DNA of 62,132 nt, the filler included. It is 7 parts of 7 records of this genome, joined end to end, with 100 filler letters (N's around TTAATTAATTAA, not from the genome) between each part and the next. Parts side by side here need not be neighbours in the genome. Positions count along the whole stretch, not along the records: positions 1 to 11,999 come from SRR20825010_2845; 6 more parts are not named here. One strand, 5' to 3'. The notes under the pieces are model-generated. The model was not told where the DNA came from, searched no databases, and worked only from the letters and a program-made list of their open reading frames with translations. This document shows, piece by piece, positions 1-62,132 of this stretch; positions within the stretch are counted from its first letter, which is position 1; each line of letters starts with the position of its first letter. Made by a program: the position numbers and the translations under genes.

Positions 1-1
1 C

Positions 2-1183
2 GTAACTACTTTCCTTACAGGTGCTATCTTATTTGCATTGGGTCAAGGACCAGTTAAAGGCTTCGCAATCGTATTGATGATTGGTATCGCTTCATCTTTC
101 TTCTCCTCAGTATTTATCACCAGAGTGATTGTAACATGGATGAGCAAAAAAGGAGACAACAGCTCTATTAGCTTTGCTACTCCTTTTGCTAAAAATGCAT
201 TAGGCGCAATGAACCTTGACTTCTTAGGCAAGCGTAAAATTGCTTACATTATCTCTACTTCGATTATTGTAATTGGTCTAGGTATCGCTGCTGTCAATGG
301 ATTGAAATTCGGCGTTGACTTTACAGGTGGTCGTTCCTACATCGTAGCATTCGATGAGCCAATGGCTGCTTCAGATTTGAAATCAGGTTTGGACAGTGAG
401 TTTGATGGATCTGTAGAAGTGAAAACTTACGGTTCTAATAACGTACTGAAAGTAACTACTTCTTACTTGGTAAATGAAGATGATGCTGCTTCGAATCTTG
501 AAGTAGAAAGTAAAGTAAAAGAAGGTATAGCTTCAGTGACAGGATTAACATTTACAGATGATGCTGTATCCCTAGCCGCTGGTCAATTCGCAATTACCGG
601 ATCTTCCAAAGTAGGTGCTACTGTAGCAGATGATATCAAAGCATCTTCAGCTGAAGCGATGATTGCTGCACTGGTTGCAATCTTCTTGTACATCTTATTG
701 AGATTCCGAAAGTGGCAGTTCTCTTTGGCATCTATCATTGCCTTGATTCACGATACCTTATTTGTTATTGCAGCCTTTGCTATTGCAAGTGCTTTTGGAG
801 CAACGTTCGAGATTGACCAAGTATTTATCGCTGCGGTACTTACTGTGATCGGTTACTCTATTAACGATACCGTGATTGTGTTTGACCGTATTCGTGAGAA
901 TATCGAAAATAGGGGTACTAACAAATTGGTAAAAGTATTTAATGACGCTATCAACCAGACCTTAGGCCGTACCTTGATTACTTCATTTACTACGTTAATT
1001 GTGGTGATTGTACTATTAATATTTGGTGGTGAAGTATTGAGAGGCTTCTCATTCGCACTATTCATTGGTGTGTTAGTAGGTACTTATTCTTCTATCTACA
1101 TAGCTACTCCAATTGTAGTGGATTTGATGAAAAGAGAATTAGATCAAGAGAATGCAGCTAAAGAAGCCAAAAAGCTTGCTTAA
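2..1183 (+). CDS. secDF: Protein translocase SecDF fusion, C-terminal part (5' truncated)
   Basis: SecD end (GPVKGFA) followed in frame by SecF motifs GVDFTGG, GYSINDTVIVFDRIRE, RTLITS, GTYSS. Confidence 0.97.
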   Translation, partial: VTTFLTGAILFALGQGPVKGFAIVLMIGIASSFFSSVFITRVIVTWMSKKGDNSSISFATPFAKNALGAMNLDFLGKRKIAYIISTSIIVIGLGIAAVNGLKFGVDFTGGRSYIVAFDEPMAASDLKSGLDSEFDGSVEVKTYGSNNVLKVTTSYLVNEDDAASNLEVESKVKEGIASVTGLTFTDDAVSLAAGQFAITGSSKVGATVADDIKASSAEAMIAALVAIFLYILLRFRKWQFSLASIIALIHDTLFVIAAFAIASAFGATFEIDQVFIAAVLTVIGYSINDTVIVFDRIRENIENRGTNKLVKVFNDAINQTLGRTLITSFTTLIVVIVLLIFGGEVLRGFSFALFIGVLVGTYSSIYIATPIVVDLMKRELDQENAAKEAKKLA

Positions 1184-1206
1184 ATAGCTATTCTCATTAA
1201 TTATTT

Positions 1207-1240
1207 AAAGGAGCGAGTGTCATACTCGCTCCTTTTTTTT
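1207..1240 (+). terminator. Intrinsic terminator of secDF
   Basis: GGAGCGAGT-gtcat-ACTCGCTCC hairpin followed by T8. Confidence 0.9.
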
Positions 1241-1328
1241 GCCTTATCGCAGATAAAATCCTTATCTTTTGGGGAATAATTTCTACAAGTTAATTCCATT
1301 ACACTAAATTTTATAAATATACTTTTCT

Positions 1329-1730
1329 ATGAAAATATCTAAAGAAGACTTCGAAGAGATGAAAGCGAAGTATGACAATGAAGTTAAAAAAGGCAAGCCA
1401 GGCAAAGGAAAGAATGGCAAAGACAAGGATAACCAGACCGGCTGGATATTTTTTGACAGGGCTACCTTGGAAAATTTATTGGCCAAATCTGACAACGATC
1501 CCAGTGTTGGTGGAATTCAATTTTATTTCACGCAGTACACCGAAGAAACTGCAGCAAAAGCATATCCTAATGAAGCGGCTGCCTATACAGGTCAGATGAC
1601 CTTAGTGATGCGGGCTGCAAATCTGAAGGATAATAAATTTGTGAAAATTGAATTAGGAGGAGAGGATGAATACCAAAATAATGGAGTTCAATGTCCGTAT
1701 CACTGTGAACCAGAACCTACTGATACTTAA
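1329..1730 (+). CDS. Small soluble hypothetical protein with C-terminal NGxxCPxxC motif; candidate signal-peptide precursor
   Basis: 133-aa ORF with ATG start, no signal peptide or TM segment, ends EDEYQNNGVQCPYHCEPEPTDT; first gene of a tightly packed cassette. Confidence 0.85.
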   Translation: MKISKEDFEEMKAKYDNEVKKGKPGKGKNGKDKDNQTGWIFFDRATLENLLAKSDNDPSVGGIQFYFTQYTEETAAKAYPNEAAAYTGQMTLVMRAANLKDNKFVKIELGGEDEYQNNGVQCPYHCEPEPTDT

Positions 1731-1732
1731 AA

Positions 1733-2518
1733 ATGGAGGCTAGATTTTTCGAAGCGTTTCTAATGCCGTATTTGGTTGTATTAGATACACTTTCATTAAC
1801 TGGAATCATCTATTTCTACATGTTGCCAAAGGAACAAAAAGCCAATACTAGTTATTGGCTTCCTTTGGTAATATTATTATTTACATGTTTTTTTGAAAAC
1901 ATGGGGGCCTATTGCAATTACAACACAGCATTCAATAAGGAAGTAAATGCTTTCTTTGGGAACACTGAGAATCCTAGATACAATCTGTGGTTGTACAACA
2001 TTGCCAACAAGCAAATCAGTACAATATTGTACCTGTTTTTAATAAAATCCTGGCTTAAACCCTCTAAAAAGAAATACATCAACTGGATGCTTGTGGTTTT
2101 TATAAGTGTCGCTTTTTATTTTCAAATCGCTGGTATAGAGCCTATTTATTCATTTCAGCCTATCATATTTGCAATAGGCGCGAATATGATGGTTATAGGC
2201 ATCGGACTTTATTTCATTGGGCTGATCACTGATGAAGCATTTCTAAATTCTAATCCGGTAAAGTTGATCTCCTTTTGGCAAATGACATTTCTGTTATTTA
2301 CCTATTCTTTATCCTACATTAATTCCATTGCATTGGAATTTTTTCTAACATTTAATGAAAATTTAGGCAGGTCTCTTTTACAAATTGATATTGTAATGGG
2401 GGTTTTAACTAAGATTATTCTTGTGCTTACACTAGTGTCACCAAACTTCCCGAAACTATTTGAGAGAGAGCCCTCCTCTATTGATAATAAAAACCTAGAG
2501 GGATTGATAGTTAGGTAA
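1733..2518 (+). CDS. Hypothetical ~7-TM membrane protein, paralog 1 (candidate stand-alone sensor)
   Basis: About seven hydrophobic segments by eye; 2-nt gap from the upstream ORF; clear similarity to 2521..3288. Confidence 0.85.
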   Translation: MEARFFEAFLMPYLVVLDTLSLTGIIYFYMLPKEQKANTSYWLPLVILLFTCFFENMGAYCNYNTAFNKEVNAFFGNTENPRYNLWLYNIANKQISTILYLFLIKSWLKPSKKKYINWMLVVFISVAFYFQIAGIEPIYSFQPIIFAIGANMMVIGIGLYFIGLITDEAFLNSNPVKLISFWQMTFLLFTYSLSYINSIALEFFLTFNENLGRSLLQIDIVMGVLTKIILVLTLVSPNFPKLFEREPSSIDNKNLEGLIVR

Positions 2519-2520
2519 AC

Positions 2521-3288
2521 ATGGATGAACGATTAATAAGGGCTTTATTTACAGCCTATCCTCTGAATACATTTCCACTATATCTGCTTCAGATCATAGG
2601 TGTCATTTGTTTTATTAAGCTGCCAAGAGAAAAAAAAGCAAATATTCATTATTTGCTTCCTTTTTTTATCTTGAGTTTTACTTTTTTTTATGAAACCTTG
2701 GGAGCGTACTTGAACTATAATCATGAACTCAAGTATGCAATAAATGCCTACTTGGGGAACACAGTATATCCAAAGTTCAATCTTTTCCTCTTTAATATAG
2801 CAAACAGGCAGATAGGTACCATACTATACTTAATTCTGATTAAGTCCTGGTTGCACCCTTCCAAAAAGAAATACATTACCTGGATGATTTATATATTCAT
2901 AGTCTTGGCATTAATTCTTCAAATTACTGGAATGGAACTCCTCTATTTGCAACAGCCTATTATTTTTAGCATTGGAGCAAATATGATACTAATTGCGAGT
3001 GGCATTTATTTCACAGGGCTGATGACACATAAAGCCTACTTAGATAGAAATCCTCTAAAACTGCTTTCATTTTGGCAGGTGACGAGTATGTTGTTCACCT
3101 ACACCTTAACATACATCAGTTCGGTGTCCTTAATTTATCTCTATGAAGTGAATCCAGTTTTAGGAAGAGCACTTTCGAATATTAATACTGTGATGACAAT
3201 TATCACTTTGGGAGTTTTAACGTTGATTATCGCCTCCCCGCTGCTACCTAATACCTTTGAAAAAGAACCTTTCTATGAATCCAACTGA
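2521..3288 (+). CDS. Hypothetical ~7-TM membrane protein, paralog 2
   Basis: Shares NIANxQIxTILYLxLIKSWLxPSKKKYIxWM, QPIIFxIGANM and NPxKLxSFWQ with 1733..2518. Confidence 0.85.
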   Translation: MDERLIRALFTAYPLNTFPLYLLQIIGVICFIKLPREKKANIHYLLPFFILSFTFFYETLGAYLNYNHELKYAINAYLGNTVYPKFNLFLFNIANRQIGTILYLILIKSWLHPSKKKYITWMIYIFIVLALILQITGMELLYLQQPIIFSIGANMILIASGIYFTGLMTHKAYLDRNPLKLLSFWQVTSMLFTYTLTYISSVSLIYLYEVNPVLGRALSNINTVMTIITLGVLTLIIASPLLPNTFEKEPFYESN

Positions 3289-4030
3289 AGATCAGATTTA
3301 CGTCATTATTTTTAGTACTCTTTTTTTAGGAGGCTTAATGTCCACCTTTGTGGTAGCAATGGTTTTTATCCACCGTCAGCGCCAAGCTCAAAATCGCCTG
3401 AAAATGGATCAGGTTAAGTCTGAGCATGAGAAGACTTTGCTGAATATTGAAAATGAGATCCAACAAGAAACCCTGACTCATATAGGTAGGGAGCTTCACG
3501 ACAATATTGGTCAGTTACTTTCGCTCGCCAAGCTCAATTTTGGATCAATAAAACCTGAAAAAATAGCCGAAGGAAGAGACATACTAGGTCAGGCAATACA
3601 AGAAGTACGTGGCTTGTCCAAGCAATTAAATCTAGATTGGGTGGAGTCCATCAGCATCAATGAATTCATCGAACAACAGTTGGAAAGAATACAGAATACA
3701 GGTTTTTGTCAGACTTCTCTGGAAGCAGATTTTGAACTTATAGAATTGCCTAAGGATCAAAAACTGGTGTTGATCCGTGTCATTCAAGAATCACTCAATA
3801 ATGCGATTAAGCATGCTTTTCCCGATAAGATCCAGATCAGGTTGCATGAAAATGGGATGAGAAAACAAATCTTAATCAAAGACAACGGTAAGGGATTTGA
3901 CTCATCTCAAAAATTAAATGGCAGTGGAATGTTCAATCTCAAGAAGAGAATGGAAACTATCGGCGGCGAATTTCACCTGACTTCAGCAGTCGGAAAAGGA
4001 ACAGAAATAACTTTAACCTTGCCAAATTAG
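3275..4030 (+). CDS. HisKA_3-type histidine kinase with one TM helix and no sensor domain
   Basis: H-box RELHDNIGQLL, N-box QESLNNAIKHA, G-boxes DNGKGF and GSGM; ATG at 3275 overlaps the upstream gene by 14 nt. Confidence 0.95.
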   Translation: MNPTEDQIYVIIFSTLFLGGLMSTFVVAMVFIHRQRQAQNRLKMDQVKSEHEKTLLNIENEIQQETLTHIGRELHDNIGQLLSLAKLNFGSIKPEKIAEGRDILGQAIQEVRGLSKQLNLDWVESISINEFIEQQLERIQNTGFCQTSLEADFELIELPKDQKLVLIRVIQESLNNAIKHAFPDKIQIRLHENGMRKQILIKDNGKGFDSSQKLNGSGMFNLKKRMETIGGEFHLTSAVGKGTEITLTLPN

Positions 4031-4079
4031 ATTTTAGGGTATAATTTGAAGTTTAATCTCCCCAAATTATTAACCTTAA

Positions 4080-4712
4080 ATGCGCATGATCAGGATTGCC
4101 CTGGCTGACGACCACAAGCTATTTGCAAAAGGAATAGAAGGAATTCTAGAAGATGAGGATGACCTACTCGTCGTTGGTGTCTTTCCAAACGGAAGAGAGC
4201 TTTGTGATTACTTAGCAGATAATGAGATTGATATAGTCCTCACTGACCTTAACATGCCTATTATGGATGGTTTTGGCGTGTTAGATCATTGCAAAGAAGC
4301 ACACCCACATTTGAAGGTTGTTGTTCTCTCCATGTATGATGAGGAAAAAATTTACAAAAAATGCATCAATCAAAAAGCCGATGCTTTTATACTCAAAGAC
4401 GCTGATCCAGATGAATTGATATTTACCATTCATGAAGTTTATGAAGGTAGACACGTTTTGAATTTTGATCGAGTCAAAAAACAAGCTTTGCAAGGCGCCT
4501 ATTTTGACGCATTTCGAATGAAGTATAAACTTTCCCGCCGTGAAACAGAAATCATCCAACTAATCCGGGAAGGAATTCAAAACAAAAGTATCGCTGAAAT
4601 GCTTAATCTAAGCAAACAGACCGTCGAAACGCATCGTAAAAATATCCACCAGAAACTTCAAGTTAGTTCTCGAATTGAGCTAGTGAACAAGGCACATGAA
4701 ATGAACTTATAA
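4080..4712 (+). CDS. NarL/LuxR-family response regulator
   Basis: REC domain (ADDH, DLNMP, LSM, K) plus LuxR HTH LSRRETEII...TVETHRKNI. Confidence 0.96.
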   Translation: MRMIRIALADDHKLFAKGIEGILEDEDDLLVVGVFPNGRELCDYLADNEIDIVLTDLNMPIMDGFGVLDHCKEAHPHLKVVVLSMYDEEKIYKKCINQKADAFILKDADPDELIFTIHEVYEGRHVLNFDRVKKQALQGAYFDAFRMKYKLSRRETEIIQLIREGIQNKSIAEMLNLSKQTVETHRKNIHQKLQVSSRIELVNKAHEMNL

Positions 4713-4714
4713 TT

Positions 4715-5761
4715 ATGAGCAATCCCATTAAGACAGCCATCGTAGGCTTCGGTTCTGTAGCTGAAAAAATGCATGCACCCCTGATAGCAGTATGTCCAGA
4801 CCTTGATCTGGTAGCATCAGTGGAACGTCGCACTAATCGTTGCGAAGAGATATATTCTGGAGTAACTACATACAGAAGCTTAGATGAATTGCTTGCTGCA
4901 GAGGTGGCTGAGCTCATCGTGATCACCACCCCAAATGAGTTTCACTTCCCTATGGCAATGCAGTGCTTGAATGCTGGAAAGCATGTGGTGGTAGATAAGC
5001 CGGTCACGATTTTCTCTCATGAAGCCGAAGAGCTAAATAAGCTAGCTAGTGAGAAAGGCTTGGTTTGTTCTGTCTTTCACAACCGTCGATACGATGGGGA
5101 TTTCATGACCTTGCAAAAGTTGGTTCGAGAAGGAGATCTTGGAGATCTCGTATATCTGGAATCTCATTTTGACCGCTTCCGTCCAGATGTTTCGGAGAAT
5201 TGGAGAGAAAAGGAAGTCCCTGGCAATGGTATCACCTATGATCTTGGGGCTCATTTGATCGATCAAGTAGTATTGCTTTTTGGTCTACCAAACTGGATTC
5301 AGGCGGACATCCGCAAGCAAAGAACTGGTGCTGTGGCTGACGATTACTTTGACATTACCATGGACTACGGCACTCTTAAAGCTAAGGTGACCGCAGGAGC
5401 TTTAGTGAATGTACCTACTCCAAAGTTTTTGCTTTTGGGTAAAAATGGATCTTACCAAAAGTTCGGTTTGGATGTACAAGAAGCAGAGTTCAAGCTGGGA
5501 CATAAGCCAGAAGGCGCAAGTTGGGGTGTGGAAACTGAGGAGAAGTGGGGGAAAATTTTCCTCAGTGAGGAAACGAAAGCTTATGAGACCATCCCAGGAA
5601 ATTACAGAATTCTATACCAAAATGTCGCAGATGCTATTTCAAAAGGCACTTCACTAGACATCACCATTCCACAGACCATCAGCGTTTTGAAGATTATAGA
5701 GGCATCTTTTAAAAGTGCAGAAGAGAAACGCACCATTTCAAAAGCAGAAGGAAATTGGTAA
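4715..5761 (+). CDS. Gfo/Idh/MocA oxidoreductase (YhhX/YdgJ/IolW-like)
   Basis: IVGFG Rossmann start, HVVVDKP, FHNRRYDGDF, YDLGAHLIDQ. Confidence 0.92.
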   Translation: MSNPIKTAIVGFGSVAEKMHAPLIAVCPDLDLVASVERRTNRCEEIYSGVTTYRSLDELLAAEVAELIVITTPNEFHFPMAMQCLNAGKHVVVDKPVTIFSHEAEELNKLASEKGLVCSVFHNRRYDGDFMTLQKLVREGDLGDLVYLESHFDRFRPDVSENWREKEVPGNGITYDLGAHLIDQVVLLFGLPNWIQADIRKQRTGAVADDYFDITMDYGTLKAKVTAGALVNVPTPKFLLLGKNGSYQKFGLDVQEAEFKLGHKPEGASWGVETEEKWGKIFLSEETKAYETIPGNYRILYQNVADAISKGTSLDITIPQTISVLKIIEASFKSAEEKRTISKAEGNW

Positions 5762-5766
5762 TAATT

Positions 5767-5774
5767 TAAGTTTG
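5767..5774 (+). promoter_or_regulatory. Bacteroidota -7 promoter element
   Basis: TAAGTTTG matches TAnnTTTG, 42 nt upstream of the ATG at 5817. Confidence 0.5.
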
Positions 5775-5816
5775 GCTCTTTTTTGGGGTAAGGGATTAGA
5801 AATAATTAAATCCACC

Positions 5817-6254
5817 ATGAAAAAAGTATTCTTATTAGCATTTGCTCTTTTTGCTTTTATATCGATTTCTCAAGCTCAAGTAGCTGTAGGTATCAACTTC
5901 CAGAGTTCTGATACTTTTATCACCGTAGGAACTGACCCGAACAATGAATTCTTCGGAGAAGCTAGACTGGGCATCGGCCACGACATCGGGCTAGAATTGA
6001 TGGGAGCCTATAATTTCGTTAGAAAAAGTGAAGTGAATGCCTACGTAGGCGCAGGTCTGGGCTTATTAGGAGATCATCATCACAAGCACCATGATGACCA
6101 CAACGATATTTACGTGGCAATTCCAATAGGCGTATTGATTACTCCATTTAATACTAAAAACTTGGGCTTTTTAGTAGAAGCCGCACCGGTATTTGCAAAT
6201 CACAATGACAGTTACCTCAGAGGCGGTGTCGGCGTGAAATATACCTTTAGATAG
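5817..6254 (+). CDS. Small outer-membrane beta-barrel protein with a His-rich loop
   Basis: Signal peptide MKKVFLLAFALFAFISISQA, alternating beta strands, C-terminal GVKYTF(R), loop DHHHKHHDDHND. Confidence 0.75.
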   Translation: MKKVFLLAFALFAFISISQAQVAVGINFQSSDTFITVGTDPNNEFFGEARLGIGHDIGLELMGAYNFVRKSEVNAYVGAGLGLLGDHHHKHHDDHNDIYVAIPIGVLITPFNTKNLGFLVEAAPVFANHNDSYLRGGVGVKYTFR

Positions 6255-6269
6255 ATCAAATTTACCATT

Positions 6270-6316
6270 AACCCAAAAAATGTCAACTCAGTTATTGAGT
6301 TGACATTTTTTGGGTT
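6270..6316. terminator. Bidirectional terminator between convergent genes
   Basis: Perfect 21-bp inverted repeat AACCCAAAAAATGTCAACTCA with a 5-nt loop. Confidence 0.85.
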
Positions 6317-6326
6317 TAAGCTTTTT

Positions 6327-7007
6327 TTACTTATTGTTTAGGAAAAAAGAAACTCCCAGATAGATTGCTGAGGTATTTAAACCAAACTCAAAAGAATTAT
6401 TACTGTAGTCTGCAATGGTGGTTTCTTGGTTGGAGCTTGTAAAAGTCGCAAGATTAGTAGACAGCTCTATTGCCATCCAATTTTTAGGGAAGTAAGCGAT
6501 TCCTGCTAAAAGTCTGGTCTCATACTCAGTGTAGTTGACCTCATTTTCTGAAGGACTGCCATTATTATATTCATACATGGACGTATTTTTATTTTTCAGC
6601 GCCCCACTATTTAACTCCCCAAATGCTGAAAATTTATCACCAAATGGAAAATACTTTCTAGCAAACAAGCCTGCACCAAATGCATTTTGCTCATTGGTAA
6701 GTCTTTCCTTACTAGAGTTTGTGCTGCTGTAAGTGGTAGCATCCATTATACTTTTACCAGTTTTAAATCTAACCATAGCACCTATAACCCAATTATTTTC
6801 CAAGGCAACACCAACCTTAGGGTCAAAGGAGAACTCATTGGATGTCGTATTTCTATCACTGCCTAAATCCGAAGTCCTTTGCTGATCATTATTGCTATTA
6901 GCGAAGTTGATGCTTCCACCGAGCAAAACACTGCCTTTTTGTATCTGAGCAATTGCTGCAAAAGTGAAGCACTGAAACACGAGTAATACAAGTAATAATC
7001 TTTTCAT
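6327..7007 (-). CDS. Outer-membrane beta-barrel protein
   Basis: Signal peptide, QIQKGSVLLGGS start typical of Bacteroidota barrels, C-terminal LGVSFFL. Confidence 0.8.
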   Translation of the reverse strand: MKRLLLVLLVFQCFTFAAIAQIQKGSVLLGGSINFANSNNDQQRTSDLGSDRNTTSNEFSFDPKVGVALENNWVIGAMVRFKTGKSIMDATTYSSTNSSKERLTNEQNAFGAGLFARKYFPFGDKFSAFGELNSGALKNKNTSMYEYNNGSPSENEVNYTEYETRLLAGIAYFPKNWMAIELSTNLATFTSSNQETTIADYSNNSFEFGLNTSAIYLGVSFFLNNK

Positions 7008-7123
7008 GGGTAGACCTTTTAGTTAGTTTAAATCTTACACGGTCCTGTGAACTATTTAGTTGTAATAAATTTTATAGAAACCTGAAGACTTTCATTTTTC
7101 TGCGGGTATTCATGCATTTTCCT

Positions 7124-7131
7124 TAATTTTG
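7124..7131 (+). promoter_or_regulatory. Bacteroidota -7 promoter element of glyQS
   Basis: TAATTTTG ends 5 nt before the ATG at 7137. Confidence 0.65.
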
Positions 7132-7136
7132 CCGCT

Positions 7137-8603
7137 ATGGCAAAAACTGAAACTCCTGCGGAAAACGCGCAACTGAAAGATATTATTTCCCATGCCAAAG
7201 AGTATGGATTTGTATACCCTAGTTCTGAGATCTATGACGGCCTTCAGGCTGTTTATGATTATGGTGCATATGGTGTTGAGTTGAAAAACAACTTGAAGCG
7301 TCTGTGGTGGGAAACCATGACTCGCGTACAAGACAATATTGTAGGTATAGACGCATCGATTTTTATGCATCCTACTACTTGGAAAGCTTCTGGACACATA
7401 GATAGCTTTAATGATCCGATGATCGACAACAAGGACTCTAAGAAGCGTTACCGTGCAGATGTGCTGGTAGAAGAATATGCAGCCGTGTTCGAAAGAGCTG
7501 GAGATATAGAAAGAGCAAATGCATTGACAGGTACTTTGGCGAGATTGCTGGAAGCAGAAGATCTAGCTGGCGTGAGAGATTTGATTACTAACGAAGGCAT
7601 CAAATGTCCTATCAGCGGCACATCCAACTGGACAGATGTTCGTCAGTTCAACTTGATGTTCTCTACCCAAGTAGGTTCTGTGGCAGAAGACTCTACCACG
7701 ATTTACCTGAGACCTGAGACTGCTCAGGGTATTTTTGTCAACTTCCTTAACGTGCAGAAAACTGCCAGAATGAAAGTTCCTTTTGGAATCGCTCAGATCG
7801 GTAAAGCCTTCAGAAATGAAATCGTTGCACGTCAATTTATCTTCAGAATGCGTGAGTTTGAGCAGATGGAGATGCAATTTTTCGTACGTCCTGGCACTGA
7901 GCTGGAATGGTATCAGAACTGGGCAGATACGAGAATGAAATGGCATTTGGCTTTGGGTATTCCTGCCGAAAAGCTCAGAAAACATAACCATGAGAAGCTT
8001 GCTCACTATGCAAATGCGGCCATGGATATTGAGTTTGATTTCCCTTTTGGCTTCAAAGAAGTGGAAGGAATCCATTCCAGAACTGATTTTGATTTGAAAT
8101 CACATCAGGAATTCTCCAGAAAGAAGCAACAGTATTTCGATCCAGAAGTGAATCAGAACTACATCCCTTATGTAGTGGAGACTTCTATCGGAGCAGATCG
8201 TTTGTTCTTATTGACACTTTGCAATGCCTACACGGAAGAGAAAACCGAGGAGAAAAGCAGAACCTACTTAAAACTTCATCCAGCGATCGCTCCTGTGAAA
8301 GCAGCTATACTTCCAATCACGAAGAAAGATGGCTTGCCAGAAAAAGGAAAAGAGATTGTTGAGTTGCTGAAATATGATTTCAACATTATCTATGAAGATG
8401 CATCTTCTATTGGTAAGCGATACGCACGTCAGGATCTGATCGGGACGCCATTCTGTATCGCTGTTGATCATCAGACACTAGAAGACAATACTGTGACTAT
8501 TCGTCATCGTGATACTACTGAGCAGGAAAGAGTACCTATCTCTGAACTTCACGGTAGAATCTCTGAAGCGACTAGCTTCAGAAGGATCTTTGAGAAGCTT
8601 TAA
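7137..8603 (+). CDS. glyQS: Glycine--tRNA ligase (homodimeric alpha2 type)
   Basis: YLRPETAQGIF, FRNEI, FIFRMREFEQMEMQFF, anticodon-binding domain SIGKRYARQD. Confidence 0.98.
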   Translation: MAKTETPAENAQLKDIISHAKEYGFVYPSSEIYDGLQAVYDYGAYGVELKNNLKRLWWETMTRVQDNIVGIDASIFMHPTTWKASGHIDSFNDPMIDNKDSKKRYRADVLVEEYAAVFERAGDIERANALTGTLARLLEAEDLAGVRDLITNEGIKCPISGTSNWTDVRQFNLMFSTQVGSVAEDSTTIYLRPETAQGIFVNFLNVQKTARMKVPFGIAQIGKAFRNEIVARQFIFRMREFEQMEMQFFVRPGTELEWYQNWADTRMKWHLALGIPAEKLRKHNHEKLAHYANAAMDIEFDFPFGFKEVEGIHSRTDFDLKSHQEFSRKKQQYFDPEVNQNYIPYVVETSIGADRLFLLTLCNAYTEEKTEEKSRTYLKLHPAIAPVKAAILPITKKDGLPEKGKEIVELLKYDFNIIYEDASSIGKRYARQDLIGTPFCIAVDHQTLEDNTVTIRHRDTTEQERVPISELHGRISEATSFRRIFEKL

Positions 8604-8622
8604 TATCTCACCAAAAAAAATA

Positions 8623-8651
8623 GCCCCCAAAAGATTGAATCTTTTGGGGGC
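8623..8651. terminator. Bidirectional terminator
   Basis: GCCCCCAAAAGAT/ATCTTTTGGGGGC inverted repeat between convergent genes, flanked by A/T tracts. Confidence 0.85.
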
Positions 8652-8674
8652 ATTTATTTTCACTTTATTTTTTA

Positions 8675-9466
8675 TTACCTACAAGCTTCTGTAATAGTCG
8701 CAAGGTCACCTTTTTTAGATACTTCATTTACTTTGAAATCAGTCCAAACATTGCTATTTGGAGACTGTCCAGAACAGTTAGGTGCTAAATCTACTGTCCA
8801 AGTATAGACCTGACAAGCGACTAAATCCATTGTTTTTTGGCGAGTAACTCCCTTGGTTGACCAGGTATCAAGACCTGTAACTGCCACACCTTGGGCAAAA
8901 GTAAATACCAATTCCGCTGCTGGCATGCTCTCAGAAGGGATGTAAGTGAATGTGTATGGCTCTAAATCACCCTTGTCAACGTAAGAGAAACTTTCCTGAC
9001 AAGTGCCACAATTCTCAACTTCTACAGTGAATTCAACATTTTGTTGTCCACCTTGTCCACTTACTTTCCATCTGAAAGTGTATGTTCCTACCGCATAACC
9101 TGAAAGTGACCCGCTAACTCCTTTAGGAGCTTGTGCCTGCTGAAATACCTGTATCCACTCGCCATCAACTAACTGTTGTAATTGAACTGTACGCGTTCCT
9201 GTGAAACCCGTACCACCGAAACTGAAAGTAATGTTATCACCAACACAAACTGTTTCAGTATAATTTAAATTGAAATTACCACTTGTGGAGAGTCTGGCAT
9301 TCTCGTTTGAAGCAGATCCAAAAGCGTTGAGCTTAAAGCCGGCTTGTTCTGACTTTGCAAGGTCAGTAAGAAGGTCTTCATTTTCGTAGGTAGCTAATTG
9401 GCTACAGGCTCCTAAGAGCAATGCCGACGTCACTAACGCCAACATTTTGGTTGTAAAAATTTTCAT
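8675..9466 (-). CDS. Hypothetical beta-rich (Ig-like) lipoprotein
   Basis: Start MKIFTTK at 9466, lipobox LLGAC, Thr/Gly/Ser-rich strands, several Cys. Confidence 0.7.
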   Translation of the reverse strand: MKIFTTKMLALVTSALLLGACSQLATYENEDLLTDLAKSEQAGFKLNAFGSASNENARLSTSGNFNLNYTETVCVGDNITFSFGGTGFTGTRTVQLQQLVDGEWIQVFQQAQAPKGVSGSLSGYAVGTYTFRWKVSGQGGQQNVEFTVEVENCGTCQESFSYVDKGDLEPYTFTYIPSESMPAAELVFTFAQGVAVTGLDTWSTKGVTRQKTMDLVACQVYTWTVDLAPNCSGQSPNSNVWTDFKVNEVSKKGDLATITEACR

Positions 9467-10015
9467 AGATGTATAAAATTTTAGATTTATGATGGAATAT
9501 AAATGTTTTTCAAACACATATTAACGTTGTTAAAAACATTTTTATAAAAATATTGTAATCAGGTACTCATTTAATACAACCTTTAAGAGCTAAATCTTCT
9601 TAAAACCTAATTTATGACCGACTAATTATTTAAAAACCATAAGAATCAGTAGTTAACCTACTATTGATACAGCTAGCATTTAAGGCATTAATAACTATAA
9701 CAACGATGTTTTGAGACCATTCATCTTCTCGATTGAACTCTAATAAAGAGCTATTTAGGTATAAACCATAGGGAAACTAGACTAGGATCTTTTTTCGTAT
9801 CAACAAAACCGAAATCAAGCTTAAAGCTTAAAAAAATAAAATATAATTATTTGATGTTTTCAAAAGTTACAATACCTACTAACACCTTTATGTAATTAGC
9901 GATTTGGGTGAGCACTTAGCGAGAGTTGAAAAACAGTCACAATCCAATTTCTCATTTTATTGTCCTTCAAGAAAAAAGTATCGCTGATACTTATATTTAA
10001 AAGAACTTTCAAAAG

Positions 10016-10059
10016 GCATAAAAAAACTCCTGAGAAAGATCTCAGGAGTTTTTTTATGC
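10016..10059 (-). terminator. Intrinsic terminator
   Basis: GCATAAAAAAACTCCTGAGA/TCTCAGGAGTTTTTTTATGC inverted repeat just downstream of 10068..10409. Confidence 0.85.
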
Positions 10060-10067
10060 ATACGCAC

Positions 10068-10409
10068 TTATTGTTTTTCCCAAATAGAATCATCCTTTTC
10101 ATAGCGAAGAGTGCCGTCATCTTTATATTTGAAAGTCAATTCCATTCCAAATTGATCACTTTCTTCAATCTTGATTTTCTGTCCTTTAATCTTATAGGAG
10201 GTTCTAGAAATAATGTCACCACCAAGTAAAACGTCGGCTACTCCTCCGGCAGAAAGTGTGATAAATCTTCCGCAGCCATACATTGGGTCAGCAACTGTAT
10301 CGCATCCATCTAGCGTATTCGTGTAAGTTCCCAAGATTTCCGGTTCGTCTAATTTGTCACAAGAAATAAAAACAAGTGCGACAAGCGCAAGTAGGAATAA
10401 GTTTTTCAT
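10068..10409 (-). CDS. Hypothetical lipoprotein
   Basis: Signal peptide with lipobox FISC followed by an acidic stretch. Confidence 0.75.
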   Translation of the reverse strand: MKNLFLLALVALVFISCDKLDEPEILGTYTNTLDGCDTVADPMYGCGRFITLSAGGVADVLLGGDIISRTSYKIKGQKIKIEESDQFGMELTFKYKDDGTLRYEKDDSIWEKQ

Positions 10410-10513
10410 AAAAAAGAAGTTAGGTATAACACATATACGAATGTGAGCTAACGATTGCTACAACGAGGCTAACATTTTCAAAAAATGCTAGTTTAGCGTA
10501 TGAATAGAAATTC

Positions 10514-11980
10514 ATGACAAAGAAAGCACTCATCATAGGTTCAGGTATTGCAGGCATTGCTTCGGCTATTCGATTGGCAGTAAAAGGGTACCAAGTCGAG
10601 GTTTTTGAAGCCAATTCCTACCCTGGTGGAAAGCTCTCAGAAATCCAAATTGGAGATTATCGCTTTGATGCTGGACCATCTCTTTTCACGCTTCCCGAAC
10701 AAGTAGATGAGCTTTTTCGCTTAGCGGGAAAAAATCCGAAGGATTACTTTGCGTATGACAAGCTGAATGTCGCCTGCAAATATTTTTGGGAAGACGGAAC
10801 CAGATTAAATGCATATGCTGATCTTGATCTTTTTGCTGAAGAAGTTCAAAGTAAGCTTGGAGAACCTGCAACAACTATCCGAAAAGCTCTGCGGCAATCC
10901 GCTTTTATATATGATAGTCTAGCACCACTCTTTATGAACCGCTCACTTCATAAGCTAGACACCTGGACAAATCCTCATGCACTAAAATCCTACCTGAGGA
11001 TGGGAAAGCTTGGGATTTTTTCCACCATGGACGAAGCAAATCAGAAGCAATTCACTCATCCAAAGTTGGTACAACTCTTCAATCGCTACGCGACTTACAA
11101 TGGCTCAAATCCTTTCGAGACTCCAGCTACTCTGAATATTATTCCTCATCTGGAATTTAATATTGGCGCATTTTTCCCTAAAAAAGGCATGCATGACATC
11201 ACGCAGAGCTTGTTCAAACTGTCAGAAGAACTTGGGGTGACTTATCATTTTGGGCAGAAAGTCGATAAGGTCTTAGTAGAAAATGGAAAAGCGAAAGGCT
11301 TACGAGTTAAAGGTCAAGATCACTATGCTGACCTCGTGGTGAACAATATGGATATGGTCAATGCCTATAAGACCATCCTCAAGGAAGAGAAGCAGCCCAA
11401 GCTTTTACTCAACCAACCCAAATCGAGTTCTGCGCTGATTTTCTATTGGGGAATTAAGCGTGACTTTCCTGAGCTGGATCTTCACAATATTTTCTTTACT
11501 GACAATTACCCCTTGGAATTTGAGCATATTTTCAAGAAAGGAACCATTTATGATGATCCTACTATCTATGTAAATATAACCTCTACTCATAAGTCTGACG
11601 ATGCTCCAGCGGGATGCATGAATTGGTTTACGATGATCAATGTGCCCAATAACCAAGGGCAAGATTGGGATCAGATGATTACAGAAGCAAAAAGGAATAT
11701 CATACATAAGCTGAATAGAATTCTCAAAACTGATGTAGAACCCTTGATTGAAGCAGAGGAAATCCTAGATCCAAGGACTATTGAATCTAAAACATCCAGT
11801 GCGCAAGGTGCTCTTTATGGCAATAGCTCAAACAATAAGTTTGCAGCTTTTCTTCGTCATGCAAATTATTCCTCCTCGATAAAAAATCTCTACTTCTGTG
11901 GAGGATCTGTGCACCCTGGAGGAGGGATTCCTCTTTGCTTACTTTCAGCGAAAATTATGAGTGAAATGATTGAAGGATAA
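10514..11980 (+). CDS. crtD: CrtI-family desaturase, likely 1-hydroxycarotenoid 3,4-desaturase
   Basis: GSGIAG FAD motif, FDAGPSLFT, RYATYNGS, GALYGNSSN, GGSVHPGGGIPL. Confidence 0.88.
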   Translation: MTKKALIIGSGIAGIASAIRLAVKGYQVEVFEANSYPGGKLSEIQIGDYRFDAGPSLFTLPEQVDELFRLAGKNPKDYFAYDKLNVACKYFWEDGTRLNAYADLDLFAEEVQSKLGEPATTIRKALRQSAFIYDSLAPLFMNRSLHKLDTWTNPHALKSYLRMGKLGIFSTMDEANQKQFTHPKLVQLFNRYATYNGSNPFETPATLNIIPHLEFNIGAFFPKKGMHDITQSLFKLSEELGVTYHFGQKVDKVLVENGKAKGLRVKGQDHYADLVVNNMDMVNAYKTILKEEKQPKLLLNQPKSSSALIFYWGIKRDFPELDLHNIFFTDNYPLEFEHIFKKGTIYDDPTIYVNITSTHKSDDAPAGCMNWFTMINVPNNQGQDWDQMITEAKRNIIHKLNRILKTDVEPLIEAEEILDPRTIESKTSSAQGALYGNSSNNKFAAFLRHANYSSSIKNLYFCGGSVHPGGGIPLCLLSAKIMSEMIEG

Positions 11981-11999
11981 ACAGCAGTGATCAGTAGTC

Positions 12000-12099
12000 N
12001 NNNNNNNNNNNNNNNNNNNNNNNNNNNNNNNNNNNNNNNNNNNTTAATTAATTAANNNNNNNNNNNNNNNNNNNNNNNNNNNNNNNNNNNNNNNNNNNN
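12000..12099. other. Artificial contig spacer
   Basis: 44 N + TTAATTAATTAA (stops in all six frames) + 44 N. Confidence 0.99.
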
Positions 12100-12187
12100 T
12101 TATAATGTTGAAAGTTTTAAAGTTTGCACGCCTAGGACGTATCCGATGAAAAAGGGGTTAGACTTGGAAGTAGGGAAATAGGGGAAT

Positions 12188-12219
12188 GCTCAAGGTCGGG
12201 AGACTTTGCGCAGCGGGGG
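12188..12219. repeat. REP-like imperfect hairpin at the truncation point of the adjacent gene fragment
   Basis: GCTCAAGGTC-GGGA-GACTTTGCGC followed by AGCGGGGG; GC-rich in an AT-rich context. Confidence 0.4.
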
Positions 12220-12385
12220 TTTTATGTATTCTATATTCATTGGAAAGTTTGTTTAAAGTATAATTATTTCTTGTACAAAGAATTGGATCTACTTTTGAAT
12301 GATTTGCTAAAATTGGTAAATAGGCTTTTTGAGCAATCCTCCCTAATCCAATTAATGCTATTTTAATTTTGGGCTTATTTGACAT
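12220..12385 (-). pseudogene. N-terminal fragment of a Gfo/Idh/MocA (MviM/YceM-like) oxidoreductase
   Basis: IKIALIGLGRIAQKAYLPIL...LCTRN; resemblance stops after ~55 aa. Confidence 0.75.
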
Positions 12386-12991
12386 ATAATGAATCTAAGG
12401 AATTTAAATTGGATTATACATTAGCGGTGGTATTTGGTTCAATTATTTCGGATAACGCATTCGAAAATGAATCCTGATAGTTAGTGTTGTTAGACTATTT
12501 GGGCATAAAAAGTTGGAGCGGGTCGGTGCCGACCCTTTAAACCGACCCATCGTAGTGGGCCATGGTAGTAAAAACAGGCTTGAAATTATGAACGTAAATA
12601 AATATATTTTCATAAATGTATTATTAATAGTTGCACGCTACCCAATTCCATTTCGCTTTGTACCAGGCAAGTTTGATTGTTTGGCAAAACCAATACAAAC
12701 GCAGTTACTGGTAAATCCAAATATTCTATCTTTAGTAAAAGTAAACCAATAAATACTAAATTGTTCAAAGAGAAGATAATCTTCATCCGAGCCGTCTAAA
12801 TATTTTATTTCCATAACTTATTGGTCATCAACTTGTTCACTATAAAGTATTATATTTGGTTAGTAGCAGACTTACAAAGAAATGGCATATACCAAAAAGT
12901 TGAACCAAAGTTATATCTATTCTGGCCTCAACCTATCCAGAAAGATTAGGTTTGGAATAACCATGACCCCCTTAATGGAACATAAGCTAAA

Positions 12992-13226
12992 CGAATGAGG
13001 AATTTTGCTTTTGAGAGTTTGCGCTTATTTGATATTAATCGTTGGAAAATCGGTTATGTAAAGACCAGGGTAGACCAAGAAAATTTACTATAAAGAGGCT
13101 GTTTCCGGTCGATGGAAGCTGTTGGCCCATGGAGCGGTTGCTAACTGTAATTAAAACTGGGATTATTGCTGGCCTGTTCCCCGGTGCAAAATGAATATTA
13201 ATGTTATTACCCAGAATCTGGGCTAT
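12992..13226 (+). pseudogene. Degraded C-terminus of a RagB/SusD lipoprotein
   Basis: Manual translation gives RMRNFAFESLRLFDINRWK (cf. ERRxELAFEGxRxFDLxRW) and, in another frame, DYCWPVPRCKMNINVITQNLGY (cf. YLWPIP..E...N.L.QNPGY). Confidence 0.75.
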
Positions 13227-13240
13227 TTAAATAAAAAATT

Positions 13241-14548
13241 ATGTCTAAAAAAGGTATTGTTTCATTAGAAGGCTCTGACCGAAGATCCTTCATAAAAAAG
13301 GCGGGGGCGGCTACACTTTTCAGTGCAGCGACCCTAAACTCTGGTTTTGCAAATCCATTCCTTACGCAGAATAAAGTATTAAAGGTTGGCTTGATAGGTT
13401 GTGGTGGTAGAGGTACGGGTGCGGCCGCACAGGCACTAAGTGCAGACCCTGATACAGTGCTGCATGCTATGGCCGATATTTTTGAGGATAGATTGACCAG
13501 TTCCTTGGAATTGTTGAAGAAAGAACATGGGCAACGAGCAGATGTGAAGCAAGAAATGCAATTTGTTGGTTTTGACGCTTATCAGAAATTAATTGATTCC
13601 GGTGTAGATGTTGTGCTTTTGGCCGAGCCCCCGGGATTTAGGCCAAAACACTTTAGCGCGGCCATAGACGCTGGTAAACATGTGTTCTATGAAAAACCCG
13701 TTGCCGTGGATGCGCCTGGGATACGTAAAGTCTTGGGAGCTGCAAAAAGAGCCAAAGAAAAGAACCTTTCCATAGTTTCTGGCCTCTGTTTTAGATATGA
13801 TCTACCAAAACAGGCCCTTTTTGGAAAAGTATTGGGTGGAGATATAGGGGAAATAAAATCCATTTCCTCAGTTAGAAATGGGGGTGAACTTTGGCATAAA
13901 GAACGCCAATCTGATTGGAACGATATGCAATATAAAATGCGCAACTGGTATTATTACAATTGGCTGAGCGGGGATTTTATTGTAGAAATGTTCGTACATA
14001 GTACAGACATGATTTCCTGGGCCATGGGAGAAAGAATGCCATTGAGTGCAACCGGGGTAGGTGGTAGGCAGTGGCGTACGGATAAAAAGTACGGCAATAT
14101 TTATGACCACTTTGCAGTAGAATTTGATTATGGGGGTGGTTTAAAAGGAAATGTTTCCACAAGGCAACTGAGTGGAGGTTCGTCCAGAAACTCTGTAGAG
14201 GTCGCCGGTACAACAGGAAATGCATTTTATCAGGGAAATCGGCACGAGATTTGGGGCATAAATGAATGGAAGTATGAAGGGGAGTCAAACGACATGTACC
14301 AAAGTGAGCACGACGGATTATTCAAATCCATTCGTATGGGAAGTGCTATAAACGATGGGGAAATGGCCGCCAATAGTACCTTGATGGCTATAATGGCTAG
14401 GGATGCTGCTTATTCCGGACAAACGATAAGTTGGGAAGAGGCCATGAACTCCAACGTATCCCTTGGTCCCGAGAACGATGAGTACAGTTGGGATTTAAAA
14501 TATGATGGTCCAGGAATAGCGGTTCCGGGCATCACCAAAATGGTCTAA
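13241..14548 (+). CDS. Tat-exported Gfo/Idh/MocA oxidoreductase
   Basis: RRSFIK twin-arginine signal, VGLIGCGGRGTGA, HVFYEKPVAVD. Confidence 0.92.
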   Translation: MSKKGIVSLEGSDRRSFIKKAGAATLFSAATLNSGFANPFLTQNKVLKVGLIGCGGRGTGAAAQALSADPDTVLHAMADIFEDRLTSSLELLKKEHGQRADVKQEMQFVGFDAYQKLIDSGVDVVLLAEPPGFRPKHFSAAIDAGKHVFYEKPVAVDAPGIRKVLGAAKRAKEKNLSIVSGLCFRYDLPKQALFGKVLGGDIGEIKSISSVRNGGELWHKERQSDWNDMQYKMRNWYYYNWLSGDFIVEMFVHSTDMISWAMGERMPLSATGVGGRQWRTDKKYGNIYDHFAVEFDYGGGLKGNVSTRQLSGGSSRNSVEVAGTTGNAFYQGNRHEIWGINEWKYEGESNDMYQSEHDGLFKSIRMGSAINDGEMAANSTLMAIMARDAAYSGQTISWEEAMNSNVSLGPENDEYSWDLKYDGPGIAVPGITKMV

Positions 14549-14691
14549 TTATAGATTTAGCAATTTAGAGGTGAAGAGTCCTCAAAATTGCTAATTTTAT
14601 GGGAATGCTTTATTCTGTTGTAACCTAAAACTACGTTCGGTAATCTGTTGAACAGCTATTTTATTTTGATAAATAATTGAACCATAAAAAC

Positions 14692-15471
14692 ATGAAGAAA
14701 ATTTCGATTAATAGAAAATTTGCCCTTTTATCGGTATTGTTAATTATAATGATTGCTTACCAGGCCGAGGCGCAGAACGAAGCATTTGAATTTGAATTTG
14801 GCGAGGAGGATACCTGGGAGAATTTGATTTCTGGGAAGTCGGGAGAAGCATCTACCATTAAATGGATCAATGTGAATACCGTTAAAGAGGGTTGGACCGT
14901 GGGCCCAGATGGGGTACTGGTAAACTTGGGCCATCCAATTGGGGTAGTAAGATCGGAGAAACAATATGAAAACTTTATTCTTCATGTAGAATGGCGACAT
15001 ATGGAAGCTGGGGGCAATTCTGGAATATTTGCATGGAGCGGTGCCGATCCAAAGGGGAAATCCCCATTGCCGGACGGTGTGGAAATCCAGATGTTGGAAT
15101 TGGACTGGGTAAACATAAATGCAAAAGATGGTGTACAGCAACCCATAGCCTATGTTCATGGGGAAGTTTGGGGTGTAGGGGGAGTAGTGACCCTACCGGA
15201 TAATCCACGGGGGGAAAGAAGTAAGTCCGTAGAGAATAGATGTAAGGGAAAGGGAGAATGGAATACCTATGACGTAGTATGCGTAGATGGGGTCATTAAA
15301 CTTTCTGTTAACGGCAAATTTGTGAATGGTATTTCTAAATCCACTCAAAAGAAAGGTTATTTCTGTCTCGAATCTGAAGGTGCGGAGATTCATTTCAGGA
15401 ATTTAAAAGTAATAGAATTACCGCCAGGGGTAACTAGTGCTGAGCAGATAGCTCCTTTGCTTAATAAATAG
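14692..15471 (+). CDS. DUF1080 / 3-keto-disaccharide hydrolase family protein
   Basis: Signal peptide, [44 protein letters not shown]. Confidence 0.88.
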
Positions 15472-15602
15472 TTGTGAATCCTATGGATGAGTAACAACAA
15501 GTCTGATTCTAAAAGGTGAGGTTTTCCGTTGTTTCCAAAGCATATTCAATTTTACCCATAGAATTCATTGCATAAAATAATATAACCAACCAACCCACCT
15601 CC

Positions 15603-16907
15603 ATGAATAACTCAGTAAGATTACGTTTATCCGTTCTAATGCTATTGGAGTATTTTATATGGGGAGCGTGGTATGTTACCATGGGCACCTATCTGATGTC
15701 CTCATTGGAGGTAAATGCAACACAAGTGGGGGCGGCATATGCAAACCTTTCTATAGCAGCCATTATTTCTCCTTTTTTCGTTGGTCTGGTTGCTGACCGA
15801 TTTTTCTCCGCACAAAAGGTATTGGGAACATTACATTTAATGGGTGCTGCCACCTTATATTATATAAGTACCGTGGAGCATTTTCAAATTTTTTGGTGGT
15901 TGATTTTGCTATACACATTGTTGTATATGCCTACGATGTCCTTGGTCAACTCCATTTCCTTTTCGCAAATGGAAGATCCCGATAAGGAATTTCCACGGAT
16001 TAGGGTTTTAGGAACCTTGGGCTGGATAGCAGCGGGACTTTTAATAGGGTTTATGGAGTTGGAGACTTCTTATATGACCTTCCGCATTGCGGCCTATTGT
16101 TCTTTGTTGCTTGGTATTTTAAGCTTCTTTTTGCCAAGTACCCCGCCTACCGGTAAAAGCGCAAGTATTTCTGCCATATTGGGACTAGATGCCTTGGTTT
16201 TATTTAAAAAAAGGTCATTTGTTGTTTTCTTTGTCAGCTCTATTCTAGTTTGTATCCCATTGGCTTTTTATTACAATTTTGCCAATCCTTTTCTGAATGA
16301 CGTAGGGATGGAAAATGCTGCCGCTAAAATGACTTTGGGGCAGGTTTCCGAACTTTTATTCATGTTATTGATGCCCCTTGCTTTTAGAAGGCTCGGAATT
16401 AAAAAAATGATGCTGATAGGTATTTTTGCCTGGGTAGTACGTTATCTTTTATTTGCTTATGGGGATATAGGTCCAGGAATTTGGATGTTATATTTTGGAA
16501 TTATATTACATGGTGTATGTTATGATTTCTTTTTTGTTTCCGGTCAGATCTACATTGATAAGAAGTCCAAACCCTCCTTTCGAAATTCCGCCCAGGGGCT
16601 TATCACTTTTGCAACTTATGGGGTGGGAATGTTTATTGGCTCATTTGTCTCAGGAGCAGTAACCGATAATTTTCTCGTCGACATTAATGGCATATTGAGC
16701 TACCAATGGGAATCCATTTGGCTGGTTCCAGCAATAATTGCTTTATTGGTGGGTTTGTTATTCATGTTTTTCTTCAGGGAAAAACTTGTAGGAACTTTAA
16801 AAGTAGACAACAAGATGCCGCACATTTTACCTAATACAGACAATAGGGGTCAAAAGGGTATGGTGGGCGATTTGGCCGATAGCGCTGATCCAAAAATAGA
16901 AAGATAA
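15603..16907 (+). CDS. MFS transporter, nucleoside:H+ symporter (NupG/XapB-like) family
   Basis: LEYFIWGAW, IRVLGTLGWI, MTLGQVSE, LHGVCYDFFFV. Confidence 0.9.
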   Translation: MNNSVRLRLSVLMLLEYFIWGAWYVTMGTYLMSSLEVNATQVGAAYANLSIAAIISPFFVGLVADRFFSAQKVLGTLHLMGAATLYYISTVEHFQIFWWLILLYTLLYMPTMSLVNSISFSQMEDPDKEFPRIRVLGTLGWIAAGLLIGFMELETSYMTFRIAAYCSLLLGILSFFLPSTPPTGKSASISAILGLDALVLFKKRSFVVFFVSSILVCIPLAFYYNFANPFLNDVGMENAAAKMTLGQVSELLFMLLMPLAFRRLGIKKMMLIGIFAWVVRYLLFAYGDIGPGIWMLYFGIILHGVCYDFFFVSGQIYIDKKSKPSFRNSAQGLITFATYGVGMFIGSFVSGAVTDNFLVDINGILSYQWESIWLVPAIIALLVGLLFMFFFREKLVGTLKVDNKMPHILPNTDNRGQKGMVGDLADSADPKIER

Positions 16908-16947
16908 TTCCCTAAAATAAGTGCTGGTAAGATTTAATATTAATATT

Positions 16948-17073
16948 ATGGTCAATAAAAGCAATCCGGTGCGTGTTCCGGTAGTGGGGTTTGGAAATAT
17001 GGCTGCATCCCTTGTAACGGCTTATCACAATTTTAAAGCAGCTTTGAAAACTACTAATCCGAATACAAATTAA
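16948..17073 (+). pseudogene. Probable N-terminal remnant of another Rossmann-fold (Gfo/Idh/MocA) oxidoreductase
   Basis: 41-codon ORF MVNKSNPVRVPVVGFGNMAASLVTAYHNF..., resembling VLVVGxGNMGxSHxxAYH starts. Confidence 0.5.
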
Positions 17074-17109
17074 TACCAATATCAGATAGAAACTATAAAA
17101 ATTAAACAG

Positions 17110-18195
17110 ATGAAAAAACCGTGGATTGCCTTATTAGTACTATTGACGATTTCTTGTGTAGAAAAGAATGAATATTATACTTTGGACGATTTTGACAAGG
17201 TAGATAAAATTGATACACACATTCATGTTTTTGCTGATCGGAACAGTTTTGTAAATCAAGCAAAGAAAGACAATTTTCGTTTGCTGAATATTATGGTCGA
17301 CCTTTCAAAAGGTGAGGAACATATTAAAGAACAATATGATTATTGTTTAGCTCAAAAGAAAGGGCATCCTGAGGATTATGAGTTCGCTACCTCCTTTTCT
17401 ATAGAGGATTGGGATAACCCTGACTTCACAAAGAATACCATTGCCTGGTTGGACAAGAGTTTTGAAGAAGGGGCCATAGCTGTAAAGGTTTGGAAGAACA
17501 TTGGCATGGTTTTTCGTGATAAGGATAACGAGCTAATAATGGTCGACAATCCCAAGCTGGATACGATATTCGATTATTTGGCCAGTAAAAAGATCCCATT
17601 GGTAGGTCATTTGGGAGAACCAAAAAACTGTTGGCTTCCGCTAGATGAAATGACAACCAATAACGATCGGAAATATTTTTCGGAACATCCGCAGTACCAT
17701 ATGTACCAACATCCGGAACTACCTTCTTATGAAGAACAGATCGCCGCTCGGGATCGTATGCTGGAAAAACACCCCGATCTTGTGTTTATTGGGGCACACA
17801 TGGGGAGTCTAGAGTGGAGCGTGGATGAATTGGCGAAACGGTTGGACAAGTTTCCCAATATGTCCATAGACCTCGCTGCCAGAATGGGGCAAGTTTTTTA
17901 TCAAACTGTAGAAAATAGGGAAAAGGTACGTGCCTTTTTTATTAAGTACCAAGATCGGCTCCTCTATGCAACCGATTTGGCCGATGATGGCGAGGAAAAT
18001 GTCGGAGAAATGCAAAAGGAGATGCATAAAATGTGGCTTACGGATTGGCGATTTTTCGTTACCGATGAGCTTATGGCCAGTGATCTGGTAAATGAAGAGT
18101 TTAGGGGATTAAAACTTCCTAAGGAGGCAGTGGATAAAATTTATTTCCAAAACGCAAAAAAATGGCTTAAGATGTTTCCATCAAATGGAATTTGA
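17110..18195 (+). CDS. Amidohydrolase-family lipoprotein
   Basis: Lipobox TISC, DTHIH metal motif, GAHMG, LLYATD. Confidence 0.88.
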   Translation: MKKPWIALLVLLTISCVEKNEYYTLDDFDKVDKIDTHIHVFADRNSFVNQAKKDNFRLLNIMVDLSKGEEHIKEQYDYCLAQKKGHPEDYEFATSFSIEDWDNPDFTKNTIAWLDKSFEEGAIAVKVWKNIGMVFRDKDNELIMVDNPKLDTIFDYLASKKIPLVGHLGEPKNCWLPLDEMTTNNDRKYFSEHPQYHMYQHPELPSYEEQIAARDRMLEKHPDLVFIGAHMGSLEWSVDELAKRLDKFPNMSIDLAARMGQVFYQTVENREKVRAFFIKYQDRLLYATDLADDGEENVGEMQKEMHKMWLTDWRFFVTDELMASDLVNEEFRGLKLPKEAVDKIYFQNAKKWLKMFPSNGI

Positions 18196-18388
18196 AATTT
18201 TGAACAGTTCGGTGAACCATTTTAAAAGAAGAAAATTTCTAATATCATCGATCCAATAAAGTTTTCTGTGGTGGGCAGCGGGGAAGTGCTACAACCAAGC
18301 TTATTTTTCTCAACTTCTGATGTAACAAATATTGGTTTTGGAATTGTTCTAATCGATGAAGTACAGTTTTGTTCGACAAACGGGCGGA

Positions 18389-18496
18389 GAAGTTGAAAGT
18401 TATAATGTTCAAGGTTCAAGGAACTAAGTTTGAATGTTTTAATGTTGAAAGTTATAATGTTGTAATGTTTAAGGTTATAATGTTGAAGGTTCTAAG
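18389..18496. repeat. Degenerate 8-nt tandem repeat tract
   Basis: Units such as ataatgtt, gtaatgtt, tgaaagtt, taaggtt; similar units at the contig start 12100-12126. Confidence 0.75.
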
Positions 18497-18650
18497 GCGT
18501 TCTTGGCAAGGGGGTACTTTTTTTTGGCCGCTTGACCATGCCGCCCCAAATTAACTTTCAATTTAATATCTTTAAAAATTAAGCCTGTGAAGGGGCTATA
18601 AGTTTAAATGATACAACACGACCTTAACGCGTTTAAGTGAAATATAATCT

Positions 18651-19226
18651 ATGTCTTACGATATACTGAAACAAAACTTAAAGAAACATTTAGATCTGTC
18701 CAATGCGGATCTAGACCTTATTTGTAGTTACTTTAAACCTGCTGGTTTAAAGAAAAAGGAATTTTTATTGACCCAAGGCAGTATCTGTAAAATGGAAGGC
18801 TTTGTATTGGATGGCTGCTTTAGAGTTTTCACCTTCGATAAAAAAGGAAATGAGAACACCCTATATTTTGCCGCCAAGGATTGGTGGCTCATGGATATTG
18901 ATAGTTTTATGAATCAGACCCCGTCCGACCTGAACATACAGGCCTTGGAAGACAGCAAGGTCCTTTTAATTGATAGGCAGGATAAAATGGCGCTCTATGA
19001 ATCGCTTCCCATTGTAGAAAAACTTTTTCGGATAATATTTCAAAAGGGACTGGTTTCGTGGCAAAGGCGGCTAGTGCGCAATCATAGCTTTACTTCTAAA
19101 GAACGATATTTCCATTTTATACAGACTTATCCGGACATCTCCTCCAAACTTATGGATAAACAAATTGCCAGCTATCTGGGGATAAGTCACGAGTTTTTAA
19201 GCAAGATCAAAAAAAATATAAAATAA
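18651..19226 (+). CDS. Crp/Fnr-family transcriptional regulator
   Basis: cNMP-binding fold (FVLDGCFR, IQALEDS) and HTH QIASYLGISHEFLSKI. Confidence 0.92.
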   Translation: MSYDILKQNLKKHLDLSNADLDLICSYFKPAGLKKKEFLLTQGSICKMEGFVLDGCFRVFTFDKKGNENTLYFAAKDWWLMDIDSFMNQTPSDLNIQALEDSKVLLIDRQDKMALYESLPIVEKLFRIIFQKGLVSWQRRLVRNHSFTSKERYFHFIQTYPDISSKLMDKQIASYLGISHEFLSKIKKNIK

Positions 19227-19234
19227 TTTTCCCC

Positions 19235-19252
19235 AGTTGAACTTGTTCAACT
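19235..19252. promoter_or_regulatory. Palindromic operator, probable site of the adjacent Crp/Fnr protein
   Basis: Perfect AGTTGAAC-TT-GTTCAACT between the regulator stop and the next start. Confidence 0.65.
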
Positions 19253-19303
19253 TTTTTGCCATCTTCATTCGGGATATTTGCATTGCATAAAATGTAAATA
19301 ACC

Positions 19304-19798
19304 ATGAAAAATAAAATTCCATTATCAAAAAGTATTACCTTTTTAGTTCTATTAATTCTACTAAGTACAGGGGCGGTTTTTGGGCAATCCCCAACCGACA
19401 TTCCACACGAAGATGCCTTAAAGGCCGTATTGGCCGCTAAGAAAAAAGCGGAACAAATGGATGTGCTGGTAAATATTGCAGTGGTCGATGCAGGAGCTAA
19501 CCTAAAGGCTTTTGTCCGTATGGACGGTTCCTATTTGGGAAGCATAGACGTAGCGATCAAAAAGGCGAAAACGTCGCGCTATTTTGACATCAATACGGGC
19601 GATCTGGGCAAGCTTACCCAACCCGGGGGCATTATTTATAATATTGAACTTTCCAATGACGGACTCGTTACCTTTCCAGGGGGAGTTCCCATAAAAAACG
19701 AAGCTGGAAAAATCATAGGAGCCATTGGGGTTAGTGGTGGTACTATAGAGCAAGATCACGATATTGCCACTGTTGGAGCAATGGCCATCTTGGATTAA
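19304..19798 (+). CDS. GlcG/HbpS-family heme-binding protein with a signal peptide
   Basis: IAVVDAGANL, RMDG, AIKKAKTS, FPGGVPI, GAIGVSGG, QDHDIA. Confidence 0.92.
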   Translation: MKNKIPLSKSITFLVLLILLSTGAVFGQSPTDIPHEDALKAVLAAKKKAEQMDVLVNIAVVDAGANLKAFVRMDGSYLGSIDVAIKKAKTSRYFDINTGDLGKLTQPGGIIYNIELSNDGLVTFPGGVPIKNEAGKIIGAIGVSGGTIEQDHDIATVGAMAILD

Positions 19799-19831
19799 AC
19801 AATCTAATACATTATAAAAAAGCTTAATATC

Positions 19832-21355
19832 ATGAATATCATAAAAATATCCGTCGTTTTCATTGCACTACTGTTGTTCCAAATTAGTTGGTCGCAAAGC
19901 TCAGATGATGTAATGCCTTATTTGCAGGATTTTAAGAGCGTATCCGCTAATAATACGGTTACCATAACCAGTTATGAAAAAGACGGCTCCCATTACGTGT
20001 ATGCAGGCGGCTTTGGAGGGATTGATATCTTCAGCCTAGACAAAGAAGGCAAACTAACGCCCATAGGTACCCAAGAGCTCTATAAACAAGAGGGACCTGC
20101 TAGGGGAATGGTCGCCGGCAGCATTAAGGGTACTGACTTTTTATTTGTAGCCAATAAATACGGTAATGCCATAGAGACATTTAAGATCTTGGATAATGGA
20201 ACCCTGGAACAGGTTTCCCTAGCCATGGATACCGATGAAACCCACCTTGGTATTGCCATTACGCTACAAATAGTGCACATGCAAAAGGCGTCCTATCTCT
20301 TTATTGGAGGCCTGGAAGAAACACCCGGCCTAAGTAGTTTTAAAATTCAGCTCGATGGAAAACTGACCCATGTACAATCCATGGCCGATGATGACAAGAT
20401 TTACACGGACGGTATCATTGGGATGTATACCCATAAAATTAAAGGAAAAACATTTTTATATACCGGAGGATTTCAGGACAATGGTGTAAGTAGTTTTAGA
20501 GTGTATGAAAACGGTTCCTTCAAAAATATCAACAATATTGGGGACAATACCACCGATAGGTATTTGACCGGAGCCTACCCGGTGACCGGAGTAAATTTGG
20601 GAGAGAATTATTATGTCATTGTAGGTCATAGACACCATAAGTATTATGAGAGAAATGGTTTTATTAAAAATACGGACTTTGTATACCACGGTGATGGGGT
20701 AAGTGTTTTTAAAATAAACAGAAAAGGAGCTTTGGTACCGCATTTTGTTTTAAAAGATGATGAAAACACCAAGTTGCAAGGGCAAACAAGAATTGAAATT
20801 GTTTCTATAACAGACAAGGAAGCTGTATTGGCAGTAGGTACCAGGGACGATGCCAGTATTCAACTTATCAAATTGGACGAAAACGGAAGGCTGAAACCCT
20901 TAAATTATTTGGAAACCGGGTTCTCCATTTACTACGGTCTAAGATCCCATCAAATAGAGGATGTAAACCTGCTTATTGCGGGCTCCAATAGGTTCGATTT
21001 AAAGAAGGTGGCCACCTACAAGGTTTTGCCCAAAATAGATAGGGGCGAAAAAGTATTAAGGCATATCGTAAACCTAAAGTATAAGGAAGAAGCCTCCAAA
21101 GCGCAAATTGATGAAGCCGTTACCGTTTTTGAAAATCTTAAAAACGAAATCCCAGAAATTGAGAAAATAGAGTGGGGGGTCAACGATAGTAAGGAAGGGG
21201 CCAGCAAAGGTCTGACCCATACTTTCATCCTAACCTTCAAGGACGACCACGCCAGGGAAATTTACCTTTTTCACGAGGCACATATAGCCTTGGTAAATAA
21301 AATAGGCCCCATAATAGCTGATGTTTTGGTGATGGATTATTGGACGGAAGAGTAG
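19832..21355 (+). CDS. Secreted beta-propeller protein with a C-terminal Dabb domain
   Basis: Signal peptide; repeated blades (F.....GxLT); C-terminal LRHIVNLKYK...EWGVNDS.EG..KGLTH.F..TF...R..YL.H.AH. Confidence 0.75.
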   Translation: MNIIKISVVFIALLLFQISWSQSSDDVMPYLQDFKSVSANNTVTITSYEKDGSHYVYAGGFGGIDIFSLDKEGKLTPIGTQELYKQEGPARGMVAGSIKGTDFLFVANKYGNAIETFKILDNGTLEQVSLAMDTDETHLGIAITLQIVHMQKASYLFIGGLEETPGLSSFKIQLDGKLTHVQSMADDDKIYTDGIIGMYTHKIKGKTFLYTGGFQDNGVSSFRVYENGSFKNINNIGDNTTDRYLTGAYPVTGVNLGENYYVIVGHRHHKYYERNGFIKNTDFVYHGDGVSVFKINRKGALVPHFVLKDDENTKLQGQTRIEIVSITDKEAVLAVGTRDDASIQLIKLDENGRLKPLNYLETGFSIYYGLRSHQIEDVNLLIAGSNRFDLKKVATYKVLPKIDRGEKVLRHIVNLKYKEEASKAQIDEAVTVFENLKNEIPEIEKIEWGVNDSKEGASKGLTHTFILTFKDDHAREIYLFHEAHIALVNKIGPIIADVLVMDYWTEE

Positions 21356-21432
21356 TAGTACAAAAAAACAGTCCATTCATTTCCAGTGAACCGCAGCGAG
21401 AATTTGAACAGGAACCTATTAAAAGATTAAAA

Positions 21433-22149
21433 ATGAAAAGTTTACTGAATAAAAAGGCCATTATAACCGGAGGCGGTAGAGGGTTGGGAAAAGCAACTGC
21501 CCTGGCATTTGCCAAAGAGGGCATAGATTTGGCCATTACGGGTAGGAATGAAAAAGTACTAAAGGAAACCGTTGCCGAATTGAAAACCTTTGGTGTTAAG
21601 GCCATCTATTCGGTATTTGATGTAGGTAATTATGAGGAAGTGCAAAAGAGTATCAAAAACATAATAAAGACCTTGGGGACCGTTGATATTTTGGTCAACA
21701 ATGCGGGAATGGCGGCCATAGGCTCGTTCAATGAAATGGAAGTGGGCACGTGGAGTAAAATTATCCAGACCAATCTGATGGGGATGTATTATGTTACCAA
21801 AGAAGTATTGCCCCATCTAATTGCCAAGAATGAAGGGGACATAATTAATGTCTCTTCTACGGCAGGTTTAAACGGAAATGCGAACGTATCGGCCTATTCG
21901 GCATCAAAATTCGCTGTTATAGGTATGTCCGAATCGCTTATGAAGGAAGTGCGCAAAAACAATATTAGGGTAATCACCCTAACGCCGAGTACCATAGAAT
22001 CTGAAATGACCATAGAACTGGGCATGTTAAGCAAAGGCTCTGAAAACGTATTGCAACCGGAAGATTTTGCGGAATTGATCCTAGCCGGTCTAAAACTTCC
22101 AAGAAGGGCAATGCTCAAAAGTGCCGCCTTATGGACTACCAATCCGTAA
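21433..22149 (+). CDS. SDR oxidoreductase (3-ketoacyl-ACP reductase-like)
   Basis: TGGGRGLG, NNAG, YSASK; start MKSLLNK at 21433. Confidence 0.92.
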   Translation: MKSLLNKKAIITGGGRGLGKATALAFAKEGIDLAITGRNEKVLKETVAELKTFGVKAIYSVFDVGNYEEVQKSIKNIIKTLGTVDILVNNAGMAAIGSFNEMEVGTWSKIIQTNLMGMYYVTKEVLPHLIAKNEGDIINVSSTAGLNGNANVSAYSASKFAVIGMSESLMKEVRKNNIRVITLTPSTIESEMTIELGMLSKGSENVLQPEDFAELILAGLKLPRRAMLKSAALWTTNP

Positions 22150-22344
22150 ATAGAAATGAAAGCGGTCCGGAGCACGCGACTATGGAAAGTGCATGGATGT
22201 ATTGAAATATTAAAGTCGCCTAGATTTTTTTGGATTCTTTTTTAGCAGGCTCGTATATCTTCTACAAGAGGTATTTATGAATACTAGGCATTTCATTGAA
22301 GGAAAAAAATAATGACTCCAATAGCTGGATAAACCTTTTTTTTT

Positions 22345-22424
22345 GCGTTAGGGACCGCGGTGGCATCCCCGCAGCAAAGCAAGGGATATAGCCAAGGGCC
22401 CGACCGACGAAGGAGGGAACGCCC
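22345..22424 (+). ncRNA. Structured intergenic element resembling the Flavobacteria repeat/RNA motif (possibly Flavo-1)
   Basis: GCGTTAGGGA...GGCATCCC...GGGATATAGCC...GCCCGACC...GGAACGCCC; terminal GCGTT/AACGC pairing and internal stems; family assignment is from recall only. Confidence 0.5.
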
Positions 22425-22508
22425 AAAGGATTAAGCACAACAACACATCTTACTTGTGCCAGCAAGGGGGCTAGCAAGGGGCTTAAAAAATTAAGACTTT
22501 ATTTGGGC

Positions 22509-25500
22509 TTAGCTGGGTGGCTCCATTTTATTTAAATATGCCATCAAATCCAATACTTCCTCCGTACTAAGGTTGTTCAAGAGCCCTTCTGGCATCATGG
22601 ATTTTTCGGAAACGTCCCTTGTCCTTATCTGGGATTTGTTAATAATAATCGGGTCTTGACCCACTATTCGTAGAGTTATGCTTCTGTTGTTTTCAGCAAT
22701 GACATTTCCGCTATAGCTACGGCCGTCCTGAGTGGTTATGACTACTAGTTTATAGTCTTCCTGTACATCTCCACTTGGGTTTAATATGTTGCTTAACAAA
22801 TAGGTGATATTGGTTCTGTTGGAGCCAGTAAGTTCGGGGCCAATTTTACCACCTTCCCCGTGCAGAATGTGGCATGTGGCGCAGGTATGTTTAAATATTT
22901 CCCTGCCTTTAAGTGGGCTTGCCGTGCTTAGGGCATCGTCCGTCAATATTCCTTGGTATTTTTTGTACTCTACTTGTAAGGTCTGGGATATATCATCAAT
23001 AGGCCCCCAAATTTCCACAAAACCATTTCCCAAAACTGCCCTCAACTGAAGTACTATGTGGGCGGGAATGTCCGATTTGGGTATGATACCCTTTTTTAGG
23101 GCATCTCCTAAAATTTGACCATATATGGGTCGTGAAGCCATCGTCATTATAGCCTCTTCCTTTTCTTTCCTTGTTAGATCTGCATATAGGTTGAACAAAA
23201 CCTTTCCCAATTCCTTACTGTCGTAGGCTGCTATGGCCTTAATGGCCTGCAGTCGCAAATGTGGGTCTTCCAATAGTTTTGGAATCTCATTTTGTAAAGC
23301 TGGATTTTGTTGCGCTGCCAAGCCCTGGATTCCCTTTCTTTTATCTTCCAGTTCTGCCTTCTGATCTTTTATAATGGCCAACATTTTTTTAGATGCTTCC
23401 GCATTCCCAAATTTATGAGCTATTGCATCCGCCATGGAGGATAAAGCGGAATCCTCTTTTAACAATGTATATACTTTGGCCCAATTGGTGGGCTCTTTTA
23501 TATCAATATTCCCTTCCAAGCCGGCCAGCATACCTTGCAATAGTTCCGATTGGACTTCAGATTTTTGCCCTACTGCAACGGTCAATTTTTCCAATTGGTT
23601 CCCATCCACTAGTCGCCTCCCAATTTTTTGAGCAATGGACGGAATTCTACTTTCCATGGCTAGCAACAATGCTTTCTCTGGCTGCTTCGCGACTATTGGC
23701 TCTATACCGAACCATAGCATCAGTGGGATGTTGGGATCGTTTATATCTTCATGAAAACGGACCAAAGATTCAGCAATGGCCCAGCGGTCAATTTCAGCGA
23801 TTCGTTGAAGTGCCGCTGCAAGATAACGGCGAACCACGGCGGAGGATTCATTTTTAGCCATAGCGGTCAACTTATGGATTGCTTTTTGCGAAGGCTGCCC
23901 ATCTTCGACCAAGAACTGGATGGCCCAGCCCCTTACATATTGGTCTCTGTCATCCAGGAGTTGGGTAAGTCTGTCGACGTTGATGCCGTTTGTTATTTGA
24001 AGGGTCCATAGGGCACGTAGTCGGATATCCTCGTTTTTGTGCTGAGCCAATATATCCTTCAGGCGGGAAATTGCTGCACTGTCCAGGGGTTTCCTAGAGG
24101 CTCTGTATTGTAAAATGACCCGTGCTCGTTGTGCATGCCAATTACTTTTGCTCAATTGCAACTCTACTAGTTCTTGATCACTTTTTTTACTGAGGTCATC
24201 AAATCTTCCGGGCCAGTCAACTGCTTGTGACACTGCAGGCATAATTCTATATACCCTGCCCGTATCTTTATTGATCACGGCATCCCCACATATTTCAGCA
24301 TCGTGCCAATCCAGTACATAAAGGTCGCCTGCTGGTCCCACTTCCATGCTAAAGCCTACCCATTGTGCATTGTTTGCCATCATAAAATCTTCCCCGTGAC
24401 TGGCCGTAAAACCTGAGCCCTTAGGTGTTAGGATATCCGAGAGCACGGCATGTTCATGAATATTGGCCATGAAAAGTCGCCCTTGTTGATCTGCAGGAAA
24501 GGCATCTGATTGGTAAATCCTTGCCCCACCGTGTGCCGAGCGATGGCGGTGGTCCACTATAGTTTTAATATCTTCATAGACATATGGATTGAAGTGTTGG
24601 CCGCCCTGCCTGTGATAAATACCACCTTGGATGATGTGGAACATATGGGGGATAACACAGGCAGTAATAAACAACTGTCCCTTGGAATCATAATCGATGC
24701 CCCAAGGGTTACTAAAGCCGTGTGCAACTACCTCAAACCTATCCTTTATGGGATGATAACGCCAGACTCCGCCGTTGATATCTACTCCTTCAGCTTCCAA
24801 TAGGTCGTTTGGAAAAGGATCCCTATGCTTATAGATACGTCCCGCTCCTTTGGGCTTTCTTATTTTGGAAGGGGTTGCAAATCCCTCTAGGCCATAAAGC
24901 CAACCATCCGGACCCCAATGGAAACTGTTGATGGTTTCATGCCGGTCACGAATGCCCCAGCCCGTCAGCAATACTTTTGTGTCCTTTTCGTCTGCCTTAT
25001 CGTCCGCATTTCTATCCGGTACGAAAAGTAGATTTGGTGGAGCGCCTATAAATACCCCACCATGACCGACCGCAATGGCCGATGGGAATGGAATGCCTTC
25101 CATAAATACTTTTTTACTGTCCGCAACACCGTCACGATCGGTATCTTCCAATATCAAAATACGGCTATCCCCTGAACTGGAAAATCCCTCGGATCGGGAC
25201 TCATAGTCCCTATTTTCGGCAATCCACATTCTTCCTTTGTCGTCCCAACAAAACGCCATGGGCTGCGTAATCATTGGTTCGGAGGCAAAGCTGTTCACCG
25301 TATAGCCAGGTTTGATCGCCATTGCTTCCACAGCTTCTTTGGGGCTTAAAAGCTTGGCATCGCGTCCTTCCTGCTTGGCAATGCCCCAAAGCGATGCCGT
25401 ATTGTACATGCCCTTATCACCGACATAATCCCCCCAAAGGTCATCCAACACAATATCATCCAATTCACCTGTATAAGCGACTATCTGGTGTTGGAAAATT

Positions 25501-26402
25501 TTTGTTTCCCCTTTTTTTATGTGCCAATCGCCCAATCGGGCGGGGACCGGGCCTACGCCCAATTGCCCGTCTACTCTCCATGGTTGCGGATAATCCTTAT
25601 TATCTTTATGATCAAAAATTGCAATATGGCCCCAGTGGTCAAGGCCTTTAATTTCCATGCCAACATCTACCCACATGGCTCGTTGCCCATCCGCTTTTTC
25701 GTTCTTTTGTCGGGCGGCATTAATTACTTCACCCTTATTACCTTGTTTCCATGGCATTCTTAAAAAGAGTCCTCCATAATCGAATTGATTGATAGTTAGA
25801 TCGATAAGCGCTTCCCCTTGCCATTCCAATGTCAATAAATATTTTTTGTCCTTTTCCGTAAAGGTCCAGGTCTGTGTTTCTTTTAGGATAGGAGCTTTAG
25901 ATTCATCCAACATATGGTAAACTGTTTTCCATTTCAACTCTTGCCCTTCTGCAATTAGAACTTCTGCTGCTACTCTTTGCCAGTAGCCCCCATCAGGATG
26001 GTGAAAATAATCGCGGCCAATTTTTTTTTGGATATCCTTTGGCTTATCAGGATTGTAAAACCACTTTTTTATTTCCTCAGGTTCGGCCCCAGTACCGTTT
26101 ATGCGGGTAAATCCCCAATAAAGACCGGTCTGGTGTTTATGATGTCCCGGGCTGTATTCTGTAAGTTCTGTATTGGAGCCAGGGGCCAAAATGGGATGGA
26201 TATAGGGACGAAAATTGGGTTTTGTGTTCTGTGTTACCACTGCAGCATTTCCACCTTCCGGAACAATACGTATTTCATTATCGGTCTGTTCAATGTGAAA
26301 ACTGGATTGTTTTACATCGGCTGGAGCTACATCTTTTTCCTTCTTAGGCTTGCATGCCAGGAGACATATAATTCCGATCAGTACTATTAAGATTCTTGGC
26401 AT
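22509..26402 (-). CDS. Lipoprotein fusing a DUF6807/PmoA-like domain, a PVC-type dehydrogenase propeller, HEAT repeats and a cytochrome c
   Basis: Lipobox LLAC; RPYIHP, HKHQTGLYWG, YGGLFLRM; FASEPMITQP, WGPDGWLY, GFSNPWG; heme motif CATCH, IGPELTG, SMMPEGL. Confidence 0.88.
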   Translation of the reverse strand: MPRILIVLIGIICLLACKPKKEKDVAPADVKQSSFHIEQTDNEIRIVPEGGNAAVVTQNTKPNFRPYIHPILAPGSNTELTEYSPGHHKHQTGLYWGFTRINGTGAEPEEIKKWFYNPDKPKDIQKKIGRDYFHHPDGGYWQRVAAEVLIAEGQELKWKTVYHMLDESKAPILKETQTWTFTEKDKKYLLTLEWQGEALIDLTINQFDYGGLFLRMPWKQGNKGEVINAARQKNEKADGQRAMWVDVGMEIKGLDHWGHIAIFDHKDNKDYPQPWRVDGQLGVGPVPARLGDWHIKKGETKIFQHQIVAYTGELDDIVLDDLWGDYVGDKGMYNTASLWGIAKQEGRDAKLLSPKEAVEAMAIKPGYTVNSFASEPMITQPMAFCWDDKGRMWIAENRDYESRSEGFSSSGDSRILILEDTDRDGVADSKKVFMEGIPFPSAIAVGHGGVFIGAPPNLLFVPDRNADDKADEKDTKVLLTGWGIRDRHETINSFHWGPDGWLYGLEGFATPSKIRKPKGAGRIYKHRDPFPNDLLEAEGVDINGGVWRYHPIKDRFEVVAHGFSNPWGIDYDSKGQLFITACVIPHMFHIIQGGIYHRQGGQHFNPYVYEDIKTIVDHRHRSAHGGARIYQSDAFPADQQGRLFMANIHEHAVLSDILTPKGSGFTASHGEDFMMANNAQWVGFSMEVGPAGDLYVLDWHDAEICGDAVINKDTGRVYRIMPAVSQAVDWPGRFDDLSKKSDQELVELQLSKSNWHAQRARVILQYRASRKPLDSAAISRLKDILAQHKNEDIRLRALWTLQITNGINVDRLTQLLDDRDQYVRGWAIQFLVEDGQPSQKAIHKLTAMAKNESSAVVRRYLAAALQRIAEIDRWAIAESLVRFHEDINDPNIPLMLWFGIEPIVAKQPEKALLLAMESRIPSIAQKIGRRLVDGNQLEKLTVAVGQKSEVQSELLQGMLAGLEGNIDIKEPTNWAKVYTLLKEDSALSSMADAIAHKFGNAEASKKMLAIIKDQKAELEDKRKGIQGLAAQQNPALQNEIPKLLEDPHLRLQAIKAIAAYDSKELGKVLFNLYADLTRKEKEEAIMTMASRPIYGQILGDALKKGIIPKSDIPAHIVLQLRAVLGNGFVEIWGPIDDISQTLQVEYKKYQGILTDDALSTASPLKGREIFKHTCATCHILHGEGGKIGPELTGSNRTNITYLLSNILNPSGDVQEDYKLVVITTQDGRSYSGNVIAENNRSITLRIVGQDPIIINKSQIRTRDVSEKSMMPEGLLNNLSTEEVLDLMAYLNKMEPPS

Positions 26403-26692
26403 AGTTTTCTTTTTATGAAATGGTTGGTTTTGAAATGGTCATGCAATTATCCAATTGGATCTTCAAGATATTCAATTTAAGTGGATTAACTAAAATTAGT
26501 AAATGAGTATTGTCCTGTTTATTTTTATAAACCTAGGATTGTTACTGCAATATTTTTGTTGTGGATTAATCTATTAACTGGGAAGTACGGATTACTGCAA
26601 ATTGTGCTATCGTCAATTCAGAAAGTTGACACTCTGAAAAAATAATGTGATTGTAATAGATGCGGAAATAGAAGGCATAAAAAAACGGATTG

Positions 26693-26792
26693 NNNNNNNN
26701 NNNNNNNNNNNNNNNNNNNNNNNNNNNNNNNNNNNNTTAATTAATTAANNNNNNNNNNNNNNNNNNNNNNNNNNNNNNNNNNNNNNNNNNNN
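26693..26792. other. Artificial contig spacer
   Basis: 44 N + TTAATTAATTAA + 44 N. Confidence 0.99.
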
Positions 26793-26879
26793 TGTGTAGG
26801 GTAGGGTCTTAGGACTCTACTCTTTTTTTATGCCTAAAAAGTATCGCTCTTATCACCGATACTTTTTTTAATTTTGGGC

Positions 26880-27413
26880 ATGCGAAAACTCAAAAATGAA
26901 GAACTCGATCGACTGACACTGGAGGAATTCAAAGCAACAGAAAAACTTCCGCTAGTGCTTATTTTAGATAACGTTCGCAGCATGAACAATGTCGGTTCGG
27001 CTTTTCGTACATCAGACGCTTTTGCAATAGAGAAGGTCTACCTCTGTGGCATTACCGCCCAACCTCCGCATAGAGAAATCCACAAAACCGCTTTGGGCGC
27101 TACAGAATCTGTGGATTGGGAACACGCAGAAAACACCTCAACACTTTGCCAAAAACTACAGCAGCAGGGCTACAAAGTACTCGCAGTAGAACAAGCCGAT
27201 AACAGCACCTCCTTAGAGAATTTCAAAATTGAAAAAGGTCAAAAGTATGCCCTCGTTTTTGGAAACGAAGTTTTTGGGGTTGAAGATGAAGTGATTGAAG
27301 TAGCGGATACTTGTTTAGAAATCCCTCAGTTTGGCACTAAACACTCCTTAAACATTTCGGTCAGTATTGGTGTGGTTTTATGGGACTTGACGAGTAAAAT
27401 CAAGTTCGGTTAG
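26880..27413 (+). CDS. SpoU/TrmH-family RNA methyltransferase
   Basis: LDNVRSMNNVGSAFRTSDAF, FGNEVFGV, IPQFGTKHSLNIS; -7 element TAATTTTG at 26869-26876. Confidence 0.93.
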   Translation: MRKLKNEELDRLTLEEFKATEKLPLVLILDNVRSMNNVGSAFRTSDAFAIEKVYLCGITAQPPHREIHKTALGATESVDWEHAENTSTLCQKLQQQGYKVLAVEQADNSTSLENFKIEKGQKYALVFGNEVFGVEDEVIEVADTCLEIPQFGTKHSLNISVSIGVVLWDLTSKIKFG

Positions 27414-27417
27414 GGCA

Positions 27418-30111
27418 TCAAAACTCAATTCCAAAAGATAGGTTTGGGGTGATTCCCATCAGGGCTACATTCGTTGAACTGATGATTGGATTTCTTCGGT
27501 TTCGTGCATCGGCTGGCGCAATCACCGACACTTTAGTGTCGAACACATTTTCGCGATCATATAAATTGAAAATGCTCAAAGCGAGATGCGCACTGCCTAG
27601 ACCTAGCTGAAACCGATACTTTGCACTCACATCAAGGCGATGGTATTCTGGAAGACGCTCCCCATTCCTTTCTGTAAAATTCAGTTTGCCTATGGTAGGG
27701 CCTCTATCTTCTGACGGCTTTCTGACTTCTATACCGTCAAATGAGCTATAGGGCTTTCCTGAACCATAAACCCAAGTCGCAGAAAACTCAAAGTTCTTAT
27801 AAGTGTAAGCGCCATACCAATTGAATTCGTGACGTTGGTCATGGTCGGCAAAGTAGCTTTTCCCTCGATTGAGTCTTGGAAAGGTATATTTAACCTCCGA
27901 GAGCGTATAAGACAACCAGCTGCTCAACTTTCCGAAATCACGCTTTACCATAAACTCAAGGCCCTTGGAGGTTCCATTTCCTTCATCAAAAATCCTTCTT
28001 TCATCATCGAACTGAGTAATCAGACTTCCGTTTTTAAAGGCATATTCCAGCAAACCGTCAAACTCTTTTCTGAAATAACTGATGGAAAACATGTCTCCAC
28101 CTTTATTGTATTCCAAACTGAGAAGGCCATGCCAGGCATGCTGAACAGGGACGCTTTTATCATTGGCCAAAATCCAGAAATCACGACTTCCTTCAAGTGC
28201 ATTTTTAGTGTTCGACTGATTGATAAACTGATTATATAGACCCGTGGCTCCCTTGAATTGGAAGCTGCTATTGAGTTGATAAAGGAATGACAACCTTGGC
28301 TCCAAATAAACCCTTTGCGTGGTAGACAGGTAGCTAGTACGAAGGCCAGGGGTGAAGGAAAAACTCGGATTAAGGTAGAATGAGCCTTGAAGATAATGCG
28401 CGATTAAAGACTCGTTTTTTGTTGAATTATCCACCAATACCGAGTCGTCTGCTTCGTATATAAATTCATTATTATATAGGGAGACCATTACTCCCGTTTC
28501 GATTTTCCTGGAGCTGTTAATGTCCCATTCATGATCGAACTTTAAAGAAACGTCTTCGATACTATTCAATTGATCTTGTTTGGTACTTGACTCAAATTCG
28601 CCTTCGGTTCTTGACACACTTTTGCTGGTCGCTCTTTCGTTATAGGTACTTTCATAATTTGAGTAAGAAAATAGTAAGCTGGAGTAATGGCTTGTGTTCC
28701 ATAAGCGTGAAAGATTCAACGAAGTACCCACATTCCCCCATTTAATAATTCCCAATTTATCGGTGTCCACACGAAGGGTATCCCTATATCTAGTTTGTGA
28801 CGTTTCGGTATAATTTAGAATATCGTTGCTATCATAAAAACTAAAAGACAAGTGATTTTTAGGGCTAATTCTTGTCGAAATTTTTAGGTTGAGATCGGTA
28901 TAGTAAAAGTCAGGAATGAGCTCACTTCTTATGGTTCGCTCAGTTCTAGGAAGTTGTCCATCTTGGTCCTCGGTAATACTACTTTCAAAAATCGAGAAGA
29001 TGTTTTCGAATAAAGAGGAACTCCAAATGTCGGTATAAGACCGCCTTCCCGAAAAGAATAAAGTGGCTCCATGATCAGAAAGAGGAACTTCCAAAGACGT
29101 GTTCACACTTAACAAATTAAACCCCAAAGAACCGCTCGTTTTATTACGGTTTCCGTCTTTTCCAGAAATGTCAACCACGCTGGATACCCTACCTCCATAC
29201 TTGGATTCGAAGCCGCCTTTATACAGCCGAAGCGACTTAATGGCCAAAGGATTAAATGCGCTAAAGTATCCGAAGAAATGATCAACATGGTACACGGTAA
29301 AACCATCGAAGAGTATGAGGTTTTGATTTGAGGTGCCACCATTAATACTGAGCCCAGAAGAAGCCTCATTCGTAGCATTTACGCCTGGCAGTAATTGTAA
29401 AGTTCTGAAGACATCTTCTTCGCCCACCGATGGTGTTTTCTGCGCAATGGCCGGATTCATAGTGAATTTGCCTGCCTGTTCTTCACTTTTAAAGTCGTTC
29501 GTTTCCTTTTCCGATTCCACCAACACATCTTCCAATTCTACATAATTGGGCTGAAGTTTAACCTGCAACCTTCTATTTCTATAATCATTACTTATCGTCA
29601 ATAAAGTGTCTCTGTAGCCTAAATAAGAAATGTTCAATTGGGTCTGTTCATTTACCATGGGAATAGAAAAATAGCCTTCAACATTGGCCATTATATTTTG
29701 CTGACGATTATTAACCCAAACGTATGCATAGGGTAATTCTTCTCCAGAAATGGCATCACTCACCACAGCTGTCAATTCAAAAGTACTGGCCACTTCTACC
29801 GAATCAGTTTTCTTTTTTTTGATGATTACGGTGTTGGCCGAAACCAATTCAAAAGTCAAATCAGTTCCTTCTAAAACTTTGGAAAAAGTATCGTAAACAT
29901 TGAGGTTGTTGATGGATGCATTGATTTGAATATTGCGTACGAACTTGTCTGTAAAAGCAATCTTGAGTTGGTAATTGTCCTTTAGCGTTCTTAAAACTTC
30001 TTTGAGGGGGGCATTTTTAAATTGTTCATTGATCACAACATCATCATTGCCAAACAGAAGGTTTGGCAATGTACAGCTGATAAAAACGATGACAATAAAT
30101 CGATTTCTCAT
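27418..30111 (-). CDS. TonB-dependent receptor with an N-terminal signalling (STN-like) extension
   Basis: N-terminal LKEVLRTL domain, CarboxypepD-like domain, plug DVFRTLQLLPGV...GGFESKYGGRVSSV, YHRLD, terminal F. Confidence 0.9.
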   Translation of the reverse strand: MRNRFIVIVFISCTLPNLLFGNDDVVINEQFKNAPLKEVLRTLKDNYQLKIAFTDKFVRNIQINASINNLNVYDTFSKVLEGTDLTFELVSANTVIIKKKKTDSVEVASTFELTAVVSDAISGEELPYAYVWVNNRQQNIMANVEGYFSIPMVNEQTQLNISYLGYRDTLLTISNDYRNRRLQVKLQPNYVELEDVLVESEKETNDFKSEEQAGKFTMNPAIAQKTPSVGEEDVFRTLQLLPGVNATNEASSGLSINGGTSNQNLILFDGFTVYHVDHFFGYFSAFNPLAIKSLRLYKGGFESKYGGRVSSVVDISGKDGNRNKTSGSLGFNLLSVNTSLEVPLSDHGATLFFSGRRSYTDIWSSSLFENIFSIFESSITEDQDGQLPRTERTIRSELIPDFYYTDLNLKISTRISPKNHLSFSFYDSNDILNYTETSQTRYRDTLRVDTDKLGIIKWGNVGTSLNLSRLWNTSHYSSLLFSYSNYESTYNERATSKSVSRTEGEFESSTKQDQLNSIEDVSLKFDHEWDINSSRKIETGVMVSLYNNEFIYEADDSVLVDNSTKNESLIAHYLQGSFYLNPSFSFTPGLRTSYLSTTQRVYLEPRLSFLYQLNSSFQFKGATGLYNQFINQSNTKNALEGSRDFWILANDKSVPVQHAWHGLLSLEYNKGGDMFSISYFRKEFDGLLEYAFKNGSLITQFDDERRIFDEGNGTSKGLEFMVKRDFGKLSSWLSYTLSEVKYTFPRLNRGKSYFADHDQRHEFNWYGAYTYKNFEFSATWVYGSGKPYSSFDGIEVRKPSEDRGPTIGKLNFTERNGERLPEYHRLDVSAKYRFQLGLGSAHLALSIFNLYDRENVFDTKVSVIAPADARNRRNPIISSTNVALMGITPNLSFGIEF

Positions 30112-30156
30112 AGAAGCTTGTAATCATTTTGCTTATTGCGTTAAGCAAACATAAGG

Positions 30157-31029
30157 CTATTCTTTCAAAGGTGTCAGTTCAATGTTTTTACCTTTTTGTT
30201 TGGCTTCTAAGCCCATTGCCTCGCTCACCATTTTCAAGGCCATGGCCAAATCCTTATTATTGAAATAGCCAGTATATCTTTCCTTTATATAGCTATCAGG
30301 GTAGCTTACCGTAACACCATATTGTCTTTCCAATTCGTCAATTACGTTTTCAAAAGGCGTCTGATCAAAGTAAAATTCACCTGTTCGCCAATCTTGAATT
30401 TCTTCCTTATCATATTCAAAAGGTCGAAGTATCTCTTCCTTTAGCACCACGCCTTCACCCGGTAAAAGAATTACTTCTTCATGGGTACGATTAGAACTTA
30501 CCAATACTTTTCCTGTGCTGCATTTCACTTCATACTTCTTTCCTCGCGCATAAATATTAAAGCTGGTGCCTAATACTTGAGTTCTTCCTAAGGTTGAATT
30601 CACCACAAATTCGCCCCCTTTTTCTACCTCAAAAAAGGCCTCTCCTTCAAGGCTCAATTCGCGCTTCAATTTCCAAAGCAATTTGTTGTATTGAATTTGA
30701 GAACCTGAATTCATTGTCACTATGGATCCATCAGGCAATGTCACCTCTTGTTGAGCCGTATTTCCTACAGTTATTTTTACCTGATTGATGGCATAAAACG
30801 CATAACCAGCCGTGAGCAAAATAGCGATTGAAGCCGCCACTTTTAAAAAGAAACCAAACACAGATTTTGTCGGCTTCGACACATATAAAGGTCTTACCAC
30901 TGTTTCTTTTTCTTGCGGAAGCACCTTGTCTAGCTCATCGAACAGACGCTTTGTTGAGGCATCGCTGGGCAACTCGTCATGTTGATATGAGGACAATTTA
31001 TTTTCTATTTTCTTGTCAAAGTTTTCCAT
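30157..31029 (-). CDS. FecR-family anti-sigma factor
   Basis: One TM helix, then LPDGSIVTMNSGS, LEGEAFFEV, VLGTSFNI. Confidence 0.93.
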   Translation of the reverse strand: MENFDKKIENKLSSYQHDELPSDASTKRLFDELDKVLPQEKETVVRPLYVSKPTKSVFGFFLKVAASIAILLTAGYAFYAINQVKITVGNTAQQEVTLPDGSIVTMNSGSQIQYNKLLWKLKRELSLEGEAFFEVEKGGEFVVNSTLGRTQVLGTSFNIYARGKKYEVKCSTGKVLVSSNRTHEEVILLPGEGVVLKEEILRPFEYDKEEIQDWRTGEFYFDQTPFENVIDELERQYGVTVSYPDSYIKERYTGYFNNKDLAMALKMVSEAMGLEAKQKGKNIELTPLKE

Positions 31030-31039
31030 AATCCTGCTA

Positions 31040-31576
31040 TTAAGATGCCTGACGGCTTAATGCTAGCTTTAGTTTATTCCTGGCTTTCGCCAAATTGGAT
31101 TTCGATGTGCCTTCGTTAATCCCCAATTGTGTTGCAATTTCGTGATGCTTGTAGCCTTCCATTACATACAGGTTGAACACCATTTTGTATGCTGGGGGCA
31201 AGTCTTGAACCAGGTGCACAATTTCTTGAGCTGAAAGTTGATCGATAATGTTATCCTCAAAACTTTCTACGCCTCTGGCTTCATCAATATCATCCTGATC
31301 GTAGTGCTTTTTGTTACTCCTAAAGTAATCAATCGCAGCATTGATAAATATGCGTCTGACCCAACCTTTAAAGCCAAAATCTGCATCATATTTTTCGATG
31401 TGGGTAAAGACTTTCAGAAAACCATCGTGGGCAATTTCTTCTGCTTCGTCTCTGGTTTTTGAATAAGGCATACAGATGCTCATTGCATAGCCATAATATT
31501 GCTTATACAGTGCTGTCTGGGCGGCCCTGTCATTGGATTTACATCCTTCAATAAGCTGTATTACGTTCTCTGTCAT
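31040..31576 (-). CDS. ECF RNA polymerase sigma-70 factor
   Basis: AQTALY, DGFLKVF, WVRRIFINAAID, VFNLYVMEGYKHHEIA, GTSKSNL; likely start MTENV at 31576. Confidence 0.95.
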   Translation of the reverse strand: MTENVIQLIEGCKSNDRAAQTALYKQYYGYAMSICMPYSKTRDEAEEIAHDGFLKVFTHIEKYDADFGFKGWVRRIFINAAIDYFRSNKKHYDQDDIDEARGVESFEDNIIDQLSAQEIVHLVQDLPPAYKMVFNLYVMEGYKHHEIATQLGINEGTSKSNLAKARNKLKLALSRQAS

Positions 31577-31641
31577 TTTGTTTGCTTGCAAAAAGATACC
31601 GGAAATCTTTCGATTTCCGGCCCTCATTTATGAAAAGGGGC

Positions 31642-32430
31642 TTAGCCCCTTTTCATCCCACACGTTTTCAACTCAACGAAATTTCCGTCTGCATCGAATA
31701 TCAAGGCGCCAACGTCTTTCACTAAAACGTGAATCTCAATGGCTCCATCTCTTTCTCCAGTTCTAGCGCCTAACACTTCATTGTCAGGGTAGTTATTGGT
31801 GATATATGTTCTAATCGCTTCTGCTAAATCTTCAATTTCTACTTTCTCAAAACGTCTACAGTTCTTCTCTTGACGCTCCTTCAGTGCTACAAAGTTTCCA
31901 TCCACATCAAAAACCACTACACCCACTTCTTTGACCAAAACATGGTATTGGCTAATGTCTGCATTGTCAATAAATATCACTTTTAATACTGTGCTGTCAG
32001 GATAATTGGTCGTCAAATAATCTGCAGCTGTAGTTGGTAAATCGGCCACTTCTAACTGTGTTGGCCTATCGCCTTCTGGTCGATCCCCTTTTCTCTGGTG
32101 CTTTCCTCTGCGTTGTGGACGGCCAGCACAATCTACCTGCGACACATCTTCACCAAACTCTTCTAGATCTCCGTTTTGCGAAAAGACCAAGTTCATGCTA
32201 TTGGTTAAAAACACTTCGAAATTTGTACTCTCCGAGCTCTTCACTTCAAAAGCCGAAGTAGCTACTTCGCCCACAAAATTTTCATTGATATAGTTTTGTA
32301 CCGTACTGGGCAAACTCTCCGTATTGATTTCCGTTACGGTTACATCATTAATGTCACTTGATATTTCATCGTCTTGACAAGCTGTGATGAGCGCCAAGGA
32401 AAACGACATGATTAAGATTTTCTTTAACAT
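31642..32430 (-). CDS. Lipoprotein with three PepSY-like (DUF2874/BLIP-like) repeats
   Basis: Lipobox ITAC; three repeats LPxxVxxYIxxNYP...(L/V)xFDxxGNF. Confidence 0.8.
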   Translation of the reverse strand: MLKKILIMSFSLALITACQDDEISSDINDVTVTEINTESLPSTVQNYINENFVGEVATSAFEVKSSESTNFEVFLTNSMNLVFSQNGDLEEFGEDVSQVDCAGRPQRRGKHQRKGDRPEGDRPTQLEVADLPTTAADYLTTNYPDSTVLKVIFIDNADISQYHVLVKEVGVVVFDVDGNFVALKERQEKNCRRFEKVEIEDLAEAIRTYITNNYPDNEVLGARTGERDGAIEIHVLVKDVGALIFDADGNFVELKTCGMKRG

Positions 32431-32568
32431 TTTCTTTCGGGTTATGTGAAACATTTATTGATTCTGAAGCCCATACGGACTGAGTTGCCAAAACCGTTGC
32501 CTCGATCAGAAAATAAAATTCATATATCTCATTTTTGATTAAATTCACCATTCGAAAAACCACCTATT

Positions 32569-33021
32569 ATGAAGCAGATTAGTAACAAAGGAAAAGTGAA
32601 CCGTTTTAAATACTTACTGTATTTCTACCTACTTTTTGCGGTTTTCATCTTTGTATATAAATACATTATTCGCCCAGACCTGCCCAGTTTGATATTATTA
32701 GTAGCCTTTGCGCCTATTTTTGGGTTTTTATCTAGCTTGGTGAATTGGCCATTGTACGTTACCGCAATGGAAACGGAAGGTGGGATTGCGATCAGCACAA
32801 GAAAATTATTCTCGAAAAAGGAGAATTCGATTTTGGTGACCAAGTACAACTTTGATAGTTATTACGAAACCGATCACCTCCACATTGGCATGAACCTGTT
32901 GGACAAGGATGATCAGCTGCAAAAGCACAAGCTGCGCATTAGCTGGTTACGCATTAAAGACCTTCGTGCTTTGGAAGAAAAGCTGAGAGAGATAAATCCT
33001 TATGCACCTGTGAAGGAGTAA
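32569..33021 (+). CDS. Hypothetical membrane protein (2 TM plus soluble domain)
   Basis: 150-aa ORF with two hydrophobic segments; TTG start uncertain. Confidence 0.55.
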   Translation: MKQISNKGKVNRFKYLLYFYLLFAVFIFVYKYIIRPDLPSLILLVAFAPIFGFLSSLVNWPLYVTAMETEGGIAISTRKLFSKKENSILVTKYNFDSYYETDHLHIGMNLLDKDDQLQKHKLRISWLRIKDLRALEEKLREINPYAPVKE

Positions 33022-33078
33022 GTTAAGCTTGTTCCGGTTCTGCATTAAGCGAAAACCGAAACAAGCTCATAATCTTAC

Positions 33079-35442
33079 TTACTCATACTTCAAGCTTTTG
33101 ACAGGATTGGCTGCTGCCGCGCGGAAGGAATGATAGCTTACCGTAAGCAAAGCAATGATGACAGAAGCGCAACCCGCTAAAACATATACACCTACACCAA
33201 TATTCACTTGATATTCGAAGGCCGAGAGGAAATCGGACAAAAAGAAGTAGGACAATGGCACGGCAATTCCAAAACCCAAAAGTACCAGTAGCAGGAAGTT
33301 TTTGGCCAAGAGCATAATCAAATTGCCAATTCCAGCACCCAATACTTTACGAATCCCTATTTCCTTGATGCGTTGTTCTGCGGCAAAAGAAGCCAAACCG
33401 AAAAGGCCTAACAAAGAAATAAACACGGCAATCAAAGTGAAAATATTGGCCAAAGTACCAATGTCGCTTTCTCTACGGTAGAGGTTTTCGTATTGCTCGT
33501 CTAAGAATTGATATTCAAAGGGATATTGACCATTTACTTCTTTAAATACCTTTTCCACATAATCCAAAGTGGCCTTGGTGTTTGCAGTAGTCGTTTTCAT
33601 AAACAGAACATTGGATGATTCTGGTCTTAAGCTGATCACCAAAGGATCAATTTTATTGTGCAGCGAAGCAAAATGGAAATCCTTTACAATGCCCACTACC
33701 TTGCCTTGTCTGTCCCAAAAAGTAATGGGCTGATTCAATGGGCTTTCAATGTTCATGTTTTTGGCCGTTTGCTCATTGATGACCACATTGAGCGTGTCGC
33801 TGACCAAGTCAGGGTCAAAAGAACGGCCTTCTTTCATTTCCATTCCCAAGGTTTCAATAAAACCTGTGCTCACCTGCAGCACTGTAAATAACACTTCACT
33901 TTCAGGGTCTTTTCCTTCCCAAGAAAAACCACCCGAGGTAGAACTACCAATATTAATGGGGGTATTACTGGCCGTGGAAACATTCAAAATGTTCGGGTTT
34001 TCCAGCATTTTTGCTTTAAAAAGCTCAATCTTACTTTCATTCTGAAGCTCTCCTTCCATAGGAATATAGATCACATTCTCTTTGTCATAACCGAGATTGA
34101 TATTCTTTACATAGGAAATCTGCTTATGCACGGCCAAACTACTGATGATCAAGAAAATGGAGATCAGAAATTGAAAAACCACCAATCCTTTTCGAATGCC
34201 ATTGGTCCAGCCCGAAGAACGGAAACTGCCTCGCAATACTTTAATGGGAGAAAAAGAAGAAAGGAAAATGGAAGGATAGCTTCCCGCTAATACACCCACC
34301 ACCAAGGCTATTCCGATAATCAACAGCAGGTTATTTACGTCTAAAAGGGAAAAGGCCATCGCCTTATCAGTAAAATCATTGAGGGAGGGAAGCAAGAGCA
34401 TAATCACCAAACCCGCCAGCAATGTGGAGGCCAAAGCCATGATTACCGACTCTCCCATAAATTGAGCAATCAGCTGACCTCGGGTAGAACCAACTGCTTT
34501 CTTGACACCCACTTCTTTTGCTCTTTTGGAAGAACGTGCCGTAGCCAGGTTCATAAAATTGATACAAGCGATCACCAAAATGAAAACGGCCACATAACCA
34601 AACAACCTCACATAGGTAATTCTTCCACCTGCTTGAAGTCCATCTTTGTATCTTCCGTGCAAGTACTGTTCTCCTAAATTCTGAACAAAGAGCTCCACAA
34701 CAGAACCCTCATTCTTCGTTTTTATAAAGTCCTTAATTTTTGTGTTGAAGGCTTGAGCATCCACTCCTTCATGAAGTTTAACATAATCTCTAATGCCGTT
34801 GTTTCCCCAATCTTCCAGCCATTCATTCCTAGTAAGCCAAGGTTCAATGGGCAATACAAATTCAAAGTCGAGGGTTGAATTGACGGGCGGGTCTTTAAAT
34901 ACACCTCCAATTTTATATTCACCCCAACCGTTAATGCGTACCGTTTTATCTAAAACCTCAGTGGTTTTGAACATTCGTTCAGCAAAAGTTTCCGAAATGT
35001 AAGCGATGTCTGGTGCAGTCAAACTGTTTTCTTGACTCCCTTCAATAAAAGGAAAGTCAAAAACTTGAAAAAAGTCTTCGCTGGCCACCCTGCCTTGGGA
35101 TTTATAGGACTGATCGTTTACAATAAACAGACGCTCTTCCTCCCAGACCAGCTGAGTGATGTATTCTACTTCTGGCATTTCGGCCTTAAAGGCCTCTTTC
35201 AAAGGGCCTGGATTTGCCGTTGTGGTTAGTACATAGCCGCCAGAATAGCGCTGATGTTCCATTACCTGATAGATTCGGTCTATATCCTTATGAAAAAGAT
35301 TAACGGACTTTTCATCTTGGATATAAAGGAACAGCATTAGACTTGTTGCAATTCCCACTGTGAGACCAGAAATGTTTAAAATAGCATAGCCGCGTTCTTT
35401 CCAAAAGACACGCAGCGCAGTGATAAAAATGTTTTTGACCAT
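33079..35442 (-). CDS. MacB/FtsX-family ABC transporter permease
   Basis: NISGLTVGIA, IACINFMNLATARSSKRAKEVGVKK, EQRIKEIGIRKVLGA, ANPVKSLKYE. Confidence 0.94.
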   Translation of the reverse strand: MVKNIFITALRVFWKERGYAILNISGLTVGIATSLMLFLYIQDEKSVNLFHKDIDRIYQVMEHQRYSGGYVLTTTANPGPLKEAFKAEMPEVEYITQLVWEEERLFIVNDQSYKSQGRVASEDFFQVFDFPFIEGSQENSLTAPDIAYISETFAERMFKTTEVLDKTVRINGWGEYKIGGVFKDPPVNSTLDFEFVLPIEPWLTRNEWLEDWGNNGIRDYVKLHEGVDAQAFNTKIKDFIKTKNEGSVVELFVQNLGEQYLHGRYKDGLQAGGRITYVRLFGYVAVFILVIACINFMNLATARSSKRAKEVGVKKAVGSTRGQLIAQFMGESVIMALASTLLAGLVIMLLLPSLNDFTDKAMAFSLLDVNNLLLIIGIALVVGVLAGSYPSIFLSSFSPIKVLRGSFRSSGWTNGIRKGLVVFQFLISIFLIISSLAVHKQISYVKNINLGYDKENVIYIPMEGELQNESKIELFKAKMLENPNILNVSTASNTPINIGSSTSGGFSWEGKDPESEVLFTVLQVSTGFIETLGMEMKEGRSFDPDLVSDTLNVVINEQTAKNMNIESPLNQPITFWDRQGKVVGIVKDFHFASLHNKIDPLVISLRPESSNVLFMKTTTANTKATLDYVEKVFKEVNGQYPFEYQFLDEQYENLYRRESDIGTLANIFTLIAVFISLLGLFGLASFAAEQRIKEIGIRKVLGAGIGNLIMLLAKNFLLLVLLGFGIAVPLSYFFLSDFLSAFEYQVNIGVGVYVLAGCASVIIALLTVSYHSFRAAAANPVKSLKYE

Positions 35443-35629
35443 GGTTTTGTTGATTTGAGCTTACTAATCAGACGTGGTTGTTTGCAATTCATTACTCCAC
35501 AGATGCAAAAAAGTAACAAAGGTTGCACCTATTGGCAGTATTGGGCCATCTCAAAGCACTGATTCAGAGGCTAGAAAAGAAATACATTTATTTTTTAGCT
35601 AAAGGCATTGCATATTTAAAGCCCTTAGT

Positions 35630-35637
35630 TAAATTTG
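35630..35637 (+). promoter_or_regulatory. -7 promoter element of the tRNA
   Basis: TAAATTTG, with TTG at 35608-35610 as a possible -33 element. Confidence 0.6.
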
Positions 35638-35680
35638 CACTCCAATTCGCCACAAGGGCGGAAAATAAGTATTGAAATAA

Positions 35681-35707
35681 GCGAGAGTAGCTCAGCTGGT
35701 AGAGCAC
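35681..35707 (+). tRNA. 5' part of a tRNA, probably tRNA-Gly (cut by the contig end; anticodon not visible)
   Basis: GCGAGAG-TA-GCTC-AGCTGGTA-GAGC-AC = acceptor 5' strand plus complete D arm. Confidence 0.8.
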
Positions 35708-35807
35708 NNNNNNNNNNNNNNNNNNNNNNNNNNNNNNNNNNNNNNNNNNNNTTAATTAATTAANNNNNNNNNNNNNNNNNNNNNNNNNNNNNNNNNNNNN
35801 NNNNNNN
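35708..35807. other. Artificial contig spacer
   Basis: 44 N + TTAATTAATTAA + 44 N. Confidence 0.99.
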
Positions 35808-35866
35808 CAAATTTAATTCATTTCGACGCAGAGCGTCTGGGAATTAGACCCTCTATGAGGGATTAA
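35808..35866 (+). repeat. Right half of a dispersed REP/MITE-like repeat
   Basis: ATTTCGACGCAGAGCGT (17 nt) identical to 38082-38098; both copies end in GGGATTAA. Confidence 0.75.
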
Positions 35867-35911
35867 TAACAAATAGCAACTCAAAAACATTCAGGAATAA
35901 CATAAAACTCC

Positions 35912-36560
35912 TTAAAATTTTAAAGGGTCTAAGTTTTTAAAATGCCCATTCATTTGAATTAGTTTTCTTGTATCGTTAACTTGATTTAATATAGGGAGTA
36001 CTTTTAATAAATGTGCTTTTATAAATTGAACACGTTCCCGCTCACTCACTATTTCTAATAGCTGATATTCTTCTCCTATACTCATCCCTATTTTATGGGC
36101 AAACAAAAAACTATTAAAAGTTTCTATCTGAATATTGTGTGCAGAAACACCAATAATTGCATATAATTGCATATAATTGCTTAATTAAAGCTATTACTTC
36201 AGAATATTCTTCGAGCGTACTATCATCTTTATTTTCAAAAAATTGAACTTCGCCTCCCGCATATAATTTATTAGGAATTGGATTAAAGAATTTATCTACT
36301 TTAAAAGTCCTAATCCCTTTACATAGAATACATAGAATATCCATGCTTCCGTTATCATAGTTTTTTACAATCTCTTCTAACTTCACTTCTGTACCATAAC
36401 TTAATTTCCCTTCCAAAAAAGTAGGAATTCCAAAGTTTAAGCCTCTTCGTTTACAATCGTTTATTAATTGTTTATAGCGTTCTTCAAATATGTGTAATGG
36501 AAGTACCTCCGTAGGAAAAACAACAATTTGAAGCGGAAACAGCGGAATAATTCTATTCAT
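35912..36560 (-). pseudogene. LON peptidase substrate-binding domain protein, frameshifted
   Basis: IPLFPLQIVVFP..LPLHIFEERYKQLI start; C-terminal half (LSIGEEYQLL-like, IQMNGHFK) in another frame; a 10-bp duplication at 36161-36180 explains the shift. Confidence 0.85.
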
Positions 36561-36782
36561 AACAGACACGTTCTTGTAAGTTTATAATTATAGTTCTAAA
36601 AGGCAAAAATGCTTTTTAGCGACAGCTATTTCTTAAATTTACAAAAAATACTTTTTAAATTTTAGAAATCACCAACCTTATGTTATAAATGTAACATTGT
36701 GTTTTATTTTTATATATTTAATAAAATTTATTTTGAATACGAATCTACTTTTCTAATTTTGCCTTCTAATATATAATGTAGT

Positions 36783-38024
36783 ATGAACAATAGCGACCTT
36801 TTAAATGTAGCCAAAGAATTTGGCAGTCCGGTATACGTATACGACTCAGAAAAAATAACATCTCAATACCAAAGGCTTACTTCTGCTTTTAAGAATGTAA
36901 AGAATTTAAAACTAAATTATGCCGTAAAAGCGCTATCTAATGTGGCTATTCTTAAGCTTATGAATTCTTTAGGAAGTGGTTTAGATACTGTTTCCTTACA
37001 AGAAGTACAATTAGGTTTAATGGCAGATTTTAAGCCAGAAGACATCATTTTTACCCCTAATGGAGTTTCTTTAGAAGAAATTGAAGAAGTTGCCAAGTTG
37101 GGAGTTCAAATAAATATTGACAATCTTTCAATTCTAGAACAATTTGGAGCTCGAAATCCAAAAATTCCTGTTTGTATTAGAATCAATCCGCATGTTATGG
37201 CTGGTGGGAATTCTAATATTTCTGTAGGACATATCGATTCTAAATTCGGAATTAGTATCCACCAAATTCCGCATATTCTAAGAATTGTAGAAAATACTGG
37301 GATGCGAGTAAACGGTATCCATATGCATACGGGAAGCGATATTTTAGATATTGAAGTCTTCCTGTATGCTTCTGAAATTTTATTTGAAACTGCTAAAAAT
37401 TTCCACGATTTAGAATTTATAGATTTTGGAAGTGGTTTTAAAGTTCCTTATAAAGAAGGCGACATTGAAACTAATGTAGAGGAATTAGGAAAAAAACTTA
37501 CAAAACGCTTTAATGCTTTTTGTAAAGAATTTGGTCGCGACTTAACATTAGCTTTTGAGCCAGGTAAGTTTTTAGTAAGTGAAGCTGGTTTCTTTTTAGC
37601 AAAAGTAAATGTAGTTAAACAAACCACATCTACTGTTTTTGCAGGAATAGACTCTGGTTTTAACCACTTAATCCGACCAATGTTGTACAATTCTTACCAC
37701 AGAATTTACAATATCTCAAATCCGAAAGGGAAAGAGCGCTTCTACTCTATTGTAGGTTATATTTGCGAAACAGACACTTTTGGAAGTAACAGACGCATTA
37801 ACGAAATATCTGAAGGAGATATTCTTTGTTTCAAAAATGCTGGAGCTTATTGCTTCTCTATGGCTAGTAATTACAACTCTAGATTTAGACCGCCAGAAGT
37901 ATTATGGCATCAAGGGAAAGCTCATTTAATAAGAAAAGGAGAAACTTTTAACGACCTTATAAACAATCTTGTGGAGCCAGACATCCCTGAGATAAATAAA
38001 AAAGAACTCGTAAAAGAGGCATAA
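36783..38024 (+). CDS. lysA: Diaminopimelate decarboxylase
   Basis: YAVKAL PLP lysine, SKFG, HMHTGS, FEPGKFLV, GYICETD, GAYCFSMASNYNSR. Confidence 0.97.
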   Translation: MNNSDLLNVAKEFGSPVYVYDSEKITSQYQRLTSAFKNVKNLKLNYAVKALSNVAILKLMNSLGSGLDTVSLQEVQLGLMADFKPEDIIFTPNGVSLEEIEEVAKLGVQINIDNLSILEQFGARNPKIPVCIRINPHVMAGGNSNISVGHIDSKFGISIHQIPHILRIVENTGMRVNGIHMHTGSDILDIEVFLYASEILFETAKNFHDLEFIDFGSGFKVPYKEGDIETNVEELGKKLTKRFNAFCKEFGRDLTLAFEPGKFLVSEAGFFLAKVNVVKQTTSTVFAGIDSGFNHLIRPMLYNSYHRIYNISNPKGKERFYSIVGYICETDTFGSNRRINEISEGDILCFKNAGAYCFSMASNYNSRFRPPEVLWHQGKAHLIRKGETFNDLINNLVEPDIPEINKKELVKEA

Positions 38025-38034
38025 AATAATAAAA

Positions 38035-38128
38035 ACTACCTCTGGAGAAGCCCCAAGGTATTCAAAAAATAATTTAAACGTATTTCGACGCAGAGCGTTA
38101 GAAAAACAACCCCCTAAGAAGGGATTAA
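38035..38128 (+). repeat. Full, degenerate copy of the dispersed two-hairpin repeat
   Basis: ACTACCTC...AAGCC...GGTATTC, then AATTTAA...ATTTCGACGCAGAGCGT...GGGATTAA; the halves match the two contig ends. Confidence 0.7.
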
Positions 38129-38157
38129 AGCTCGGCAAAATTTGCCGAGCTTTTTTT
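38127..38157 (+). terminator. Intrinsic terminator after lysA
   Basis: AAAGCTCGGCAAA/TTTGCCGAGCTTT followed by a T tract. Confidence 0.88.
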
Positions 38158-38282
38158 GCTGAATATATTAACACTCTTCTACATTGATATTTTGCTATAT
38201 TTACTCTTCCTGAATTAACCCAACCATAAACGCTTGTAGTAAAGTGATTATTTGGAGGTTGATAATCATAAAATGCTTAAAA

Positions 38283-38885
38283 TTGAAAAAAGAAATTCCT
38301 GAATCAATAAAAATTGAATTATTAGAAACCCGAAGGCTATTTAATATGGTGATTGAAGAAATGAAGAGTGCAGATGAAAATTTATTTTCTGAAAATAAAC
38401 TTAATGACAGCTTCTACAGGAGAATAATTATTAAAAATACTTTTTCTATAATAGAGACATATATTCATATTATTAAAAAAAGTATTAAATTATACCTTAC
38501 ACTTGAGGAACCTAATAAGGTCTCCTTAGACTGGACTGAACTAATCATTTTAAATGAAAAAAAAGTTCTTTTAGATAATAAAGGAAATACTAAAGTAAAA
38601 GATGAATTCCAAAAATTTGAACCAAATCTACGATTTACACTTAATACATTTTCTAAGTTATTTAAAATAAATAAACCTGAATACGGAAATACTGAATTTC
38701 AAAAATTAATTGTATTATCTAAAAGAAGAAATGAAATAACTCATCCTAAAAAATCGAATGACTTGAATATAACAAAAGAGGAGTTACATGACTTAATAAA
38801 AAGTTTTGGATGGTTTATAAAAGTAAATGAAAAAATTAATTCCTCTTATTTAATATGGCTGAAAGAAAAACTAAATACTGAATAA
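38283..38885 (+). CDS. Hypothetical helical protein with a HEPN-like RxxxxH motif
   Basis: RRNEITHPK near the C-terminus and FSIIE in an N-terminal helix; very AT-rich; start uncertain (38244 GTG or 38283 TTG). Confidence 0.65.
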   Translation: MKKEIPESIKIELLETRRLFNMVIEEMKSADENLFSENKLNDSFYRRIIIKNTFSIIETYIHIIKKSIKLYLTLEEPNKVSLDWTELIILNEKKVLLDNKGNTKVKDEFQKFEPNLRFTLNTFSKLFKINKPEYGNTEFQKLIVLSKRRNEITHPKKSNDLNITKEELHDLIKSFGWFIKVNEKINSSYLIWLKEKLNTE

Positions 38886-39022
38886 GTCAATACTCGTAAA
38901 ATTATTTATCAGAATAATATCTTCAACGAGTAATAATTGATTTTTTTTTACCAAGATCATAATTTTATACACACAGTAAATAATTATTTAGATTTACCTT
39001 TTAACGGTTTAAAAACAAAAAC

Positions 39023-39538
39023 ATGAAACAATATATATTTATCCTTTTCACTTTTTTATTTACAATAACTACACAAGCCCAAGAAATTGAATGGCTAACG
39101 TGGAGTGAAGCCATAGAAAAGGTAAACACGGATAAAAATCCGAAAAAGCTTTTTGTAGATGTCTATACCGATTGGTGTGGATGGTGTAAAAAAATGGATA
39201 AAGACACCTTTAACAATCCAAAAGTAGCCAAATATATGCAGGAGAATTTTTATATGATAAAAATGGATGCTGAAGGAAAGGAAGCTATTGTTTACAAAAA
39301 CAAAACCTTTAAATATATTCCACAAGGAAAACGTGGTTACCATGAGTTGGCCGCCGCTTTGTTGCAAGGGAAATTGAGTTTCCCAACCGTTATTTTTTTA
39401 AATGAAAATGAAGAAATTCTTTCTCCAGTTCCTGGATATCAAAAACCAGATGGGTTTTTAATGATTGCTAAATATTTTGGAGATGATATTTATAAAGATA
39501 AAAGTTGGAAAGAATATGACGATAGTAATAAAAGCTAA
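39023..39538 (+). CDS. Exported thioredoxin-family protein
   Basis: Signal peptide, YTDWCGWCKKMD, SFPT cis-Pro motif. Confidence 0.92.
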   Translation: MKQYIFILFTFLFTITTQAQEIEWLTWSEAIEKVNTDKNPKKLFVDVYTDWCGWCKKMDKDTFNNPKVAKYMQENFYMIKMDAEGKEAIVYKNKTFKYIPQGKRGYHELAAALLQGKLSFPTVIFLNENEEILSPVPGYQKPDGFLMIAKYFGDDIYKDKSWKEYDDSNKS

Positions 39539-39643
39539 CCCAAACACCAAACTATGAATTGTCCATTAACAAACTTGAAAATCAACCGATAGGATAGTAA
39601 AAGGCGTTACATCTACCCCTTGAAATACAATAAATATTAACAG

Positions 39644-40819
39644 ATGAAACTTTTAATCAAGCTATTTATTTTTTCAATAATTACTTTCTTTTTTACTTCA
39701 TGTAAAGAAAAAAAGGATGATCAAATAAAAAAAGTAACTATTGAGAATGTTAGTCCTATTAGCCCTATGGAAAGGGTTTTGGAAGCTAACAATCCGCTTT
39801 TAAAAAGAGTTCTTGACAGTGCTGCTGATTATGAAGTACAAATTATGTTTACTGAAATTAAAAGGAACCATAACAACGTTACTTTTAAAGATTATAAATT
39901 CCATGTAAACGATTCCAATTATTTTTATCCTGCAAGCTCAGTAAAATTACCAATAGCTGTTTTAGCACTAGAAAAACTTAATAAAGACAAGCGTTTTACT
40001 ATAAATACTCCTTTTTATATAGAAGGAGATTCGGTGGAGACAACTTTTAAAGATGAAATAAATAAAATATTTGCGGTTAGCGATAATGAAGCCTATAACC
40101 GCCTTTTTGAATATTTAGGAAAAGATTATATCAACAAAACTCTCAAAGAAAAAGGATTAACAAACGTTCAAATGAATCATCGTTTAGCTACCGACAATGC
40201 CTATGAAATTGAGAATAAACCGCTTATTTTCATCACAAAAGATACCCTTACAGAAATTGTAGGAAGTATAAATACCCCTATTGACACTCTAAAAATTGAA
40301 AATTTAAAAAAAGGAAAAGGTTATATGGAAAACGATTCCATTATAAATGCGCCTATGGATTTTAGCTTAAAAAATTATCTTCCTGTAAGTACACTTCATA
40401 ACATTATGAAACGAATTATTTTTCCAGAGAATTTTTCTCCTGAAGAGCAGTTTAATTTAGCTGCATCTGACAGAGAATTCCTTTTAAAATCTATGTCTAC
40501 ACTACCAAAAAATCAAGGTTATGACTCAGAAAAATATTACGATAGTTACGTGAAATTCTTTATGTATGGAGATAAAAAAGAAGACATTCCAGACTCTCTA
40601 AAAATATATAATAAAGTTGGATTTGCATATGGTTATCTTACCGATTGCTCTTATATACACGATACAAAAAACAACATTGAATTTATTATTACCGCCACCA
40701 TTCATGTAAATAAAAATCAAATTTACAACGATGGTATTTATGAATACGATAAAGTTGGCATCCCTTTTCTTGCTGAATTAGGACGTCAATTTTATAAAAC
40801 TCAAACATTAACTAACTAA
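39644..40819 (+). CDS. Serine hydrolase / class A beta-lactamase-like lipoprotein
   Basis: Lipobox FTSC, PASSVK (SxxK), SDN, NKVG. Confidence 0.85.
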   Translation: MKLLIKLFIFSIITFFFTSCKEKKDDQIKKVTIENVSPISPMERVLEANNPLLKRVLDSAADYEVQIMFTEIKRNHNNVTFKDYKFHVNDSNYFYPASSVKLPIAVLALEKLNKDKRFTINTPFYIEGDSVETTFKDEINKIFAVSDNEAYNRLFEYLGKDYINKTLKEKGLTNVQMNHRLATDNAYEIENKPLIFITKDTLTEIVGSINTPIDTLKIENLKKGKGYMENDSIINAPMDFSLKNYLPVSTLHNIMKRIIFPENFSPEEQFNLAASDREFLLKSMSTLPKNQGYDSEKYYDSYVKFFMYGDKKEDIPDSLKIYNKVGFAYGYLTDCSYIHDTKNNIEFIITATIHVNKNQIYNDGIYEYDKVGIPFLAELGRQFYKTQTLTN

Positions 40820-40827
40820 CAACCAAA

Positions 40828-41280
40828 ATGAAAACTACAAAAACATTTTTATTATTTATTACAATTTTATTTTTTATGAATACAAAAGCAGCTGCTCAAG
40901 AATTTGAATTAACCTTCGACCACAATGCTATTTTAGTTAAAGACCTTACCGAAAGTTCCAATTTTTATTTAAACATTATTGGACTTAAAGAAATTGAAAA
41001 CAAAACTGAAAAATCGCATATTCGCTGGTTTTCTTTAGGCGGAAACTCTTCACTTCATGTTATTGAAGATAAAAACCATAAAGTACCAGACGTAAAAGGG
41101 CTTCATTTTGCCTTACACACTAAAAATTTAGATGCTTTTATAGAACATTTAAAAGAAAATAATATCTATTTTGAAAATTGGCCTGGCGAAGCAAATACAA
41201 CCAATACACGTCCAGATGGGGTTAGACAAGTTTATTTAAAAGACCCAAATGGATATTGGATTGAAGTTAATGAGAACTAA
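40828..41280 (+). CDS. VOC/glyoxalase-family protein
   Basis: DHNAILVKDL, HFAL, QVYLKDPNGYWIEVN. Confidence 0.92.
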   Translation: MKTTKTFLLFITILFFMNTKAAAQEFELTFDHNAILVKDLTESSNFYLNIIGLKEIENKTEKSHIRWFSLGGNSSLHVIEDKNHKVPDVKGLHFALHTKNLDAFIEHLKENNIYFENWPGEANTTNTRPDGVRQVYLKDPNGYWIEVNEN

Positions 41281-41287
41281 AAAATCA

Positions 41288-41306
41288 ACTCCCTCGAGGC
41301 AAGCCT
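41288..41306 (+). repeat. Left end of the same dispersed repeat, at the contig end
   Basis: ACTCCCTCGAGGCAAGCCT resembles ACTACCTCTGGAGAAGCCC at 38035. Confidence 0.55.
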
Positions 41307-41406
41307 NNNNNNNNNNNNNNNNNNNNNNNNNNNNNNNNNNNNNNNNNNNNTTAATTAATTAANNNNNNNNNNNNNNNNNNNNNNNNNNNNNNNNNNNNNN
41401 NNNNNN
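41307..41406. other. Artificial contig spacer
   Basis: 44 N + TTAATTAATTAA + 44 N; sharp AT-to-GC shift across it. Confidence 0.99.
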
Positions 41407-41618
41407 TTTACCCCGTTCAGAGCGGCGGCTAGGTCGGGTGTGATGGCGCTGCGGTCACGAAACAACACGACCGCCTCGGCATCCTTGAGCCGTGCGGCAA
41501 GTGTGGCGCTGTCGGGCGCGCGGTCTGTCCAGACAGTTACGTCATGGCCGTCGAGAGCCTGAAACGAGGGCAGAGCGCGCAGGCTGTCATACCAGTCGTC
41601 GAGAATATGAACTTTCAT
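41407..41618 (-). CDS. D-2-hydroxyacid dehydrogenase family protein (3' truncated)
   Basis: MKVHILDDW...DVTVWTD...AEAVVLFRDRSAIT; start overlaps the upstream stop (ATGA). Confidence 0.8.
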
Positions 41619-43297
41619 AACAAGTCCCCAAGAGTAACAGGGTGATCAGTGCCACAATGGCCACCAGGATGAGCGCGCCGTATGACGGGTGAGGCGACAC
41701 GATCAGAGACATGGAAATCCCACACGGCCGCACCCCCGGTTTCGGCGAACTCTGTAACCAGCATGGGCAGAGTGGCAAGATCCGTGACGCGCTTGCCAGC
41801 AATACCGAACCCCTGCGCAATGGCGGCAAGGTCGGTGCGTCCGAACACTGCACCCGCGTCTGACAGGCCATCGTCGCGCAGTTTGTGGATTTCCGACCCG
41901 TACGCGCCATCGTTGAGCACGCAAATCGCGATGTTCAACCCGTGGCGGCGGATGGTTTCAAGCTCCTGGATGTGCATCAGCAAAGAGCCGTCGCCGTCAA
42001 ACATGACCACCGTGTCGCCTGGGCGCGCGGCGGCCACGCCCATGGCATATGAGATGCCGTTGCCGATGGCCCCGAACTCTCGAATCGTCAGGAAGGTTTC
42101 GAACGGGCGGTCCATATGGGCAAAAAAGAACGAACAGTGCCCGGATGAATTGACCATCTGCCAGTCCTGCGGCAAGGCGCGGTCAAGCGCACGCACCACA
42201 TCGCGGGGGTCAAACACGTCCGGTTCGGGTGGAAAGGTGGCGGTGTCCGAAGGGGCCTCAGCGATGGCGCGGGCCAGACGGTCATTGCGCCAGCCCGGCT
42301 TAGGCTCAATCGCGGCTGTCAGCGCCTCGACACTCAGGCGTGCATCGCCGCGCAGGTGGTGCGTGGCGGCGATCCTGCCTTGGCTCAGGGCCCGGGGATC
42401 GGTGTCGATCTGAACGATCTTGGCCCCGGCAAAGAGCTTTCCCTTGTCCAGATTGTGCTGGGTCAGGCGGCACCCGACGGCGATCACCAGATCGGCCTCG
42501 GCGAACAGTGCGCGGCCCAGAGTCGACGAAAACCCGCCCGCAATGCCAACATGGAACGGGTCGCCATGGAACAGCCCGCGTGCAGGCAGTGTCGTCGCCA
42601 GCAGTGCGCCGGTTTTCTCGGCCAATGCGCGACAGGCCGTCGCCGCGCCCGAGGCCACAGCCCCCAGTCCGGCCATCACAACAACACGTCTGGCCGCGTT
42701 CACGCGGGTGGACAGCGCCGCAATGGAGTCGGGATGGGGCGGTGCCGGGGCCAGCGCCGGAAGGATCTCCGCCGAGGGCAGGGGCAACGCAGCCACATCG
42801 GCCTCGATCTTGGCCTGAAGGTCGAAGGGGACGCCAAGTACTACAGGGACGCGATCCTGTTTGGATTCGGCAAAGGCATTGCGGATCGCCTCGGCCATGT
42901 GTGGGACATGGTGCAGGCGGTGATAGCGCGCGCCACAGGCGGTGACGAACGGGGCTTGATCAATCTGCTGGTTGTACCAAGACGCGCCAAGCGGCGCTTC
43001 GCCCGCAAAAACCACCAGCGGCAGGCCCGCGCGCACCGCGGCGGGCAGGGCGGTCAGAACCTGCGTCAGTCCCGGCCCGCAGGTCACGGTCGCCACGCCC
43101 ACCGTTGCGGATTTGCGCGCATAGGCCGTTGCCGCCGCCACAGCGCAGTGTTCGTGGCGCACATAGATCATCCGCGTGCCACGTTCGGACAATGCGGTGG
43201 CGAAATGCATGTTGGCATCGCCCAACAGGGCAAAGCAGGTATCGACACCTTCGGCTGCAAAGGTATCGGCGAGCGTTTCAAAGACGTGTTTAGGCAT
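41615..43297 (-). CDS. Thiamine diphosphate-dependent enzyme (acetolactate synthase-like superfamily)
   Basis: VRHEHCA, TCGPGLTQ, GDGSLLM...NDGAYG ThDP motif. Confidence 0.92.
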   Translation of the reverse strand: MPKHVFETLADTFAAEGVDTCFALLGDANMHFATALSERGTRMIYVRHEHCAVAAATAYARKSATVGVATVTCGPGLTQVLTALPAAVRAGLPLVVFAGEAPLGASWYNQQIDQAPFVTACGARYHRLHHVPHMAEAIRNAFAESKQDRVPVVLGVPFDLQAKIEADVAALPLPSAEILPALAPAPPHPDSIAALSTRVNAARRVVVMAGLGAVASGAATACRALAEKTGALLATTLPARGLFHGDPFHVGIAGGFSSTLGRALFAEADLVIAVGCRLTQHNLDKGKLFAGAKIVQIDTDPRALSQGRIAATHHLRGDARLSVEALTAAIEPKPGWRNDRLARAIAEAPSDTATFPPEPDVFDPRDVVRALDRALPQDWQMVNSSGHCSFFFAHMDRPFETFLTIREFGAIGNGISYAMGVAAARPGDTVVMFDGDGSLLMHIQELETIRRHGLNIAICVLNDGAYGSEIHKLRDDGLSDAGAVFGRTDLAAIAQGFGIAGKRVTDLATLPMLVTEFAETGGAAVWDFHVSDRVASPVIRRAHPGGHCGTDHPVTLGDLL

Positions 43298-43309
43298 GGG
43301 TGGTCCTGT

Positions 43310-44404
43310 TCAGGGGGTCCAGACGCTGGCAGGTACAAGCACCTCGCCCCGCGCCAGTAACCGTGCGGTGCGCACAACGCCCGCCGACCGGATCGCAATG
43401 CCCGTGCCGCCGGGTTCGTGGTCCACGACTACCTCGAATGTGCCGGACGGATGTTCGATCCCGACGTTGACCGGCGATGGCAGCGTGCCAAGCCCCTCAG
43501 CAAGGCCATCGGCGACGGTGCCCGGAAGGATTGCGCAAGTGGCGATACATTGCGCGCCGGTGACAGCCATCGACGGATGCGCTGTCCAAGGCATGAAATA
43601 GCGTGCCGTCACTGTCCCGCCAAAGCGCGGTTTGGCCAGTAGGGCGATTTTGGGTGTGACGGACTTTGACACATCGCCAAGCCCCATCCTCTTGCCCGCC
43701 TCTAACCGTATCGCTTCGATTCGCTCGAAAAAAGCGCGGTTCTCATCGAGTTCCGTCTGGGTTTCGTACCCCGTCAGGCCAAAGTCCTCCGCACGTGCAA
43801 GCATCACTGGCACGGCCACGTCCATGCAGGTCACTACGATCCCATCGATTGTGTCGCGCAGGTTTCCCGTGGGCAATAAAGCGCCCGTGATCGACCCGAC
43901 AGTTTCCATGAATCCAAGGCGGATCGGGGCGGCGGTGCCCGATACGCCCGCAATTTCACAGTCTCCCGCATAGGTGACCTTGCCGCCCGGAGTCTGGATC
44001 ACCGCCTCGACTACGGCTCCAGTGTTGACAGCGTGGATCTTGACGGTTGTTTCTCCGTCCTTTGCTGGCACCAACCCCATCTCGATAGCGGCGGGACCGA
44101 CCCCGACAAGGATGTTGCCACACGTCGGGCGGAAATCAACTTCGCGTTTTTCCACCGCGACCTGCGCAAAAAAATAGTCGATGTCGCAATCATCCCGCGC
44201 AGAGGGCGACAACATGGCCACCTTGGTGGTGACTGCGTTGCCGCCGCCGACCCCATCGATGTTGAGCGGATGCCCTGCACCACACACCGCCATGAGAACC
44301 TGTGACAGGGTGGCCTCATCGCGGGGCAGGTCGGCGCGTCGGAAATAGGGCCCGCGCGACGTGCCGCCGCGCAGGAAATGGTAGGGTATCGCAGTTTGAG
44401 TCAT
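43310..44404 (-). CDS. PrpF/FldA-family isomerase (4-oxalomesaconate tautomerase-like)
   Basis: LRGGTSRG, IDGVGGG...TTKVA, CGNIL, HPSMAVTG, EHPSG, RTAR. Confidence 0.9.
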   Translation of the reverse strand: MTQTAIPYHFLRGGTSRGPYFRRADLPRDEATLSQVLMAVCGAGHPLNIDGVGGGNAVTTKVAMLSPSARDDCDIDYFFAQVAVEKREVDFRPTCGNILVGVGPAAIEMGLVPAKDGETTVKIHAVNTGAVVEAVIQTPGGKVTYAGDCEIAGVSGTAAPIRLGFMETVGSITGALLPTGNLRDTIDGIVVTCMDVAVPVMLARAEDFGLTGYETQTELDENRAFFERIEAIRLEAGKRMGLGDVSKSVTPKIALLAKPRFGGTVTARYFMPWTAHPSMAVTGAQCIATCAILPGTVADGLAEGLGTLPSPVNVGIEHPSGTFEVVVDHEPGGTGIAIRSAGVVRTARLLARGEVLVPASVWTP

Positions 44405-44414
44405 GATTAGCGCC

Positions 44415-46313
44415 TTACGTCAGAGGCCAAGGGAGATCGGCAAGCGTTTGCAGGTAGCCCGGCGGCAGATCACGTCCAAGCACCCAGGCCAGCCCGCAGA
44501 TAAAGGCCAGACCCAGCGCCGACGCGAACAGCGTGCGGGGCCAGGTAAACCTGCCCCTGACACGGAAAAACGCGATCAGGAAAACCGTGAGCGCGATGAT
44601 CAGCCCCACCGCAAAGGTCATCACCACAAGCGCGATGAACCAAGCAAGCGTAGACCAAAGGCCATGCGGGGCCTGGCCCTCGGCACCTTGCTCAAGATCG
44701 ATGAAGACATCGTCGCTGGCCGGAGCGCGGGACATGCGCAGCAACAGGAACGCCCCGCCGATCAGCGTCACGATGCCGATGGTCAGCGGAAAGATCTTGT
44801 CCTGAAACCGCGAGACACCCCAAGCATCAAGGGACGAAATCGCGGCAAAGGCCACAAGCAGTCCAAGGAAGATGGCAGGCGCGGCCTTGGTTCCGGTGGG
44901 CGCATCAATGTTCTCGCGGATGTTCTTGGACGCGCGGATCCCGACGATGACGGACACAACAGTCAACAACAACAGCCCAATGGTGATCGGCGACAGGATG
45001 TAATCCCAGCCCGATTCAGCCGACCGGCGGAATCGCGCGGCGGCGATCTGATAGGCTTGATTGACGAAGATCTCTGTCTGGTTTGACAGCACGAAACCGA
45101 TCAGGAATGCAGGCCGCGAAAAATCGAACCGGCGCAGCATGATGCCGATGATCCCGATAAACACCAGCGCGGCAAGGTCCAGCGCCGATTGGCGAGACTG
45201 GAACGCGGCAAAGGCGATGATCATGAACAGGTAAGGTGCGATGACGGTAAACCGGATCGTCGTCATCTTGGCGATGTATTTTGACAGCAGGATGCACAGA
45301 CCCGCGCCGAACACATTGGCAAGCGCCAAGGACCAGACGATCGTATAGGTGATGTCGAGGTTGTTGCGCACCATTTGCGGCCCCGGCGTCATGTTCAGCA
45401 GCGCCAGACCCCCGAGGAAAATGGCCATCGAGCCAGATCCGGGAATGCCAAAGATCAGGGTGGGAACAAGGCCGCCGCCCTCCTTGGCGTTGTTTGAGCT
45501 TTCCGGAGCGATGACGCCGCGGATGTCGCCTTGTCCGAACTGACTGCGGTCCTTGGCCGTCTGCACGGCAGAGCCGTAGGCCAACCAATCGACCACCGAT
45601 CCGCCAAGGCCCGGAATGACGCCGACCAGCACCCCGATTACCGCGCAACGCAGTGACAGCCACTTGTTCTGCCACCAGTCGCGCACGCCCTGACCCCAGC
45701 CGTCACCCAGCTTACCGCCCTCGGCGATGGCTTTGTCTTGCCGAAGGAGCGAGACGATTTCGGGCACGGCGTAGATACCGAGGCCGACAATCACCAACTG
45801 GAAACCATCGACGAGATAGGGCAGATCGTAGGTGGACAGGCGCAGGCTGCCGCCGGCCGGGGCCGCGCCGATGGTCCCGAACAAGATACCCGCGCCGGCC
45901 GCGACGACCCCTTTGAGAGGCACACGCCCAGCCAGAATCGCTACCATTGACAGGCCAAGGATCGTGATCATCAGCATTTCGGGCAGGCCAAAGGCCAAGA
46001 TCAGCGGGCGAGCTATGAGAATGAAGAACGACAAGATGAGCGCGCCGAACAAACCGCCGAACAGTGACGAGGTAAAGGCCGCCGACAGCGCACGCGCGGC
46101 GTGGCCCTTTTTGGCCAAGGGAAAGCCATCAAGCACCGTGGCCTGACTGGCGGATGATCCGGGAATGCCCAACAACACAGAAGAAAACGTGTCCGAGGTC
46201 GGGATCACGGCAATCAAACCGATCATAAGCGCAAGGCCTGCAACCGGCTCCATTCCGTACATGAACGGCAACAACAGCGCGAGGCCCGCGATCCCGCCCA
46301 GACCGGGCAGCAC
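44415..46313 (-). CDS. tctA: Tripartite tricarboxylate transporter permease TctA with a C-terminal TctB-like extension (5' truncated)
   Basis: GIPGS...TVLDGFPLA, APESSNNA, PTLIFGIPG; extra ~150-aa hydrophobic tail containing FPLTIG. Confidence 0.88.
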   Translation of the reverse strand: MLPGLGGIAGLALLLPFMYGMEPVAGLALMIGLIAVIPTSDTFSSVLLGIPGSSASQATVLDGFPLAKKGHAARALSAAFTSSLFGGLFGALILSFFILIARPLILAFGLPEMLMITILGLSMVAILAGRVPLKGVVAAGAGILFGTIGAAPAGGSLRLSTYDLPYLVDGFQLVIVGLGIYAVPEIVSLLRQDKAIAEGGKLGDGWGQGVRDWWQNKWLSLRCAVIGVLVGVIPGLGGSVVDWLAYGSAVQTAKDRSQFGQGDIRGVIAPESSNNAKEGGGLVPTLIFGIPGSGSMAIFLGGLALLNMTPGPQMVRNNLDITYTIVWSLALANVFGAGLCILLSKYIAKMTTIRFTVIAPYLFMIIAFAAFQSRQSALDLAALVFIGIIGIMLRRFDFSRPAFLIGFVLSNQTEIFVNQAYQIAAARFRRSAESGWDYILSPITIGLLLLTVVSVIVGIRASKNIRENIDAPTGTKAAPAIFLGLLVAFAAISSLDAWGVSRFQDKIFPLTIGIVTLIGGAFLLLRMSRAPASDDVFIDLEQGAEGQAPHGLWSTLAWFIALVVMTFAVGLIIALTVFLIAFFRVRGRFTWPRTLFASALGLAFICGLAWVLGRDLPPGYLQTLADLPWPLT

Positions 46314-46413
46314 NNNNNNNNNNNNNNNNNNNNNNNNNNNNNNNNNNNNNNNNNNNNTTAATTAATTAANNNNNNNNNNNNNNNNNNNNNNNNNNNNNNN
46401 NNNNNNNNNNNNN
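46314..46413. other. Artificial contig spacer
   Basis: 44 N + TTAATTAATTAA + 44 N. Confidence 0.99.
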
Positions 46414-46509
46414 CCCCCGGGATATTTTTGGACAGAAGAAACCGGGGCGATCCGCTTTGACATTTAAGTGCGGCGCAGGTCATGTGACGCGACACATCTG
46501 TGAGGTTTC

Positions 46510-47433
46510 ATGTCCCCCCCATCCGAGCGCACCACCCTTGGCATTCTGTTCATGCTGGCCTTTTGCGCGTTTGCGCCCGTGATGGACGCGATGGCCAAAG
46601 CCACGCCCGAGGTGGTGCCGGTGTCGCAGATCCTTGTCTATCGCTTTGCCATTCAGGTGGCGATCCTGTTGCCGCTGGCGGGGTTTCTGGGACACAGCCT
46701 GCGCATGTCGCTGCGGGATGTCTGGCTGCATCTGGCGCGAGCGGCGGCGCTGGTGGCAGCGACGGGATGTTTCTTTACCGCGCTGCGTTACATGCCGATC
46801 GCGGATGCGATTTCGATCTTTTTTGTCGAACCGTTTGTGCTGATCCTTATGGGGGCGGTGTTTCTGGCAGAGCCGGTGGGCTGGCGTCGTCTGACCGCCT
46901 GCGCCGTGGGGTTTGGCGGGGCCTTGTTGGTGATCCGACCCAGCTTTTCCGATCTGGGGCCGGTGGCGTTTCTGCCCTTGGTCACGGCGGCGCTGTTTTC
47001 GATCTACATGCTGATGACGCGCGCCATGGCGCGGCGGCTGCATCCGCTGGTCTTGCAGGGGCACACGGCGCTGGCAGCGACGCTGTTGATCCTGCCGCCG
47101 CTGCTGATCTTCAACGGCACAGGCAACCTTTATTTCGATCCGGTCTGGCCAGAAGGGCGCGCGGTCTGGACGCTGTTGGGGGTTGGCGTGGTGGCGACGA
47201 TCTCACATCTGTTCCTGACTTATGCGTTGCGGCTTGCGCCTGCGGGCACCATCGCGCCGTTGCAGTATCTGGAGATCGTGGGGGCCACGGTGATCGGCTA
47301 TCTGGCGTTTGGCGACTTCCCCACGCCGCTGACATGGGTCGGCATTGCGATCATCGTCGCCTCTGGTCTGTATGTGTTCGAGCGCGAGCGGCGGCTGGAA
47401 TTGCGCGCCAAGCCACCCGCGCCGCCGATCTGA
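46510..47433 (+). CDS. DMT/EamA-family transporter
   Basis: About 10 TM; MDAMAK, FFVEP, LLVIRP, APLQYLE. Confidence 0.92.
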   Translation: MSPPSERTTLGILFMLAFCAFAPVMDAMAKATPEVVPVSQILVYRFAIQVAILLPLAGFLGHSLRMSLRDVWLHLARAAALVAATGCFFTALRYMPIADAISIFFVEPFVLILMGAVFLAEPVGWRRLTACAVGFGGALLVIRPSFSDLGPVAFLPLVTAALFSIYMLMTRAMARRLHPLVLQGHTALAATLLILPPLLIFNGTGNLYFDPVWPEGRAVWTLLGVGVVATISHLFLTYALRLAPAGTIAPLQYLEIVGATVIGYLAFGDFPTPLTWVGIAIIVASGLYVFERERRLELRAKPPAPPI

Positions 47434-47435
47434 GG

Positions 47436-47996
47436 TCAGGGTTTGGGTGTGATGACCTCGGATTCAGTGACGATCATGTCCAACGGTTGATCCGTAGGTT
47501 CCAGCGGCAGATCGCTGTCCTCTTGCGCGGAGAAGGCAAATCCGATGGCCAAGGTTGGCCGTTTGGCGCGCAGCATCTCCAGCGTTCGGTCGTAGAACCC
47601 GCCGCCATAGCCCAGCCGCCCGCCGCTGCGTGAAAAGGCGATCAGCGGCACGATCAGCACCTCTGGTTCGAGAAACTCTGCCGGGTCGGGGATCATCACC
47701 TTGAACGCGCCCTCAACCAGCGTGCAGTCCGGCTCCCACCGGGCGAACTTCAGCGGCGTCGCCTTGGCCATGATCACCGGCACGCCGACGGGGCCGTAGG
47801 CTGCGGCCTCTGCCATGGCGGGGACCGGGTCGATTTCCGTGCGGATCGGCAGAAACCCCGATACAGGCACCCCGCGGTAGCCGGCCAGCACCTCGCTCAG
47901 CTTGCCCGCGGCACCGGGCCTTTGGGAGTCAAACGCCTGCTGGCGGCGGGCAAAGCCGGCCTTGCGTGCCGCCGCCTTGCGCGCGGCCAGCGTCAC
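47436..47996 (-). CDS. 5-formyltetrahydrofolate cyclo-ligase
   Basis: IVPLIAFSRSGGRLGYGGGFYDRTL, EPTDQPLD. Confidence 0.95.
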   Translation of the reverse strand: MTLAARKAAARKAGFARRQQAFDSQRPGAAGKLSEVLAGYRGVPVSGFLPIRTEIDPVPAMAEAAAYGPVGVPVIMAKATPLKFARWEPDCTLVEGAFKVMIPDPAEFLEPEVLIVPLIAFSRSGGRLGYGGGFYDRTLEMLRAKRPTLAIGFAFSAQEDSDLPLEPTDQPLDMIVTESEVITPKP

Positions 47997-49387
47997 AACA
48001 GCACCAAGACGGCCAGCCCGAGGAAGGCGAAGAAGCCGACCACATCGGTCACCGTCGTCACAAAGGCGCCCGAGGCCAGCGCCGGGTCCACCCCGGCCTT
48101 TTCAAGGATCACCGGTATCGCGATACCGGCCAGCCCGGCGACCACCAGATTGACCACCATGGCCACCGCGATCACCCCGCCCAGTTGCAGCGACCCGAAC
48201 CAGACGATGCCGACAATCCCCATGATCACCGCAAAGGCGATCCCGTTGATCAGCCCCACCGCGACCTCACGCCGGATAACCCGCCAGATGTTCGACCCGG
48301 TCAAATCTTTGGTCGCCAGCGCACGCACCGCCACGGTCAGCGACTGGGTGCCTGCGTTGCCGCCCATCGAGGCGACAATCGGCATCAGCACTGCCAGCGC
48401 CACAACCTGCGTGATCGCCTCTTCGAACTGCGAGATCACAAGTGAGGCCATGACAGCCGTCAACAGGTTCACTGCCAGCCAGGGAAAGCGCCGCTTGGTG
48501 GTTTCAATCACCTTGTCCGACAGGCGGCTTTCGCCGTCCACACCGGCCAGCCGCAGGATGTCTTCTTCGTTTTCCTCATCCAGCACCGCCATGGCGTCGT
48601 CGATGGTGATCACGCCCACCAGCCGTTCATTGTCATCCACCACCGGGGCGGAAATCAGGTGGTACTGGTTGAAGGCATAGGCCACCTCTCCCTCATCCCG
48701 TGTCACCGGGATGGTGTGAAAGGTGTCCTCGACGATGGATTTCAGCAGCACGTCGCGCCGCGACGACATGATCTTGCCCAGCGTCACGTTGCCAACCGGG
48801 CGCAGCTTGGGGTCCACCAGAATCACATGATAGAACTGCTCCGGCAGATGTTCCGAACTGCGCATATAGTCGATGGCGTCGCCCACGCTCCAGTATTCGG
48901 GGGCCATGACCACCTCGCGCTGCATCAGGCGCCCGGCTGAGAACTCCGGATAGGCCAGCGACTGGCGCACCGCCGCCGCATCCCCGGCCTCCAGCGCGTC
49001 AAGGATGGCGTCCTGCTGCGCGGTCTCCAGATCCTCGACCAGATCGACCACGTCGTCGGTGTCCAGTTCGCGCACCGCCTCGGCCAGTGTCTGCGGCGTC
49101 AGCGCGGCAATCACCTCTTCGCGCAGCGCCTCGTCGAGTTCCGACAGGATCTCGCCGTCGATCTCCTTGTCGTAGAGCCGGATCAGCCGACCGCGATCAA
49201 AGGCGTTGATCTGTTCCAGAAGGTCGGCGATGTCCGCCGCGTGCAGCGGCTCCATCAGCTCTGTCAGCTGGGCGCGATCCTCGACATCCACTGCATAGAG
49301 GATCGCCGACACGGCCTTGCGGTCGAGGGCATAGGCGTCGTCGCGCTCGGGCGCCTCGGTGGTGTCTGCCTCCAGGTCTTCGGCCAT
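47993..49387 (-). CDS. mgtE: Magnesium transporter MgtE
   Basis: HAADIAD, CBS pair (SAGRLM), RFPWL, MGGNAGTQ, DPALASG..VTTVTD. Confidence 0.97.
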   Translation of the reverse strand: MAEDLEADTTEAPERDDAYALDRKAVSAILYAVDVEDRAQLTELMEPLHAADIADLLEQINAFDRGRLIRLYDKEIDGEILSELDEALREEVIAALTPQTLAEAVRELDTDDVVDLVEDLETAQQDAILDALEAGDAAAVRQSLAYPEFSAGRLMQREVVMAPEYWSVGDAIDYMRSSEHLPEQFYHVILVDPKLRPVGNVTLGKIMSSRRDVLLKSIVEDTFHTIPVTRDEGEVAYAFNQYHLISAPVVDDNERLVGVITIDDAMAVLDEENEEDILRLAGVDGESRLSDKVIETTKRRFPWLAVNLLTAVMASLVISQFEEAITQVVALAVLMPIVASMGGNAGTQSLTVAVRALATKDLTGSNIWRVIRREVAVGLINGIAFAVIMGIVGIVWFGSLQLGGVIAVAMVVNLVVAGLAGIAIPVILEKAGVDPALASGAFVTTVTDVVGFFAFLGLAVLVLL

Positions 49388-49497
49388 GGTTTTTCGCCCT
49401 CACACTGCTTCGCTTAGACAATAAGTCATGCACAGAGCGGGCAACAGGGGGGCATCAGAGATTTACCTTTTCCGAAAGCCCCCCTAGGCTTTGCTGC

Positions 49498-49782
49498 ATG
49501 AGCAAACAGCACTTGCACCTTGGTCAGACGCTGACCTTTTCCGGCGACCCGTTTCACGACGGGCTCGACACCGCGCGCCACAGCCGCCACGGCGCGCTGG
49601 TGGTCGAGGATGGCGTGATCGCCGCCGTGGGAGAGGCCGAAGATCTGCGCACAGGTGACTTTGCCAGCGTGACCGATCACGGCGCGTCCCTGCTGCTGCC
49701 CGGCTTTGTCGATGCGCACGCCCATTATCCCCAGACCGCCATGATCGCCAGTTGGGGCAAGCGGCTGATCGACTGGCTGAAC
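49498..49782 (+). CDS. guaD: Guanine deaminase (3' truncated)
   Basis: PGFVDAHAHYPQT..IASWGKRLIDWLN. Confidence 0.92.
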
Positions 49783-49882
49783 NNNNNNNNNNNNNNNNNN
49801 NNNNNNNNNNNNNNNNNNNNNNNNNNTTAATTAATTAANNNNNNNNNNNNNNNNNNNNNNNNNNNNNNNNNNNNNNNNNNNN
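49783..49882. other. Artificial contig spacer
   Basis: 44 N + TTAATTAATTAA + 44 N. Confidence 0.99.
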
Positions 49883-50071
49883 GGCAGGTTTTAATCTCGA
49901 TTATCGAGTAAAGGTATTAAGAATTAAGATTGAACAGTCCAGCACGGCAAGGTGTTGTATAATTACGCTAATTTTGCAACTGCTTTAACCTAGAGGGTTG
50001 GAGATATCGTCCAACAAGGCATCCAATTTTGCAAAGGATACCAAACCAGATTTTTGGAATTGATTTAGTTA

Positions 50072-51109
50072 ATGAAAAAGAAAACCACCATTTACGACAT
50101 TGCGGCCAAACTTGGTCTTACGGCTGCGACTGTGTCCAGGGCCTTAAACGACAATCCTAAGATCAGCAAAAATACCCGGCAGCTTGTTCTGGACACGGCT
50201 GTGGAAATGAATTATGAACAGAATAAAGTAGCCTTGGCCTTAAAAAGTGGGAAAAGCTATAATGTTGGGGTAATTGTTCCCAGAATAGACAGCAATTTTT
50301 TTTCATCGGTTATCCGCGGTATTGAAGAAGAGTTGCATCCTAAGGGATATCATGTAATTATATGTCAGACCAATAATCAGGAAAATATAGAAATTGAAAA
50401 AATAAACTCGCTCTTAAATGTACAGGTAGATGGAATTTTAATGTCTATTTCCAACGCCAATTTGGAGGATAATATGGGCTTTAATAAGTTGATTAGAAGT
50501 AAAAGGACTCCTTTAATATTTTTTGATAGAAAAAAGGATTTAAAAGGGGTTAGCTCAGTGACCATAGATGATTTTAAGGGTGGCTATGATGCCACCAAGC
50601 ACCTAATAGATCAAGGGTGCAAGCGTATAGCCCACCTGTCCAACGACCGACAGTTTGAAATTTTCAACAATAGGTTTTTAGGATATAAACAGGCCTTACT
50701 TGATAATGGTATTGAATTCGACGAAAGTCTGGTTATAGAAACCATGAGTAAGGTGGTGGAGGGCAGAAAATCCGCTAGGGCATTGCTGGATATGGACAGA
50801 CCACCCGATGCTATTTTTTCTTCCAGTGATTTTGCGGCTTTAGGAGCTTTACAGGAAATAAAGGAGAGTGGACTTGAAATTCCGGAGGACATTTGTATTG
50901 TTGGATTTTCCAACGAACCATTTACCAAATTTATGGAATTGACCACTATATCTTCAGTAGACCAGTTTCCTATGGAAATGGGGAAAGTGGCGGCCCAAGT
51001 TTTTTTGGAAGAGGTAAGCAATACCCAGGACACCAAAATATCCAAAAATATAGTGCTTACCCCTGAATTGATTGTAAGAAAATCGTCCTTAAAACATAAA
51101 GAAGGTTGA
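50072..51109 (+). CDS. LacI-family transcriptional regulator
   Basis: TTIYDIA...TVSRALN HTH plus periplasmic-binding-protein-like sugar domain. Confidence 0.96.
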   Translation: MKKKTTIYDIAAKLGLTAATVSRALNDNPKISKNTRQLVLDTAVEMNYEQNKVALALKSGKSYNVGVIVPRIDSNFFSSVIRGIEEELHPKGYHVIICQTNNQENIEIEKINSLLNVQVDGILMSISNANLEDNMGFNKLIRSKRTPLIFFDRKKDLKGVSSVTIDDFKGGYDATKHLIDQGCKRIAHLSNDRQFEIFNNRFLGYKQALLDNGIEFDESLVIETMSKVVEGRKSARALLDMDRPPDAIFSSSDFAALGALQEIKESGLEIPEDICIVGFSNEPFTKFMELTTISSVDQFPMEMGKVAAQVFLEEVSNTQDTKISKNIVLTPELIVRKSSLKHKEG

Positions 51110-51135
51110 AGTAATTATCTATTACTTCAACCTTC
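51101..51135. terminator. Inverted repeat between convergent LacI gene and uxaA
   Basis: Perfect 15-bp stem GAAGGTTGAAGTAAT/ATTACTTCAACCTTC. Confidence 0.75.
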
Positions 51136-51160
51136 CAAAATATAATTATTATGCCTATGG

Positions 51161-52771
51161 CTACAAGGATACTCCTCTACGCCATGGAATAAAATCGTTT
51201 TGATTCAACAATTTGGCCTTGGTCTGAATCTTACCACTGGCTACCTCGATTATAAAATCCAACATTTCTTCCGCCATTTCCTCTATGGTTTTTTCACCGC
51301 GTATTACCGCTCCGGTTTCAATATCGATTATATCTGGCATTCTTTCCATAAGTTCCGTATTGGAAGATACCTTAATAATTGGGGCAATAGGATTTCCTGT
51401 TGGTGTCCCCAATCCCGTGGTAAACAGGACCACATTGGCCCCCGAGCCTACCATGGCCGTGGTACTTTCCACGTCGTTTCCAGGTGTGCACAATAAGTTA
51501 AGGCCGGGTTTGGTTATGTATTCCCCATAATCCAAAACATCCTGTACCGGGGAGGTTCCCCCTTTTTTGGCGGCTCCTGCCGATTTCATTGCATCTGTAA
51601 TAAGGCCGTCCTTAATATTTCCTGGTGATGGGTTCATGTCGAAACCTGAACCTGCATCTACTACCGATTTCTCATAGGCCTTCATTAGCTTTAAGAATTT
51701 CTGTCCCTTTTCATCTTCCACACATCGGTTTACCAATTCCTGTTCAACCCCGCATAATTCTGGAAACTCGGATAATATGGCCGTTCCGTTCAAAGCAGCC
51801 AACAAGTCAGAAACCGCCCCCAAAGTGGGGTTTGCTGAAATACCTGAAAAACCGTCAGATCCACCACATTCCAACCCAACCCGTAATTTGGACAAAGGGG
51901 CCGGTTTACGCTCGGCATTATTGGCTTTTTTAATGGCCTCAAAGGACTCTTTTACAATGGCCGATAACATTTCATCTACCGTACCCATTTGCTGTTGCTC
52001 AAAAATAAGAACAGGTTTGTTGAGGTTTGGATTGATGGTGTTCAAGGCTTCTTTAAAAACACTTATCTGCAGGTTTTGGCAGCCCAAGCTCAATACTGTG
52101 GCTCCGGCCACATTGGGATTGTTAACATAGCCCGCCAATAGTTTGGCCAAGCTTTCGGAATCCTGTCGTATACCGCCACAGCCCCCTGGGTGGGTTATAA
52201 ATTTCACATCAATATTATCGAATACATTAGTGGAATTGCTTTCTACCGAGGCTTCTTCAGGGCTATTGTTCACCAAGGAGCGAAGCAACATCTGGTGGGG
52301 ATTCACTTTTTGTTTCAAAAGCTCCTTTTCAAAAACTTCCTTGAGGATTTCTATATTCCTGTTTTCACAAAAGACCAAGGGGAAAAATAGCCATACGTTT
52401 TCCGTTCCTACCTGTCCGTCTTCCCTATGATAGCCAAGAAATGTTTTATTTTTCCATTTTTCGACATTGGGAGCGGTCCAACCAATGGTTTCCGTTTTTC
52501 CAAAAACCTTTTCGCTTTGGTGTTTTACATTTTCGGTGGTGAGAACATCTCCCTTTTCAATTCTACCATTGGCACTTCCAACAAGCACTCCGTACATAAA
52601 GATACTGTCCCCGGCTTCAAATTTGTGCAGGGCAATTTTGTGTTTGGATTTGACATCCGATATCACTGTAATTTCCTCGCCTTCAAAGGAAATTACCTCT
52701 CCTGCCTTTAAATTGACCAAGGCAACTGCAACGTTATCCGATGAATTTACTTTTATAATTTTACTTTTCAT
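51161..52771 (-). CDS. uxaA: Altronate dehydratase (UxaA family)
   Basis: SAF domain DNVAVAL...HKIAL, HPGGCG, LGCQ, CGGSDGFSG.SANP, FTTGLGTP. Confidence 0.93.
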   Translation of the reverse strand: MKSKIIKVNSSDNVAVALVNLKAGEVISFEGEEITVISDVKSKHKIALHKFEAGDSIFMYGVLVGSANGRIEKGDVLTTENVKHQSEKVFGKTETIGWTAPNVEKWKNKTFLGYHREDGQVGTENVWLFFPLVFCENRNIEILKEVFEKELLKQKVNPHQMLLRSLVNNSPEEASVESNSTNVFDNIDVKFITHPGGCGGIRQDSESLAKLLAGYVNNPNVAGATVLSLGCQNLQISVFKEALNTINPNLNKPVLIFEQQQMGTVDEMLSAIVKESFEAIKKANNAERKPAPLSKLRVGLECGGSDGFSGISANPTLGAVSDLLAALNGTAILSEFPELCGVEQELVNRCVEDEKGQKFLKLMKAYEKSVVDAGSGFDMNPSPGNIKDGLITDAMKSAGAAKKGGTSPVQDVLDYGEYITKPGLNLLCTPGNDVESTTAMVGSGANVVLFTTGLGTPTGNPIAPIIKVSSNTELMERMPDIIDIETGAVIRGEKTIEEMAEEMLDFIIEVASGKIQTKAKLLNQNDFIPWRRGVSL

Positions 52772-52805
52772 TTTAATGACTTCTAATTAGTTTTGTTTTA
52801 ATGGC

Positions 52806-54251
52806 CTAATACCTTTTGCTGTAATTGGCAAATCCAACTTCAATACCATTTGTGTCAATTTCTTCCAAAGCAAGGGCCACCGCCTCTGTAAGATTAACGA
52901 CTTGAGTTAAATCTTCTCCCCAATACTCTACATTGCTCAAGACCTTTTTGGCTATTTCCAAATAATTATTGGATTCCCAGATTTTGGCAAAAGCATTCAC
53001 TATGTCATCACTGTCATTTACAGGTAGATTCTCTCCTTTCCAGCTGCCTTTATAAAAACGAATAAGGGCTGCAAAGGAAAAGGTGAGATTGGTGGGTATT
53101 TTTTTATGGGTGTCTGCATACTGCAATAAACTGGGTAAGACCCTCACCTTAAATTTGGAAACAGAATTTAGGGCGATACTGGATAGGTTGTGAATAATAA
53201 ACGGATTCCTAAAACGGTCCAAAACCTCTTCTGCAAAGCTGTCCAGCTCTTCCTTGGCCATTGGGAGCGTATGGTTAATTTCATTAAAAATGGCGTTATT
53301 AACAAATGTACCCGTAAAATCGTTGTCTACCGTTTGCTTTACTGTAGTATTTCCATATAAGAGGGAGAAGGGCACCATAGCGGTATGCGCACCGTTTAAG
53401 ATACGAACCTTTCTTGTTCTATAGGGCTGCATGTCCGCAACAATCTTTACATCCAGATCGGTTTTATGAAAGGGCAACTTTTCTTTAAGTTTTTCATCAC
53501 CTTCAATCACCCAAAGAAAAAATGTTTCTGCTGCTACAATTAGATTGTCCCTGTAGTCCAATTGGGCATTGTAAGCCTCAATTTCATCCTTTGGATATCC
53601 TGGTACTATTCGGTCTACTAAAGTATTGTGGAATGTGGAATGCGTATTAAGCCAAGTTTTAAAGTCTTCTCCCAGTTTCCAGTCATCGGCATATTTCAAT
53701 ATTATTTCCTTGAGATTGTCCGAATTATGATTGATCAACTCACAAGGAATTATAGTTAAACCTTTATTGGCATCCCCTTTAAAATGTTTAAAGCGCTCGT
53801 GTAACAGCAGGGTGAGTTTGGCGGGGAATGAACTCGGTGGCTGCATATCCATTGTATCCGTATTTACATACGCTATACCCGCTTCCGTAGTATTGGAAAT
53901 AATAAACTGAAGCTCCTCTTCTTTGGCTAGGCTCAGGTAGTCTTGAAAATTGCTGTAAGGGTCCACTCCTTTTACAATATTGGTGATAAGCTCTTTATGT
54001 TGAATCTCCTTGCCCTTCTGAATTCCTTTTAAAAATAAAGTGTAAAGTCCATCCTGATCGTTCAGCATTTTTACCATTCCCCGGTCTATGGGTTGCACCA
54101 CCGCTATGCCCGCATCAAAATTGGCTTCTTGATTTAATTTTTGGAAGGCGTAATCTACAAAGGCCCTTAAAAAGTTTCCTTCACCAAATTGTATGATTTT
54201 AATTGGCGGGGTCGATTCTAAATTGGTGTTTTTTCTGTTCAATGTTTTCAT
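52806..54251 (-). CDS. uxaB: Tagaturonate (altronate) reductase
   Basis: QFGEGNFLRAF, SNTTEAGI, PCELI, TLVDRIVPG, KVRILNGAHT, RFRNP; start MKTLNRK at 54251. Confidence 0.95.
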   Translation of the reverse strand: MKTLNRKNTNLESTPPIKIIQFGEGNFLRAFVDYAFQKLNQEANFDAGIAVVQPIDRGMVKMLNDQDGLYTLFLKGIQKGKEIQHKELITNIVKGVDPYSNFQDYLSLAKEEELQFIISNTTEAGIAYVNTDTMDMQPPSSFPAKLTLLLHERFKHFKGDANKGLTIIPCELINHNSDNLKEIILKYADDWKLGEDFKTWLNTHSTFHNTLVDRIVPGYPKDEIEAYNAQLDYRDNLIVAAETFFLWVIEGDEKLKEKLPFHKTDLDVKIVADMQPYRTRKVRILNGAHTAMVPFSLLYGNTTVKQTVDNDFTGTFVNNAIFNEINHTLPMAKEELDSFAEEVLDRFRNPFIIHNLSSIALNSVSKFKVRVLPSLLQYADTHKKIPTNLTFSFAALIRFYKGSWKGENLPVNDSDDIVNAFAKIWESNNYLEIAKKVLSNVEYWGEDLTQVVNLTEAVALALEEIDTNGIEVGFANYSKRY

Positions 54252-54348
54252 GGTCTTTCTTTTGATAATTTTTGTGGCCTTCTGTTTTTTTGTTGGTTTT
54301 CCGTGTATGTGATTCCCAAACCCATAATGCTCAGTACAATCAACACTT

Positions 54349-54370
54349 TGTAATCGATTGCACAAAAGTA
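54349..54370 (-). promoter_or_regulatory. LacI-type operator abutting the uxaB -7 promoter element
   Basis: Near-palindrome TGTAATCGATTGCA (54349-54362); minus-strand TACTTTTG at 54363-54370. Confidence 0.75.
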
Positions 54371-54582
54371 GTATAAATTATGATAATTCCAATTTTTTGA
54401 AATTGGATCTGAGTTGTTTATTTTTCAAGATGCATGAACTTACAAGCAGGTTAGCGCATAATTTTATTACCTATCCACTATTTAACCTATATACGGCACC
54501 AGCTTGTTATAGCCTTGCAATCACGGTTCCTGACCCTAATTTTAGCTGTTTAAGTAAAAACAGGGGTTGAAATTTCTGATTT

Positions 54583-55626
54583 TCATAGATCAATGACCTT
54601 CTTTTTCCTATTGCTTTTTAGTGCGGCTTCTATGACTCTAATGACTTCCATGCCTTCGGTTCCTGTGACCGGGACTAACCCATTGTTTCGCAAGGCTTGG
54701 TAAATACCTTCATAATATTCCATATAATCCCCATTTAGGGTAGGGACCTGTTCCCTTATGATCTTACCATCTTTCTCGGTATGCAATAGTCCTTTCTCCT
54801 TATCCGGTTCTGCGCCCCAATCCTTGGATCCCGGTATTTTTCCGGCCTGAAGTTCAGCTTCCTGAATATCGGCTTTGGATTTAATGAAGGTGCCCTTGGT
54901 TCCGTTCATAATATTTCCTGGCAAAGCCTCTCGGACATAATAGCTTGATTTTAAAATAACCCTATGGGTGCTATAGAATAATTTTATATCAAAGTAGTCC
55001 CCAACTTTGGAATTGGGGCGATAGGTATCCAGATCGGCAAAGACTGCATTTGGCATACCGAACAGCACCAAGGCCTGATCTATCAAATGTGAACCCAAGT
55101 CATATATACTTCCAACGGCGGCCGTGGGTATTTCCTTATGAAGCTTGTAACTCAGCCCTGGATCATAACGATCATAATGGATCTCTGCTTCAACAATGTT
55201 TCCTAGCCATCCCTCATCCAAAATCTTTTTGACCGTTTTAAAATCACTGTCATATCTTCTATTATGGTAAACGGAAAGTGCTACATTTTTTTCCTTCGCT
55301 AACTGGATCAGTTCTTCCGCCTGTTCAACAGTTGCAGTGAACGGCTTTTCTACAACTACATTTTTTCCGGAATTGATTGCCTGTTTGGCAAAATCATAAT
55401 GTGTAACACTTGGGGTATTTACAACTACCAGTTCAATATTTTGGTCTGCCAACATTTCTTCCAAAGTGCGGAAGGTTTTTATGTTTGGATATTTGGCCTG
55501 GGCGTTGTTTTTGGTCCTTTCCCAAACTCCGTATAAATTGAAGGCCGGATGTACCTCAATGAAGGGAGCGTGAAAAACGTATCCGCTCATTCCGAAAGAG
55601 CATAAAGCTGTGTTTATAGGTTTCAT
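54583..55626 (-). CDS. Gfo/Idh/MocA oxidoreductase (YhhX/IolW-like)
   Basis: FGMSG..FHAP, VVVEKP, YHNRRYDSDF, YDLGSHLIDQ. Confidence 0.92.
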   Translation of the reverse strand: MKPINTALCSFGMSGYVFHAPFIEVHPAFNLYGVWERTKNNAQAKYPNIKTFRTLEEMLADQNIELVVVNTPSVTHYDFAKQAINSGKNVVVEKPFTATVEQAEELIQLAKEKNVALSVYHNRRYDSDFKTVKKILDEGWLGNIVEAEIHYDRYDPGLSYKLHKEIPTAAVGSIYDLGSHLIDQALVLFGMPNAVFADLDTYRPNSKVGDYFDIKLFYSTHRVILKSSYYVREALPGNIMNGTKGTFIKSKADIQEAELQAGKIPGSKDWGAEPDKEKGLLHTEKDGKIIREQVPTLNGDYMEYYEGIYQALRNNGLVPVTGTEGMEVIRVIEAALKSNRKKKVIDL

Positions 55627-55715
55627 TGGTTTAAAGGTTTTAATTATAATATATAAGTTTTCAATATTAATGCTCTATTCCCAAGCAATTTCAAAATGCT
55701 CCTGGTCATCTCAAT

Positions 55716-56990
55716 TTAATCGATAAATAAGTTGGGCAATGCCAATGAGAACCATGGAAACAAGGTAACCAAAATCAACACCAAAAAACTGACCAACAAA
55801 AATGGTAGTCCGGCCTTGCTTACCGCTCCAATGGAAATCTTCCCAATACTGGAAGCCACAAAAAGGCAAACCCCTACGGGTGGAGTAGTTAATCCTATAA
55901 TTAAGTTCAGCACGGCTATCACGGCAAAATGTATGGGGTCCACGTCCACGGCTATAGCCACTTTTAATAAAATTGGGAAAAGTATCAGTAATGCGGCAAT
56001 GGTTTCCATAAAGGTACCTACTACGATCAAAAGCAAATTGATCAGTAGTAAAACCACATATTTGTTGTCCGAAAACCCCAGAATTTCAGCGGATATCTCC
56101 TGGGGAATTTGCTCTGTAATCAAGATATATCCAAATAGATTGGCAAAACCTACCAAGACCATCAAGGAGGCCGAAGTCTTCATGCTGTCCAGGATAATGA
56201 CCTGTGTGTTTTTCAAATTCAATTTTTTGTAAACGAACTTTCCAATAATCATAGCATAGACTACAGCGATAATAGAGGCCTCTGTTGGAGTGAATATTCC
56301 GCCCACAATTCCATAAAGGATAATAAAGGTCATCAATAGCGACCAAAAGGTATCTACAAAACTGCGTGCCATATCCCTTAAGCTGCTGCGCTTGTGCTTT
56401 GGGTATTTTTTTCGCTTGGATATAAAATAGGCGGTGAACATAAGACCAACGCCCAATAACAAACCAGGGAGTGCGCCTGCCAAAAACAATTTCCCTACAG
56501 ACAGGCCGCTCAAGGTTGCGGCTATGATCATGGGCACACTGGGTGGAATTATGGGGCCTATGGTGGAGGAAGCTGCTGTAACGGCACATGAAAAGTCCGT
56601 ATCGTAACCTTCCTTTTTCATGGCAGGGATCATAATGGAACCCATACTTGCCGTATCTGAAATGGCCGTACCCGAAATTCCTGCAAAAAGCATGGAAGCA
56701 CCAATATTGACCAGGGAAAGTCCACCGCGAATATGACCTAAAAGATGGTTGCAGAACTTAATTATCTTTTCAGTGAGCCCACCTTGGTTCATCAGATTTC
56801 CTGCAAGTATAAACCCAGGAACACTGAGTAATACAAAGACATCTATGCCCGAGTACATTTTCATGGGGACAATGATCAAAGGAACCCCTTTGATAACCAA
56901 ATAGCTTAAACAGGCAAGTCCTAAGGCGAAGGCAATAGGAAAGCGAAGTATCAGACCAAGAATAAAAACGATAACCAATATCCAAATCAT
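55716..56990 (-). CDS. dctM: TRAP transporter large permease
   Basis: FILAGNLM, FAGISG, GPIIPPS, FTPTEA, GLTTPPVG. Confidence 0.95.
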   Translation of the reverse strand: MIWILVIVFILGLILRFPIAFALGLACLSYLVIKGVPLIIVPMKMYSGIDVFVLLSVPGFILAGNLMNQGGLTEKIIKFCNHLLGHIRGGLSLVNIGASMLFAGISGTAISDTASMGSIMIPAMKKEGYDTDFSCAVTAASSTIGPIIPPSVPMIIAATLSGLSVGKLFLAGALPGLLLGVGLMFTAYFISKRKKYPKHKRSSLRDMARSFVDTFWSLLMTFIILYGIVGGIFTPTEASIIAVVYAMIIGKFVYKKLNLKNTQVIILDSMKTSASLMVLVGFANLFGYILITEQIPQEISAEILGFSDNKYVVLLLINLLLIVVGTFMETIAALLILFPILLKVAIAVDVDPIHFAVIAVLNLIIGLTTPPVGVCLFVASSIGKISIGAVSKAGLPFLLVSFLVLILVTLFPWFSLALPNLFID

Positions 56991-57451
56991 GGTCTAGAAT
57001 TTTTCATGATTTTCATAATTTTTATTAGGAGGTAATAAGTAATTGATGCAGACATTATAAAGATGCTAAAGAAGGCGATGCCCATATTGAAGCCCATACT
57101 GGGGGATTTTTCCGGTATTCCCAAAATCACGAATTTAATGGCGTATATGGCCATGACTACGAAAAGAACCAGGGTAATTGCCGGTACTGCCAGATTCAAT
57201 ATTTTTTTGATCCTTTCTGGGAATTGATGGTAAAACATGTCCAAATGCACATAAAATTCATTCTTCATAGCCAGACCTGCGGCGAAAGACATGGCATAAA
57301 TAAAGAACAGACGTGAGGCCTCCTCTGTCCAAGGAGGAGTATTGATAGGAGTAAAACGACAAATTATTTGAAGCAGAACAGTGAACAGCAGTCCATATGT
57401 ACTTAATAAAGTCCCCATTTTGAGCAGGCGCCCAATAGTTTTATTTGGCAT
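56987..57451 (-). CDS. dctQ: TRAP transporter small permease
   Basis: QIICR, WTEEASR, 4 TM; start MPNKTIG at 57451. Confidence 0.9.
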   Translation of the reverse strand: MPNKTIGRLLKMGTLLSTYGLLFTVLLQIICRFTPINTPPWTEEASRLFFIYAMSFAAGLAMKNEFYVHLDMFYHQFPERIKKILNLAVPAITLVLFVVMAIYAIKFVILGIPEKSPSMGFNMGIAFFSIFIMSASITYYLLIKIMKIMKNSRP

Positions 57452-58454
57452 TGTCTTTTTCTTTTTTGAGTTCTCGATAAATTTTTTGCATTTCGGGCGA
57501 TAGGCTTTCATAAATAGCCTTTTCGCTTTTTTTTGCAAAGGCTTCTTTGTCCACCTCTATAAATTGCATCCCATCGGCCTTTAATTTTTCCTGGACATTC
57601 TTTTCGTTTTCAAGATAGAGCTGGTGTTCATAAGCTTGCATTTCTTTACCTGCCTGTAGGAATATTTCCTGAAGGTCCGGGGGTAGCTTTTGAAATTGTT
57701 TTTCACCCACTACGGGGTACACCCAACTAATAACATGACCCGTAAGGTTGAGGTATTTCTGAACTTCCGAAAAACCGGCATTATCGATCATGGCGAAAGG
57801 ATTTTCCTGGGCCTCTATGGTGCCTTGTTGCAGTGAGGTAAAAACTTCTGAAAAGGCCATTGGGGTAGGTTTGGCACCCAAGGCGCTCCAGGTAGTTACA
57901 AATGCGGGAACATTAGGTACCCTGACAATTAAGCCTTTAAGATCATCTGGATGGCGTATTGGCCTATTTGAAGTTAAATGTCGTGGCCCCCTTTCAAAAT
58001 GGCCAAGGGCACGTAATCCGGCCTTATTAATCATTTCTTCCTCCATTAATCTGCCTACCGGACCATTTATGTAGCGGTTCATATCGGTAGAGTCCTGCAT
58101 TAAAAAGGGCAACTCGCAAAAAGTAGCCACTTCGAACCAATTGGTCAAAGTGGATCCGGTGGTGGTCAAATCGATAACTTCGGCCTGGATCAGGCGAATG
58201 GCCTCGATCTCTTTGGCCAATTGCTCCGAGGGGTACAGCTCTACCTTAATGCGTCCTTCGGAACGCTCCTCCACAATTTCCGCAAAATAGGCAAAGGCCT
58301 TGTACCAGGCATGATCTTCATTGACCAATAGAGCGGTCCGCATCAAAAACTCGGGTTCTTTTTTTTGGGTTTCACATTGGGTGAATAGGAATATGGAGCA
58401 TATGGGGATTATTAATGTAGCAAGGAAACGGGCCATCCGAAGTGGATTTATCAT
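57441..58454 (-). CDS. dctP: TRAP substrate-binding protein
   Basis: SEGRIKVELYP, LKGLIVRVP, PTPMAFSEVFTSLQQG..EAQENP. Confidence 0.95.
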   Translation of the reverse strand: MINPLRMARFLATLIIPICSIFLFTQCETQKKEPEFLMRTALLVNEDHAWYKAFAYFAEIVEERSEGRIKVELYPSEQLAKEIEAIRLIQAEVIDLTTTGSTLTNWFEVATFCELPFLMQDSTDMNRYINGPVGRLMEEEMINKAGLRALGHFERGPRHLTSNRPIRHPDDLKGLIVRVPNVPAFVTTWSALGAKPTPMAFSEVFTSLQQGTIEAQENPFAMIDNAGFSEVQKYLNLTGHVISWVYPVVGEKQFQKLPPDLQEIFLQAGKEMQAYEHQLYLENEKNVQEKLKADGMQFIEVDKEAFAKKSEKAIYESLSPEMQKIYRELKKEKDNAK

Positions 58455-58814
58455 GTTGTTGGGCTAAAAGTCATATTTTTCATAAATATAACTATTTAGT
58501 TTAAACATTAATAGAAAGAATAATCGTGAGGTAGGGGAGACGGATAATGGAATACACATTATTTTATATGACAAAGAATTTGCTTCCTAGTTTTGTAATA
58601 GCACAATAAGATATTGGAGATTTTAGTGTGAAAAACCCTATTGTATCCTCAAGGTTGCCAAGTTGTAATTGCAAAGATATGAAGGGCCATTTAGTTGGTA
58701 ATTGCTGTGCCAATAATCTACAATGATAAAATTCTTATATTCGGGGTATAGCTATGCTCAATACCTTGTCTTAGTTTATACATGGAACAATTATCATAAT
58801 CCTAAATCCCTAAA

Positions 58815-60449
58815 ATGAATTTAAAAATCATTTTTCAGCTTTCATTGGCAGTGACATTTCTTTTTTCATGTAAAGGTGATAAATTGGACAAAATTGAGGG
58901 GGACCACACTTCCGACAAGCCCAATATTGTTTGGATTTATTTGGAGGACACAGCACCTTTATTGGGCTGTTATGGAGAGCCATTGGTTGACACTCCCAAT
59001 ATAGACAGTCTTGCCACAAGGGGAGTGCTCTATAAAAATGTATTTATGCCCGCCCCCGTATGTTCGGCAAGTAGGTCCAGTATCATCACCGGTATGATGT
59101 CTACTAGTTTCGGGGCACAAAACCATCATAGTTCCAGGACTACGGAGTCGGCCATATATTTGCCCGAACAGGCGCAAACGATTCCCGAACTATTTAAAGG
59201 GGCCGGATATTTCACCTTCAATAATGGTAAGGACGATTATAATTTTGTGTACGATAGGAAAGACCTTTATGATCAAGAGTATGTATACCATCCCTTGTAT
59301 GGGAAAAGTGGTGAACGGTTAGATCTGGCTAGCTTGAAAGGGAAAGAACCCTTTTTTGGGCAGATTCAGATGTACGGAGGAAAAGAAATTTTCAATTCCA
59401 AATTCAAGGAGAACGTGGCTTCCCCGGTGGACCGTTCCCAGATAAAACTGCCACCTTATTTGCCCCATCACCCGGCTATAGTGGAGGAATATGCCAACCA
59501 TCTGGATGCCATTCAGATTACCGATGAAAAAGTAGGTGAAATTATGGGTAAACTCAGGGAAAACGATCTGTTAAAGAACACTATAGTTTTCTTTTTTTCC
59601 GATCATGGAATGCGTTTGACCAGGAATAAGCAATTCCTTTATGATGGGGGACTACAGGTGCCCTTGATCATTGCCGATTTTAGGGAAGGGAAATCAAAAA
59701 TACAAACTGGATCCGTGAATTCCGACCTGATTGCCGGGTTGGATTTGGGAACAACTGCCCTTGCTTTGGCCGAAATCCCTATTCCGGAAAATATGGAAGG
59801 CAGGGATATTTTTAATGAGTCCATAGGCCCTCGGGAGTTTGTGATTTCTACCAGAGATCGTTGCGATTTTACCATAGACCGGATACGGTCCGTGCGGTCC
59901 AAGGAGTTTAAGTATATCCGAAACTTTATGACGGACAGGCCTTATACACAACCTACATATATGGATTTTGATAAGGTAGAGTTTGTAGGGGTAATGAAAC
60001 AATTACATGCGGAAGGAAAGTTGAATGAGGCACAAGATCGCTTCATGGCTGCTGTGCGGCCCTCGGAAGAATTGTATGATATAAATGCCGATCCTTTTGA
60101 ATTGAACAATTTGGCGCAAAACCCACAATATTCCAAAGTATTGGAGAAATACCGTTCTGTGTTAAATCAATGGGTTTTGGAAACCGATGACAAAGGACAA
60201 TACGGAGAGGATGAGGCCGGTTTGAAATTCATGTTGGGCATATGGGGAAAGGACTGTGTTAATCCAGAGTACGATGTTCTCAGGAAGAAATATCCAAATT
60301 TTGAAGGATCGTTGCTTTATTTAAAGAGTGTAGCCTCTAAAAAAGTGGAACCAGATTTTGTTGGCACGCCGCTTTTTGACATAGAAGGGGATCAACTTGT
60401 TCAATTTTCTGTGAGGCCTATGTCAGAAAAATCAGGGGAAGAATTATAG
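58815..60449 (+). CDS. Formylglycine-dependent (S1) sulfatase, lipoprotein
   Basis: Lipobox LFSC, PNIVWI, CSASRSSIITG (CxxxR), SDHG, ELYD. Confidence 0.93.
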   Translation: MNLKIIFQLSLAVTFLFSCKGDKLDKIEGDHTSDKPNIVWIYLEDTAPLLGCYGEPLVDTPNIDSLATRGVLYKNVFMPAPVCSASRSSIITGMMSTSFGAQNHHSSRTTESAIYLPEQAQTIPELFKGAGYFTFNNGKDDYNFVYDRKDLYDQEYVYHPLYGKSGERLDLASLKGKEPFFGQIQMYGGKEIFNSKFKENVASPVDRSQIKLPPYLPHHPAIVEEYANHLDAIQITDEKVGEIMGKLRENDLLKNTIVFFFSDHGMRLTRNKQFLYDGGLQVPLIIADFREGKSKIQTGSVNSDLIAGLDLGTTALALAEIPIPENMEGRDIFNESIGPREFVISTRDRCDFTIDRIRSVRSKEFKYIRNFMTDRPYTQPTYMDFDKVEFVGVMKQLHAEGKLNEAQDRFMAAVRPSEELYDINADPFELNNLAQNPQYSKVLEKYRSVLNQWVLETDDKGQYGEDEAGLKFMLGIWGKDCVNPEYDVLRKKYPNFEGSLLYLKSVASKKVEPDFVGTPLFDIEGDQLVQFSVRPMSEKSGEEL

Positions 60450-60516
60450 ATTGTTATGGCAGGTACAACCAAAACAATAGCGTTATTCTGGTTTAGATAA
60501 TGTTGCCAAGGGGAAA

Positions 60517-61143
60517 TTAAGCGTTAAATTCTTCCAATATTTTAATGGCCTCTTCATCGGATACCTGATCAAAATCCATATAAAACTGTCCCACGGCCTG
60601 AAAATTAAAGGGTGTCTCCAAGCATACTACTTCGTCTACATAAGATGCAGCATTTAATTTTTGTACTGTAGATTTGGGGGCCACTGGTATGGCGATGACA
60701 ATTTTTTCCGGCTTTTGGTCATAGACCAGCTGTGCGGTGACCCGTATAGTGTTTCCTGTGGCGATACCGTCGTCTATTATGATAACTATTTTATCCTTTA
60801 AGGCTATGGGGGATCTATTCCTAAAATATTGGTTTTGTCTTTTTTTTAGCTTTTCGCGAAGACGTTTCTTTTCTTTCTCTATATAACCGATCGAAATTTC
60901 AACGTTATCGTCGAGAATAATATTATTGAGACTAACAGCCCCGATGGCAAATTCCTTGTTGAACGGATGACCTATTTTTTTTGAAAGGGCCACATCTAAT
61001 TTGGCGTTCAATGATTTGGCCACAATTGCTCCCAAGGGTAATCCGCCCCTAGGTATTGCCAAGATCACTACATTCTCTTTATCCTTGTATGAGTTTAGCT
61101 TTTTCGCTAGCCGTAGCCCGGCATCGATTCTGTCCTTAAACAT
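60517..61143 (-). CDS. Phosphoribosyltransferase-family protein
   Basis: FKDRIDAG, AIPRGG, IIDDGIATG, AVGQFY.DF.QVSD. Confidence 0.93.
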   Translation of the reverse strand: MFKDRIDAGLRLAKKLNSYKDKENVVILAIPRGGLPLGAIVAKSLNAKLDVALSKKIGHPFNKEFAIGAVSLNNIILDDNVEISIGYIEKEKKRLREKLKKRQNQYFRNRSPIALKDKIVIIIDDGIATGNTIRVTAQLVYDQKPEKIVIAIPVAPKSTVQKLNAASYVDEVVCLETPFNFQAVGQFYMDFDQVSDEEAIKILEEFNA

Positions 61144-61145
61144 TT

Positions 61146-61802
61146 TTATGGGTTTTTAGTTGTTAACCATTTCTCAAACCATGCTGCGGAAAGTTCGGCC
61201 ACCTTCTCCAGTTTTCCTTGTTCCTCAAAAAGATGGTTTGCCCCCGGAATGGTTTCAATTTTTTTTTCGCATTCCATTATGGCATAGGCTTGAATATTCA
61301 GTTCCAGTACTACCGAATCCTTTCCGCCAACTATTAATAAGGTTGGAGCACTAATCTCGGGTATTTCATCCAGGGCAAGGTCCGGTCGCCCGCCCCTGGA
61401 AACGATGGCTTTTATAGCATCCTTAAAAAAGGCGGCCGCTCTTAGGGCCGATGCTGCACCCGTACTGGCCCCAAAATAGCCCAAGGGAAGTACCTCGGTT
61501 TCATTTTGTTGTTGTACCCATTTTGTTACTGCTATAAGGCGACTCGTTAAAAGGTCGATGTTGAAGCGTGTTTCGTAGCTTTCGTCTTCGGTTTCGGTCA
61601 GTAAGTCGAGCAATAAGGTAGCCAATCCTTTTTGATTAAGTATGTTGGCAACGTAATTATTTCTGGGGCTAAGCCTACTGCTACCACTACCGTGGGAAAA
61701 GATTACCAAACCCTTGGCATTTTCAGGCATGTACAAATTAGCCTTTAATGTTAGGTGTTTTAAGGGGATGGAAATAACGTTATTTTGGTCTTTTACCAAC
61801 AT
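61146..61802 (-). CDS. Dienelactone hydrolase-like alpha/beta hydrolase
   Basis: HGSGSSRLSPRN, GASTG nucleophile elbow, SRGGRPDL, GANHLFEE. Confidence 0.92.
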   Translation of the reverse strand: MLVKDQNNVISIPLKHLTLKANLYMPENAKGLVIFSHGSGSSRLSPRNNYVANILNQKGLATLLLDLLTETEDESYETRFNIDLLTSRLIAVTKWVQQQNETEVLPLGYFGASTGAASALRAAAFFKDAIKAIVSRGGRPDLALDEIPEISAPTLLIVGGKDSVVLELNIQAYAIMECEKKIETIPGANHLFEEQGKLEKVAELSAAWFEKWLTTKNP

Positions 61803-62132
61803 TACAATGATATTTTGTATTGAGTAGTTTTACGGTATTTTCAGGAATAATTCCTAAATACACCAACTTTCGTTCACAACAATTTTAGGCCCAGACATTG
61901 GCCTTTTAGGATTGGAAAAATAGTTTTCGGCTATACCGTCATTTATTAAAGTAGAGTAATTCTCCAGGCAAAACAATGATATAGGTCATATGCCAATGCC
62001 ATAGGGGATTCACGTTTAAAATGTGTAGTGGAAATGTATTTTCGTCCCCCTTCAAGTTTAGGACTAAATTTGGGTATGGAAAAATGGTATGAAATTGCCA
62101 TGTATTTTATTAGTGAAACTCAATTTTGAGAA

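Follow-up and report, generated by a model that had tools for sequence, protein, structure and literature searches.

How does a histidine kinase without an input domain receive its signal? The question is raised by a run of genes at 1329-4712 of the window, by which we mean the whole 62,132-nt stretch of DNA that was analyzed, filler included. An earlier note on this DNA had read the run as a Bacteroidota analogue of the Gram-positive peptide quorum systems, in which the small protein (A) would supply a secreted signal derived from its tail and the seven-helix proteins (B) would be the receptor. The features of the locus were as follows.

1207..1235, + strand: terminator-like hairpin (13-pair stem with 6 GC pairs, then a T run), which ends the secDF unit and is the upstream boundary of the cassette
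1261..1287, + strand: promoter-like element CTTATCTTTTGGGGAATAATTTCTACA, lying 42-68 nt before the start codon of A
1329..1730, + strand: A, a soluble protein of 133 aa from an unnamed family
1733..2518, + strand: B1, a stand-alone seven-helix membrane protein of 261 aa from an unnamed family
2521..3288, + strand: B2, a B1 paralogue of 255 aa, its 3' end overlapped by the kinase start
3275..4030, + strand: sensor-less histidine kinase with an ATG start, HisKA_3 and HATPase_c
4080..4712, + strand: NarL/LuxR-type response regulator of 210 aa, REC and GerE HTH
4715..5761, + strand: Gfo/Idh/MocA oxidoreductase, PRK11579-like (E 4.9e-98)

The ORF calls and the hairpin at 1207-1235 bore out the layout described before. 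Five co-oriented genes follow the secDF terminator, with gaps of 2 nt (A/B1), 2 nt (B1/B2) and 49 nt (kinase/regulator) and a 14-nt overlap between B2 and the kinase; the 133-aa protein with its Cys tail, the two paralogous seven-helix proteins, the one-helix HisKA_3 kinase and the NarL regulator were all present. The kinase start at ATG 3275 is backed by a conserved N-terminus, MNPTEDQIYVIIF; a TTG at 3257 is also open and, if used, makes the overlap 32 nt. To these genes we added a sixth that is co-oriented, the oxidoreductase, which begins 2 nt past the regulator end and is possibly co-transcribed with the cassette. Both genes were found in 38 loci, and in 36 of these the gap between regulator and oxidoreductase was -4 to +15 nt (L039, 292 nt; L013, 9). 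Four of 13 loci in other genera of the same family had the oxidoreductase, and it had no match in 13 loci from other families; beyond the window's family it is outside the cassette.

Pfam matches of the kinase were HisKA_3 (E 5e-6, 27.4 bits, cut-off 24) and HATPase_c (E 6.6e-14, 52.7 bits, cut-off 26.4), and those of the regulator were Response_reg (E 2.1e-23, 83.1 bits, cut-off 30.2) and GerE (E 5.1e-18, 64.9 bits, cut-off 23.5). With a HisKA_3 plus HATPase_c kinase and a REC-GerE regulator, the pair is a two-component system of the NarL/LuxR type. No NCBIfam equivalog matched at its cut-off; the LiaS model gave E 2.1e-15, below its cut-off. The single hydrophobic segment of the kinase spans residues 10-28, leaving approximately 9 residues outside, one TM helix, a linker of approximately 40 residues, HisKA_3 and HATPase_c, with no input domain. 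That TM helix was the most conserved part of the kinase, with a mean distance of 0.14 compared to 0.28 for residues 71 to the end and 0.41 for B. A helix that served only as a membrane anchor would hardly be under such constraint. The apparent co-variation of B with this helix (partial Mantel r 0.64) dropped to 0.10 when four divergent loci were left out, indicating no co-evolution signal within the genus.

The order secDF, A, B(n), kinase, regulator, oxidoreductase was kept in all of 40 loci and in the window, wherever the relevant genes were reached. All 13 loci examined in other genera of the family had A, B, kinase and regulator. In other families, 12 of 13 loci had A, then a membrane ORF of 137-231 aa, then a one-helix kinase (the 13th was cut by a contig end), and the regulator was matched in 11 of the 13; these distant membrane ORFs were homologous to B (hhalign probability 93.4%, E 2.6e-7, 169 columns). 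The A-B-kinase order was also seen in 8 of 10 further loci from other families. Among the best loci of a phylum-wide search, which partly overlap the 13 other-family loci, B followed A in 29 of 29 and the kinase came next in 26, the other 3 running out of flank. Of 401 Bacteroidota genomes sampled, 43 had homologues of A, and within one family 17 of 28 genomes did.

B lay directly upstream of the kinase in the loci examined, the exceptions being two loci (L129 and L131) that had A-B with no kinase or regulator within about 5 kb, so A-B is able to exist alone. The B stop and kinase start overlapped by 11-44 nt in 19 of the 20 class-level loci with both genes (first-ATG ORFs). When longest ORFs were used for Algoriphagus-type loci, the last B ORF overlapped a kinase ORF in nearly all, and the regulator-adjacent kinase was overlapped by the B ORF before it wherever both occurred; with ATG-only ORFs in other genera of the family the two were mostly 4-190 nt apart (932 nt in one locus), with overlap in 2 of 13. 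The earlier note had named a lack of co-occurrence between the A and B homologues and kinase/regulator pairs as evidence that would count against it. What was found is the opposite: A and B homologues accompanied a one-helix HisKA_3 kinase and a NarL regulator at nearly every locus examined. A and B belong to no Pfam or NCBIfam family and the gene order is kept, which upholds the proposal of a dedicated, conserved and uncatalogued module. Taken together, these genes are a real, conserved, still unnamed Bacteroidota signaling cassette.

B1 and B2 were 51% identical (E 2e-88), and 96 B homologues were found. Pfam and NCBIfam scans matched no family to B, and neither HisKA_7TM (PF16927) nor other 7TM Pfam models matched any of 25 close members, any of 10 distant members or either window copy (E up to 1). 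A B profile search of 1.84e9 representatives returned 41 hits, all of 265 aa or less, with no fusion of a 7TM protein to a kinase. A sensor split off from the kinase, as had been suggested, fits a kinase with no sensor of its own and a B never fused to it. The public name "histidine kinase" for B is misleading; the source name in one public record is "Histidine kinase N-terminal 7TM region domain" for a B homologue. Seven long helices were seen in the AlphaFold model of B1 (pLDDT 90.4). Its fold was a GPCR/rhodopsin-like bundle (best Z 13.6), as would suit a receptor in peptide signaling, but Z values of 12-14 can be reached by helical bundles that share no ancestry. The N-terminus of B1 is predicted to be outside and the C-terminus inside, with K/R counts placing loops 1, 3 and 5 and the C-terminus inside; odd loops were richer in K/R in 29 of 32 B sequences, with 3 ties, and the predicted topology was the same whether or not A had a hydrophobic N-terminus. 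No Cys or His was invariant in B. Invariant Cys and His residues are needed for processing of the AgrB kind, and their lack in B speaks against peptide quorum sensing.

Alignments of A showed a conserved N-terminal domain of approximately 95 aa, a variable linker and an invariant tail, N-x-G-x-x-C-P-x-x-C, of which C-P-Y-H-C is the C-terminal end of the window copy. We found 128 A homologues; Pfam and NCBIfam scans returned no family, and an A profile had no match with E < 0.68 among PDB sequences. Public records misname A homologues "molecular chaperone DnaK". The window copy had no hydrophobic segment, signal peptide or leader, and no A copy seen in Cyclobacteriaceae had a signal peptide or leader, all of which weighs against a secreted signal. 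Among 60 A homologues, 42 lacked a hydrophobic N-terminus and 18 had a lipoprotein-type signal or an N-terminal TM segment. That some distant relatives are exported counts for peptide signaling; however, judged by their N-termini, they look like lipid-anchored lipoproteins and not diffusible peptides. The predicted location of A differs from one part of its family to another. A signal that determined specificity would be expected to vary in its tail, but here the tail is constant and the variation is in the linker.

In the window's genus the A-B part was amplified, with 1-3 A and 1-7 B ORFs per locus when fragments are included. Both genes were under purifying selection (dN/dS 0.07-0.24; 0.07-0.14 for A), so A and B are functional genes. 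Between the window and L002, dS was 0.35 for A and 0.33 for B1, compared to 1.10 for secDF, 2.80 for the regulator and 2.27 for the oxidoreductase. Between L014 and L020, it was 0.20 and 0.26 for A/B compared to 1.16 to 3.16, and between the window and L016 the pattern was reversed, with 2.20 for A compared to 0.45 to 0.76. A and B travel together and are swapped between lineages independently of the kinase and the flanks. Co-inheritance of A and B is also expected from simple linkage of adjacent genes. The specificity regions of agr and com are polymorphic and exchanged likewise, and a polymorphic A-B beside a regulator and flanks with another history is what a quorum system would share with them.

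The promoter-like element was conserved 5' of A genes across loci, second A copies included. Of 50 A-upstream regions, 29 contained its core, TTA[TA]CTTTT, for the most part between -59 and -67, and the element occurred once in the 62-kb window compared to 0 expected by shuffling. It is a putative promoter or operator.

We consider it somewhat better than an even chance that the cassette is a two-component system dependent on accessory proteins, in effect a sensor of three or four components, with B as the membrane sensor partner and A as a modulator. Within the membrane, B would dock on the conserved TM helix of the sensor-less kinase and serve as its sensor proper or as a co-sensor, responding to a cue that may be membrane- or envelope-borne. 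Since the kinase start codon lies within the end of the last B gene, B would be made together with the kinase. A may modulate signaling by using its invariant tail to bind B, or B in complex with the kinase. The phosphorylated NarL-type regulator would then control transcription, and its targets probably include the promoter-like element of the cassette itself. Within the genus, A-B units could serve as interchangeable input modules that undergo tandem duplication, decay and exchange while one kinase-regulator pair is kept. Several observations weigh against this reading: the loss of the co-variation between B and the helix, the gaps between B and kinase in other genera of the family, the two loci with A-B alone, the promoter-like element of each A copy and the varying location of A.

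A different account would make A and B the output of the system: a soluble and membrane effector pair, stress-induced, with the kinase sensing the state of the membrane through its own helix. The model for effectors encoded 5' of their regulators is liaIH, which lies upstream of liaGFSR. The conserved element of their own that A copies carry, second copies included, agrees with this account, as do the amplification and exchange of A-B independently of the kinase and the two loci with A-B but no kinase or regulator nearby. In PMC3543457, the lia locus is described as induced by activated LiaR. However, throughout the class the A, B and kinase genes follow one another in this order on one strand, and the kinase start lies inside the B end in the 19 of 20 class-level loci, which points to matched production of B and kinase and would be unusual for an effector and a regulator. 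A kinase with about 9 outside residues and a single helix, that helix being its most conserved part, also fits poorly. Overall the output account seems unlikely, and it is not exclusive of an input role, since SaePQ are both targets and modulators of SaeRS, as described in PMC5083920.

Exchange of A-B could also mean that A and B are polymorphic specificity pairs, and we regard this as quite doubtful. A GPCR-like B would recognize its cognate A, with the tail as a tethered plug or ligand, and several pairs would feed one generic kinase via its conserved TM helix; partner choice would lie in those parts of A and B that vary, and the tail N-x-G-x-x-C-P-P-x-C would stay invariant. If so, exchange of A-B alleles would be a sign of diversifying selection acting on the recognition of self/non-self or strain-specific signals, and the cassette would represent a type of protein-based recognition not known from Bacteroidota.

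It is improbable that A is the primary sensor, its C-P-x-x-C cysteines reporting redox state or binding a metal or cluster and B tethering A to the kinase. C122, P123 and C126 were invariant in 24 of 24 aligned close relatives, 31 of 60 members of the family from across the class carried C-P-x-x-C, and the thiols of A would lie in the reducing cytoplasm in the window's genus because A has no export signal there, all of which is in keeping with such a role. Against it, the cysteine pair is missing from 26 of 60 homologues, in which only the P-P part of the tail is retained, so cysteine chemistry is not the general mechanism of the family. No known redox or metal-binding domain was matched in A, and its structure model was poor (pLDDT 61).

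Peptide or protein quorum sensing is highly improbable given the observations on A and B above and the absence of any protease, exporter or modifying-enzyme family among the six ORFs in Pfam and NCBIfam, and the analogy to peptide signaling drawn in the earlier note thus finds poor support, as does its suggestion that the small protein supplies or processes a ligand, A being a protein with a conserved domain of some 95 aa and no leader and not a short precursor.

The accessory-protein reading has its closest parallels in the Firmicutes. In LiaFSR and VraTSR, too, a minimal-sensing HisKA_3 kinase and a NarL regulator are encoded together with a conserved membrane protein that controls the kinase, LiaS and LiaR being of the HisKA_3 and NarL classes. 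LiaS has two TM helices and a HAMP domain, compared to the one TM helix of the cassette kinase. In contrast to LiaFSR, the cassette has a seven-helix B in which Pfam detected no similarity to LiaF, adds a soluble or lipoprotein partner in A, and is found in Bacteroidota with its A-B units amplified and exchanged. LiaF is an accessory protein that acts on LiaS and LiaR (PMC3543457). In Staphylococcus aureus, SaePQRS likewise has four genes, for the small lipoprotein SaeP, the membrane protein SaeQ, an intramembrane-sensing kinase and a regulator, and the lipoprotein forms of A in other Bacteroidota parallel SaeP. According to PMC5083920, SaeP and SaeQ form a ternary complex with SaeS that switches on its phosphatase activity, and both are under Sae control. 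However, SaeQ has four helices, SaeP is unrelated to A with no family shared, the window A has no lipoprotein signal, and the gene order is saePQRS compared to A-B-kinase-regulator. SaeR is an OmpR-type regulator, not NarL.

The cassette has what such accessory systems have, a minimal extracytoplasmic kinase without an input domain and a conserved membrane protein encoded next to it. Classical intramembrane-sensing kinases of the Lia/Sae kind have two TM helices; with one, the cassette kinase is a variant of that kind. Pfam and NCBIfam gave no homology of A or B to LiaF, SaeP or SaeQ, and without a shared family the cassette is a functional analogue, not a member. ComP and ComA are of the same kinase and regulator classes as those of the cassette, and ComQXPA and Agr also have a polytopic membrane sensor. 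They have a polymorphic signal-side region beside a conserved kinase core and regulator, to which the exchanged A-B may correspond, but its tail motif is invariant and linkage of neighboring genes alone would give co-inheritance. In contrast, the cassette has no short exported precursor and no ComQ-, AgrB- or ABC-C39-type processing gene, and its putative "signal" motif in A is invariant. The sensor of Agr, ComQXPA and ComCDE is in the kinase polypeptide, whereas B is separate in every cassette locus seen. Kinases with 7TMR-DISM or HisKA_7TM (PF16927) also associate a seven-helix membrane module with a histidine kinase, but no B matches PF16927 and no fused form was found. The cassette therefore looks like a new accessory-protein sensor and not a peptide quorum system.

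Two-component systems with sensor-less kinases depend on partner proteins, and the well-studied cases found in print, Lia and Sae, are from Firmicutes. To these the cassette would add a solution that is widespread in Bacteroidota and draws on two unnamed families, a stand-alone seven-helix GPCR-like B and a small A with a Pro-rich, often Cys-bearing tail. Because it is common (43 of 401 genomes), its naming and testing would give an annotation to many "hypothetical" genes and correct misleading public names. The Algoriphagus locus is a natural experiment in which the inputs are duplicated and swapped while the kinase is fixed, and it offers a handle on how sensing specificity is encoded.

Six co-oriented ORFs start after the terminator-like hairpin of secDF in the window. 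The cassette and its neighboring features are as follows, with all genes in the same orientation.

1207-1235: terminator-like hairpin of secDF
1261-1287: promoter-like element, its sole occurrence in the window
1329-1730: A, small Cys-tailed soluble protein, 133 aa
1733-2518: B1, seven-helix membrane protein, 261 aa
2521-3288: B2, paralog of B1, 255 aa
3275-4030: one-helix histidine kinase, 251 aa counted from the ATG
4080-4712: NarL/LuxR-type response regulator, 210 aa
4715-5761: Gfo/Idh/MocA oxidoreductase, PRK11579-like, 348 aa, starting 2 nt after the regulator gene

The ORF coordinates agreed with every spacing claimed previously (2 nt, 2 nt, a 14-nt overlap, and 49 nt), and the kinase start at the ATG at 3275 is backed by the conserved kinase N-terminus in relatives. 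The kinase matched HisKA_3 and HATPase_c in Pfam and has a single hydrophobic segment preceded by approximately 9 residues; the regulator matched Response_reg and GerE. B1 and B2 are 51% identical, and A of the window contains no hydrophobic segment. No family was matched by A, B1, or B2 in Pfam or NCBIfam, and no NCBIfam equivalog reached the cut-off for the cassette ORFs scanned. Almost every Algoriphagus-type locus retains the tight regulator-oxidoreductase junction, as do 4 of 13 loci representing other genera of the family; because of this retention, the oxidoreductase may share a transcript with the cassette or be under its control. Downstream are convergent small ORFs at 5715-6254 (+) and 6327-7007 (-), of 179 and 226 aa with signal-peptide-like N-termini, separated by a 20-pair terminator-like palindrome at 6270-6316. 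Most Algoriphagus loci have the first of these ORFs in synteny with the cassette.

We scanned a genome collection with the B alignment and obtained 40 loci, most titled Algoriphagus and four titled as other or broader taxa. The order secDF-A-B(n)-kinase-regulator-oxidoreductase was common to all 40 Algoriphagus-type loci wherever the contig extends. Three of these cassettes (L015, L036, and L039) come from metagenome bins whose titles name Planctomycetota or Limnohabitans; they are probably mis-binned contigs, since their flanking genes are 58-90% identical to Algoriphagus. Of 201 genomes covered in the window's family, 16 contained a detectable B; these represent 13 of 132 genera. A, B, kinase, and regulator were present together in all 13 loci fetched from the other genera of this family, with secDF still adjoining the cassette in 9.

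Phylum-wide, a first A profile was positive in 17 of 401 sampled genomes and a broader profile in 43 of 401 (24 of 179 genera). The broader-profile matches were confined to families of the same class except for one weak match, and one family of the class had A in 17 of 28 genomes. Thirteen loci were retrieved from the first search. In 12 of them, A was followed by a 137- to 231-aa multi-helix ORF and then by a one-helix kinase of approximately 260 aa, the 13th being interrupted by a contig end; the regulator was matched in 11. Of the best 29 loci of the second search, which are partly the same loci, all 29 had B after A on the same strand and 26 then had the kinase, the remaining three reaching the end of the 1.5-kb flank. 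The full order was also found in 8 of 10 further loci picked for longer A forms. An hhalign comparison showed the distant membrane ORFs to be homologs of B (probability 93.4%, E 2.6e-7). By first-ATG ORFs, the kinase start overlaps the end of B by 11-44 nt in 19 of 20 class-level loci having both genes; among the 13 loci representing other genera of the window's family, only 2 have the kinase start inside B. In three loci of one genus (L087, L088, and L095), the cassette adjoins a 125-aa ORF and a four-helix ORF of 647-668 aa, as well as a membrane pair of 302 and 265 aa. The other two of the 10 loci picked for longer A forms, L129 and L131 from two genera of another family, have A-B(-B) in similar gene contexts with no kinase or regulator within approximately 5 kb, indicating that the A-B pair can exist apart from the kinase.

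Family A comprised 128 homologs at E <= 0.001, the named ones almost all from Algoriphagus records. The alignment has a conserved domain of approximately 95 aa, then a linker of variable length and sequence, then an invariant tail in which C122, P123, and C126 were identical in 24 of 24 relatives. The tail of the wider family is N-x-G-x-x-C-P-P-x-C; among 60 distinct homologs from fetched loci, C-P-x-x-C was found in 31 and the P-P part alone was kept in 26. No hydrophobic N-terminus was present in 42 of the 60, including every Cyclobacteriaceae copy seen, and a lipoprotein-type signal or N-terminal TM segment was present in the other 18. Either A would work on different membrane faces depending on lineage, or signal-less A would get outside by some route. 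Two lipoprotein forms of 316-321 aa (L132:4340-5290 and L133:4706-5671) each gave two separate A-domain profile matches, suggestive of an internal duplication of the domain. The predicted structure of A was poor (pLDDT 61), and a Foldseek search of the PDB with this model, which returned nothing with E < 1.4, is not informative. The best match of the A profile to PDB sequences had an E of 0.68, and the 30 nearest ESM Atlas clusters of A had no Pfam family in common. Complex prediction of B1 with A scored 0.00 in two runs with controls not folded, and is evidence neither way.

Family B comprised 96 homologs. Many public A homologs carry the name "molecular chaperone DnaK" and some public B homologs the name "histidine kinase." HSP70 or any other family was not detectable in A by Pfam/NCBIfam; both names look propagated in error, since neither family has a Pfam or NCBIfam match. 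The AlphaFold model of B1 has seven long helices (pLDDT 90.4). When K/R counts of 32 B proteins were mapped onto these helices, loops 1, 3, and 5 and the C-terminus were inside in 29, with 3 ties; B is therefore predicted to be N-out and C-in. This predicted topology was identical whether A has or lacks a hydrophobic N-terminus. Foldseek of the B1 model gave no PDB match with E <= 0.001, its weak top rows being rhodopsins and GPCRs. A wide VIA-align search returned designed GPCR-like folds, GPCRs, and microbial rhodopsins at Z 13.6 to 10.7, a range that, according to the tool's note, is also reached by helical bundles without shared ancestry. We read this likeness of the model as a common bundle arrangement and not as homology. 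The 30 nearest ESM Atlas clusters of B likewise had no Pfam family in common. B1 also gave a sub-cut-off match to Per1 with an E of 0.0049 (6 of 25 members), which was judged to be chance; the Per1-type 7TM hydrolase group requires conserved His and Asp residues, and the match was rejected because B has no invariant His.

An earlier note had proposed a previously undescribed peptide quorum-sensing-like operon, with A supplying or processing the ligand and B as a sensor split off from the kinase. Its own test, that A and B homologs might fail to co-occur with kinase-regulator pairs, did not refute the proposal, as co-occurrence was found in almost all loci examined. The separation of sensor and kinase is also supported, as B was never fused to the kinase. 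The B profile gave only 41 matches among 1.84 billion representatives, the longest <= 265 aa, with no fused 7TM-kinase form seen, and the HisKA_7TM model was matched by 0 of 25 close and 0 of 10 distant B proteins. Novelty held up as well: no description of the cassette was found in full-text literature, subscription journals and supplements aside. The analogy to quorum sensing, however, is a weak one. A lacks both an export signal and a leader here, the locus contains no gene for processing or export, the conserved region of A is sized like a folded domain, its tail is invariant rather than diversified, and the exported relatives of A are anchored lipoproteins. The agr and com loci have a polymorphic, exchangeable signal-side region, and this is the one likeness to the cassette. 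On this likeness we base a further, improbable but more unusual reading, in which A-B units would be pairs with matched specificity.

Averaged over the pairs from 28 loci, protein distances were highest for B (0.41) and A (0.32), followed by the kinase from residue 71 to its end (0.28), the regulator (0.23), the oxidoreductase (0.22), the kinase TM helix (0.14), and secDF (0.10). All genes were under purifying selection: dN/dS ranged from 0.07 to 0.24 in A and B and from 0.01 to 0.10 in the other genes. Between the window and locus L002, dS was 0.35 for A and 0.33 for B1, compared to 1.10 for secDF, 2.80 for the regulator, and 2.27 for the oxidoreductase. Likewise, loci L014 and L020 differed by 0.20 in A and 0.26 in B1, and by 1.16 to 3.16 in other genes. 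The reverse was found between the window and L016, which is titled as the same species as a locus identical to the window: dS was 2.20 for A and saturated for B, whereas the flanks and kinase were at 0.45 to 0.76. Mosaic history was also surveyed at the protein level in 852 unit pairs. These dS contrasts indicate that lineages have exchanged the A-B unit separately from the kinase, regulator, and flanks. An apparent co-variation of B with the kinase helix (partial Mantel r 0.64) fell to r 0.10 without four divergent loci and was dropped as evidence.

A-B units are also amplified in tandem, and copy number varied over 41 loci, counted as ORF matches with fragments included (L030, L040, L006, and L021 are among the loci with clear fragments). 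One A, one B, and one kinase ORF were present in 13 loci; one A, two B, and one kinase, the type of the window, in 14; two A, two B, and one kinase in 5; and other combinations, with a maximum of 3 A ORFs, 7 B ORFs, or 2 kinases, in 9. A conserved promoter-like element lies upstream of each A copy, second copies included; 29 of 50 A-upstream regions contained its core, for the most part 59-67 nt upstream of the ATG.

Judged from its sequence, the kinase alone could report nothing beyond the reach of a single helix and nine residues on the outside. Most economically, the cassette reads as a split sensor in which B would control the kinase, based on the sensor-poor kinase, its constant and never-fused neighbor B, and the kinase helix as the most constrained part of the kinase. 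Upon the observed parts list, conservation, and evolutionary pattern, we place a model of proposed contacts, direction of flow, signal, and regulon. B would dock on the kinase helix inside the membrane and control the kinase; A would act through its conserved tail on B or on the B-kinase complex; and the regulator would then alter transcription. Three results weaken this model: robust co-variation of B with the kinase helix was not found within the genus, A-B pairs occur without a kinase in L129 and L131, and A-B units carry their own promoter-like elements. The last of these would also suit A-B units being regulated effectors.

The split-sensor reading has functional counterparts. LiaF is described as acting with LiaS and LiaR (PMC3543457), and the lipoprotein SaeP and membrane protein SaeQ as forming a ternary complex with the intramembrane-sensing kinase SaeS (PMC5083920). 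The cassette would resemble LiaFSR and SaePQRS in function and is not a member of either, as neither A nor B has a detectable family in common with LiaF, SaeP, or SaeQ. We rate the cassette as a putative accessory-protein-dependent two-component system that draws on two unnamed families.

Follow-up and report, generated by a model that had tools for sequence, protein, structure and literature searches.

A folded small protein with a conserved C-terminal hook, most likely the first subunit of an undescribed four-gene sensing system in Bacteroidota

The 133-amino-acid protein encoded at positions 1329 to 1730 of the window, the whole 62,132-nucleotide stretch of DNA analyzed here (filler included), is most likely not the precursor of a peptide signal. 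It is probably a folded protein that forms the first subunit of a sensing system encoded by four genes, so far undescribed and present in many Bacteroidota. The module contains the small protein, one to five GPCR-like seven-transmembrane-helix (7TM) proteins, a one-helix HisKA_3 histidine kinase and a NarL-type response regulator. Our preferred reading, to which we assign a probability of about 0.5, is that the small protein acts at full length as a folded accessory subunit and that its Pro-Pro hook, bracketed by cysteines, engages the 7TM partner. An earlier note on this DNA had predicted the conservation pattern of the tail and pointed to a tie to two-component and membrane genes, and both stand; its interpretation of the tail as a released cyclic peptide is not supported.

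The gene and the parts of its product are arranged as follows.

1207..1235, + strand: terminator-like hairpin with a T-run, 3' of secDF (13-pair stem with 6 GC pairs)
1329..1730, + strand: small-protein gene, stop codon included, the first gene of the module (133 aa)
1329..1436, + strand: residues 1-36, N-terminal helix (residues 5-19) and Lys/Gly-rich segment (pLDDT about 79-92)
1437..1628, + strand: residues 37-100, alpha/beta core (QTxW.FF.R..LE..L, GGIQFYF, Y.G..TLV), from alignments and the model
1629..1670, + strand: residues 101-114, acidic, indel-rich, variable loop or linker, from entropy and the dN/dS proxy
1671..1706, + strand: residues 115-126, conserved hook Y-x-N-x-G-x-x-C-P-Y-x-C (family form N-x-G-x-x-C-P-P-x-C)
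1707..1727, + strand: residues 127-133, EPEPTDT extension past the second Cys, present in some lineages only

The open reading frame starts with ATG and contains WIFFDRATLENLL, GGIQFYF, GQMTLVM, GGEDEY and NNGVQCPYHCEPEPTDT exactly as quoted previously. C122 and C126 are the only cysteines of the protein and both lie in the tail, as had been stated; their spacing is C-x3-C (C-P-Y-H-C), which matches CPxxC and is not the thioredoxin-like CxxC. The reported absence of a Sec or Tat signal was likewise borne out, the protein having no hydrophobic segment. Only 4 of the 137 codons of the stop-to-stop frame precede the ATG, and hence the gene has no space for a hidden signal peptide. The hairpin at 1207..1235 marks the upstream limit of the transcription unit. 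In consensus scans, on which all terminator calls are based, the only other plus-strand terminator-like site with a stem of more than 5 pairs between positions 1100 and 6400 was that at 6270-6316. A 5-pair terminator-like site at 1215-1231 falls within the hairpin.

AlphaFold2 (AF2) predicted a single domain for the small protein (pLDDT 85.9, pTM 0.79). This domain includes tail residues 120-122, which are modelled as a strand, and the motif packs in part against the domain that carries it. Three methods gave no PDB match for the model. The Foldseek comparison that had been proposed pointed to no known enzyme fold (best E 1.2 against the PDB), and the best E against viral models was 0.51. A sequence profile searched against the PDB reached at best an E of 0.24, with rows for ribosomal eS25 and sortase that we took as chance. 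The protein has no family in Pfam, NCBIfam, PHROGs or PADLOC, and a protein atlas search matched unnamed Bacteroidota clusters only. NCBI names many members HSP70/DnaK; the window's protein has no Pfam or NCBIfam match at E ≤ 1 and is only 133 residues long, and we regard the label as a probable annotation error.

A match turned up in 46 of the 401 Bacteroidota genomes that were sampled. The search returned 128 hits at E ≤ 0.01 out of 139 candidates, and 123 of these were near-full-length copies, the 5 left out being fragments, contig-end pieces or an ORF spanning an N run. The feature lies far beyond chance. The most conserved element is the C-terminal hook N-x-G-x-x-C-P-P-x-C. The motif N-x-G-x-x-C-P-[P/Y/F]-x-C, with its CPxxC, was kept in 123/123 intact close homologues, so that the tail passed the conservation check suggested for it. 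Among these copies, N occupies position -5 in 99, G position -3 in 116 and G position -4 in 40, and C-P is followed by P (98 copies), Y (19), F (5) or H (1). A broad alignment of 26 sequences with identities of ~22-32% retained as invariant columns only M1, G62 (in the core), G119, C122, P123 and C126. Residues 1-36 are unusually well conserved within Algoriphagus and are not kept in remote relatives. The linker is far more variable than the core (mean entropy 2.98 versus 1.6 bits), and between 0 and 24 residues (median 2) follow the second cysteine in close homologues.

Could such a tail be cut from the protein and used as a signal? It would then be cleaved near N-x-G, cyclised by a disulfide, exported and sensed by the 7TM protein and the kinase in an Agr-like manner. 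The predicted pattern, in which the (near-)invariant residues C, P, G and N enclose the highly variable positions 120, 121 and 125 (94th-99th percentile of variability), was indeed present. A variable acidic linker precedes the tail, the 7TM partners are fast-evolving and occur in multiple copies, and many remote copies read N-G-G-x-x-C, reminiscent of a double-glycine cleavage site. However, this G-G is not conserved, as the count at position -4 shows, and the labile Asn-Gly bond that had been suggested as the point of cleavage is not conserved either: residue 118, which separates N117 from G119, is variable and is glycine in just 33% of sequences. The core, which the earlier note considered a leader or autoprocessing domain, belongs to a folded domain of 100 residues under strong purifying selection, with a dN/dS proxy of 0.12 in the N-terminus and 0.07 in the core; that of the fixed hook positions is 0.01. 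The variable tail positions (0.35) evolve no faster than the unconstrained linker (0.32), and hence there is no sign of the pherotype-like diversifying selection that had been anticipated, although this proxy comes from 25 independent pairs and the variable tail comprises 3 codons only, which gives low power. Moreover, 23 of 59 remote relatives have a tail without cysteines that keeps N-x-G...P-P, the motif can be trailed by as many as 24 residues, and the lipoprotein or Sec signal of exported relatives precedes the whole domain, so that these relatives export the whole protein and not the tail. A conserved Cys, His or Ser-His type catalytic set is missing from the 7TM partner, and no peptidase or transporter gene recurred in a set position in the ORF maps of the examined loci, where genes outside the window were tagged by likeness to the window's proteins and by hydrophobic segments. 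We therefore consider a released peptide extremely improbable, and the attractive reading of the tail as a cyclic peptide pheromone is corrected here ahead of an investment in peptidomics.

Agr consists of the precursor AgrD, the membrane peptidase AgrB, the kinase AgrC and the regulator AgrA, and our module shares with it the gene order (small Cys protein, multi-pass membrane protein, kinase, regulator) and the variable motif positions. However, the folded domain of the small protein is three times as large as AgrD, with purifying selection acting along its whole length, its family includes Cys-less and whole-domain-exported relatives, the membrane protein of the module lacks conserved catalytic Cys or His, and the kinase has no multi-pass sensor. 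Four traits of a peptide precursor were looked for and not found: a dispensable leader, an adjacent processing or export gene, a conserved cleavage site and diversifying evolution.

The genes downstream of the small-protein gene, all on the same strand, are these.

1733..2518, + strand: 7TM partner A (261 aa), beginning 2 nt past the stop of the small gene
2521..3288, + strand: 7TM partner B (255 aa), paralogous to A (51% identity)
3257..4030, + strand: histidine kinase with HisKA_3 and HATPase_c, overlapping the end of partner B as listed
4080..4712, + strand: NarL/LuxR-type response regulator (Response_reg and GerE)
4715..5761, + strand: GFO_IDH_MocA oxidoreductase, beginning 2 nt past the regulator

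In agreement with what had been noted for the cassette, it encodes no protease, exporter or modifying enzyme; it holds the 7TM paralogues, the kinase, the regulator, the oxidoreductase and the small protein. The GFO_IDH_MocA oxidoreductase is syntenic in Cyclobacteriaceae only and is therefore probably a neighbour or target rather than a core part of the module; it was not tagged at remote loci. After it in the window comes a gene for a small protein that belongs to no Pfam family.

The four genes occur together across the Bacteroidota, and the small gene is translationally coupled to the 7TM gene. A recognisable 7TM gene on the same strand follows the small gene in 112/122 close copies, with a median gap of 6 nt and typical gaps of 2-9 nt, and in the Lunatimonas "exceptions" a 6-7TM ORF still lies directly downstream. 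The same tagging was the basis for 53 remote loci. Of these, 49 have a multi-TM gene next to the small gene, 47 have a kinase homologue and 44 a regulator; 42 have all three. The recurrence beside two-component genes, previously given from recall, is thus confirmed and wider than expected. No remote locus lies beside secDF, which argues that the linkage is more than inherited synteny, and the remote 7TM partners are homologous to those of the window (hhalign 96.4%, E 1.3e−9, 182 columns). Several loci contain tandem duplications of small-7TM pairs or of small-7TM-kinase triplets. Many others have more 7TM than small genes, with ratios from 1 small:1 to 1 small:5, and hence a strict 1:1 complex is not required.

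The small protein might instead be a functionally separate product, for example a stress protein or a regulated product, that is co-transcribed with its neighbours and kept by operon structure. This would agree with the many loci in which several 7TM genes accompany a single small gene and with 3 of 13 remote family-level copies (L112, L114 and L117) that have no recognisable module genes alongside, and we infer, rather than observe, the binding between the small protein and the 7TM protein. We nevertheless regard a separate function as very unlikely, because the linkage lasts at ~22-32% identity and in varied neighbourhoods, with most remote loci complete, because the short gaps to the 7TM gene are typical, because small and 7TM genes have been duplicated together and because the two proteins show correlated divergence. 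The partial Mantel correlation between small and 7TM proteins, given the kinase, was 0.42, a value reached by 0/999 permutations, and paralogue matching of the small and 7TM proteins agreed in 31/45 locus pairs. The variable tail positions co-vary best with partner residues 4-8, with a mean z of 3.2-5.8 at residues 4, 6, 7 and 8 and of 1.8 at residue 5; other equally variable columns reached at most 2.4, except residue 250 (3.1). All co-evolution measures are confounded by shared ancestry and paralogue sub-families, and that between the tail and the N-terminus of the partner further by the position of the two segments within about 50 nt on the DNA; we therefore retain the covariation as a lead only.

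What kind of protein is the 7TM partner? Its model is a seven-helix bundle. Every one of the 50 best structural matches is a 7TM receptor, a rhodopsin or a related 7TM fold, and two designed soluble GPCR-like folds head the list. The likeness to eukaryotic and microbial 7TM receptors (GPCRs and rhodopsins) is at the level of the fold only. The family has no assignment in Pfam, NCBIfam, PHROGs or PADLOC. UniRef labels one homologue HisKA_7TM, and no HisKA_7TM match was found in 29 close members or 7 remote partners. Per1 matched 11 of the 29 close members (E 0.0049, below the cut-off); we rejected it as the partner's family because the partner has no conserved His, and the lack of a conserved Cys or His also makes the partner unlike a CREST/Per1-type hydrolase. 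The most conserved loops contain N72, G76, N77, P81, N84 and N89 as well as E136, Q142 and P143, and by a positive-inside reading these loops and the N-terminus would be periplasmic: 12 K/R residues lie in the cytoplasmic loops and the C-terminal tail and 5 in the periplasmic loops, the crude topology predictor being noisy. Fused or longer forms of the partner were absent from 8,000 candidates, which is weak evidence, and an apparent small-7TM fusion ORF in locus L051 runs across 100 N.

The kinase has a single transmembrane helix (residues 16-34), HisKA_3 (75-124) and HATPase_c (171-256), and it has neither a sensor domain nor a HAMP match. It matches the NCBIfam LiaS model with an E-value of 2e−15, far below the cut-off of that model. 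LiaFSR and VraTSR of Bacillota are accessory-protein-dependent, intramembrane-sensing two-component systems. Two traits of this class, a kinase without its own sensor domain and conserved neighbouring accessory membrane proteins, are found in our module, the first in the window's kinase and the second at the 112/122 close and 49/53 remote loci described above. The likeness is one of architecture: a HisKA_3 kinase without an extracytoplasmic sensor, a NarL-type regulator and adjacent accessory membrane proteins that supply or gate the input. The accessory proteins, however, are unrelated: in this module they comprise a 7TM protein with a GPCR-like fold and the soluble 133-aa small protein, and Pfam and NCBIfam have no family for either. 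The kinase has one helix and no HAMP match, the phylum is another one, and nothing in the analysis points to envelope stress as the stimulus.

We hypothesize that the stimulus would most likely be perceived by the stand-alone GPCR-like 7TM protein or proteins, which would signal through the sensor-less HisKA_3 kinase to the NarL-type regulator. The small protein would bind its 7TM partner and thereby modulate the kinase, with the hook as contact element, a Pro-Pro turn that in this lineage has two bracketing cysteines. These cysteines may staple or gate the turn via a disulfide, a metal or packing, and they would define no released peptide. In the lineage of the window, which has no export signal, the small protein would act on the cytoplasmic face.

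The cysteines could also have a more direct role. In a thiol redox or soft-metal sensor, C-x3-C would perceive the stimulus itself, via a disulfide, Cu(I), Zn or Fe-S, and the folded domain would relay it to the kinase, possibly with participation of an invariant Cys and a juxtamembrane His of the kinase. Both cysteines of the small protein are invariant in 123/123 close copies and belong to the most conserved positions in Cys-bearing lineages, the kinase Cys is invariant in 104/104 and so is the His adjoining the membrane helix. The C-P-x-x-C-P of the small protein, with its proline after the second cysteine, presumably recalls the CxxxC copper site of Sco proteins. However, the remote copies without cysteines keep N-x-G...P-P, the partner and the kinase, which argues against redox or metal chemistry as the mechanism common to the family. 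The small protein and the partner have no further conserved Cys, His or Met to finish a metal site, and the structure searches revealed no thioredoxin-like or Sco-like fold in the small protein, nor any other structural match. The His-rich loop of a downstream small outer-membrane-type protein was tried as a metal clue; it has at least 5 His in 22/64 only and is not conserved. We consider sensing by the cysteines quite unlikely. The earlier note had offered an intracellular Cys-motif sensor that signals to the membrane complex as its alternative, and this comes near the accessory-subunit reading that we prefer, with the exception of the redox or metal chemistry.

On which side of the membrane does the small protein act? 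Of 59 remote copies, 10 have a lipoprotein signal, 1 has a Sec signal and 8 have an N-terminal anchor (19 in all), a share inflated by the second remote batch, which was picked partly for long open frames. These signals are scattered over the family tree, with at least 4 changes forced and 12 in the tree as drawn. In two well-supported clades, lipoprotein copies are nested between copies without a signal; one of these clades, with 12 rows, includes the window's protein. Both kinds have the same tail motif and homologous partners, and the exported copy in locus L127 has a Cys-rich extension of the secreted-protein type. These exported relatives and the predicted periplasmic position of the partner's N-terminus and most conserved loops fit periplasmic action better than cytoplasmic action, and the subunit model leaves them unexplained. 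The small protein might be an extracytoplasmic ligand or co-sensor that sits on the periplasmic side of the 7TM receptor, as the lipoprotein relatives must, where the invariant polar residues and the best covarying N-terminal helix of the partner would lie, with a disulfide across its Pro-Pro turn. In signal-less lineages it would have to get there by a leaderless route or by lysis, as a cue of damage to kin. Such an arrangement would resemble RcsF-IgaA-RcsCDB or NlpE-CpxA.

Several findings speak against an extracytoplasmic location. The window protein has neither a signal peptide nor space for one, and the module has no exporter. No export signal occurs in the close set of the window's clade, in which a hidden signal (an ATG-encoded Met and a hydrophobic stretch) was found in 0/39 upstream extensions of at least 15 codons among 122 close copies. 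In these signal-less copies, 89 have two cysteines, 28 an odd, unpaired third and 5 have four, without a bias to even numbers; by a rule ascribed to Dutton et al. 2008, no such bias is reportedly expected in a reducing compartment. In L144b and L149 the positive charges come only after the anchor helix, and on our reading the domain would stay in the cytoplasm. We consider a periplasmic site of action unlikely for the window's protein.

Small Cys-dependent proteins that act on kinase relays are known from Enterobacteria, namely RcsF in RcsF-IgaA-RcsC/D-RcsB and NlpE in NlpE-CpxA. The order of a ~130-aa Cys protein, a multi-pass inner-membrane protein, a kinase relay and a NarL-type regulator is similar in our module, and the exported lipoprotein relatives of the family would be topologically comparable. 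Unlike in these systems, the window's protein has no lipoprotein signal and the partner is a 7TM bundle and not IgaA, and there is no similarity in sequence or fold (no Pfam match at E ≤ 1, no structural match).

A bolder reading is that the module is a widespread, undescribed system of Bacteroidota in which a GPCR-like 7TM protein is operated by the C-terminal Pro-Pro hook of a cognate small protein, one whose fold has no detectable structural neighbour and which has repeatedly moved between cytoplasm and periplasm, and passes its signal to a sensor-less kinase. We regard this as distinctly improbable. If true, the receptor would be addressable from both faces, or the leaderless forms would be latent ligands that become active once outside the cell with their Cys pair oxidised; the latter would amount to a self-damage or redox alarm made of protein rather than of a small molecule.

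The known sensor-less kinases that rely on partner proteins come mostly from Bacillota and Enterobacteria. To our knowledge, few such kinase inputs are understood in the Bacteroidota, which live in oceans, soils and guts. A 133-aa "hypothetical" protein, publicly mislabelled DnaK, now heads a four-gene module with two uncatalogued input proteins, one lacking any structural neighbour in the PDB, the other resembling a seven-helix receptor. The N-x-G-x-x-C-P-P-x-C hook, together with the natural Cys-less and lipoprotein variants, offers a mutable handle on how a bacterial 7TM protein talks to a kinase, and the presence of closely related copies of the small protein on either side of the membrane raises a sharp question.

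A literature search found this protein family or module nowhere described, and the Lipocone paper (PMC12419801) proved irrelevant. There were no homologues by tblastn in 50,697 phage records or, with two sub-family profiles, in viral contigs. Repeat-protein artefacts account for two long "homologues", of 1,166 and 4,541 aa. As described in PMC7390727, the Tar and Tsr chemoreceptors have a C-terminal tethered docking pentapeptide, and the small protein resembles them in having a short conserved C-terminal motif behind a variable linker that would dock a signalling partner. Motif, carrier and presumed partner all differ, and the hook, in our model, is partly packed on its own domain.

We hypothesize, at roughly even odds, that the 133-aa protein is a folded accessory subunit whose C-terminal hook (residues 115 to 126, N-x-G-x-x-C-P-P-x-C in the family), a Cys-bracketed Pro-Pro turn, would engage a GPCR-like 7TM protein acting as sensor for a kinase that lacks its own. 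The open reading frame and the sequence quoted for it in the earlier note are real and match the window. The only cysteines are C122 and C126, within C-P-Y-H-C, and the protein has no hydrophobic segment; the upstream stop lies just 4 codons before the ATG and hence leaves no space for a hidden signal peptide. The surroundings of the gene are as follows.

Features around the small gene in the window
1207-1235, + strand: terminator-like hairpin 3' of secDF, upstream of the small gene
1329-1730, + strand: small gene, 133 aa
1733-2518 and 2521-3288, after the small gene: two paralogous membrane proteins (7TM partners A and B)
3257-4030, + strand: histidine kinase (HisKA_3/HATPase_c), one membrane helix at the N terminus
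4080-4712, after the kinase: Response_reg/GerE regulator
4715-5761, after the regulator: GFO_IDH_MocA oxidoreductase
5715-6254, + strand: small signal-peptide-bearing protein without a Pfam family, end of the putative operon
6270-6316, + strand: terminator-like site, the sole other + strand site with a stem of more than 5 pairs in 1100-6400

From the small gene to the oxidoreductase the spacing is, in order, 2 nt, 2 nt, an overlap, 49 nt and 2 nt. The overlap, 32 nt between the end of partner B and the kinase with its listed TTG start, would be reduced by an ATG a few codons downstream. The kinase has one Cys, located between its DHp and ATPase domains, plus a His beside the membrane helix, both invariant in 104/104 orthologues. 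The last protein of the putative operon has a His-rich stretch (GDHHHKHHDDHND), which in orthologues becomes an Asp/Arg/Asn-rich or Tyr/Arg-rich loop (at least 5 His in 22/64).

The small protein matched no family in Pfam, NCBIfam, PHROGs or PADLOC. A word-index search gave 128 homologues at an E-value of ≤0.01 out of 139 candidates, the named ones being from Algoriphagus or Cyclobacterium without exception, and when 1.84 billion representatives were scanned with the single sequence only 26 clusters passed ≤0.001, 2 of them repeat-protein artefacts. NCBI lists many homologues of 120 to 135 aa as "molecular chaperone DnaK," and many public records call the neighboring 7TM protein "histidine kinase"; no domain match backs either name. 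An apparent in-frame fusion of the first 77 residues of the small protein to a 7TM protein (homologous locus L051, 5211-6250) is artefactual, created by 100 consecutive N in the record. Algoriphagus-type loci also occur on contigs in MAGs labelled Planctomycetota, Limnohabitans or Reyranella (L026, L051, L057, L064 to L066, and L074), which are most likely mis-binned.

The tie of the small protein to a membrane and kinase complex, suggested earlier, is strongly supported by gene linkage. Of 122 close copies, 112 are followed by a recognizable membrane-protein gene in the same orientation (median gap, 6 nt), and small-plus-membrane pairs (e.g., L011, L023, and L026) or small-membrane-kinase triplets (L002, L003, and L075) are duplicated in tandem. 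The orthologous locus persists in other Cyclobacteriaceae genera, with identities of about 80% for SecDF, about 50 to 55% for kinase and regulator, and just about 25 to 35% for the small and membrane proteins. Profile searches of whole genomes found matches in 71/301 genomes (37/132 genera) of the GTDB family and, with a broader profile, in 46/401 genomes (27/179 genera) of a phylum sample; the latter span at least 12 GTDB families, other classes included, and several large families in the sample gave no match (0/87, 0/61, and 0/22). We fetched 53 remote loci from these matches, with 59 small-gene copies. Of the 53, 49 have an adjoining multi-TM gene (150 to 330 aa), 47 a kinase homologue and 44 a regulator; the full set occurs in 42, and contig or region ends interrupt several of the other 11. 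None of the 53 adjoins secDF, so synteny by descent alone does not account for the linkage. The remote partners and those in the window are homologous (hhalign 96.4%, E 1.3e−9, 182 columns), and 0/23 remote small proteins and 0/7 remote partners reached Pfam thresholds. No phage copy of the small gene turned up by tblastn against 50,697 phage records or, with two sub-family profiles, among viral contigs.

Among Algoriphagus species the 7TM genes form tandem arrays of one to five per locus (window 1733-3288; L004, L010, L019, L030, L039, and L058), as if the receptor paralogues that feed a single kinase turned over rapidly. At most of these loci the small gene is single and intact; L010 has two, L019 and L039 have a second match besides (a fragment in L019), and two of the five 7TM genes in L019 are split across two frames. 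L085 (about 7268-7612) and L105 (about 6703-7038) have extra small-gene copies inside the module on the opposite strand, with at least 20 more residues beyond the CPPxC motif.

Several measures point to contact with the adjacent partner, although all are confounded by ancestry, sub-family structure and closeness of the segments on the DNA and are leads only: small-protein and partner distances correlate once the kinase (species) signal is removed (partial Mantel r 0.42, reached by 0/999 permutations); paralogue matching at two-pair loci by small protein and by partner is concordant in 31/45 comparisons; and in an APC-corrected mutual-information scan the best 10 covarying pairs all include partner residues 4 to 7, tail positions 118, 120, 121 and 125 covarying best with residues 4 to 8 (mean z of 3.2 to 5.8 at residues 4, 6, 7 and 8 and 1.8 at residue 5, versus ≤2.4 at other equally variable columns, bar residue 250 at 3.1), with residue 8 still at the top in the CPPxC-only subset.

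What does the hook do? Among close copies (108 loci from named genomes, 128 matching ORFs, 123 near full length), C-P-x-x-C is present in 123/123, with N at −5 in 99 and G at −3 in 116; the residue following C-P is P in 98, Y in 19, F in 5 and H in 1, and 0 to 24 residues (median, 2) follow the second Cys. A broad alignment (26 sequences; mean identity, 29%) has only M1, G62, G119, C122, P123 and C126 invariant. The 59 remote tails comprise 31 with C-P-x-x-C, 23 Cys-less ones with N-x-G-x(2-3)-P-P, 2 with another Cys pair and P-P, and 3 others. The common denominator is N-x-G and then a Pro-Pro turn, which Cys residues bracket in some lineages only, and this points to a structural or docking element. 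It also argues that thiol chemistry would be an elaboration rather than the mechanism shared by the family.

Could the tail instead be released as a disulfide-cyclised peptide, as the earlier note had proposed? The pattern it predicted, fixed N/G/C/P with variable residues between, is present, with motif conservation well beyond chance and positions 120, 121 and 125 in the 94th to 99th percentile of variability. In dN/dS proxies (Nei-Gojobori-type count, 25 independent close pairs), these three positions (0.35) are relaxed like the linker (0.32), with no sign of diversifying selection; the post-Cys tail is at 0.21. Constraint is strongest in the supposed leader (residues 1 to 36, 0.12; core, 0.07), and the fixed motif positions are at 0.01. 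An AlphaFold2 model (35-sequence alignment) is one confident domain (pLDDT 85.9, pTM 0.79) with helices at 5-19, 44-51, 72-78 and 83-86 and strands at 39-41, 61-69, 90-100, 103-106 and 120-122, the last of which would make the start of the tail part of the sheet. Neither the Asn-Gly bond suggested as the cleavage site nor a Gly-Gly site is conserved among close homologues, conserved Cys and His residues are missing from the 7TM partner, and no peptidase or transporter gene was seen in a fixed position in the locus maps, in which neighbors were tagged by similarity to the proteins of the window and by hydrophobic segments. The single-domain model, the constrained "leader" and these absences count against a released peptide, and the precursor mechanism is not supported.

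The main rival to an accessory subunit engaging the 7TM sensor from within the cell is action at a periplasmic or extracellular site. None of 122 close copies shows an export signal, and their Cys counts (2 in 89, 3 in 28, and 4 in 5) have no even-number bias, which fits a reducing compartment. However, the 59 remote copies include 10 with a lipoprotein signal, 1 with a Sec-type signal and 8 with an N-terminal anchor, a share inflated by a second batch picked partly for long frames. A quick maximum-likelihood tree (10/64 branches with good support) scatters these copies, with at least 4 changes forced and 12 as drawn, lipoproteins nesting in a 95%-supported clade of signal-less copies and within the 12-row clade of the window protein. 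Crude prediction gives the 7TM partner a similar topology beside exported and signal-less small proteins, and on a positive-inside reading its invariant polar loops and N terminus would be periplasmic. One tail motif and one partner sit uneasily with two compartments, which keeps this rival in place.

LiaFSR and VraTSR are accessory-protein-dependent two-component systems, and by analogy the module may function as one; exported relatives of the small protein invite comparison with RcsF-IgaA-Rcs or NlpE-Cpx. The input proteins of the module are unrelated to any of theirs. We found no description of a small protein/7TM/kinase/regulator module in the literature; it appears to be assembled from uncatalogued parts within a known kind of signalling system. 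Two remote loci encode lipoproteins with two tandem small domains per chain, L143 (3149, − strand frame), with a CPPLC end and the 7TM gene upstream of the small gene, and L152 (3081, + strand frame), with a Cys-less PPP tail.
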